This document shows positions 1-49,272 of a stretch of 49,272 bases of DNA, in pieces. The stretch covers positions 1 to 49,272 of the forward strand of contig CAJNYT010000219.1 in assembly GCA_905331485.1 (NCBI GenBank), written 5' to 3'. The position numbers and the translations under genes were made by a program. The stretch's first letter is position 1, and every line of letters begins with the position of its first letter. The DNA is from Rotaria socialis (taxonomy: Eukaryota). A model generated the notes under the pieces. That model had not been told where the DNA came from. It worked only from the letters and a program-made list of their open reading frames with translations, and did not search any database.

Positions 1-618
1 TCGATATCTTTCTTATTTCTCAACTAATCGTTGAAAACGCAGAACAAAAAATGATCAGCGCAAAAATCTCTACAAGATGAAACCAATAAAACGGGATTTG
101 AAAACTTTTCTGTAAATGGTGGGAGGAAGCTGGTGGAAACACCCAGTTAGAATATAGAAAAATGCAATGATTAGAGAACAGTAAATGATTTACCATAAGG
201 ATGTAGGGGAAGATACAGAAATGTATGAAGTGCAACTAGTTCAAGTGGCTTTTTGTAACAGATGTTTTCAAAAAGAAAACTGCCAAATTTATTGATTTCT
301 TCGACTTGAAAAGCTAGTAGTTGTTGTACGTAACATTTGACTTTGTACATTTTACAGACAAAAGCACACGTTTTACCATCATAAAGAATCCATCGAATTT
401 TACCAATTATTGGTAGATTTGGAAATTTTTCTTTTGACACATTCAAGACTGTGCTTTGTGAATATTTATGACCACCAATAATTGCTTATATCAGCATATA
501 TCAGTTTCATTTTATAAATATATCTATGAAAAGAATCCACTCGAATATAAAGACATTGTCTATATATCTAATCATTTTAAAGGATGTCGGATATAAAAGA
601 ACAAAATTAAATATAAGC

Positions 619-675
619 AGCTTTTGTTAAATTATTTATTAAATGCCAAGATTTATTTTTCTGATCGATAGAATG
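619..675. repeat. 57-bp unit duplicated in direct orientation at 14473-14530
   Basis: agcttttgttaaattatttattaaatgccaagatttatttttctgatcgatagaatg recurs at 14473-14530 with one extra T. Similarity stops abruptly at both ends. Confidence 0.8.
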
Positions 676-740
676 TATCACTTTTCGTTGATACGACATT
701 TAATGATATTTTTCACTCATCAATATGCCCGAACGATAAT

Positions 741-1796
741 GTGAATGAAGAAGCATTCATTATTTCGTCTGATACAGATATGTTGATGAGAAACAGTTAT
801 CAAGAAGAGACGAATGCACACTGTTTCAATGCGGTACCACCGGAATCATCTATCTTTGAAAAAGATAAGATAACTGACAATTGCGAAGATCCTAATAGTG
901 AATGTACTGTCGATGAAGATTCATTTTTATTATCAATTGCTCGTTTCATATCATCACCTATGTTTTTAAATGATACAGACAGGTTGAGTGATGGATTGAA
1001 TAGCACAAATACTGATAAACCGAAATTGAGGCGTTCTAGAAAGTTTAATTCGCGATCTTATTACTATAAGCGGAAGGTTAGTTGTCACTTCAATCAATAA
1101 AACACATGTAACCATATTGATTTCATTAGATTACAAATGATATTCGAAGAAGATTATCAACATTATCTCATCGTAGCCAATCGGGCGCTGGAAGTCGTGG
1201 TTCAGCATGTCGTGAAGATGCTTAAAAATCACCGATAGATGAACTAATTACTTGGGTTACAGAACAAGTACAAGATAAACTTATTTCTTTGAATGAAATC
1301 AAAGACAAGTTAAGAAGTATTATATGTACCCATCACCAGAAAAAACTAGATGATATACAATTGAGAAGTGATTGGGTACAGCGACAGGTGCAAAAGTATT
1401 CGCCTGAGAAGTTTTGGTTCGGCAAGATTGCTAAGCGTCTTGGAACATATATTGGTCTAAATAACATCAATGATCATTTACAAAATAGTTTGTCATCGTC
1501 CTTTTCTTAGAATTTATCGCAATACAATTTTACGGCTACTACTGAACAAGATGATTTAATACAAAGTAACGGAAAGAAACAATTGTCTAGCACTATTTAC
1601 AGCAGTTACCACGTTGCGTGAGCAAATTCGAGAGAATAATCATCTGATTCAAGTCTTCCATAAAGAACCTGAGAATATTACTAATATGACGTCTGGCTTA
1701 TTGAATAGTCTTATTCCAATGTTGTTGAGAAATTTTATTGGTATGTTAACAGCAAGCAATCGCAAGTTTTCTAAAATAAAAAGTGAATATGTGTAA
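741..1796 (+). pseudogene. Chain of + strand ORFs with no recognisable domain, broken by stops and a frame change (possible decayed gene)
   Basis: ORF 741-1100 has a GTTAGT donor at 1077 and a TAG acceptor ending at 1129 (53-nt intron). This joins it in phase to an open frame 1130-1510. That frame carries an in-frame TAA at 1223-1225. The next ORF, 1614-1796, lies in another frame. Confidence 0.25.
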
Positions 1797-2172
1797 GATA
1801 CATATATATTCAAGCCATTACACTAAATATGAATATGTTGTTTTCTATTTTTAGATATTTAGATACATTTGATATTGATTTGTTTCGTTGTAGTGAAGAC
1901 TGGCTCAAAAATACTTCTATTTGCTATGACATCATTAATATTCAAAAGTACTGGTAGATAATACTAACTAAATACTTTACATACCCTCGACTCATGATTA
2001 AGTCAAGCGAATTCTTTTTTATTCTAATCGGATAGAGCCGATTACTGACTATTCAATCGACTGATACTACAAGATAATCATCTAGTATCTGAATTGATCT
2101 TATTCATGAAATGTGGCAAGCAGCACCAGTCACCAAAAATTGTCACAATGTCTTCTTTGATTCATGTTACTT

Positions 2173-2771
2173 ACGAGGGAGGATCACCAGCTGTTCAATC
2201 CCTTTTGCATTGAAACTATTTACATTATGTAGCTCCCAAGGAGTTATGGATACGCTGAAAATATTTTGGGCGGACAGTTTGTTGTTATGAAAATAGTCCA
2301 TCTTAAAGGTATGGTTTTTAATGAGTACCTGGACTCCCCTCAGGAACCTTGAAAAAAATTGATTTTTGAATTTCGACTTGAAACTTTACATAGAAATACA
2401 CCTCAACAAGAATAGTGTTTTGTGAATGTTTTTGGTCAGTGAATTTGTTTGTTTCATAAAATCTGCTACCTTATTTAAAAGATGTAAAATAAAAATTTCA
2501 TAATAGCTGTGTGTACTGATAGGATATCGTAGAATGGTCTGAAACGGCCACGAAACACTATTCTCGTTAAGGCATATTTCTATGTAAATTTTCAAGGTTC
2601 CTGAGCGGAGTTCAGGCACTCACTAAAAACCATACCTTACAAATGGGCTATTTTCGTAACAACAAGCCATCCACCCAAAATATTTTCAGTGTATCCATAA
2701 CTCCTTGGGAGCTACATAATGCAAATATTTTCAACGCAAAAGCGATTGAACAGTTGGTGACCTTCCCTCGT
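2173..2771. repeat. Fold-back (long imperfect inverted repeat), arms 2173-2424 and 2549-2771, loop about 124 bp
   Basis: The reverse complement of 2549-2771 aligns by eye with 2173-2424 at roughly 85 percent (for example gttcaatcccttttgcattgaaac / gttcaatcgcttttgcgttgaaaa, and tgtagctcccaaggagttatggatac in both). The left arm has an extra insertion of about 30 bp. Confidence 0.85.
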
Positions 2772-3267
2772 TAGATATAATTATTTTCTGTAACATAAAG
2801 TTAGACAAGTAAGTAATCATTCATAAGCAGTAACAAATTGTTTTCATGACACACTTGCCAAAAAAGTCCATAGTGGTCCATAGAGTATGATTAAAAAGAA
2901 TAAGTAAATGAGCATTAATTGAATACATGGATATCGACTATTATCTAGATGTGATACATATCGGATGATGCATAAAGAATTATTCCTGTTGTGTTTTTGG
3001 TATTTTTCCTGTATTATCCTGTTAAGTCAAAATTTCTTTTAATCAAAGATAACACTTGCAATTCTACAAAAAATTAAGTAGCCTATTTAATTAATATATA
3101 TATAGCTTCTTCCATTTTACTGGATTCACATCAATTGTACAGTTAGATCGAATATAAAATGTAAATTTCTTATTTTTCTCTTTTTCTCACGACAGACTAT
3201 ATTTCGTCTACCGATGTTGCCGTTGTGATAGCATGATCTCAATAGATAGCTTCAATCAATTAATTCT

Positions 3268-3328
3268 AGGGTATGCGTGTCGGTGTAGATGTTATTTAGT
3301 TATTTTTGCACAATCACACCCACACCCT
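3268..3328. repeat. Inverted telomeric-repeat junction (degenerate G-arm, spacer, C-arm)
   Basis: G-arm agggtatgcgtgtcggtgtag (3268-3288); C-arm cacacccacaccct (3315-3328). Confidence 0.7.
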
Positions 3329-3360
3329 CAAGAAGTTAAGAAAAAGATGTTTAATAATTT

Positions 3361-3555
3361 CTAAGTTTTGCTCGTCAAAGCTTTGCTCGCATGTTGAATG
3401 TTCTTCTTAACTTTAATGATTGCGTGATGATTGTCTTCAAATGTTTTGTGGTAAATAAGCAAAGCTTTTAAAAAACAATGGAAGGTTTGCGGATAGTTTC
3501 CAGTTGAAAAATGAATACTTCCTGTATTGTTGTAAATAAAATCAATAACAGGGCC
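3361..3555 (-). pseudogene. 3-prime terminal fragment (last 64 codons plus stop) of a TPR-protein gene, truncated at a telomeric tract
   Basis: The minus-strand translation VIDFIYNNTGSIHFSTGNYPQTFHCFLKALLIYHKTFEDNHHAIIKVKKNIQHASKAL aligns with the C-terminus of the ART-TPR protein at 25833-27707 (ATYNNIGSVYLCKGDYAKALENFEIALNIGLKSLPADHEHIQTYRENIKHAKERI). Upstream of this point the ORF is only a translation of the telomeric hairpin at 3559-3620. Confidence 0.7.
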
Positions 3556-3558
3556 TTG

Positions 3559-3620
3559 AGGGTGTGGGGTGTACATATATTTATCACCTATAAATACACA
3601 TCCACACCCACACCCACACC
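3559..3620. repeat. Inverted telomeric-repeat junction
   Basis: G-arm agggtgtggggtgt (3559-3572), 23-bp AT-rich spacer, C-arm acacatccacacccacacccacacc (3596-3620). Confidence 0.85.
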
Positions 3621-4127
3621 AACGATAAAAAAGGATATATAACTGTATAAATTTATCAAACAAGACTCGATGTAATACCATTTGTGTCTGAAACTGTTTT
3701 TACTTTTTTCAGAGAGCTCATATTCTAACCAAGTTTACCATTGTAAATGGTAATTAGCAACAAAGTTTAATAAGGTTATGCCATACATGGTTTTACTCAT
3801 CGATTCAAATAGTTCTCTCTCTCTCTCAAGTTAGATTAGGAAGTTCTTCTGATTAGAATTTGACTTTCTGCGTCGATTTGTACAAGCAGATTTTTCTATA
3901 GCACATAATTAGTTTCAAGTAGTACCGTTTGATCGCTCTTGGGTGTTCCTGTATTAATGGTTTTGAGCGGAACACAAATCAACATTCACATCTACAACCC
4001 ATTCGAAATATTTACAAGCCCTGTTGTTTTTTTTTGTGAAGTTTATAATAGAGGTCAATAACGACGAAAACATCACACACACAATCTTGTTTATTTAAAT
4101 CTTAATAATGTAGATTCTGGTGGGGGT

Positions 4128-4156
4128 TCTTTTCACGCATACCCTCCCCCCCCCCC
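4128..4156. repeat. G5 ... C11 homopolymer inverted pair (same G-first polarity as the telomeric junctions)
   Basis: ggtggggg ttcttttcacgcatacc ctccccccccccc. The C run of 11 is at 4146-4156. It is followed by (CT)n at about 4184-4200. Confidence 0.7.
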
Positions 4157-4279
4157 ACTAAACCCTAAATTTCTGTCTCCCCGTCTCTCTCTCTCTCTCT
4201 GTGTTGTCGATAAATCAATATGTAGTCTTGTTTTTAACAGTAGCATCCAGTCAAAACTAGTGTGATAGTATTTCGGTGA

Positions 4280-5362
4280 TCAAATTGATCTATCTATTAC
4301 TTGGTTGTTTCTTGGGCCTGTACCTATCAGCACCACAGGAATGCCTGTTTCACGTTCCATCATTTCTATATACTGCTTGGATTTTTCTGAAAGCTGATCA
4401 TATTGTGTGATACCAGCATCATCATAGTTGATATACTGTATGAAGTTAACTGCCAATTTGTTAACACCTGTCAGTTTCACTGCACGTTTGATACGATTCA
4501 CATCAATTTCAAATACCCGTCGTAATTTCTTAGTAACAGTTGTTAATTCTTTCGAAGAAAATGTCCCAATAGGGGCACCTGCTCGTTGTTCTACTTCTTC
4601 CCATGTGATTTCTTTTCCACCATCCCCTGAATATGCTTCACCTCCATCAGATTTAGCCATGTCATTAGAAATACGAATTGGATATGTACGAATGACACCA
4701 TAGATATCTCGAATATGTTTCGGAGGAATACCGTTATCTGAAAGTCCTTGCATTGGTGAACATTCTCTGCTGGTACAATGTGGATATTGAAAACCATGAT
4801 TAATACCTAATTCAAAACCTTGTGCTATTTCTAAAATACCTGTTTTTCCTTGTTCCAAATCATCGCAAGCCATTTCAGCTGTGTCTGCCAAAAAATTCGA
4901 CCACTCTCGAATGTCATGCATTAATTTATGATCTGGATGCCGCATTACTTTGAATGCACTAGCTGCACCAACACCTTTAAATGTACTTCCAGAGCGTATA
5001 TTCTCCTTTTCCCAATCACGATGTGTTTGTTGGATAACCGATGCTCTTGGATGAATAAAAAGACGGCCTTTTGCTTTTTCTTTGCCGCCAAGATACTGAT
5101 CAACTTCATTTTCAAGCTGTACCAAATCGATAACAGCGCCAGCACCTATATATAATTTCGTACTATCATTAATTAACGCTTGTGGCAACTGTTGGAAAAC
5201 ATATTTGGTGCCATCTTGTTTTATTACCGTATGACCTGCTTGTACACCATAGCTTTCAATAGCAAAATCATATTTGTGCTTTGTAGCTAAATATCCACCA
5301 ATAAGTCCTTTCCCGCACGATCCAAAGCAGAGATCAAGAATAATATCCAACGATCGTTCCAT
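4280..5362 (-). CDS. Adenylosuccinate synthetase family protein, short form (360 aa), PurA/PurZ-like, intronless
   Basis: Uninterrupted ATG..TGA ORF. By-eye alignment to E. coli PurA (query / PurA):
- LDLCFGSCGKG / LGTQWGDEGKGK (P-loop)
- QAGHT / NAGHT
- GSTFKGVG / GTTGRGIG
- EIAQGFELGINHGFQYPHCTS / [21 protein letters not shown]
- TTVTKKLRR / ATTGRRRR
- IGTGPR / ISTGPD
The P-loop Asp is replaced (GSCGKG). The TKLD guanine-specificity motif aligns to NFIQ. Confidence 0.85.
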   Translation of the reverse strand: MERSLDIILDLCFGSCGKGLIGGYLATKHKYDFAIESYGVQAGHTVIKQDGTKYVFQQLPQALINDSTKLYIGAGAVIDLVQLENEVDQYLGGKEKAKGRLFIHPRASVIQQTHRDWEKENIRSGSTFKGVGAASAFKVMRHPDHKLMHDIREWSNFLADTAEMACDDLEQGKTGILEIAQGFELGINHGFQYPHCTSRECSPMQGLSDNGIPPKHIRDIYGVIRTYPIRISNDMAKSDGGEAYSGDGGKEITWEEVEQRAGAPIGTFSSKELTTVTKKLRRVFEIDVNRIKRAVKLTGVNKLAVNFIQYINYDDAGITQYDQLSEKSKQYIEMMERETGIPVVLIGTGPRNNQVIDRSI

Positions 5363-5819
5363 CTGAATGCGTACCTAAAGTTGAACAAATATACATCATA
5401 TCATATAACAACAGCTATAGTGTTATTATGTGTGTACAATTGTTCTAAATAACAACGTATGATACAATACGAATGAATTCAAGTCGTAACCATTTTTCAT
5501 TATACAAAGCATTGATTGAGAGCTCTCATGTTAGTCATTTAAAAGTATCCAATTTAAAAAATAATGGTCTAAGATGATTACAAGGTAACTAAACAGATCT
5601 ATGTTTTTCTATAGGTTTCATAGGGCCTATTAGGATCTGCTAGAATCAAGCAGAGTCTAAAGGCTCGATTAAACTTCATAGAATCAACTAGCGCCCTCAT
5701 TATATGGATTCTATCTGAGGCTTTCGTGATCCCCTCACCCTAGAGATAATATATGTTGTCTTCTCTTCCATCCTCGTTCTGAAGAGTATTACAGACTCTA
5801 GCAAACCCTGTTAGATCCT

Positions 5820-5829
5820 GGGGGGGGGG
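5820..5829. repeat. G10 homopolymer, inverted partner of the C11 run at 4146-4156
   Basis: cctgggggggggga. Together with 4146-4156 it brackets the PurA-like ORF as 5-prime Cn ... Gn 3-prime. Confidence 0.7.
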
Positions 5830-6470
5830 ACTATTATGACTTATTACATAAATTATATAGAATAGAATTGTTATGGAGTTTATTTGTGCCATTCAGTGAA
5901 AACCAATCTAGAAGCTAATCCCATACGTCACAGCCATCTCATCAGTTTTAATCCAAACAGAAATAAAGCTAAGACGACGAATAATATGAAAACCACAAAG
6001 CTATTTGCATGTAAATATATTACTTTAGAAGCAGTCTCGCGCTTCCCATCTCTACTATGTTTAAAATTATGATATCATCTTTCCGCTGAAAGTTGTTTTG
6101 CAGATTTTTATTGATGCATTTCAAGCAAAAGAAACATTTTTTTTAAAAAGGAATACAAACTGGGTACTATGAAAAGAAAAGTAATCCTACATTTTCTTGT
6201 TATTTCTCGTAAATTCGTTTTGATAACTAGTGTTTTGTCTTCACCTAGCTTGTATCTTTGCTAGACGTTGACATACCTCTTCGTTTGTTCTTTCGGTAGG
6301 AAGCACCTTTATATATATATATAAGTCGATATCTTGGAAATTTTCAGTATATCTACAAAACAAGGGAAAAAATCATGGCTATAATATGGATGGTATTGGC
6401 CAGCCCAGTGCTGGATCAATGTTTATTTATTTTATTTCTTTATGTCACTCTCATCATAATCAATTAGGTA

Positions 6471-6850
6471 TCCGTATCACCAATATCAGTAACTTTATTT
6501 TTATATTTAATTAGACGGGCAATTTTCTTACTCATCGCATTTACCTATTCTTTTTCTTCTTCTCCATTAATAGACAAATATACTATATGTCTTTTACTTT
6601 TACTGACCGAAAACACAACACATGTAACATATGTTATTCGATGTCTATACAGATAATGAGGATAGAAATGCAAAAAAAAGAGAAAGAATTGGGGAATATA
6701 TGCTATCAATTGGGACACTTTCTCTTCTTTTCTCTAGTATATGTGTCTATTAATGGAGAACAAGAAAAATAATAGGTAAATACGATGAGTAAGAAAGTTG
6801 CACCATCATATTAAATAAGAACAAGAAAATTACTGATATAAGCGATACGG
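6471..6850. repeat. Fold-back inverted repeat, arms about 6471-6586 and 6735-6850, spacer about 148 bp, abutting the telomeric junction at 6864
   Basis: The reverse complement of the right arm (tccgtatcgcttatatcagtaatttt...cttactcatcgtatttacctattatttttcttgttctccattaatagacacatatacta) matches the left arm (tccgtatcaccaatatcagtaacttt...cttactcatcgcatttacctattctttttcttcttctccattaatagacaaatatacta). Confidence 0.8.
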
Positions 6851-6863
6851 ACATTTTATCACT

Positions 6864-6958
6864 GGGCGTGGGTGTGGGTGTGTGGATGAAGCAGAGAATA
6901 TGCAACACCCACACCCACACCCACACCCACACCCACACCCACACCCACACCCACACCC
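6864..6958. repeat. Inverted telomeric-repeat junction with the longest tract, (ACACCC)9
   Basis: G-arm gggcgtgggtgtgggtgtgtgga (6864-6886), 18-bp spacer, then nine perfect ACACCC units (6905-6958). Confidence 0.95.
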
Positions 6959-7575
6959 TGGTATTGCACGAAGTCTAGCACACTTCGAAACTTCTAAATG
7001 GTTTCACTCGTTAGTATGATTATAAATGCTTCTTTTGAAAGAGGTGAATAATAAACCCTTCTAATCAAAATATGATATTTACAACTCTAACTCTTAATTC
7101 TGTCTCATTTTTTTATGATGTACATTAAATAGATCAAAAAATGAGCATTGAAAAATATTTTAAAGACAAAAAGAAAATATTATTAAAATTCGAATAAAGA
7201 ACACTTGCCGAATTTAACCTTACAAATTCCACTGTTAAGCCACACATTTGCATTATGTTTGAAGAAAACAAATAAAATTTAAAATGAACATCTGGTTTAT
7301 TGAATATGTGAGTGAGAGAAAAGACAGCGCATAACTTATTTGTTAAACTGATAGATTGAAAAAAAAGAAAACCCTTAAAATGATCACTCTATCAATAAGT
7401 ATATGAATGCAGTGACGAATTCGAAAGTACCAAAAATTGGTAACATGCAGTAGAACGCATAGGCGCAGAAATTATTCAAAAATTGGATAGTCACTACATA
7501 ACAATTTTCGGGATTATATGCAAGCAGGTAACACAAAATATAAACATATCGTAAATTAAAAACACTAATAATAAA

Positions 7576-9954
7576 TTAGACTTCTTTAAATAATATTCCG
7601 TAGGGTCGAACATTCTGTGAATTGTTACACGTCCATATATCTCGATTGTGCTTTGCGATCGAACTATTATTAATTCTCACTTGAAACATAACTTGCAATT
7701 GTCGGCCATTGTATGGTGTTGGCCTAGAGTAGTGTCTACTCCCGGAATATGATGGATTAGGCGATAAATATATGCCTCGACCATGAGCAGAACCATTAAC
7801 AATAGGTATCCCATTACTACCTCCAGCAATTAAACCATTACGTAGTATAGCTAAAGCATTGGCAGTTGCAGTACCATGATAAGCTACAGGCCATGCATCT
7901 TTGCCCTCCGCTAGCCATTCAGCATTTTCATATTTTCCAAGTACTTTAATAGCCTTTCTATACCATCCGCATGGCCTTGTATAAGGTTCTGGTCCACGTT
8001 GAAAAGTTCGACCGGCATCATTTCTTGTTGTAAAATCGTAGTCGTAAGTGCTATCAAGAAACTCTTCATCTAGCATAACACGATTTACAAAACGATTAGT
8101 CCGAGCAGTAGCACTTGAAAAATGTGGAATATAAGCTGCAATTGAACTCTGATTGTATTGATAAAATCGAACGTTTTGATCATCTTCCCATCGATTTATA
8201 TCATTATCAATATTCCAATAACTTAATCGAATACTTTCAGGACATGTATATTCAGATGGTTCATTTATTATTAATAGTGGACAATGCTCTTTTTTATCAC
8301 TAAATTGAATATGATCAGCTTTGAAATGAATAACTGATATAATTCGATTATAATTTTCTTCTAATGTTCCTTTGTCCGGTACATAATCTTCGTTTTTCCA
8401 TACAGTATTTGGTAAGGATTTACTTACTACGGACTTTGATTCTGATTCTTGTGCTATTTTATATTCCATTATTCGAGAAGAATAATACATAACAGCATTA
8501 CTTTCATACATATCAGCCTTTTCACACTGAGGACACTTTATTTTTACAGTAGAATTAGACTCTTGTTTAATGGTTGATGTTAGTTTATCATTTAATCTTT
8601 TACAGCACTGGTAACAAAATAAAGCTGAACAATTTGGATTAAGACATAATCTATGTTTTTCAGGTATTAAACGACAATATAAACATTCTAAAGCCGAAGT
8701 TCCTTCCATTTCAAATTTATCAATAATTTTTGATTTACGGTATTCTGATAATCGAACTTTCTTGTAACATGTTGGACAATGATGTTCATGATTTGTATTA
8801 TCACAACTGGATTCAATACAAATGCGACAAAATACTTGTGTACAATATGGGCATTCTAAATTATCATCATTAAGTTGTGATAAACAATTTAGACATTCAG
8901 GTTTATCTATGAAAATTAATGAAGATGTTGACGGTTTATTAATTAAAGTAGCTGAATTAAAATCCGTTTCAACTGCTTGTGCTAAATTAGTTTCATTGGA
9001 TGGCGTTTCTTTTTTTGAGGATATAATTGGATTTGACTGAGTAGGATTTATTTTCTTAATGTTAACTTTATCAATCTGATTATTCAATTCATTGATTTTT
9101 GTTGATATCTTCATCCAATTGCATGATGATTTTAAATTATCGATCAAGAAATCGTTGCTCCCAATAGAAATTGTTGTTGATTTTTTATTTCCAATTGTTT
9201 GTTTTGCTTGCTGGGCGGATTTAATCACATTGATGGTCTCAACTGGAAACATTAAAATAATTGTATTATTATCCAATCGAGCTTCACATTCATAATTTAT
9301 TATAGCAAATTTATCCTTATTGATGTCTGAAACTTTTTGACAGCGATCACTAGGTTGGACTGCATTAATCTGAGATGACCCTATATCTCCGTCGACGATA
9401 GTATCAGGCTGAATATTAAATTTTAATTGAACAATAGAACCAGGATTAATTCCTAAATCCAACATTGGAATATATGCATTTTTATTTAATGAGTAATATT
9501 TTCCATTAGCCATAATTCCTTGCGCATAGCGACCGTCGCAACATCTTACTTTACAAAATTGAGATAACAATAAACGATCATAGGGTAATGCTATTAATAA
9601 TGGATAATCATATATTTGGACTGATTTGAACATGGCCGTTTTTATTAATTTAATATGTGACACGTCAGCATTAGCTGAAATGAATATTTTTTCTAGTAAT
9701 TCAAAGTAATTTTCTACATTCATTGTAATTTTTTCTGATAAATGATTAGTTTGAATCATTTTACCAATATGTTGACATAATTTATTATATCTGAGTGGAT
9801 GAATTAATTGGGACGAAGGAATAATTCCCATTTTAATTTCAGTTATTGGCCAATATCTGAGATCTTGATCTTTACTAACAGCGCTAATAGGTTTATTATA
9901 ATCAGAATTTTCACTTTCTAATTGATTAGTGTTATCGGCAATTAAATGAAACAT
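7576..9954 (-). CDS. 792-aa protein: two Cys/His zinc-finger modules (RING/IBR-like) plus a C-terminal ADP-ribosyltransferase-fold (H-Y type, PARP/NEURL4-like) domain
   Basis: Single uninterrupted ORF starting at ATG.
- Zinc modules: CLNCLSQLNDDNLECPYCTQVFCRICIESSCDNTNHEHHCPTCYKK and CLYCRLIPEKHRLCLNPNCSALFCYQCCKRL...KCPQCEK.
- C-terminus: RPCGWYRKAIKVLGKYENAEWLAEGKDAWPVAYHGTATANALAILRNGL...AHGRGIYLSPNPSYS...VRPYGILFKEV. This shows the His (xYHGT) and Tyr (GxGIYxS) signatures of the PARP-type ART fold. Confidence 0.65.
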   Translation of the reverse strand: MFHLIADNTNQLESENSDYNKPISAVSKDQDLRYWPITEIKMGIIPSSQLIHPLRYNKLCQHIGKMIQTNHLSEKITMNVENYFELLEKIFISANADVSHIKLIKTAMFKSVQIYDYPLLIALPYDRLLLSQFCKVRCCDGRYAQGIMANGKYYSLNKNAYIPMLDLGINPGSIVQLKFNIQPDTIVDGDIGSSQINAVQPSDRCQKVSDINKDKFAIINYECEARLDNNTIILMFPVETINVIKSAQQAKQTIGNKKSTTISIGSNDFLIDNLKSSCNWMKISTKINELNNQIDKVNIKKINPTQSNPIISSKKETPSNETNLAQAVETDFNSATLINKPSTSSLIFIDKPECLNCLSQLNDDNLECPYCTQVFCRICIESSCDNTNHEHHCPTCYKKVRLSEYRKSKIIDKFEMEGTSALECLYCRLIPEKHRLCLNPNCSALFCYQCCKRLNDKLTSTIKQESNSTVKIKCPQCEKADMYESNAVMYYSSRIMEYKIAQESESKSVVSKSLPNTVWKNEDYVPDKGTLEENYNRIISVIHFKADHIQFSDKKEHCPLLIINEPSEYTCPESIRLSYWNIDNDINRWEDDQNVRFYQYNQSSIAAYIPHFSSATARTNRFVNRVMLDEEFLDSTYDYDFTTRNDAGRTFQRGPEPYTRPCGWYRKAIKVLGKYENAEWLAEGKDAWPVAYHGTATANALAILRNGLIAGGSNGIPIVNGSAHGRGIYLSPNPSYSGSRHYSRPTPYNGRQLQVMFQVRINNSSIAKHNRDIWTCNNSQNVRPYGILFKEV

Positions 9955-10016
9955 AATTAATTGTAAAACTGAAATGGACTCATTTTCTGATAATAGTGTT
10001 TTTGATTCTTTACGTT

Positions 10017-10688
10017 CTAATAATAATAATCGGATTTATGAATAATTAATAATCGAAATGGTGGTAATGCAACACGATTTAATCGAAAAGAAAGTTTTAA
10101 AATTTCTTCGTATAATTCTTTTGCTTCATTTTCTAATGAAATCATTATATTTTCATATACTAATACATAATCAGCAAGATCAACAGGTATTGTGTCAATG
10201 TTATCACTATATAGTATAGTGGATAATATCAGATGAGCTGCACCAATAGTCATAGATTTCGGCAACCAAATCGATTTTAATTGACTATTTTTTGTTGTAG
10301 AAGATAATGAATTTAATGATTTAACTGAATAAATTTCATATTTAACCATACCAGCATCAGTGGTCTGATTTATATTATTAACAGTAATAAAATTACTAAA
10401 AGTTGTATAGAGATCATTGACAAATTCGTGTAAGATTGGATTGCCTTTTAAGTCTAAGACTTTTGTTTGTGCTTGTTGTTGAGATTTCTCAATTGTTTCT
10501 TTAACTATTTTACCGTGATCTTTTGATGAAAATGAATTAAAACAATACTTTTCACTTTCAAATAATGCTTTTAATATATTGACAGTTGTTGGGGTGTCAT
10601 AGATAATATTACTTATTGTGTTGTTTCGGTTATTCGCATTAAGATCATTAGTATCGCTTTGATTGGGAACAGTGGAGGAATTACCCAT
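10017..10688 (-). CDS. 223-aa protein of unknown function with an N-terminal myristoylation-type motif (MGNSSTV)
   Basis: ATG-initiated ORF on the same strand as the zinc-finger-ART gene, ending 62 nt upstream of it. No domain recognised by eye. Gly2 plus Thr6 fits the MGxxxS/T pattern. Confidence 0.45.
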   Translation of the reverse strand: MGNSSTVPNQSDTNDLNANNRNNTISNIIYDTPTTVNILKALFESEKYCFNSFSSKDHGKIVKETIEKSQQQAQTKVLDLKGNPILHEFVNDLYTTFSNFITVNNINQTTDAGMVKYEIYSVKSLNSLSSTTKNSQLKSIWLPKSMTIGAAHLILSTILYSDNIDTIPVDLADYVLVYENIMISLENEAKELYEEILKLSFRLNRVALPPFRLLIIHKSDYYY

Positions 10689-11449
10689 TTTTTATTCGTT
10701 CGTAGGCAGAAAATCTGAAATTGTAGTCAAACTATAAAAGTAATACTAACATCGGATTAACTATAAAAATTTTGTGCTAATGATTCGAACAGAAACTCTT
10801 CTAATCGTCGTCCTTCTTCTATCTTAAGAAATTAAAAGACAAAAAGACCGCTTGATAACAGATAAAGAAGAATATTAAAATAAATAGAAGGATGTTTTCA
10901 TATTATCTAATCATTGCTGCTAGATCCTAATAGATATATTTGGCATTTGAATAGATAATTTTAACTTGTGTTCAATATCATATAACACTGTTGTATGGAA
11001 AAAATTTTTATTGCCAACGAAAAATCGTCAACCCACTTGTTTGAACAAGAATTTAAATATTTCAATTTTTTATTGTAGTGTTTTTTATGGGTCACCCTGT
11101 ATATAAACGAAACGAAAAGAAAAATGTAATATGAATCATTACTAACAACAAGAGACATGAAGAGAAACTCAAGGACACGCATATATAGTGAAATCTATAA
11201 TAAAGAAAGTACCAATAGTCTCCTCTGAACACAGTACAGATCATAACTATCTAATATAGATGAATAAATTATGAATATATCAGTGGCTGGCATGTGTAAG
11301 ATTTGCATAACTTGATGCAACCTAATTCACATATTCTTCAGTTCTATCTGAGTCGATTGAATGTAAAAGCTTTTCAGAATAAAGTAAAAATCATGCCAAC
11401 TTTAAAAAATTATTTCCTATGTAATGTTAACTGGCTGTCTCTTGTTTCA

Positions 11450-11508
11450 GCGGATGTGGATGTGTGTGCGCTATCTTTAACCCAGCCTACGCCCACACCC
11501 ACACACCC
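11450..11508. repeat. Inverted telomeric-repeat junction
   Basis: G-arm gcggatgtggatgtgtgtgcg (11450-11470), spacer, C-arm cgcccacacccacacaccc (11490-11508). Confidence 0.8.
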
Positions 11509-11542
11509 TTATGATACTTGACGTCTCTTATTGATCCTTGTA

Positions 11543-12551
11543 TTAGAGATCTGAGCTACGTAAACTCCAGAGTTTAATTATCCATTTGTTTGCGATTTCA
11601 TCAAAGTGGCACGATGTTACCTTAGCAGGAAAACCATCGAAAATCAAAAGTTCTTGTTCATCCGGATAATTTGAATATGGGGACATATCCAGAGAGCCGG
11701 TATCTTTTTCGAGGTCAATGACAAAAAGAAAGTTGCTGCCAAAGAATTCGGCCACGTTCGGATTAAGAGTAGTTGAGGTAAACGCCGGTAATTGGATTTT
11801 TCTTTCAGAGACAACGCATAGTCGAAATTGTTCAATTTGTTCGTTAGTCATCGTTGCTCCTCGATATACTATCATATTAGTGGGAGTAAAATTCATAGCT
11901 GAATTCAATAGTACAGCAAATGGGCCGTTTGGCCATCCATTCACCTTCTCGTTGCTTCCCCACCTTTTTCGCTTCGATTATAAATCCTTCCGCTGCCTTT
12001 TCTATCCACATCTCAAGTACTGACTGACAAGTGATACCTTTCTCCCAACCAACGCCGTAATGAGAACAAGCTTCTTGAACAAAATCAGGAGTTGTTGGTT
12101 CAATTTGCCAGTTTATGAAACTGTTCGAAGGCAAAACTGAATCTTCCAAGAAACGTTCCGCTCTTACTCGTTTCTCTCGTTCATCCTTGTTACGATCAAC
12201 TATACGTTTCACTGGCCGTTGTTTCTTTTCGTCATTATTAGAGATTTGCATAGAACGTGCAAAAACGATATGATAGTCGTCGAGAAGAGCTTCTGGTAAG
12301 CCTTGTTGGAATGCTTCTTCGATGATTTCAGTTTCTACATCGGTGTATTTTCGCCATTCAGCAGGTTCTGCAAAACAGAAAGGAAGCGCATTAGATTGCC
12401 ACAGCCACTCTATATACTGCTTGGCAATCAATGCAGTAGTAGTCATATACGCAACGACCAAACGGTAGCAGTAAAGATTAGATGTGATAGTAAAAAGAAA
12501 GAAAATGAAAGATATATTTCGTTTCATTATTGACTCTTTTTGTTGTTCCAT
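11543..12551 (-). CDS. WWE domain plus R-S-E (arginine-type) mono-ADP-ribosyltransferase, 2 exons (12551-11945, 11898-11543)
   Basis: - N-terminal part: YIEWLWQSNALPFCFAEPAEWRKYTDVETEIIEEAFQQG...YHIVFARSMQISNNDEKKQRPVKR matches the WWE pattern (W-W...W-x-Y...E-x-A...Q...R-x-V-K-R).
- C-terminal part: VYRG (Arg), FTSTT (STS) and PDEQELL (ExE) ART motifs.
- The two ORFs overlap in different frames. A 46-nt GTGAAT...TTCAG intron (11899-11944) joins them in phase, giving 963 nt = 320 aa. Confidence 0.8.
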
Positions 12552-12797
12552 TCTGTGGCTGGAAGAAAGAAAAAAAAGAAAGGAAATGAAAGGAAATGAA
12601 AGGAAAGAAAAGAAGGAGACAATGTTGGTTAACTTCTGTTATGACACGTCTATAAGCTGTGTCATAAGATGAAAGGTATCACCCAAATATCTTGAGGATG
12701 TGTATAGTAAACAGAGACGTGCACAGGATATAATTTTTTCTCCTGCTCTTGCCTGTCCTGTTACCTACCTTGGTTCTGGTGGGCGGCAGGACAGGAG

Positions 12798-12868
12798 AGG
12801 GTGTGGGTGTGGGGTGTGTAGAGGTGGATGTGTGAGGTGATGCTTCTCTTCACTCACACTCACACCCT
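12798..12868. repeat. Inverted telomeric-repeat junction, preceded by a GC-rich CCTGTCCTG/CAGGACAGG hairpin (12752-12797)
   Basis: G-arm gagggtgtgggtgtggggtgtgtagaggtggatgtgtgaggtg; C-arm cactcacactcacaccct. Confidence 0.8.
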
Positions 12869-13386
12869 AAAAATGGAAAGAAAACAAAAACGTATGACGA
12901 AAAAGCAGTAGGTCTCATTAAGTTTTGAGTCTCGATATATCTATAACAAAGGTTGAAGAGGAGCTGGCCATGCAATTTTGGCAGAGAAAAATTTGCTGTA
13001 TCAAACGAAATATTATTCAAAAAGGTTCTGATAGCTTACTACAAAAAACATAACTAAATACTAACTTAACCAATTTTCTATAAAAAAAAGTCGTTTTATT
13101 GAACTGTTGAGTGCGCATTGTTTTTTATTTTGCCATAACTGACGACCTGTAGATCCTTACATGTTGAGGGCGTATTCAATGCGTACTTCATAACATTTTA
13201 GCAGTGACCTAGAGTAAGCTAAATATTTGGATTTGTAGGTTTTTTTATCTTGCTCTTTCATTTCCTATCACAAAGTATAGCGTCTAAAATTTTTGGAAGT
13301 GCGATCCTGTGAAAAAAGATTCGATTTTCTCACGGAGCGTCTCTGAATTCACACTATTAAAATTCAGTATTTAGCGGGTGACTAAG

Positions 13387-13510
13387 GATGTGGGGAGTGT
13401 GGTGTGGGTGTGGGTGGGTGTGGGTGTGAGTGTGTGTGAATCGCCAAACAAAACACCTATAGGGCACCCACACCAGCACCAACTCACGCCCATACACCAA
13501 CACCCACACC
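13387..13510. repeat. Inverted telomeric-repeat junction (long, degenerate arms)
   Basis: G-arm ggatgtggggagtgtggtgtgggtgtgggtgggtgtgggtgtgagtgtgtgtg (13387-13438); C-arm cacccacaccagcaccaactcacgcccatacaccaacacccacacc (13465-13510). Confidence 0.85.
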
Positions 13511-14461
13511 AGAGACCGTCACAGGGCAGGGCAAAAGTTTTTGCCCTGCGCCCTGATAATTTTTCCTATAAACTGATATACAGCATATTTTTCAGTAGAT
13601 TATGCTGACATGGTGATGGATTATAATGTATGTCATTATGCGCCAGTCACTGTGAAATTTGTTACTATGTCTAGTTCGGACAATACCAGTTTACTCATTT
13701 ATTATCATATAATTCAATTATAAAAATAAAATACTGCTTCTAAGAGAAATGCAAAACATGGTAGAATCATTTAATATTGTATAAGAGAACGAGCTAATTT
13801 AAGAATTATGTGTATGATGAGCTTTTTTTCTAAATGATTTCAGACATGAGCTTAGTATTCCAGAGGAAATTTCACTTGAAGATTCAACATGTTCTAATGG
13901 TAACTTTCTTCGCATGTTTTAGTTTTGTATGCTTAGTTCTCTATGTTTTAAATTATTTTCACTTGATATGAACTCGCCCGGTTTTACAAAATTAGAAGAT
14001 CTCTTATTTCATGATAAATCTTACCGCCCCATAATACACAATGAATCTCTTGCTACTGGTACATTTTGAAGAGTCTTTATTTACCCAGCACGATGAGTTG
14101 AGGAGAATACATGTGAAAGATTTACTTGATTTCTCACTTATTCAAATTATGTACATATTCAATCGCCAGATCACGATAAGCGCATTATTTTTGCAGTGAA
14201 CTGATTTTTGTGATAATCTTAATTGCTGTTTGCTACTCATACTTAATTATGTTTTCAGCGCATATCTATATTTTCTCGAATATAGATAAATAAAAATACG
14301 AGTACTTTACTTTTCAGCGGTTACAACATTTTCATTTAGTCTTTACCTTTTTCAATATTTCAGTTCAATTTATAATCACGCCCTGTCCTGCCCTGAGACA
14401 GGGCAGGATATAGCAGGGCGCAGGGCAGGACAGGGCAAAAAGTTGCCCTGTGACGATCTCT
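13511..14461. mobile_element. Non-autonomous element of about 950 bp with GC-rich CAGGGC-palindromic terminal inverted repeats, apparently inserted into the telomeric C-arm
   Basis: The left end is agagaccgtcacagggcagggcaaaagtttttgccctgcgccctg. The reverse complement of the right end is agagatcgtcacagggcaactttttgccctgtcctgccctgcgccctg. The interior is AT-rich with no ORF. C-strand telomeric sequence lies on both sides (..cacccacacc | element | gatccacaccc). Confidence 0.65.
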
Positions 14462-14472
14462 GATCCACACCC

Positions 14473-14530
14473 AGCTTTTGTTAAATTATTTATTAAATGC
14501 CAAGATTTATTTTTTCTGATCGATAGAATG
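14473..14530. repeat. Second copy of the 57-bp unit at 619-675
   Basis: Starts immediately after the solo telomeric C-arm ccacaccc (14465-14472). Confidence 0.8.
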
Positions 14531-16377
14531 GTATTTGTGTATTGAATGAGAAGGGAAATGAAAATTTTTCACTTCTATAAAAACATAGTTGTAAAATATT
14601 TTAACAGTTAAAATAAATATTAAATTCGATTTTACTCATCAATTAATTGAAATTAATAGTTTAGAAAAATCTATTCTATTATGAGCAGAAATTATCAAAG
14701 GTTAAATGAATTTACATAGTACAGAACAAAAATATATGAATCGTTACTATTGCGATGTAATCGAACAAATGCTTCGAGTGCTAGAGGCATCATTATATAT
14801 TGAACTATGTAGAAGTTTATTAATAATAATCTATGAAACTCATTTAGTCTCGGAATATTATCTTCGTAGACATTGAAATTTTGTAAAAATACAATTTTAG
14901 TTTTAGTTTTCTATCATTTGAAATAGGAAATGACTTTTATTGTAATTAAGAAAGCAGTAAAATATCTTATCATCGAAGTCATCCATGATATCTAAGTGAA
15001 ATTATTAGAGATAATCAAGTTGATTTGTTCCGAATTTCATTTCAACACGTTTTGTATTCGTTTTCAATTGTATTTAATAACTGATAAACATGGTCAAGTA
15101 TTATTCAAATATGAATAATTCTGTTGTATTTAAACATAAAGATTTCGATTGAACATACGAAGAGAAACTTTCATTGCTAATGAAAAATATTGAATAATCA
15201 TTGAGACATTTGAACGACTTGTCTTCGCTTTTAAGAATGACGCCAAAATATAAACCTATTTTAATTAGTTCGACACACAGCTATTTAGTCACGCTCGATT
15301 AAATATATATAATTATTTACTTGTAAACAAATTATTTTTTAAAAAATAATTGTATATTTAAATGGCAAATATATTTACAAAAAAAAGTGTTGCTTGAAGT
15401 TCACTGTGATAATGGTTGTGGTTTACTTGTCAATGAAAATTGTCGAGAAAATCTTTTGTTTTTTTTCTTTATTGAATAATCTTTCTCTTCATTTTTGTTA
15501 ATTAGTCAATACATTTATTAAATTATATTCGAACTCATTATTATTTGTCATCATCAATAAAAAATGGATTTATGTTTAATAAATAGTGGAGAACCATTGC
15601 ATCTTTCATCATCTGATACAAAAATTATTTCATCAGGAAGATATTGTTTTCCGTCTCTTTTTCATTGAAGATCTGGATGCATGATATTCACCTCACACAT
15701 TCTACTCTTGTCTTAGTGCATGGGAAAAGACACATATATTTTTGTTGAACAGAAATCTTATTTTCAATCTTTTTTATTTGCTTAGTTTAACAGCTTTGGT
15801 GTGAATGAGAGATGAGCACAATATGCTCTCCCATCCACACGTTTGCCTTCGAGCTATTTTTAATTATTTGTCTCTAGAATAATGATAAAATTGTTAAACT
15901 TGAAAAAAAATCATTCATAAATATGAAATATCTAATAACTTATCAATATATATTCGAGTTTTATGATAGCACATCAATATGCGTATAAAATTCTCCATAG
16001 GTGCACACTTATCAATAAGGAAATGGATGATCTTAACCATTCTATCGTTTCTAGTACTATAATGGGCCACTTCTACAGTTCGATATATCAAAAATTAATA
16101 GATTACATCTACATTGAAAATATCTGGTAAATAGTTTCATCGGATTAATTCACCTATATATTTCTTTTTTTCTATAAGGAATCTTTTTGTTAACATAATT
16201 GATTATCAATGATCGGCTATCATTTAGACGATGTCCGTCAAGCATTGTATAAGTATACGTCTATTCTATTATCCGATAGACACATTATATCGACAATGAA
16301 TTCTTTATCAGGTATGAGTATGTGTAGCTCTTTGATAATATCATTTATTTGTATTATTCTTCTGTACAGAAGACTCC

Positions 16378-17900
16378 ATGCAGCTGGTCGATTTACTTGA
16401 TGAGTTAATTTTAATTATCATGTACAAAGTGAAACCTAAAGTGTTATTGCTTTGTTCTACTATCACTATTGATAATAATCGTTTAGCAAAACTTGCACTT
16501 GATATGTATCATTCAATTGATTTAACTTTTAAGTATTTTCAATCACCATATCAATTTATTATTCCACGTTTTTACACACATTTTATGCCTTGTATCATTA
16601 ATAATATTCAACTTACACATTAGGTAAACTATGATTAACTATCGCTTTAGTTCATTTTCTACTTATAAAATAAGATAAATTCTTATTTTTTCAGAATTAA
16701 AAAAAAAGAACTCTACTTTAAATATAGAAGATTCAAGTGGCTTTTTAGGAACATTTAAGCAGAAAAGATGTGAGACTTTTTTAAGTATTCATTGCGATAA
16801 AAACTTTATGATCAAAATTGTGTTCCTTAAAAATCTTATATTTCGATCATAATACATTTAAAAAGAAGGAACCATTAGATGATATGCTAGTCTACTAGCC
16901 TCCTATCTCTGACCAGAATATGAGCTTTAAACATTATAATAACCTGGTTGATTCTTCTTCTCCTTAGATATTCCTAAAAAACAACTCGAATCTTCTGTAT
17001 TTCGAGTGGAAGTCGACAAAAACCTTTTCCAAAAAAATGGTTGAATACCGATGATTTTACCCTTCTGATAAAATCTATACTTAGGAAAACATTGATATTT
17101 GTATATATTATTAGGCAATAACCTTTACTGTGTTTCGCGGTGTTTTACTCTCTTCTCAAATATACCTCAATTTTCTGTACGTACTGGATAAGAGCAATAC
17201 TGCTCGCACTTGATCTAAATTCTTTTGTTCACTATCTGTGTCTTCTATTGTATCTTTCGAATTGGATGATGATTGTATTTTAAAAAATATATTTTAAAAT
17301 GGCGATGATTTAATTTTTCCTGAATCAATCCATCTGACTCTTATTCGAATAATATTATTTGAATTCGAACGTTGCATTTTTTTACTTAATCAATTGGGCT
17401 CATAATTATGTTCATTCGTTGTAAGTGTGTGGTGTTTGTTTCTGCATCAGATGTTGGTATTTTTTCTAAAATTAAATCAGTAAGCAATATTTAGTAATTG
17501 CAAATCTCATTTAATTAATTCATAAAGATTTCATGTCCTAATTTGAAACGATTGGCAATGAAAATTTGTTTCTTCCTGTTTTACAATGTTGATCAAATTT
17601 CGAATATTTAATATTATTATTAGCTATTGAATTCAAAAGAAATACACCCAAACGTTTTATTGATGGATTTGATTTGGATAAACACATTATTTTATGCATG
17701 CCTCATTTATGTCAATTTCATATTCGTTCAATATTACCAAATGCTGCTCATGTAGAAATCGAGAATGAACTTGAGCGACAAGAAAAAATAGAAACGACAA
17801 CAAATAATCTTGAATTTACTCATTTAACTACTCTGATTTTATTTGATATTCATTTGGATTATGCTGAACAATTACTTTGTCGAAGCCATTTTCCTTCTCT
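16378..17900 (+). pseudogene. Decayed F-box-like / leucine-rich gene
   Basis: - ORF 16378-16623 begins LVDLLDELILIIMYKVKPKVLLLCSTITIDNNRLAKLALD (F-box-like LxxLPDEILxxIF...N-x-R-L pattern).
- ORF 17674-17916 ends ...LEFTHLTTLILFDIHLDYAEQLLCRSHFPSLI.
- The 1 kb between them has leucine-rich stretches in several frames, interrupted by stops. Confidence 0.35.
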
Positions 17901-18720
17901 TATTGTGCAGCGGTAGGCTTTTCATTTAAGGAAATGTGCTCCAACCGCATTAGACCATCCATACGTATAGGCTTCTGTTTTTGTTTACTTTCAATACAAA
18001 CGCCATTAGCTACAGTACGAAATAGCTGCGTAATATCTTTATTTGGCTTTGCTATGTGTTTCAATAGATGTTTGGCGAATAATCCATTTCTATCAGTAGT
18101 ATCACCATCAGAGGCAATTTGATTTGGGCTACATGCAAAGACGACGTAGCTGCCATCCGGTACTTCCATTGCATGTAAACTAATACCTTCGAGCTTCGCT
18201 AAAACAACGATACGTGATACATCTTATACGGCACAATTTTGACTAGTTTTTGCTACCAACCGTTTCTTTGCCTTTTGTTTTTTGGATAGTGTACTCGACA
18301 ACAATCTAGTATAAATACCGTCACAAAGGATGGATTTTTTTGTCTTAATTGATGAAGAGTGCGTTCGGCACAAGTACAATAATCCTCAACATCTTCATCA
18401 GATTTAATTAAATCATCATCTACGTGAGCCAAATATGTTCTGCCATTAACGTGATAGCCATGGCCAGAAAAGTAGAACATAACCAAATCGCCGTCAACGA
18501 TTGTCTCAGCAAAAGCGGATATTGTAGAGGCCATTTGTGACTTTGTAAGATCACGTGCCGTTTTTACCTGAAATTTAATATTTCGTAGCACGTTACTAAG
18601 ATCATTAGCATCATTGATACAATGACGAAGTCTATCTTCAGATTGAATATAATTCTGGTTTCCGATAACTAATGCTATTTTACGGCGAGGCCTTGAGGCA
18701 GTAGAATTCAGAGTAGCCAT
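17900..18720 (-). CDS. Caspase-fold (peptidase C14) protease, paracaspase/metacaspase-like, 2 exons (18720-18261, 18198-17900)
   Basis: - KIALVIGNQNY...NDANDLSNVLRNIKFQVKTARDLTKSQM...LVMFYFSGHGY (catalytic His).
- FILDCCR (catalytic Cys).
- Second exon: SYVVFACSPNQIASDG...NGLFAKHLLKHI.
- A 62-nt GTTGGT...TTTTAG intron (18199-18260) joins the ORFs in phase, giving 759 nt = 252 aa.
- The layout resembles the MALT1 paracaspase core (ALLIGNxxY...YYAGHGY...FLLDMCR). Confidence 0.8.
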
Positions 18721-18885
18721 GAGAATTATTTTTTTCTAAAAGAAAATAACTCAGTTAAATTACACGGCTGATAAGTATCGGACACTCAGGATACTTTAAT
18801 AAATAGACTGCAGATAGATTTTTGATGTATTTTAACTTTGTATCTGTGTGATACACTTACATATTGTATTGTTCTCTTAGAACGG

Positions 18886-19505
18886 TTCTCAATAGCATAT
18901 GAGCGCATGCGGTAAGTCTTTTTCCTGAAAAACTCTTCCACTCATTCTCTGCAAATGGCACTTGTACTTTTCCGCGGCACAATCAAACACATCATTTAGT
19001 ACGAGCAATGTCGTAATCAGTTTTCCTTCCCGTTTCGCCATATTTCAGTCCATGAGCATCGCGAAAAATAAAGTACGCTGAAGGATGGACTAGTAGACGT
19101 TTTGATTGTAAACGATCAGTATTATTCATGTATAGAAAACGATTTTAGAGAATATTAATTATGCTGAATATTTACTTATAAACAATCAAAAGCACAACGA
19201 AACCTTGTCAAACCGTTTTCTATACATGAATAATACTGATCGTTTACAATCAAAACGTATAATAGTCCATCCTTCAGCGTACTCTATTTTTCGCGATGCT
19301 CATCGACTGAAATATGGTGAAACTGGAAGGAAAACGGATTCCGACATTGAAACATGTAAATGGAATAATATGTTTTTGAACGCTGCTCGTGCTAAATGAT
19401 GCGTTTGATTGTGCCACTGAAAACTACAAGCGTCAATTGCAGAGAATGAGTCGAAGAGTTTTTCAGAAAAAAGGCTTACCATATACGCTCATATGCTGCT
19501 GAGAA
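18886..19505. repeat. Long imperfect palindrome, arms 18886-19142 and 19213-19505, spacer about 70 bp
   Basis: The reverse complement of the right arm matches the left arm almost throughout (ttctcagcagcatatgagcg.. / ttctcaatagcatatgagcg.. ; ..gattgtaaacgatcagtattattcatgtatagaaaacg in both). The right arm carries an extra segment of about 35 bp. Confidence 0.9.
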
Positions 19506-20126
19506 GCATGCAAAATACAAGGAGGCCTATTATTTTTGTCTGTCCATTATAAGAGTGATTTATAAGCAGCTACGTAAAGAACATGATATATTTTTTCACC
19601 TTAGGCAAATATTAGTTTTGGCTCATGACGCGAACTTTCGAAATGTTTTATTAATATTTCACAATACGTATTTTTGATGACGTCATTACTCTGAATAACA
19701 GATGAGATATGTTTTAATCACAGTCAAGTTATTAGAATTTTCAACGTTGTTTTAACAAAAAATACGTCTAAGTGATATAGGTAAAGTTAGCACCAAATTC
19801 GGTTATTTTTTGTCCGGATTAGCTCAAGAACGTGCGTTCGATGTAAAATTAAATTCTACGTCGAATTGCATTATTTTCAATAGTGGTCATCGAGCAAGAA
19901 AAGGGGCTCAGGATGAAATACTAGAGTTCGGGTGCACGATACCATAATCTTGATAGGCATTATTGAAGTTGGTCAAAAGATTTCAATCGCCACATAGGGT
20001 TGGACCGTTTGTTAGCTATAATATGTATAGAATGAAAGAAAGATATAAGGAATGAAAGAGGGATATATAGAGAGTGAAAGAGACAAGCAGTGTCACTGAT
20101 GTTATGTGACAGAACGAAGAAAAATA

Positions 20127-20198
20127 TGACCTTCATGGAGATCGAACCCATACCTTCTGCTATCCAGGCAGATGTCCTACCAGTTAGACTAGAAGAAC
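20127..20198 (-). tRNA. tRNA-like sequence (probable tRNA pseudogene or tRNA-derived element), nominal anticodon GGA
   Basis: Minus strand: GTTCTTC TA GTCT AACTGGTA GGAC A TCTGC CTGGATA GCAGA AGGT ATGGG TTCGATC TCCAT GAAGGTC A. The cloverleaf is drawable and has A-box-like and B-box-like (GGTTCGATC) motifs. Anomalies: a U2-U71 mismatch, G53-U61 in place of G-C, a pyrimidine at position 37, and a Ser anticodon without the long variable arm. Confidence 0.3.
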
Positions 20199-20616
20199 GT
20201 ATTAATCTTCGTTTAGCGTTATTGTGATCCGTCACTAACGCTATCACCGTTGATTTTAATTTGAGTTAATTAAGAGAGTTAATTAAGTGGTTTTACTTAA
20301 CACTTAATATTACATTAACGTAAACTGACACCCCTATAGCCACGTGACAGACGAGATCCTTCTTCATAGGAGAGCAAATCTAGCTGACAAGAAATTGAAT
20401 CAATAGCACACGAAATTAGCTTTATTCTCGACTCGAATGACTCGATCAACACTACTGTTTTAACGAGGAGCACCTTTTATGGCAAGACTATCATGATATT
20501 GTTTCAGAACAACAAATTTGGCCAGTAAGTGATACAAAAATTGAACTAACATGGCAGAAGTAGCTGTTCCCGTCTCTTGAATATAGGATGAGATGATAGC
20601 TACACTGTAAAAAAAA

Positions 20617-20771
20617 GAGGGTTTATGAAAGTGCAACGTGACACATACCCTTTTTTCCGTTTTTGAAATATCTGATAAACCCCTTTTCCAAATCATAAAC
20701 CTAAAAACTGTTTATTATCTTCGTCATATGCGGAAAAAAAGTTTATGACACGTTGCACTTTCATAAACCCC
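20617..20771. repeat. Short inverted repeat (26-bp arms, spacer about 100 bp) next to a solo telomeric G-arm
   Basis: gagggtttatgaaagtgcaacgtgaca (20617-20643) pairs with tgacacgttgcactttcataaacccc (20746-20771). It is followed by gggtgcgggtgtgt (20779-20792). Confidence 0.7.
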
Positions 20772-21250
20772 TTTTATTGGGTGCGGGTGTGTAAGAAACT
20801 ACCACGACGCTTTTCGACTGATGCTTAGTCAGTCTCATCAGGTGACTTAGTGTCTCTAGTTCGATTCAAAAAAATTTGAACAAAAAAATTCAAAATCAAT
20901 TCGAGAATATTATTCTGCTCTAATTCACGATGAAGTAGAATGGTAATATCTTGATGGTGTGGGTGTGTATTAAGTTTAGAAATTAACTACAACTAGTTTC
21001 GATTTTTCTGATGGGTCTTCATCAGATGGTTTAAGCGCTGTATAAGATATCAAATTGAAAGGAAAATTTCAAAAAAAAAATTCCTGGAACTTTTAATATC
21101 AAAGCAAAGAAGAGAATTCTCAACACTTAGTACAATGCTTGATCCAAAGATCATTGCAAAATACTTAGAAGAACTAAAAGTGTACGCGGAAGTGAAATTT
21201 TTAGCTAAAATAGACAAGCGAGTGTGAGAAGAATAATCATAGTAAATTTT

Positions 21251-21303
21251 GAGGATGTGGGTGTAAGCAATCTTTGTATTAACAATCCCACTCACACCCA
21301 CAC
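21251..21303. repeat. Inverted telomeric-repeat junction
   Basis: G-arm gaggatgtgggtgt, 22-bp spacer, C-arm cccactcacacccacac. Confidence 0.8.
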
Positions 21304-21720
21304 TTTACAGTATCTGAGCTTTGGATGAACCCATTTTCTGACTAATGGAAGATCGGATAGGAAAAATGACGGTGGATTCGGGTTCCTGGATCTCCATGAC
21401 CTATTGCAAATTTTGATAGTTTCGAAGAATCTGTTTCGCGTCTTGGTGTAAGCGTGTGTCTCTTCACGACATAGAGCATCTGTGAAACCCGTAAGAAACA
21501 TGAAGGAATACAAGCATAGTTTTTCATAAAAATTTAGCGTTAAATGCTGATGTGGTTTGTATTAGGTTTGATACAGGAGCATTGACTATGTACAGGAAAT
21601 GTAGAGATGGTGATCGGATCCTATTGAAAACTGATCGAAAACGATAGTAGGAAAGTATATTGATTCCGACTTTTGAATCCGTTGTCGGATTCTGTATAGA
21701 ATTGATCGAGCTGATGAGTT

Positions 21721-22010
21721 GTAGTCATTAGAAACAATCGATTGTTAATCAAACAATTCGATTGTAAAATATTTGGATTTCAATCGGTAGAGAAGATTTT
21801 AATCGATTGTAAAATTAAAATCAGTTTCAACTGCTGTAATTAGAAATAACCGATTGATAATCTATCAATTTGATTTTCCAAGATTGAAATTTCAATTGAT
21901 TGGGAAGATTTCAATCAATTGTTCGATTAAAATCAGAGTTTAAGGGGTAAAATCATCAATAATTGATAGAATAGATTAAAACTTGAATCAATTGCTGGAT
22001 TTTAGTCGGA
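21721..22010. repeat. Degenerate tandem repeat, about 2.5 units of about 114 bp, rich in CAATCGATTG-type palindromes
   Basis: Unit 1 (21721-21835) and unit 2 (21836-21947) align at about 70 percent (gtagtcattagaaacaatcgattg.. / gtaattagaaataaccgattg.. ; ..attaaaatcagtttcaa / ..attaaaatcagagttta). A partial third unit follows. Confidence 0.65.
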
Positions 22011-22258
22011 TTAATTATATTACAAAAAGAGGTAGTTTGGTTCGAGAAATCGGATTTGGTCAACCATAATTAAACATAATCACGATTTTATGAGGGATAT
22101 TTTTCACTGGAAAGTAATAACAAACAAACAAACAACAAATAAGTAAATACAATGATCGAAAAGAAAGAAAACATGAAAGAGTTACACATAACGACGATAA
22201 AGATAGATGCTGTAACTTGAAAAAGGTATAGACATATTCGTCAATTGATTAAAAGATA

Positions 22259-22933
22259 CCCTAGACAAACATCTTGTAAGCAAGATCTTGGTCAAGATAC
22301 AAGGTACAGATATGTTAACAGATCTTGGAAATTCAGGTACAAGATAACTGTATTATCTTGTACCCAAGATCTAATTACAGATCTTACATAAGAATTCATT
22401 AAATCTTGGATGCACACTAAAATAATACCTGCTGCATTCTTTTATATTTTTTCAATATATTTTCATTTTAATTATTCCTCTTCCGAATTCCAGCAAGTCA
22501 GATGTTGCGATCTGACTGGCTATAAATTGGTCTGATATCCGCCGGACCAATTAGGGAAGTCCTCTCTCGATCATCGATCGAGATCAGCATTCTCTCGAAT
22601 AATCGAGAAATAGTTGAGAAAAAAAATTTTGAAAATTTGTATTTTGTATGTTCAACCATGCTGTTTATATACAGCTGTGTATCCATTTTAAAACGGTGAA
22701 TGACTAGAGAGCATGTAAATACACTAATGATGTCGCTTTCTGTTTCGCTCAAGATCTTATCGGAAGATAATAGTACACGATATTTTTTCCATGATCTTGA
22801 CAAGTTCTTAAGTACAGATTTATCCGATACAACCAAGATATGTACATGCAAATTATCTTTTTAAGACCTTAATAAGATCTTACTTACCGATCCCAAGATT
22901 CCCAGATCTTGCTTACAAGATGTTCGACTAGGG
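22259..22933. mobile_element. Non-autonomous TIR element (675 bp) flanked by TA, Tc1/mariner-like MITE candidate
   Basis: The left end is ccctagacaaacatcttgtaagcaagatct. The reverse complement of the right end is ccctagtcgaacatcttgtaagcaagatct (29 of 31 identical). TA lies on both flanks (22257-22258, 22934-22935). There are subterminal caagatct repeats. The internal ORF 22498-22851 has no recognisable transposase motif. Confidence 0.65.
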
Positions 22934-23097
22934 TAGACCATATGGCAATCTCGGAGTTGATCGTTTCTTCGTTCTAATAACAACTTCGTTCAGTATTATT
23001 TTTAAATTATTAGCATTCAGCAAGGACTTCTTATTGAATACTATAGTTCATTTTATCAGTCGCCTTAAACTTTTGGAAGTTTGACATTCATTCCGAT

Positions 23098-23162
23098 TTG
23101 TGTGTGGGTGTGGGTATGGGCTGATCATGAGTCAGATAGGCACCTGCACCCACACCCACCCT
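23098..23162. repeat. Inverted telomeric-repeat junction
   Basis: G-arm ttgtgtgtgggtgtgggtatggg, 26-bp spacer, C-arm cacccacacccaccct. Confidence 0.85.
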
Positions 23163-24861
23163 CGTGACTCACGCATGGTGAAAACCCCACCTCGCTATCT
23201 TGTTCCTATCAAAAGTTATTCAAAAAATACCCACCGCCTTTTTTTAAATGGGCAGTAGGTTCTTTTAGAATTTAGTTAATATACTGTGCAGATTATTGCA
23301 CTTTGTTTGTGATTTCTTTTGAATAAATTGAAATCATTTAAAACACGTATGGCAGAGTCATTACCATCTGATGACTTCATTAAACTAGGACGAAATCTGG
23401 ATCATGGTATGCTTGACACACCCACAACGTCTTTTTATCACACACCAAATCCAGTAATTAATCAACTGTTACACAAAAACAACTCGTCAATTCTGTCGCC
23501 ACCTCATCAATCACCATTGCCACATCATCCACCACTAAATCAGATCGTATCATAAACATTTTTATTCATAATCAGCACCTAACGTTTGCTTTTTTTCATC
23601 GTATTTGAATTACTTTATCATCAGCTTTTCTCTTTTTAATCATCTCGCATATTGTTTCTAGTGAACAATATGAATTATCTGAAGTTTTTCGTTCTTTTTA
23701 CTCTTACTATATTCTTTTCGGTTTTGTGGAACTCACATATATTTTCGAAGAAAATGGTGAGAGTAAGTTTAAAAGCGAGATTTTTGCGGCTCCCCACCCC
23801 CTCCCCATTACAGGCATTAATTAGCTTAAAATTGTGCTAATTAGGAGCTTGACTAATTAGGCTGCTGTTTCTTCCTTTTTTAAACTACAGACTGCACGAA
23901 AAAGCGATGCTTGCCCATTACAGACCATAGAAACTAGTATCTGTCATTGATAAATATACGAGCTAACAATTAATACTCAATTACAGATATAAGCAAATAG
24001 GCAATAACCTAATTATAAGCTTTGGAAATCAGGGTAGATTTTTTAGATGAACTATTTTGAATTATTTTAGTAAGCCAAAGGGATATATGTGAGTTCCACA
24101 TTTTAGCCACAAAGGGGCTGTACTAATAAGCTTTTCTTCTTCTTCTTATCATGGTGTTTGAATCGTTTCAATCTCGTATTCTATTGTTATGTGAAGGTCC
24201 TTACTACCTTTCCGCTGTATATATATTCAAATAAGTAAACCCAAAAGTGTCCCTACTACATAACTAACTAGCTATATATAGCGACAGAGAGAACACAGAG
24301 AGAAAGAAGATAGACCATGAACATATAGATAGTACGAATCAAACAACAGGCGAGATGTAGGAAGATAATAAGAGATACTGTAGATGGGGCGACTCTACGA
24401 CCTAACCGGAGAGCAGGTCGTAACACCACCCCGCAACTAACAAGATGCGCGCCCGCGCATCAACAGAAATGGAAAAAAAACCAGGAATACATAGGAGAAA
24501 AAAGAAAGTGGAAAAAAAACGAAAAAAACGAGAAAACTAGAAAAGGGTTAATGAGATTGACAGATGATTGTAGTCGAGGACAAAACCCTAACCAATTTGG
24601 CTTGTCATGTTGTCGATCGATGTCGATGATTGACATAAAGTCATTTCCTCGGACGATCGCCATTGCCACACCGTCGAGCCGCCTTCGCCACCTTGTTGAA
24701 GGAAGACAATGATAATGAAGAATGGGCACCGTCGCCACCCCGGCGACACCTGCTTTGTTGAAGCATATGCTGTTGAGAAGAGGATCACAACAGGCTCGGT
24801 TAATCTGCCAACAATGCTACGTTGTGCCGCTCTAGCACTTGTCGAAGTTGACTAACATGGC

Positions 24862-24954
24862 TGGGTGTGGGTGTGAGATGTGGGCGGGCATAATTTTGAT
24901 TGTGCGTACATGAGACAATAGAATAATATTCATACCCACAACCACACCCACACC
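24862..24954. repeat. Inverted telomeric-repeat junction
   Basis: G-arm tgggtgtgggtgtgagatgtgggcggg, 45-bp spacer, C-arm acccacaaccacacccacacc. Confidence 0.85.
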
Positions 24955-25438
24955 GATTTAACCATAAACTCGCTGATGGAATTAGTTAGGCATTCTTTTT
25001 TGAAATTATATTTATTTCAAAGCAAATTTTGAAATTATTATTTTGTTGTCAGGTAGGACGATTATTGAAACTCTAGAGTTAAGACTAACAGATTGATTTA
25101 TATGAAAGACATACGGATAGGAATTCACTAGTACAGTCGGACTGGTACACCCACCTTCAATCTCATCCCCAGTCTGACCCTTCGAGTGGGGAACCCAAAA
25201 CGGTCCCGTTCCGGATGGGACTGAATTCGGAACCAAAAAATAATTTTTTGTGGAACCGGGACTAAATACTTTTTTAGTCAGTCCCGAGCAAATTTTTTAA
25301 AGAAAAAAAATCGTCTATAGTACTTGGTTCTTTTATTTTCAAGAAGTAATTTCACTATTTTCCCTTTCATATATTTTATAATACAAGAAAATCTTCACAA
25401 ATAAATATTCAAAATTTTAAAACAACACGATAAACTTG

Positions 25439-25495
25439 AGGGTGTGGGTGTAGACTGAATTAAAAACAGCGTATCCACATCGACACCCACACCCA
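25439..25495. repeat. Inverted telomeric-repeat junction
   Basis: G-arm agggtgtgggtgt, 21-bp spacer, C-arm atccacatcgacacccacaccc. Confidence 0.85.
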
Positions 25496-25832
25496 AAATA
25501 GAAGTGTGTTTCAGAAAATCGGGACCTGGACTGAAAAAAATTAGTCGGGCTTGGGATGGGATCGGGACCAAAAAGGGTGGTCCCTCATTTCCCTACCTTC
25601 CAGAGATAAGGCTTTATTTTGAAACTAGTTTTTGTATGCAAACTCACATGTTGTAAAATGTTTTTTTTTATTCTGTGCGATGATAATATTAGGAAAAATA
25701 GATAAGAGAAATTGCGTTGTACAGAATGAAATAAGCACAACGGAAAAATTATTTATTTTAATATTTGATATTCAACACAAGAAGACAGGCAAAAATACAT
25801 TATATTTTAACGAAAATTCATTTTAGGAGTTC

Positions 25833-27707
25833 ATGACTTCATTAACGAAAAATCTTGAAGGTCTGACTATTGTATGGCTTGATGTTGATCGTATTCATCA
25901 AAACACCGATGATTATTTTGATACGAAAAATCGTCTACGACAATGCAATAATTATATAGAAATATATCATGATCCAAATGAGTGTATTCATGGTATAATA
26001 GCGAATGGATACGTTTTTCTAATCGTTTCTGGTTCAATCTGCGAAACATTTATTCCGCTGATTTTTGAAATCAAACAGATCGTATTTATTTACGTTCTAT
26101 ATTCGGATAATCAATTGACGGACACCTGTGAACTAAAAACTATTTCAAAACTTCATGGAATATTCTCAAGTAAAAACCAACTTATTGAAAAACTGAAACA
26201 AGACGTCAAATCATATTTGAAGAGTTTGCCACTAACATGTATCGTCAATGAAAAGTCAATTCGTGCTTTAAACAAAGAATATTCTACGTTTATGTGGACT
26301 CAATTGCTTATGGACGTTTTAATTCAAATACCTCAAACAGATCGTGCAAAAATGATGATGTTAGAAGATTGCCGATTGCATTATGCTGATAATAAAGCTC
26401 AATTAGATGATATTAACGAGTTTCAAGAAAAATATGAACCAGACTTTGCAGTTTGGTGGTATACACGTGAGAGTTTCGCATATAAACAATTAAACCAAGC
26501 ACTACGTACACAAGATATTGACATTATTTTTAAATATCAATTTTTTATAAGAGATCTTTATGTACTATTGAAAGAATTATATGAAGAATCTATGCCATCC
26601 TTAGAAGAAATATCGATTGTCTACCGTGGCCAACATATCAATTGTGATGAATTGGAAAAAATAAAAAATAATGTGAACGGTCTTATTTCAATGAATTCAT
26701 TTTTATCAACAACTCGAAACAAGAATCGAGCTTTAATATCCGCCGGTGATGGTTCAAATAGGCCCTCGCTTGAATCCATCTTATTTGAAATTACGATTAA
26801 TAAAAATGTTGCTGCTAAAACTAAACCATTCGCTGACATTACAAAGATGAGTCAATTTGGCAAGGCAGAAGAAGAAATACTATTATCGATTGGAAGTATA
26901 TTCAAGATTCAGTCAGTTGAACAGTTAGCTGAAAATGCTCATGTTTGGGACGTTAAGCTAATATTAAATGAATCAGTGGTGATTAATGAAATAGACATGT
27001 TATTCAATTATTTCAAAATGAATTCAACTACAAGTATATCGAATGTCGGTACATTAGGTTTACTATTAGGAGAGATGGGAGAATATGAAAAAGCGGAAAA
27101 ATATTATCAAATGATGCTTGATGAATTATCAACAGATCATTGCGGAGTTCCAATAATATTAAATAATATGGGAGTATTATACAATGATATGGGTAATGAT
27201 GAAAAAGCATTAGAATATTATAAGAAATCATACGAAAGTTATAAAATGCAAAACGTATCAGAAAATGATCTTCTCTTAGCGAATTTATATCATAATATGG
27301 GTTCATTGTATTATGAAAATGAGTATAATAAAACAGCATTGAAATATTTTAAAAAAGCTTTTAAAATTTGTAATAATAATTCTACGCTACCCAGTCTTTT
27401 ATTATCTGCAACATTATATACAGACGTGAGTGGAATATATCAAGATAATGAAGATTCTGTTAATGCATTGGATCAGTTGCAACACACATTTGAAATCCAA
27501 AAAAGAATTCTACCATCAACTCATTTCAGAATCGCTGCAACATACAATAACATAGGAAGTGTTTATCTTTGTAAAGGAGATTATGCAAAAGCATTAGAAA
27601 ACTTTGAAATAGCCTTGAATATTGGATTAAAATCTTTGCCAGCCGATCATGAACATATTCAAACATATCGTGAAAATATAAAACATGCTAAAGAAAGAAT
27701 AAAGTAA
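25833..27707 (+). CDS. 624-aa R-S-E ADP-ribosyltransferase domain protein with C-terminal TPR repeats
   Basis: Single ATG..TAA ORF.
- ART motifs: VYRGQ (Arg), FLSTT (STS), GKAEEEILL (ExE).
- C-terminal third: repeated TPR-type units (NNMGVLYNDMGNDEKALEYYKKS, YHNMGSLYYENEYNKTALKYFKKA, YNNIGSVYLCKGDYAKALENFEIA).
- An AATAAA at 27698-27703 overlaps the end of the ORF. Confidence 0.85.
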   Translation: MTSLTKNLEGLTIVWLDVDRIHQNTDDYFDTKNRLRQCNNYIEIYHDPNECIHGIIANGYVFLIVSGSICETFIPLIFEIKQIVFIYVLYSDNQLTDTCELKTISKLHGIFSSKNQLIEKLKQDVKSYLKSLPLTCIVNEKSIRALNKEYSTFMWTQLLMDVLIQIPQTDRAKMMMLEDCRLHYADNKAQLDDINEFQEKYEPDFAVWWYTRESFAYKQLNQALRTQDIDIIFKYQFFIRDLYVLLKELYEESMPSLEEISIVYRGQHINCDELEKIKNNVNGLISMNSFLSTTRNKNRALISAGDGSNRPSLESILFEITINKNVAAKTKPFADITKMSQFGKAEEEILLSIGSIFKIQSVEQLAENAHVWDVKLILNESVVINEIDMLFNYFKMNSTTSISNVGTLGLLLGEMGEYEKAEKYYQMMLDELSTDHCGVPIILNNMGVLYNDMGNDEKALEYYKKSYESYKMQNVSENDLLLANLYHNMGSLYYENEYNKTALKYFKKAFKICNNNSTLPSLLLSATLYTDVSGIYQDNEDSVNALDQLQHTFEIQKRILPSTHFRIAATYNNIGSVYLCKGDYAKALENFEIALNIGLKSLPADHEHIQTYRENIKHAKERIK

Positions 27708-27722
27708 TCGAATATTAATAAT

Positions 27723-27778
27723 GGGGTGTGTGGTGTGGGTGTGGATATGATCCAGACTGGAAAATTCACCCACACCCA
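27723..27778. repeat. Inverted telomeric-repeat junction starting 15 nt after the ART-TPR stop codon
   Basis: G-arm ggggtgtgtggtgtgggtgtgga, 21-bp spacer, C-arm cacccacaccca. Confidence 0.9.
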
Positions 27779-43084: not shown

Positions 43085-44470
43085 TTGCAACAAGAATCAT
43101 TAGAGGAATATGAAAAGGCTGATTCAGATAAGGGCAAGGGCACTGACGCTGGCGATGGCAATAGTTTCAGTGGCGATTTACCTTCGCTTCGGTTTACAGA
43201 CACTCGTGGGCCTTCGCCGATGAGTCATGATTTTCCCACTTGGAAGACCACTCTAGATAATGGAAATGAACGCTTAAAAGAACCGACTGGTCTTAATATA
43301 TTTTCGAAATTAGAAGATCAACCGGTACCAATATCTACTGTTTATAACAAACTGGCAGGAAAGAAGAAGAGAGGTAAGGTCATCATTATTATCAAGCTTA
43401 TTACATTATATCCGTTATAGGGTCATTGTCTGCGCCACTATCAGGGCTATCACTCGAACCGCCTCCAAAACAATCAAGTAAGATTTGAATAATAGATTGT
43501 TTGTATACGATCAAGAGTTCCGAATGTTGTACACTTATTTCCGAGAAGAAAACAGCAATTTATGAATTTGATTGAGTTTTAGTGATTTTTGCCCGATATT
43601 TTAAATTCAGAGTTACTGAGACTCCATCGAGTTTACAAAAAGTAATTAAAAGTTAGAAATGTTATGTTTCGACTACTGTCACTGATAAGTAATATTCGTG
43701 TTCTTATTCATATTATTGCTAACCTTTCCCTAACGAAAGTTTGAAGTTTACAAGTTCAGAAAATTACCTTTACATGAATGTGAATAACGGTGAATCTTCC
43801 TGTTACGTATATCTACCCTTACATTCGCACTCTCTTAAATATTTTTGCTGGAGTAGAAAGAACGATGGTAAGAAATTGAGCTATCAAAGTGCGGCACCCT
43901 TATTAGTTTGTTGCCAGCTGTGCACATTAAACATGCTACGTTCTGATTTGCTATCCATGTTAGGCGTTGAATTGGCAGAACCATTCGATTTTTACGGCCT
44001 TATCACTGATACTTCTGCATGGGCTTCTCTTTCTTTTCCCAAGCCACTGTCACCAGACATATCATGTCGAACAATATCATCCTGCACTAATGACAGCTAT
44101 ATGCCATCTCCAATAGCATTAAAACCGAACCCAAGTGTTGGTAAGTTAGAACCACATAAATTTCTCGATTACTTTAATTAATGGATCATGAACATAGAAC
44201 CATCTTTAGAAATGTCGTCATTTGGTGGTAGACACGATAGCATACAAGTTGCTACAAGTGAATCAAAAAGCTCGGAAGAAGCGAATATGTCAACGAAAAA
44301 ATCAGTTCGATACACTAAAGTACGTACATTAAAATGCAAGTTTTACAGAAACATCATCCAATTTTAGGAGCACCGATATGACGATAGAACGATAGACTTT
44401 GCACGTGAAAGTGCGCAACCAAAATCCACGATTTGTAAACAGACAAGAGAATTAGAGACGTGAGTTTTAA
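43085..44470 (+). other. Probable upstream exons (Ser/Pro/Glu-rich, no recognised domain) of the Hsp70-SBD-containing gene
   Basis: Several open segments are bounded by good splice signals. Examples: 43085-43371 ends AAGAGAG|GTAAGG; 43421-43487 encodes GSLSAPLSGLSLEPPPKQS then GTAAGA; and ..GVELAEPFDFYGLITDTS...KPNPSV then GTAAGT at about 44140. I could not build a complete in-phase model. Confidence 0.3.
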
Positions 44471-44578
44471 AAGGCTTGACGAGGATATGCAATGATTCGT
44501 TATTGATTGTCATTTTCGATCGATGGCTCTTTCTTTTTAATGATAACGAAATGAAAATTTAGATTTATGAAAATTTAG

Positions 44579-46216
44579 ATTTCGAAGACAATTTGCACTT
44601 AATTTAACGTCCAACATATCTGTCTGTAATCTACTTCTTCTGGACGTATGCCCACTTGGTCTGGGCATCGAAGATATTAAGGGTGAGATGCATACATTGG
44701 TACGCCGTAATACAGTTATTCCAACGCGAACTCAACTTTATCCTATATTCACAAATGCTTATGCCTATCAGGCAACAGCTACCATTCGAATATTTGAAGG
44801 TGAACATTATCTCACAAAATACAATGTATATAGTGTTCTAACTTCATAAATTTTATTTTCTAATCGTCCTCTATTGCAGAGATTATTGGGCGAGTTTAGT
44901 CTTCCTGGTCTAACAAGCAACTTCTCTGCTCAGACACTCGAAATAGCTATTCGTATGGATATTGATGCTAATGGGATACTTCATGTCGATGCTGAAGAAG
45001 CACGTTCGGGCGCGAAAGCTTCGTTTATTCTTGGATCTGATCAGCAAAGTTCGACAATTACTCAGATATTTCATACCATCGCTAAATGCCTTTTATATTT
45101 ATCTAGGATTGAGCAAAAATGATATTGAGCGACATATTGCATATGTAGAAAGTGATGCAAATGTTGCAGCTAAATCTGGTTAGTGTGTAAAAAGGATAAA
45201 TGATGTTCAATTATTGTTATTTTGTAGTTCATGATCACAAACCCAATGATCGATTGTATTTAGTTCGTATTATGTCATCTTTTCATAGTTCGATTGTTCA
45301 CTTTTTCTGTTTTTTCTCAGCTGGCTGGCCAAATTACATCTGTAATACGTGACTTTTCTGGTGAACTTATAACATCATTCGGTAATTTGTCCTTCGTTGT
45401 TGTTTGAAAGATATAGCGAAAATGGTGTATGAATTCAGGTCAAACAATTGGTGCTCCACTTCTCATTCAACTGAAAAATGTTCGATTTTCAAAAACGTTA
45501 ACTGAAGAGCTCATCAAAATTCAATCTGAGGTAATTGATACTATTTTCAAGTCTTATTACCAAATCATTGTTTTGCATTTGATTCGAACATAGGACGGTT
45601 CATTTACGTTGAATAAAGATTTAGCTGATATACTTCATGTCAATGTTGATATTTTCGATGGCCTAGAACAATACTTACGCGCACTAGGTTTTAACTCGCT
45701 CGGTAAGATCGTAAGATTTATTATAGAGATATGACCTTTAATTTTTTTTTAGCTTTGAACACACAAAATGAAATTCTTCGTTTAATTGGTACAGGTGTCA
45801 TTCTGTTTTGGCTCGCTCTTCAAATGCAAGACTCACCACAAAACACGTGTCCATTTTTATTTAACATTGAACAAATCAAAGTGAATTGATTTTTTCCAAT
45901 CTTTGCAATTTATATCCTACTCTCTTTATGTTGCCACAAAACACGTGTCCATTTTTATTTAACATTGAACAAATCAAAGTGAATTGATTTTTTCCAATCT
46001 TTGCAATTTATATCCTACTCTCTTTATGTTGCTAAGGCTTTTCTCTGCAATCATTTATCTGCTAACACAAGTGAAAAACTTGACAAAGCGATCGGATTCT
46101 ATCAACAAATAAGTCAACGTAATCGTATCTATTGTAAACAATTAGAATTGAGCGATTCATCATGGGACATGTTTATTCAACGTATAGTTATCGGCATCGA
46201 TCATGGCGATAACTAA
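44579..46216 (+). CDS. Multi-exon gene segment: Hsp70 substrate-binding-domain-like module followed by a PARP4/VWA5A-type C-terminal region
   Basis: - Exon 44579-44825: ..SNISVCNLLLLDVCPLGLGIEDIKGEMHTLVRRNTVIPTRTQLYPIFTNAYAYQATATIRIFEGEHYLTKYN.
- Exon 44880-45048: RLLGEFSLPGLTSNFSAQTLEIAIRMDIDANGILHVDAEEARSGAKASFILGSDQQ.
- Exon 45107-45178: LSKNDIERHIAYVESDANVAAKS.
- These three match Hsp70 DLLLLDVxPLSLGIE...RNTTIPTK...YEGER...LLGxFxLxGIPPAPRGxPQIEVTFDIDANGIL...LSKEEIERM.
- Further exons (about 45289 or 45321)-45381, 45439-45530, 45594-45702, 45753-45880 and 46037-46216 encode ..KIQSEDGSFTLNKDLADILHV...LRLIGTGVILFWLALQ... and the stop.
- The junction after 45178 is unresolved. Confidence 0.65.
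45837..46032. repeat. Perfect 98-bp tandem duplication (45837-45934 and 45935-46032)
   Basis: cacaaaacacgtgtccatttttatttaacattgaacaaatcaaagtgaattgattttttccaatctttgcaatttatatcctactctctttatgttgc occurs twice back to back without a mismatch. It covers the last 44 nt of an exon, its GTGAAT donor and 54 nt of intron. Confidence 0.95.
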
Positions 46217-46666
46217 AAATTGATTTTCAGTGCCATCGATTGTTTTAATAATTTAACCATTACACTTTTATTATTCTAATCATGAATCACATCGATATTG
46301 TTTATTCTTGAGCACAAAAAAAAGCAAAGCATTCAAGCGTGCCGGTGGAAATGTGTGAGGGTAATAGTAAACATAAGGCGTACATCCTCATGTTTTTCAT
46401 GAGTCAGGTGTTGGAAAAAGTAGTTGCAAGAATCCTCAGTGCAAATTTTGGCGCGTTAGTAATTATGCTTGGCTTACGACTAAGAGGCATTGCACGTAAG
46501 CCACGACCAATTGCCACAGAACGTTGCTCAATGAATTTCACTGATTTGAGTGATCTTTTTACTGTGGGTAGATACCATAAAGTTATGGAGAGTCCCAAAA
46601 TTTCAACTCAAACGAATAAGCCGTTCCCGAAATATGAGTTTTGAAAATATGGAAATTTCAAAAAAA

Positions 46667-46775
46667 GGGGTGCGTGTGTGGATATTCCTGTAATTTGTTG
46701 TCACACCGAAACGCACGCTCCAGGCCCCCGACACACACCCGTCTACGCACCCGTCTACGCACCCAAAACCCATAC
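46667..46775. repeat. Degenerate inverted telomeric-type junction
   Basis: G-arm ggggtgcgtgtgtgg. The C-rich side is cacaccgaaacgcacgc ... cgacacacacccgtctacgcacccgtctacgcacccaaaaccc, which includes a 12-bp tandem acccgtctacgc x2. Confidence 0.5.
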
Positions 46776-48315
46776 TCCGGTATGTTTCCGACAGGAATAC
46801 TGATTGCATCTTACGGGAATCTTTTCAGTAGGAATCAGCCGAAAAAGACGATGTTACCGGCGGGCCCCCGCCGGATTCTGTCAGAGAAATCATCGGCTTG
46901 TGTTTATTCACTCTGTAAATTGTCTTCTTTGCACACATGCATATACCTATAAGACTGTTTCTCGTTCCTTGTGATGAAATCATTTTCTGTTAGCATAATA
47001 ATCAAACGCTTTGGCGCTCTCCGCATCCAAATACAACACAGATTTTGTGTGATTTTTGCATGTGAGGTATCATCTTATTTCATGACCATGGTGAAAGTAT
47101 GCAAGGGTGTGTGAGTGTGGTGCAGGGTGGTCAGATCTTCTGAAAACCAGGGAAAATTTCTAAATTTTGAACATGTTCCTGATTATTTCTGAATTTGAAA
47201 TATTTTCAGATCGCTGCTTTGTCACTGAAATTAGGTACGATTATAACCCATTACTATAATAAATCAATTGCGTTTGATCAATTTTCTGTTTTAATCATCT
47301 TTTTATTCCTCGTTCAAATTCTGGAGTCGAATTGATTTTCGGTTATATGAAGCATTTATAGTTCGATTATCGTAATCTAGTAATACAAGTAACGCTCGTC
47401 GCTGTGCGATTCGCTTAACCCTCGACTGAAGAGTTTAAAGCAAGAATATATTATTCAATCTTACCCGGAAGAACTTTAACAATATCAAAGTACCGAATCT
47501 CCTCTACCACAATTATGTTATAGTTGACTTTCAAAACGTCCGCAGCTTCAAATGATAGTAATATCTGGATATAAAATTGATACGTTGCGCTAACATTTTG
47601 ATTAGATAAAGTCTTACAAAGATATATATCATAAAATTCTGATTTTCATATCACGATGGTCACAACAATATCTTGAAATGCTCTGAGATTTTTAATATGA
47701 AAACAATGTGTCTGTCAACACAAACTTATTCAGAATATGATACAGCGACCATTCATACTAGCGTTAGTTGATAAAGCCATTTGCCAAGACAAATATTATT
47801 CTATGGGGCAAATAATGAACTGAAAGAAGTTGATTCCAATTATCAGAAGTGGATATGGTTCTCCAGGGCTAGTTCGAATGTATAGCCAGAACACATGTAT
47901 ACCAAAATATTAGCTAAAAATGTACTTAAGATGAAACATGATTTCATTGTCGAATTTATGGGCCATCCTAGTCACATAGTACCATAAAATGATTTAATTA
48001 GAAGTATAAGATGGTATTGTAGCAGAGTGTGTTTATTCGTGAAATTCGATAACTAATCATGAATTACAAAGATATTAAATTTATAATGAAAAAAAGGAAT
48101 ATGGGATGAATATATAGAACAAAAGTAGTACCTGAATATTTCGCATATCATTTCATATGACGATAAAAAAAAGGAGACTACAGCTAATACATGCAATACG
48201 AGCAACAAAGTATAGTCAAATGTATAGATCATAGAGTAACTAATATAGAAAAGAAAATCATATACATAAAAATTGACACAAACTAGAGCAGTTTTCATGC
48301 AAAGCAGAAAAGATG

Positions 48316-49272
48316 TTACAACCATTCTGGAAAGCGTGCTTGGGTCTCTAAATATAGTTTATCGAGTCGTTCAATTTCTGTCAGTTGTGACTTGCTGGGT
48401 TTAATTAACAACACCTTGTAATCAAAATATCGCAAAATAACCAAATCAGTTAAGCGTTTTACCCGCGATAAGGGTACATAGACTGCAGCAATATCATCGG
48501 TTTCATTTGGCAGTTTTAAATCAATCACAACTTTATTCAATGTTTGACCTTGACTCTTGTGTGTTGTAATGCAATAAGCTGGTACAAGTGGTAATGCGCG
48601 CCGTTTAATTGATAACAGTGTTTTTCTATTTGATTTTGGTTTCTTATCTTTTGGAAGCATATCGCCTATATCGACTCGAAATGTTTGTTCCATTACCGGT
48701 ATTGGAATCAGTTTTGGCTGAAGTTGTTCTAAATTGCATTCGATCGTTGATTTGCTAATTTCCACCAAGGCGTACAGAGGTCGATGGACATATCGTGCAT
48801 TCTTGGAAAATTCTTCTGAAATAATATCAGTTGACACGGAATCTTCCTGGTAGACAAGCTGCCGAAAGATTCCGTTCACACCGTTGATAAGACCCAATTC
48901 AATTGCAATATTTTGCGTTAAAATTACAGGCATTCCAGGAACAAGAGGTAATAGACCTGGTAGATGCTCTGTTTTACTATCAGATAATTCTAATCATTTT
49001 TTAATAAGTGCTCGATCTTCAATTGGTTTGCCTTTGCAGGTGTCTTGGGCAATGCATACTATAGGTGTCTGTCCCACTTGTTGTGCTTTGTGACTAAGTG
49101 CCTTGTGATTTAATTGTGTTCGTATTTCGTTACGAAATACAAGAATCGGAGCCTAAAATGATGAAGATAGTGAATTGTCTAAATCTAGAAAAACAAATTT
49201 ACTTTATTCCATGGTGAATCACTTAACAAGGGTACGGAAGATTGCCCCACTATTCGTGTTAACAATAATTCG
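48316..49272 (-). pseudogene. Pif1-family (Helitron-type) helicase C-terminal region, interrupted by an in-frame TGA; runs off the window edge
   Basis: - Minus strand: ..APILVFRNEIRTQLNHKAL...KGKPIEDRALIKK*LELSDSKTEHLPGLLPLVPGMPVILTQNIAIELGLINGVNG...LPLVPAYCITTHKSQGQTLNKVVIDL...AVYVPLSRVKRLTDLVIL (Pif1 motifs TxHKSQG and YVAxSR).
- The in-frame TGA is at 48994-48996.
- A candidate 75-nt intron is at 49153-49227. Confidence 0.7.

Follow-up and report, generated by a model that had tools for sequence, protein, structure and literature searches.

A probably old and inert palindrome beside a caspase-like gene in the bdelloid rotifer Rotaria socialis

We analyzed a stretch of 49,272 nucleotides from Rotaria socialis (contig CAJNYT010000219.1 of assembly GCA_905331485.1), which we will call the window. 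On its minus strand, the window encodes a caspase-like protein of 252 amino acids in two exons (Table 1). Residue for residue, the spliced product matches an entry already annotated in R. socialis (P0086, "Caspase family p20 domain-containing protein"). Upstream of the gene is a 620-bp inverted repeat, at 18886-19505, whose nearer end lies 165 nt from the ATG at 18720. We will refer to this repeat as the palindrome, to its arms as proximal or distal relative to the gene, and to the sequence on its far side as the distal flank.

Table 1. Features of the caspase-like gene and its upstream region, by position in the window. K is the substitution rate between R. socialis and R. magnacalcarata.
Feature	Position	Strand	Remarks
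Exon 2 of the caspase-like gene	17900..18198	-	Includes the TAA stop (17902-17900); spliced translation of 252 aa
GT..AG intron, 62 nt	18199..18260	-	Removal restores the reading frame; kept in R. magnacalcarata, K = 0.085
Exon 1 of the caspase-like gene	18261..18720	-	ATG (18720); codons for His87 (18462-18460), Cys141 (18300-18298), D37 and D139
Conserved proximal promoter / 5' leader region, 165 bp	18721..18885	-	K = 0.063, versus ~0.11 in the palindrome
Palindrome, proximal arm, 260 nt	18886..19145		Has lost 36 nt that the distal arm and both R. magnacalcarata arms retain
Palindrome, spacer (loop), 64 nt	19146..19209		
Palindrome, distal arm, 296 nt	19210..19505		
Distal-arm segment without a proximal counterpart, 36 nt	19350..19385		Present in both R. 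magnacalcarata arms and in the L015 arm
Distal upstream flank common to R. socialis and R. magnacalcarata	19506..19988		Shared block ends at 19988

The sequence-only reading of this locus described a stand-alone protease with a caspase fold and an intact catalytic dyad, and Pfam, AlphaFold2, and Foldseek bear this out. The only Pfam domain in the protein is Peptidase_C14 (PF00656; residues 13-231, E = 8.5e-39). Its score of 134 bits, against a gathering cut-off of 21.4, places the protein in the Peptidase C14 family (caspase fold, clan CD). That reading was also right that there are no death, immunoglobulin, or other partner domains: PF00656 alone was detected, and 252 amino acids leave no room for more. 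The AlphaFold2 model has a caspase-like alpha/beta fold (pLDDT of 89.5 and pTM of 0.89), and the nearest solved structure is MALT1 (TM of 0.76-0.82 at 26-28% identity, versus ~0.65 for caspases). The SGHG motif of the protein contains H87, and the LDCCR motif contains cysteines 140 and 141, of which C141 aligns with the cysteine in the LLDMCR motif of MALT1. Besides sharing the His/Cys dyad with MALT1, the protein has acidic residues (D37 and D139) that align with MALT1's LVD and LLDMCR motifs. Across 48 homologs, H87 is invariant and C141 is at least 90% conserved.

MALT1 is the best solved relative by sequence as well (E = 2.5e-17). The best metacaspase in PDB matches residues 13-125 only, with E = 3e-3, so we rejected the idea that the protein is a metacaspase. 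Paracaspases are divided into type 1, in which an N-terminal death domain and immunoglobulin domains flank the protease domain, and type 2, which consists of the paracaspase domain alone (PMC5978004). Without death or immunoglobulin domains, the protein cannot be a type 1 (MALT1-like) paracaspase; with a single PF00656 domain, it resembles type 2 in its architecture. However, bacterial caspase-family proteins scored far higher than MALT1 in a single-sequence search (101-113 bits versus 65 bits), and there were no eukaryotes other than rotifers among the best 120-150 matches, so descent from animal paracaspases is not demonstrated.

The closest sequences from outside the rotifers are bacterial caspase homologs, or orthocaspases, such as caspase family proteins from Microcystis aeruginosa. 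These are ~30-36% identical to the rotifer protein across the whole domain. Unlike them, the rotifer gene is part of an animal genome, is interrupted by a spliceosomal intron, and is without the partner domains seen in bacteria. Nowell et al. (2024) reported a bdelloid-specific expansion of genes with the Peptidase_C14 (caspase) domain, and many members of the expansion are candidates for horizontal acquisition and are highly divergent from known caspases (PMC11258130). We found dozens of paralogs of the 252-aa protein in Rotaria and Adineta; the named matches beyond these two genera were bacterial or archaeal. Because the named paralogs come from Rotaria and Adineta, and because the nearest outgroups are bacterial-like, the protein fits the published description of the bdelloid C14 family (PMC11258130), and it is annotated within that expansion. 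Some of the paralogs consist of tandem domains or carry a fused NACHT, NHL, ART, or kinase domain, while the protein from the window is a minimal, single-domain form. By homology, there is nothing unusual about the gene within the bdelloid-specific group of bacterial-like C14 proteases; it is already annotated and comes from an already published family, and nothing in its sequence sets it apart from that family.

To compare the locus with its relatives, we used other assemblies of R. socialis and R. magnacalcarata as well as more distant lineages. The R. magnacalcarata loci are collinear with positions 19988 to 17904 of the window, at 89% identity, with the palindrome in the same position; outside of this block, there is no synteny between the two species. 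The homology stops just upstream of the stop codon of the caspase-like gene. Given dN = 0.043 and dS = 0.157 between the two species, the gene is, by this measure, under purifying selection.

The 165 bp between the gene and the palindrome can be aligned across five lineages, including those without the palindrome. It contains a GTAAGT at 18860-18855 and a pyrimidine tract followed by AG (18737-18736, 15 nt before the ATG), and the pyrimidine tract with YAG is present in all five lineages. Judging from these motifs, an intron in the 5' UTR or an acceptor for trans-splicing may be located here. If GTAAGT..YAG is a 5'-UTR intron, then transcription would start around the proximal arm's outer end. 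It is equally possible that the conserved acceptor is a site for trans-splicing of a spliced leader, in which case the sequence upstream of it would be a discarded outron. The sequence-only reading had also raised the possibility that the palindrome supplies or disrupts the promoter. This does not fit: the conserved region falls outside of the palindrome and is thus neither provided nor broken up by it. The caspase-like gene seems to rely on these 165 bp rather than on the palindrome. On the other side of the palindrome, the distal flank contains a strongly conserved block of 55 nt (19686-19740).

The palindrome itself is real. Aligning it to its own reverse complement with BLAST gave E = 1.8e-156, far above chance, and the predicted RNA fold has a free energy of -398.8 kcal/mol, versus -141.5 +/- 7.4 for shuffled sequences (z = -34.7). 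Its arms measure 260 and 296 nt and its spacer 64 nt, and 165 bp separate it from the ATG. But "near-perfect" is too strong a description for the copy in the window, as only 231 of 255 aligned positions (90.6%) are Watson-Crick complementary and 36 nt are unpaired. Complementarity is 94% in the inner 140 nt and 85% in the outer 131 nt. Besides the 36-nt indel, the mismatches include 8 that would form G.U pairs in the sense RNA, 6 that would form G.U pairs in the antisense RNA, and 10 transversions, so there is no bias towards G.U on either strand. A complementarity of 90.6% is what we would expect for two arms that drift independently at ~5% each. There are no subrepeats within the arms. Symmetry beyond the annotated arms was significant only in lineage L015, where 0 of 300 shuffles were as good; in the window and in locus L001, respectively, 98 and 260 of 300 shuffles were as good. 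The intact arm of L001 measures 304 nt (L001 3213-3516), and the whole palindrome 656 bp.

We found the palindrome, with the same diverged arms, in five other assemblies of R. socialis. It is also present in 11 assemblies of R. magnacalcarata, and part of it is present in an independent metagenome contig. In the seven complete copies from R. magnacalcarata, the arms are identical over positions 1-264, and mismatches are confined to the inner 40 nt beside the loop. Between the species, each arm is 88-90% identical to its counterpart. Arm-to-arm identity thus exceeds between-species identity in R. magnacalcarata (100% over 264 nt), whereas the arms in R. socialis (90.6%) do not show this excess. 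Also, 13 sites changed in both arms between the two species, while we estimate that independent parallel changes would yield ~0.2 such sites. With L015 as the outgroup, 7 of the changes in both arms can be assigned to the R. magnacalcarata branch and 5 to the R. socialis branch. From the identity of the R. magnacalcarata arms and from the sites that changed in both arms, we infer gene conversion between the arms.

The orientation of the spacer was uniform across the four other R. socialis assemblies that we checked. In R. magnacalcarata, four assemblies have one orientation and six have the other, and each orientation occurs with both alleles of the gene. Crossing-over between the arms would invert the spacer in this way, but the orientation in the R. 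magnacalcarata assemblies may also be an arbitrary choice of the assembler: a short read is shorter than the 264 identical nt of an arm, and the assemblies of 2021 were built from Illumina data (PMC7943196).

For the two arms, comparison of R. socialis with R. magnacalcarata gives K values of 0.109 and 0.116, and for the loop, 0.156. By contrast or likeness, K is 0.096-0.137 in the distal flank, and the gene has dS = 0.157; the intron and the proximal region are lower (Table 1). This suggests that the arms evolve at the neutral rate. The mutation spectrum of the arms is mixed, with no sign of deamination or RIP. We considered whether the arms might encode proteins, but the open reading frames in the window (50-64 aa) are interrupted in R. 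magnacalcarata. Nor did any of 5.8 billion proteins match a six-frame translation of the palindrome at E <= 10. Similarly, Rfam found no hammerhead or other ribozyme of the kind that is typical of Penelope-like elements or retrozymes in the palindrome.

In other lineages, the palindrome is reduced or missing. The relative L003 has only fragments of it, and the lineage represented by L004-L013 has none: the distal flank runs straight into the proximal region, without even one equivalent of an arm at the junction. Both retain the caspase-like gene, and the proximal region is retained as well, which suggests that the palindrome is dispensable for the gene. The order of branching of the four lineages has bootstrap support of 51-57%, so the palindrome-free locus may be either primitive (with insertion in the other lineages) or derived (by loss). 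We observed three deletions within the palindrome: the 36 nt from the proximal arm in R. socialis; ~30 nt from the proximal arm's outer end in both R. socialis and R. magnacalcarata, which L015 retains; and most of the interior in L003. These several independent deletions support instability of the palindrome at the DNA level, where the sequence-only reading had suggested a cruciform or a fragile site.

Our preferred explanation, to which we give a probability of roughly 60%, is that we are dealing with an old long inverted repeat at a single locus, between the distal flank and the conserved 165 bp, that is unstable and functionally inert. Its sequence would drift neutrally, and the arms would recombine with each other for as long as they are similar enough. 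In R. magnacalcarata, gene conversion would keep the arms identical, and the spacer may flip in the process. In R. socialis, homogenization would have stopped, and ~24 independent substitutions and the 36-nt deletion would have accumulated since. In other lineages, most or all of the palindrome would have been deleted. As to its origin, it is roughly equally likely that a fold-back element (non-coding, with long terminal inverted repeats) was inserted as a unit or that the palindrome is a product of repair or replication. The perfect arms of R. magnacalcarata are a point against inertness, as they could reflect selection for pairing in that species. But the roles that had been proposed for the palindrome, whether as a source of siRNAs or in regulation, are unsupported: the arms evolve as if neutral, pairing is lost without a bias towards G.U, and relatives with little or none of the palindrome keep the gene.

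The palindromes of mammalian sex chromosomes (PMC8600007, PMC8327919, PMC8981503) offer a parallel. There too, identity between arms far exceeds identity between species, as in R. magnacalcarata; substitutions are fixed in both arms; and the spacer diverges faster and may be invertible. However, the mammalian arms are over 10 kb, while those described here are ~0.3 kb and free of genes. Also, the rotifer palindrome lies in intergenic DNA of autosomal type in an asexual animal, and its homogenization has ceased in R. socialis.

Another view of the palindrome's origin, which partly overlaps with the inert reading, is that it is one copy of a dispersed family of non-autonomous transposons of the fold-back type, with long terminal inverted repeats. 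The palindrome does resemble fold-back or MITE-like transposons in having long inverted arms and a short non-coding spacer, and in being absent as a unit from one lineage. The locus in L004-L013 looks like an empty site; since it has no remaining equivalent of an arm, duplication of local sequence is disfavored. Furthermore, the arms match nothing else nearby, and by our own reading, a weak candidate for a target-site duplication (GTTTAT-like) flanks the junctions of the palindrome. The region upstream of the gene does accept transposon insertions: L011 carries a clear MITE there, and R. magnacalcarata has an insertion of 235 bp only a few bp away from that position. We found no relation of the palindrome to either of them. 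Around the palindrome, we saw no target-site duplication that was convincing, in contrast to the perfect one of 8 bp at the neighboring MITE. The proximal end of the palindrome is eroded. The lack of subrepeats in the arms also argues against a fold-back element. And we did not find dispersed copies: there is no second copy in the 49-kb window or in the Rotaria loci that we fetched, outside of the palindrome site, nor in metagenome contigs from JGI (queried with a conserved 20-mer) or in predicted proteins, although these negative results weigh little. (The 20-mer GCTCATSGACTGAAATATGG had four metagenome matches, but these extended over just 23-24 nt and were on unrelated contigs, so we attribute them to chance.) Another difference from such transposons is that the palindrome has kept its single site over several speciation events. 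We consider membership in such a family to be a minority possibility.

Could the palindrome be a cis-regulatory module of the caspase-like gene, such as an enhancer, an insulator, or a structure-dependent promoter element, or could it contain the start site? It is directly upstream of the conserved proximal region, and a 5'-UTR intron, if real, would place the start site around the edge of the palindrome, as noted above. But the acceptor might equally be for trans-splicing, with the upstream sequence as an outron. Within the palindrome, R. socialis, R. magnacalcarata, and L015 share an identical core of 21 nt (TGCTCATGGACTGAAATATGG), part of which survives in the remnant in L003. We estimate that ~0.1 such runs would arise by chance, which we view as within chance expectation, so the core is only a hint of a functional element. 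Given that the palindrome accumulates substitutions at the same rate as the flanking DNA, and that the lineages that lack it retain an intact caspase-like gene, a cis-regulatory role is unlikely.

A hairpin-RNA gene is distinctly unlikely. Under this hypothesis, the palindrome would be transcribed into a double-stranded stem of ~300 bp that Dicer would cut into endo-siRNAs, which would silence some target or, in cis, the adjacent caspase-like gene. The predicted fold is very stable and would be almost perfect in R. magnacalcarata, several lineages have kept the palindrome at its site, and bdelloids do have Dicer as well as expanded families of Argonaute and RNA-dependent RNA polymerase (PMC7943196). 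Like the hpRNA loci of the type known from Drosophila, it is a long inverted repeat that is predicted to be able to form a hairpin of ~300 bp. But a hairpin-RNA gene would not be expected to have arms that evolve at the neutral rate, or to lose pairing as seen in R. socialis, where the mismatches do not favor G.U on either strand and there is a bulge of 36 nt, or to be largely deleted in L003 and absent from L004-L013. No target is visible either, as the arms have no match elsewhere in the window or among known proteins. Matches to microRNA families in Rfam were far under the gathering scores (95 bits versus 230 for MIR7533 and 38 bits versus 90 for MIR161), and we consider these to be generic matches to a long hairpin. 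In contrast to the Drosophila-type loci, the palindrome shows no homology to a target (in the window or among predicted proteins), no constraint on pairing, and no conservation beyond close relatives.

A more specific version holds that this is a genuine hairpin-RNA locus that has been perfected by conversion in R. magnacalcarata and is degenerating in R. socialis, and that its siRNAs regulate the adjacent, bacterial-like caspase gene or a distant target. This is very unlikely, but if true, it would be the first regulator of the hpRNA type to be described in a bdelloid rotifer, and it would be tied to a horizontally acquired gene family of the immune type.

Finally, that the palindrome is an artefact of assembly or of whole-genome amplification (an inverted chimera) is practically out of the question: amplification and some long-read libraries do generate inverted duplications (PMC13265396), and short-read contigs do break at the palindrome (L025-L027 begin inside it and L022 has a gap of Ns), but the same structure is found in independent assemblies of both species and, in part, in the metagenome contig, and a chimera would not have produced the 24 substitutions and the 36-nt indel by which its arms in the window differ.

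The direct importance of the locus is small: the gene was already annotated, the expansion of its family was already published, and the palindrome behaves like neutral DNA. If the palindrome were transcribed into siRNAs, it would be of greater interest, although our findings give no pointer to that. What the inert reading offers is a single palindrome of 0.6 kb that has met two fates in sister species of asexual rotifers, with identity kept by conversion in one and with drift and deletion in the other. Because the locus is small enough for PCR, it could be used to measure intrachromosomal recombination and the instability of palindromes in animals that lack conventional sex.

Reading both strands of the region, we found a minus-strand caspase-like gene with a single intron beside the palindrome (see table). 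The spliced gene encodes 252 amino acids, and Peptidase_C14 is its sole Pfam domain (residues 13-231, E 8.5e-39). The catalytic residues are H87 (in SGHG) and C141 (in LDCCR). In an alignment of 48 sequences, H87 does not vary, and conservation of C141 is 90% or higher. Its sequence is the same as that of P0086, which is annotated in the bdelloid rotifer R. socialis as a "Caspase family p20 domain-containing protein", and the locus is 99.7-99.96% identical in five other R. socialis assemblies. The protein encoded by another R. socialis allele (P0089) has SAHG, not SGHG, beside the catalytic histidine; conservation of G86 across the family is 90% or higher.

Table. Positions of the palindrome, the caspase-like gene and other features in the window
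Feature	Position	Strand	Basis or description
Proximal arm of palindrome	18886-19145		inverted-repeat comparison
Spacer of palindrome	19146-19209		inverted-repeat comparison
Distal arm of palindrome	19210-19505		inverted-repeat comparison
Exon 1 of caspase-like gene	ATG at 18720, 460 nt	minus	spliced translation
Intron of caspase-like gene	18260-18199, 62 nt	minus	GT..AG, between both exons
Exon 2 of caspase-like gene	TAA end at 17900, 299 nt	minus	spliced translation
tRNA gene	20127-20198, 72 nt	minus	Rfam 49 bits; ARAGORN tRNA-Ser, anticodon GGA
Short adenylosuccinate-synthetase-like ORF, intronless, 360 aa	4280-5362	minus	Pfam PF00709
Protein with C-terminal TPR repeats	25833-27707		Pfam

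The AlphaFold2 model of the protein is confident (pLDDT 89.5), and its best solved neighbor is the MALT1 paracaspase (TM 0.76-0.82, versus ~0.65 for caspases). MALT1 is also matched by sequence (E 2.5e-17), while metacaspases reach only 3e-3. The sequence-only reading had described a stand-alone paracaspase-like protease, which is fair for the fold and the architecture. Type 2 paracaspases have a published definition by architecture (PMC5978004), which the rotifer protein fits; this does not imply descent from animal paracaspases. A full HMMER scan, run against 1.8 billion representative proteins, found 32,515 relatives. The best named matches are paralogues from Rotaria and Adineta, some of which have tandem domains or fusions to NACHT, NHL, ART, or kinase domains. 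Next come caspase-family proteins of bacteria such as Microcystis, Methylococcales, and Bradyrhizobium, and no eukaryotes other than rotifers are among the best 120-150 matches. A published study describes a bdelloid-specific expansion of C14 genes: two Adineta species have 101 and 69 of them, and many were flagged as candidates for horizontal acquisition (PMC11258130). The caspase-like gene belongs to this expansion, and the protease is a known, already annotated family member.

Between R. socialis and its sister species R. magnacalcarata, the gene has dN = 0.043 and dN/dS = 0.27, so the protein is under constraint. The sequence-only reading had listed inactivating changes in orthologues among the findings that would refute it, and this is partly borne out, in 3 of 11 R. 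magnacalcarata assemblies (loci L001, L032, and L033). All three have a 2-nt deletion in exon 2 (window 18054-18055) that truncates the protein: the frame is lost after ...GLFAKHLLKH and a stop follows a few codons on. The annotated 280-aa models leave out 18 residues, which hides the deletion. Exon 2 is intact in the other eight assemblies. The truncations suggest that the gene is dispensable in some clones.

R. socialis and R. magnacalcarata have only ~2.1 kb in common here (19988-17904), and everything beyond differs. The 3' flank of R. magnacalcarata is also found in three related lineages from metagenomes (L014, L004-L013, and L003). This flank is the ancestral one, so R. socialis was rearranged where homology ends (17904), immediately before the current stop codon, and an exon that encoded a C-terminal tail of low complexity (~46 amino acids) was lost. 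Within R. socialis, the match to the window stops 307 nt past the stop codon (~17596) in one assembly (L020) and continues for 2 kb in three others (L028-L030), so haplotypes or isolates differ in structure just 3' of the gene.

The tRNA gene lies just outside the common block. Its length is short for a serine tRNA, so this could be a pseudo-tRNA or a tRNA-like sequence. Elsewhere in the window, the best solved relatives of the adenylosuccinate-synthetase-like ORF are 363-aa entries (6fm1/6fko/6tnh, E about 3e-42), which we take to be PurZ of phage phiVC8. Archaeal PurA (2d7u, 5k7x) comes next, together with 7odx (E 2.7e-36), whose label is PurZ of phage S-2L. Its P-loop is GSCGKG. The presence of a PurZ or archaeal-type enzyme in a rotifer genome looks like horizontal acquisition. 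Four stretches (7576-12551, 25833-29555, 34809-38054, and 48316-48933) are rich in conflict-type genes, which are probably foreign; by Pfam, they include PARP-domain proteins, an ADP-ribosyltransferase with WWE, the protein with C-terminal TPR repeats, an EryCIII-like glycosyltransferase, and a PARP/VIT/VWA gene. The ORF at the right end had no match in Pfam; by eye, it resembles part of a PIF1/Helitron-like helicase.

The palindrome, 165 nt from the ATG, is far beyond chance (BLAST E 1.8e-156; folding z-score -34.7). The inverted repeat that had been noticed upstream of the protease is thus real, but "near-perfect" goes too far: complementarity holds at 231 of 255 aligned positions, and a 36-nt stretch of the distal arm (19350-19385) has nothing to pair with. 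This 90.6% complementarity is about what we would expect for two arms that drift independently. Of the mismatches in R. socialis, 8 would be G.U pairs in sense RNA and 6 in antisense RNA, and 10 are transversions. We see no sign that an RNA hairpin is being preserved on either strand.

The R. magnacalcarata contigs are collinear with 19988-17904 (89% identity) and have a palindrome at the same place, with 304-nt arms, 99% complementarity, and a 48-nt loop. Seven complete copies, each from a different assembly, have no differences at arm positions 1-264. In a more distant relative, whose gene is 82% identical, a metagenome contig (L015) has the proximal arm and the loop in the same position. 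Its arm continues ~30 nt further outward, and this extension matches the reverse complement of the distal flank of R. magnacalcarata (0/300 shuffles), so the ancestral arms were longer. In L003 only remnants are left: a 45-nt core of the arm, the outer end in inverted orientation, and the distal flank. The palindrome is absent from the L004-L013 lineage, where the distal flank directly adjoins the proximal region, and from the homologue in R. sordida. (About 480 bp upstream of that homologue, at L002 9467-9518, is a perfect 21-nt hairpin of (GGGTGT)n / (ACACCC)n, which look like telomeric repeats.) Three lineages have independent deletions within the palindrome, in keeping with the instability that long inverted repeats are known for (PMC7999016).

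In a four-arm alignment, both arms differ between R. socialis and R. magnacalcarata at 13 sites, and we estimate that independent parallel hits would yield ~0.2. With L015 as the outgroup, 7 of these changes are placed on the branch to R. magnacalcarata and 5 on that to R. socialis. Changes in a single arm number 14 + 13 in R. socialis and only 1 + 1 in R. magnacalcarata. The divergence (K) of the arms (0.109 and 0.116) and the loop (0.156) is similar to that of the distal flank (0.096-0.137), the intron (0.085), and synonymous sites in the gene (dS = 0.157), so the palindrome drifts like neutral DNA. The spacer is recorded in both orientations in R. magnacalcarata assemblies (4 vs 6), each with both gene alleles. 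This fits flip-flop recombination, but the assembler may have chosen the orientation arbitrarily, since the identical arms are too long for short reads to span and the 2021 assemblies were built from Illumina data (PMC7943196).

The 165 bp between the palindrome and the ATG (18721-18885) can be aligned across five lineages, with or without the palindrome, and its low divergence (K = 0.063) marks it as constrained. A conserved pyrimidine tract with an AG 15 nt before the ATG, and GTAAGT at 18860-18855, suggest a 5'-UTR intron or a trans-splice acceptor.

Farther out, ~1 kb upstream of the ATG, a 55-nt block (19686-19740) is almost unchanged in R. magnacalcarata and still has 80% identity in the L007/L011 lineage, which lacks the palindrome; its conservation is well above that of its surroundings. 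It has no match in Rfam. Two independent insertions lie a few bp apart at one upstream site (~19684-19690): in the L004-L013 lineage, a 583-bp MITE (L011 584-1166) whose terminal repeats are 32 nt long (CAAGGGGGAAAAAGCAGG...) and whose 8-bp duplication (GTAAAACG) is perfect, and in R. magnacalcarata, a 235-bp insertion (L001 2780-3014) between TGTTATTC(G/A)G repeats.

Unlike that MITE, a few hundred bp away, the palindrome has no clear target-site duplication at its ends. We found no second copy of the arm in the window or, away from the palindrome site, in the other fetched loci. The most conserved 20-mer of the arm had just 4 chance hits in JGI metagenomes, and a six-frame query against 5.8 billion predicted proteins found no copy; all of these negatives, which cover the window, the fetched loci, one 20-mer, and predicted proteins, are weak. 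Because both arms are cleanly absent from one lineage, we argue that the palindrome came or went as a unit and is not duplicated local sequence. It could be either a fold-back element or a palindrome generated by repair.

The evolutionary evidence lends no support to the proposed siRNA and promoter roles. The best explanation for the palindrome is that it is a relic at a single locus, inert and unstable; on this reading, its arms are homogenized by recombination in R. magnacalcarata and are decaying in R. socialis.

Follow-up and report, generated by a model that had tools for sequence, protein, structure and literature searches.

An Hsp70 substrate-binding domain without an ATPase domain in a probable PARP4 paralogue of the bdelloid rotifer Rotaria socialis

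Organization of the locus

The window analysed, a 49,272-nucleotide stretch of the Rotaria socialis genome, encodes on its plus strand a PARP4-like N-terminal half followed by calmodulin-like exons, a disordered spacer, a substrate-binding domain (SBD) of the Hsp70 type and an all-alpha C-terminal domain (Table 1). The upstream half matches the Pfam PARP family (3.4e-12), and the best PDB match of its PARP region is human PARP4 (8sx1, E=5e-50; PARP2 is matched at 4e-21). The H-Y-E triad of the catalytic region is complete. A putative BRCT-like N-terminus was read by eye at 33101-33500, where neither Pfam nor PDB gave a sequence match. Beyond the VWA tail, the second of the ancestral linker exons (about 39020-39140) contains five in-frame stops in the window and is open in L011, a locus colinear with the window. 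The 1.5 kb that precede the SBD contain only low-complexity exons rich in Ser, Pro and Glu, as described in the original prediction, which was made from the sequence alone. Spacer indels relative to the loci L003, L011 and L005 are multiples of three, and substitutions are spread evenly across codon positions.

Table 1. Features identified or predicted in the window.
Feature	Coordinates	Strand	Details and evidence
PARP4-like N-terminal half	33101..38722	+	Candidate start MKPTTT at 33101
PARP regulatory/catalytic region	34308-35305	+	H: LFHGS 34813; Y: GIYFSD 34989; E: DNEYAIY 35282
VIT	about 35540-36400	+	Pfam 4.8e-33
VWA	about 36445-37500	+	Pfam 1.5e-10
VWA tail	38185-38639	+	
Micro-exon X1	38700-38722	+	
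Linker exon X2 (DLIRMLGAGSKDLTTVEQMDK)	38942..39003	+	Window-specific GT donor at 39004; L011 alignment, P0129 exon map
Four calmodulin-like exons: EF-hands 1-3 and half of EF-hand 4	39969-40065, 40117-40194, 41402-41543, 41596-41675	+	In frame with X2 upstream and exon 43047 downstream
Ser/Pro/Glu-rich disordered spacer, five exons	43047-43373, 43421-43477, 43964-44140, 44198-44319, 44368-44459	+	Conserved RFTDTR motif
Last part of disordered spacer; interdomain linker of Hsp70 (NLLLLDV); SBD-beta, first half, as far as ...FEGEHYLTKYN	44579..44825	+	GT-AG, in frame; Pfam HSP70 and PDB matches; DnaK/HSPA8/BiP alignment
Second half of SBD-beta (RLLGEFSL...MDIDANGILHVDAEE...SDQQ), with rewritten L5,6 loop (GLTSNFSAQTLEIAI)	44880..45048	+	Boundaries common to A. 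ricciae and other Rotaria homologues
First part of lid helix A (RLSKNDIERHIAYVESD...); Hsp70 homology stops, helices B-E absent	45107..45178	+	PDB matches, alignment; AF2 helix 143-154 in homologue P0005
Micro-exon (VHDHKPNDRLYL), 35 nt, in the spacer between SBD and MINT-like domain	45228..45262	+	tblastn of P0001/P0014/P0021; restores frame; 36-nt counterpart in homologues
All-alpha domain, a homologue of the MINT/MVP-interaction domain of human PARP4, five exons	45321-45381, 45439-45530, 45594-45702, 45753-45880, 46037-46216 (incl. stop)	+	Profile A3 against PDB; precomputed PF26156 on homologues
Perfect 98-nt tandem duplication: 3' end of exon 45753-45880, donor and intron; second donor copy unused	45836..46031	+	

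The SBD is a genuine Hsp70 interdomain linker, SBD-beta and start of helix A without a nucleotide-binding domain (NBD). Predicted splicing of the spacer, SBD and MINT-like part yields a product of 621 aa from 14 GT-AG exons with an intact open reading frame. Its single Pfam match is HSP70 (E=4.8e-26, 91.6 bits, residues 268-414), and the match spans only positions 376-518 of the 599 in the profile, i.e., linker, SBD-beta and lid start. This delimits the homologous region and places it in the three exons first proposed for it (44579-45178), with exact coordinates. These exons have AG/GT boundaries throughout, and one frame runs through all three and on through five exons upstream and six downstream. 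Missed earlier was the 35-nt micro-exon before the next exon. An acceptor at 45289 would keep the frame after the exon ending at 45178 and was rejected, as homologues have the micro-exon instead. The quoted motifs (LLLLDVCPLGLGIE, RNTVIPT, FEGEHY, LLGEFSL, MDIDANGILHV, LSKNDIERH) are all present, and alignment bears out the change of canonical GIPPAPRGVPQIEV to GLTSNFSAQTLEIA.

Searches of the PDB with phmmer matched the SBDs of BiP and Hsc70 (E about 3e-27), and identity to HSPA1A/BiP is 40-47%. Foldseek matched solved SBDs at a TM of about 0.7 and an rmsd of about 3 A; the top matches include the lid-truncated oligomeric BiP structures 7a4u/7a4v (43% identity). The SBD alone is well modelled by AF2 with a deep alignment (eight strands, pLDDT 80-96), and the model from an 18-sequence family alignment is poor (pLDDT 57). 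Confidence is low outside the SBD, including the MINT-like part, and neither cleft occupancy nor SBD-MINT packing could be modelled reliably.

The interdomain linker reads NLLLLDV in the window, and its L-L-x-D-V pattern is invariant or nearly so across the family. Equivalents of the hydrophobic peptide pocket (DnaK I401, F426, A429, Q433, I438 and I472) are kept in the alignment. The residues equivalent to the lid contacts D431, R445 and R467 of DnaK are replaced, all three of them. Two residues are inserted before beta3, and loops L1,2, L3,4 and L5,6 are rewritten. Since the rim of the cleft is rewritten as well (EDI[KH]G.M, AYAYQ), peptide specificity may differ considerably. Helices B-E of the lid and an EEVD/KDEL-type tail are not present; the homology ends about 17 residues into helix A. 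In tblastn searches, two full-length BiPs matched the whole 49-kb window only at 44619-45098, so no NBD is encoded in these 49 kb, and NBD profile positions are found in none of about 26 homologues. The absence of an ATPase domain, claimed from the outset, thus holds by profile search of the spliced product and by tblastn for the whole window, upstream exons included.

The C-terminus downstream, initially described as PARP4/VWA5A-type, is a homologue of the MINT domain of human PARP4. A search of the PDB with the family profile (A3) gave residues 1574-1698 of PARP4 (11jf_P/9bw6) as the sole significant match (E=3.5e-6). The local Pfam copy gave no match to this domain in the window product or in 12 family members. 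Among the residues that contact the major vault protein (MVP) in human MINT, S1614 is kept, K1618 is replaced by N and R1689 by Q, and Q1682 is variable. As three of the four differ, vault binding by the MINT-like domain is putative only.

Distribution, selection and origin of the SBD family

About 26 proteins from Rotaria and Adineta combine an SBD-only HSP70 match with PF26156. PARP-VIT-VWA exons lie immediately upstream on the same strand in four loci (L004, L008, L009 and L011). The A. ricciae gene is compact, with introns of 45-95 nt between the VWA tail and the MINT domain, and in A. steineri the open reading frame continues past the boundary annotated for the gene, where an N gap is located. 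In D. carnosus, a single 2098-aa prediction (P0298) comprises PARP, VIT, VWA, HSP70 (381-526) and a MINT-like tail. The architecture is therefore present in Rotaria, Adineta and Didymodactylos. Exon structure of the SBD is identical in Adineta and Rotaria, and the three genera have in common the SBD synapomorphies FTNA, EGEH.LTKYN and NFA..TL.I.I. The family is old and bdelloid-wide, with at least two paralogue clades, rather than a local accident. The identity and architecture of the family are very probable, with the SBD exons forming the C-terminal portion of a PARP4 (vault PARP) paralogue of bdelloids. Going beyond the original prediction, we propose that the host is PARP4 itself, whose PARP-VIT-VWA exons lie 6-11 kb further upstream in the same orientation.

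The SBD is conserved and under purifying selection. In eight comparisons, dN/dS is 0.17-0.32, with binomial p values against neutrality from 7e-4 to 9e-11. Selection has maintained the module from a time before Didymodactylos, Adineta and Rotaria diverged.

The donor was probably a eukaryotic Hsp70 of the cytosolic type, as judged from the least derived copy (D. carnosus), which scores highest with HSPA1A (117.5 bits), followed by BiP (105.5), mortalin (97) and DnaK (85). An origin from BiP, hinted at by DVCPL and the PDB matches, was rejected because the D. carnosus copy favours cytosolic HSPA1A. The idea that a client-binding module without ATPase was domesticated in an unrelated gene stands. 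The mechanism first suggested for it, classical exon shuffling, is unsupported: the introns that flank the SBD are in phases 2 and 1 and are asymmetrical. Long proteins with a seemingly oddly placed SBD, found in a representative search, proved to be tandem or mis-fused ordinary Hsp70s.

A. vaga expresses genes with the SBD-PARP4 architecture. The gene FUN_013713-T1 combines PF00012, PF00644, PF08487 and PF13768 and has a log2FC of 4.5 at 2.5 h post-irradiation; induction of gene models with the SBD-PARP4 architecture is about 23-fold after irradiation, and MVP genes are co-induced with PARP4-like genes (PMC10809525). The A. vaga genes with this architecture are among those strongly induced by radiation and desiccation, yet they have been classed simply as base excision repair (BER) 'PARP' genes.

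One polypeptide or two

The window slightly favours a single polypeptide that would run from PARP-VIT-VWA to the SBD and MINT-like domain, and this protein may additionally carry a calmodulin-like EF-hand module. Splicing of the VWA tail to the four calmodulin-like exons, and of these to the SBD-MINT exons, can give a single reading frame free of stops. The frame is preserved at three independent junctions (38722 to 43047, 39003 to 39969, and 41675 to 43047), and two of them also hold in L011. VWA is combined with EF-hands in predictions from Rotaria and D. carnosus, and A. vaga has a model with PARP, VIT, VWA and EF-hands.

In the alternative arrangement, the ancestral PARP4 gene has been split in the window and its closest relatives, and the spacer, SBD and vault anchor (perhaps with the calmodulin-like exons) form a separate adaptor without PARP, VIT and VWA. 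We take this seriously and consider it somewhat doubtful. Evidence for it comes from L003, the closest relative, where the SBD-MINT unit is open and under selection and PARP-VIT-VWA is lacking within 10 kb; unrelated minus-strand genes (SH3, Nup98, B56) lie upstream instead. The loss of the PARP4 half from this locus is attributed to a rearrangement that broke it within the calmodulin intron. L003 also has a nonsense codon in the 5' portion of its first spacer exon and, together with the missing upstream half, this suggests that the 3' unit may be expressed alone. The five stops in the second linker exon of the window point the same way, as does a 140-nt block upstream of exon 43047, conserved between paralogues, that could be a promoter or 5' exon. 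Gene callers divide the locus, annotation pipelines split most loci into two or three genes, and the A. vaga model with PARP, VIT, VWA and EF-hands has no Hsp70 match.

Against a split stands exon 43047: it starts in phase 1, a stop in the same frame lies five codons before it, and codon ~58 is reached without an in-frame ATG, so an upstream coding exon is needed. Between 41.7 and 43.05 kb, no convincing ATG-bearing coding exon was identified; a short open reading frame at about 42.83 kb and the conserved block are present. The calmodulin-like exons have a possible ATG-only exon at 39295, and an initiator-Met exon was not established for them; nor was a terminal exon or stop of their own found. 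The frame-compatible junctions, including the two in L011, also argue for continuity, and paralogues without calmodulin are clearly single genes.

Predicted role of the module

We propose that a bdelloid ancestor inserted a copy of an Hsp70 SBD-beta between the disordered spacer and the C-terminal MINT domain of PARP4. The copy would have included the LLLLD linker and the first lid helix and left out the ATPase domain and the remaining lid. In its new context the SBD would be a lidless clamp that holds peptides independently of nucleotide and exchanges them fast; placed some 60 residues away from the vault anchor, it could tether extended hydrophobic segments of clients or partners to PARP4. 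Tethering would probably take place inside the vault, during the response to radiation and desiccation that induces PARP4-like and MVP genes. The conserved pocket residues are what suggests binding, and the clamp mechanism is put forward tentatively, with a chance that falls a little short of even. An ATP-independent peptide-binding module beside the vault anchor is the likely role. With identity, continuity of the polypeptide and clamp weighed together, the explanation as a whole is probable.

Human PARP4 (BRCT-WGR-PARP-VIT-VWA-disordered region-MINT; 8sx1, 9bw6) shares the order PARP, VIT, VWA, spacer and MINT-like domain with the window gene, and bdelloids also have MVP genes; those of A. 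vaga are the co-induced genes mentioned above. Unlike human PARP4, the window gene has the SBD-beta about 60 residues before MINT, the window paralogue has calmodulin-like EF-hands after the VWA tail, BRCT is undetectable by sequence, and three of the four MVP-contact residues differ. VWA5A (VIT-VWA-C-terminal domain, no PARP) has VIT, VWA and a PF26156-type C-terminus in common with the window gene but lacks an Hsp70 module. The PARP4-type catalytic domain upstream makes the window gene PARP4-like, not VWA5A-like.

With canonical Hsp70s (HSPA1A/HSPA8, BiP, DnaK; PF00012) the module shares the linker, eight-stranded SBD-beta, pocket and start of helix A. It differs from them in having no NBD, lid helices B-E or EEVD/KDEL tail, and its lid contacts are replaced; an ATP-driven chaperone cycle is therefore impossible. 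Its boundaries equal those of lid-truncated or isolated SBD constructs (BiP 7a4u/7a4v, DnaK 1dkx, Hsc70 7hsc), which comprise linker, SBD-beta and part of helix A. Such constructs still bind peptides without nucleotide. Those are laboratory fragments, whereas the window module is natural, selected and fused into another protein. To our knowledge, natural proteins that use an Hsp70 SBD without the ATPase are essentially undescribed, and no description of bdelloid PARP4 or of NBD-less Hsp70 SBD fusions was found in the literature. The SBD-PARP4 combination appears to be undescribed and would link a stress-induced PARP to protein binding.

The cleft could instead be filled, in cis or in trans, by segments of PARP4 itself, either the LLLL linker, as happens in oligomers of lid-truncated BiP, or a conserved LY[ML]L segment after helix A, so that the SBD would cluster or compact PARP4 in a structural role or through self-association. 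Isolated or lidless constructs of the Hsp70 SBD are prone to bind their own linker or tail, and in this family the LLLLD linker is almost invariant despite having no NBD to dock on. The Foldseek matches to oligomeric lid-truncated BiP would fit self-binding, as would a hydrophobic L-Y-x-L-x-G segment about 25 residues past helix A that is nearly invariant in Rotaria and Adineta. Yet the LY[ML]L segment is missing from the D. carnosus protein, and no structural model puts any segment in the cleft, AF2 confidence being low outside the SBD. We consider self-binding unlikely as the function of the module; it and client binding are not mutually exclusive.

Ideas suggested by the architecture are nucleotide-free peptide binding of the Hsp70 type, and recruitment of clients to a mono-ADP-ribosyltransferase or into the vault lumen. 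The module is also a natural experiment that may indicate which residues an SBD still needs after the loss of lid and NBD. Much more speculatively, and with a low probability, bdelloid vaults might be lined via PARP4 with lidless Hsp70 SBDs (together with Ca2+-sensing calmodulin in one paralogue) and form an ATP-independent holdase or sequestration cage, or deliver unfolded proteins to the mono-ADP-ribosyltransferase, in recovery from desiccation and irradiation. If true, the vault, long an enigma, would gain a concrete role in the proteostasis of an extremotolerant animal.

A further alternative is an Hsp70 fragment in decay, as raised at the outset, or an artefact of prediction or assembly, that happens to lie beside a PARP4/VWA5A-like gene, and several canonical SBD motifs are indeed altered; the 98-nt tandem duplication and the decayed linker exon are local scars in the window. 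This reading is very improbable given the intact 621-codon reading frame, the low dN/dS of the SBD (p down to 9e-11), the identical exon structure in Adineta and Rotaria with synapomorphies in three genera, and the expression and induction of the A. vaga genes. An ordinary Hsp70 with its ATPase domain in upstream exons has virtually no chance of being correct, since BiP matches only the SBD in the 49 kb, the exons upstream encode spacer, calmodulin-like and PARP-VIT-VWA segments, and the homologues likewise lack NBD positions. The 98-nt segment is single-copy in L003 and L011, as indicated by overlapping blastn blocks.

The Hsp70 module and its host gene

The DNA of the window is eukaryotic and AT-rich, and its introns are short and of the GT-AG type. 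The exons for the Hsp70 substrate-binding domain (SBD) lie where the original prediction placed them, with the motifs and loop replacement that it quoted; a 35-nt micro-exon had escaped it. The spliced ORF comprises 621 codons and ends with its stop at 46216. The sole Pfam match of the product is HSP70 (E=4.8e-26, residues 268-414), which delimits the homology to profile positions 376-518 of 599: the interdomain linker, the beta sandwich (SBD-beta) and the start of the lid. BiP and Hsc70 SBDs match the product at ~3e-27 (phmmer against PDB sequences). There is no ATPase (nucleotide-binding) domain (NBD) within the 49 kb: zero of its profile positions are matched, and full-length BiP queries match the window solely at 44619-45098.

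A family profile of the exons 3' of the SBD gives a single significant PDB match, to human PARP4 residues 1574-1698 (E=3.5e-6). This is the MINT domain, the anchor of PARP4 to the major vault protein (MVP) (PMC12280208). The SBD is located ~60 residues N-terminal to the MINT homologue. The PARP catalytic domain encoded upstream has its best match in human PARP4 (8sx1, E=5e-50; PARP2 just 4e-21), with H, Y and E all in place, and VIT (4.8e-33) and VWA (1.5e-10) domains were identified with Pfam. PARP, VIT, VWA and MINT together define PARP4, and therefore the SBD sits in a PARP4 paralogue. Both the original observation and its main interpretation, a client-binding module moved into an unrelated gene, are upheld. 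Vault binding by this family is putative, based on MINT homology; unlike in human PARP4, where four residues contact MVP, only one of the four is conserved.

The VWA-coding region has a ~510 nt interruption (36600-37114) relative to the paralogous locus L004, in which the sequences on either side of it adjoin. An additional intron or an insertion may account for it.

Features of the PARP4-SBD locus in the window
Feature	Position	Strand	Remarks
PARP4 N-terminal half	33.1-38.7 kb	+	PARP catalytic, VIT, VWA, conserved 'tail'; upstream of SBD, same strand
Micro-exon X1	38700-38722	+	
Linker exon X2	38942-39003	+	
Decayed ancestral linker exon	39020-39140	+	5 in-frame stops (TGA TGA TAA, TAA, TAA)
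Calmodulin-like exons (4)	39969-41675	+	EF-hands 1-3 and half of EF-hand 4
SBD exons	44579-44825, 44880-45048, 45107-45178	+	in frame with 5 upstream and 6 downstream exons
Micro-exon, 35 nt	45228-45262	+	overlooked in the original prediction

Relatives in bdelloid rotifers

About 26 Rotaria and Adineta proteins pair an SBD-only HSP70 match with PF26156, and the NBD is absent from all of them. They form at least two clades (DVCPLGLGIE and DVTPLSLGIE). The PARP-VIT-VWA-tail portion is directly upstream on the same strand in R. magnacalcarata (L004), A. steineri (L008), R. sp. Silwood2 (L009) and R. sp. Silwood1 (L011). A run of N marks the annotated border of two 'genes' at L008, and one low-complexity ORF continues on both sides. 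In A. ricciae, exons for the tail, the spacer (Ser/Pro/Glu-rich and disordered, from 43047 in the window), the SBD and MINT make up one compact gene with introns of 45-95 nt and the exon boundaries of the window. P0298 of Didymodactylos carnosus is one 2098-aa prediction with PARP (267-443), VIT (502-612) and VWA (754-912) domains; an extended disordered stretch precedes HSP70(381-526) at 1776-1923, and the C-terminus is MINT-like. Because the architecture first noted in the window recurs in Rotaria, Adineta and Didymodactylos, the insertion is older than the divergence of these genera.

The A. vaga model FUN_013713-T1 (PF00012+PF00644+PF08487+PF13768, best match PARP4) is classed as BER 'PARP2_3_4' and is upregulated 2.5 h post irradiation (log2FC 4.5, FDR 4e-94); a second model shares this domain set (PMC10809525, Table S8). 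MVP genes of A. vaga are co-induced (PMC10809525). Genes with the PARP4-SBD architecture are stress-induced.

A profile search run exhaustively over 1.8 billion representatives recovered 49 proteins at E<=1e-30, and every named one checked is bdelloid; no SBD insertion in PARP4 was found outside bdelloids. Long outlier proteins were rejected as SBD fusions, being ordinary or tandem Hsp70s. PARP4 with a domesticated Hsp70 client-binding domain is bdelloid-wide and visible in public annotation tables. We found no description of an Hsp70 SBD within PARP4 in the literature, and such a protein is apparently undescribed.

At L011 (3528-9830), the upstream gene model joins N6_N4_Mtase and Chromo domains, a part resembling bdelloid N4-cytosine methyltransferase, to the PARP domain of the PARP4 paralogue. 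This part is not colinear with the window, and the alignment begins at 32819.

Selection, origin and possible function of the SBD

Purifying selection on the SBD, which the original prediction had proposed to check, is evident in 8/8 comparisons (dN/dS 0.17-0.32; NG86, 145 codons), with neutrality rejected at p=7e-4 to 9e-11 (binomial test). Values for the window and its closest relative are dN 0.038, dS 0.147 and omega 0.26. The MINT part shows dN/dS of 0.24-0.53. Evolution of the disordered spacer is near-neutral, with substitutions even over codon positions, and the frame is kept because indels are multiples of three.

The retained pocket and arch residues (DnaK numbering) are I401, F426, A429, Q433, I438 and I472; V436 is A, V or T in the family. 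The ionic contacts of SBD-beta to the lid in DnaK are D431, R445 and R467. All three equivalents have given way to other residues (A, H and A/S/E, respectively), and loop L5,6 (PPAPRG) is rewritten. Family-wide synapomorphies are FTNA[YF]A.Q, EGEH.LTKYN and NFA..TL.I.I. The AF2 model from a deep alignment has eight strands and helix A (pLDDT 80-96), and the first model fits solved SBDs with TM ~0.7 and rmsd ~3 A. The least derived copy, from D. carnosus, scores highest with cytosolic HSPA1A (117.5 bits), followed by BiP (105.5), mortalin (97) and DnaK (85). This ranking points to a eukaryotic cytosolic Hsp70 as donor rather than to transfer from bacteria.

The SBD of this PARP4 family member is under selection, has neither NBD nor lid, keeps its hydrophobic pocket intact and adjoins the vault-anchor homologue. 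Because ATPase and lid are missing, it cannot cycle. By analogy with engineered lidless SBDs, it would bind extended hydrophobic peptides with fast exchange, nucleotide-free. Within PARP4, it could tether clients or partner motifs close to the vault wall or offer them to the ADP-ribosyltransferase. Alternatively, PARP4's own linker, or the L-Y-x-L segment after helix A, may fill the cleft and lead to self-association; lid-truncated BiP oligomers (7a4u) rank among the best structural matches.

Within the fast-evolving spacer, a motif R[FYL]TDTR.[DP]E (window 43190-43210, LRFTDTRGPSP) is kept in most paralogues, including P0298, P0008, P0017, P0020 and P0021; L003 lacks it through a deletion, and L011 has an altered form. 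The P0298 spacer also has RNA polymerase II CTD-like heptads at residues ~1290-1320 (PTSPTYSPTSPTYSPTSPTYS).

Structure of the locus and neighboring genes

Between the end of the VWA tail (38639) and the first spacer exon (43047) are X1, X2, a decayed linker exon and calmodulin-like exons. The ancestral linker exon is open in L011 (LGEVPDFTGELF...NMKITVR); the window copy also lacks its 60-nt intron. An A->G change just 5' of the decayed exon provides a strong phase-0 donor at 39004 (AAG|GTAAGA), so X2 can bypass this exon. Neither a terminal exon nor an own stop was found for the calmodulin-like part, and read-through truncates EF-hand 4. Its frame matches the exons on either side. Three splice options keep the frame (X1->43047, X2->39969 and 41675->43047), and the full chain, which starts at the tail exon (38548-38639) and takes in X1, X2, all four calmodulin-like exons, spacer, SBD and MINT, spans 2442 nt with zero stops. 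The phases of the second and third junctions hold in L011 too. The calmodulin-like arrangement is also found in L011 and, to the contig's limit, in D. carnosus (L010). Predictions that fuse VWA with EF-hands come from two Rotaria species and from D. carnosus, and a PARP+VIT+VWA+EF-hand gene model exists in A. vaga.

Given the frame-keeping junctions, the missing calmodulin terminal exon and the EF-hand fusions elsewhere, we lean slightly towards one long predicted PARP4-(calmodulin-like)-spacer-SBD-MINT gene, possibly with a calmodulin module. The SBD-MINT exons may instead be separate from the PARP4 half: L003, the closest relative, retains an SBD-MINT unit with no PARP4 half nearby, and its first spacer exon carries a nonsense codon at its beginning; a block upstream of 43047 common to paralogues could serve as an internal promoter, and gene callers divide the locus.

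Colinearity of the window with the orthologous locus L003 (R. magnacalcarata, 9533-9740, 11700-11790) starts only within the calmodulin intron and continues from there at 87-93% nt identity; unrelated minus-strand genes lie upstream of the breakpoint. The first spacer exon of L003 has TCA->TGA in the 5' part and an in-frame deletion of 129 nt. The non-coding block at 42820-42960 (atatatggattattcttatatcgaattg...gcagctgtagtcagcgaggaagagtaattaattt), better conserved than the adjacent spacer exon among the paralogues (window, L003, L011 and L005), may be an internal promoter, 5' exon or splicing element. Also upstream of this exon, in L003 and L011 as well, is a MITE-like 64-nt inverted repeat (42532-42595/42633-42696; 89% complementary, 37-nt loop). 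A perfect 98-nt tandem duplication (45836-46031) takes in the last part of an exon for the MINT domain together with its donor and intron; L003 and L011 each carry one copy, so the duplication is very recent, and the frame is kept when the first donor is used.

Further ADP-ribosyltransferase (ART)-type ORFs were recognized by eye at 25833-27707 (+), 11543-12551 (-) and 7576-9954 (-). One, of 624 aa, has no introns and carries an R-S-E ART signature (VYRG...STT...EEEIL) ahead of TPR repeats; another is a pair of smaller ART-like ORFs; and the third, of 792 aa, has a C-terminus that looks PARP-like (YHGT...GIYLSP). Intronless ORFs at 4280-5362, 18253-18720, 28479-29555 and 48316-48933 (all -) resemble, by eye, adenylosuccinate synthetase, a caspase-like peptidase, a UDP-glycosyltransferase and the C-terminal part of a PIF1/Helitron-type helicase; horizontal transfer or transposons may be the source of some of these genes.
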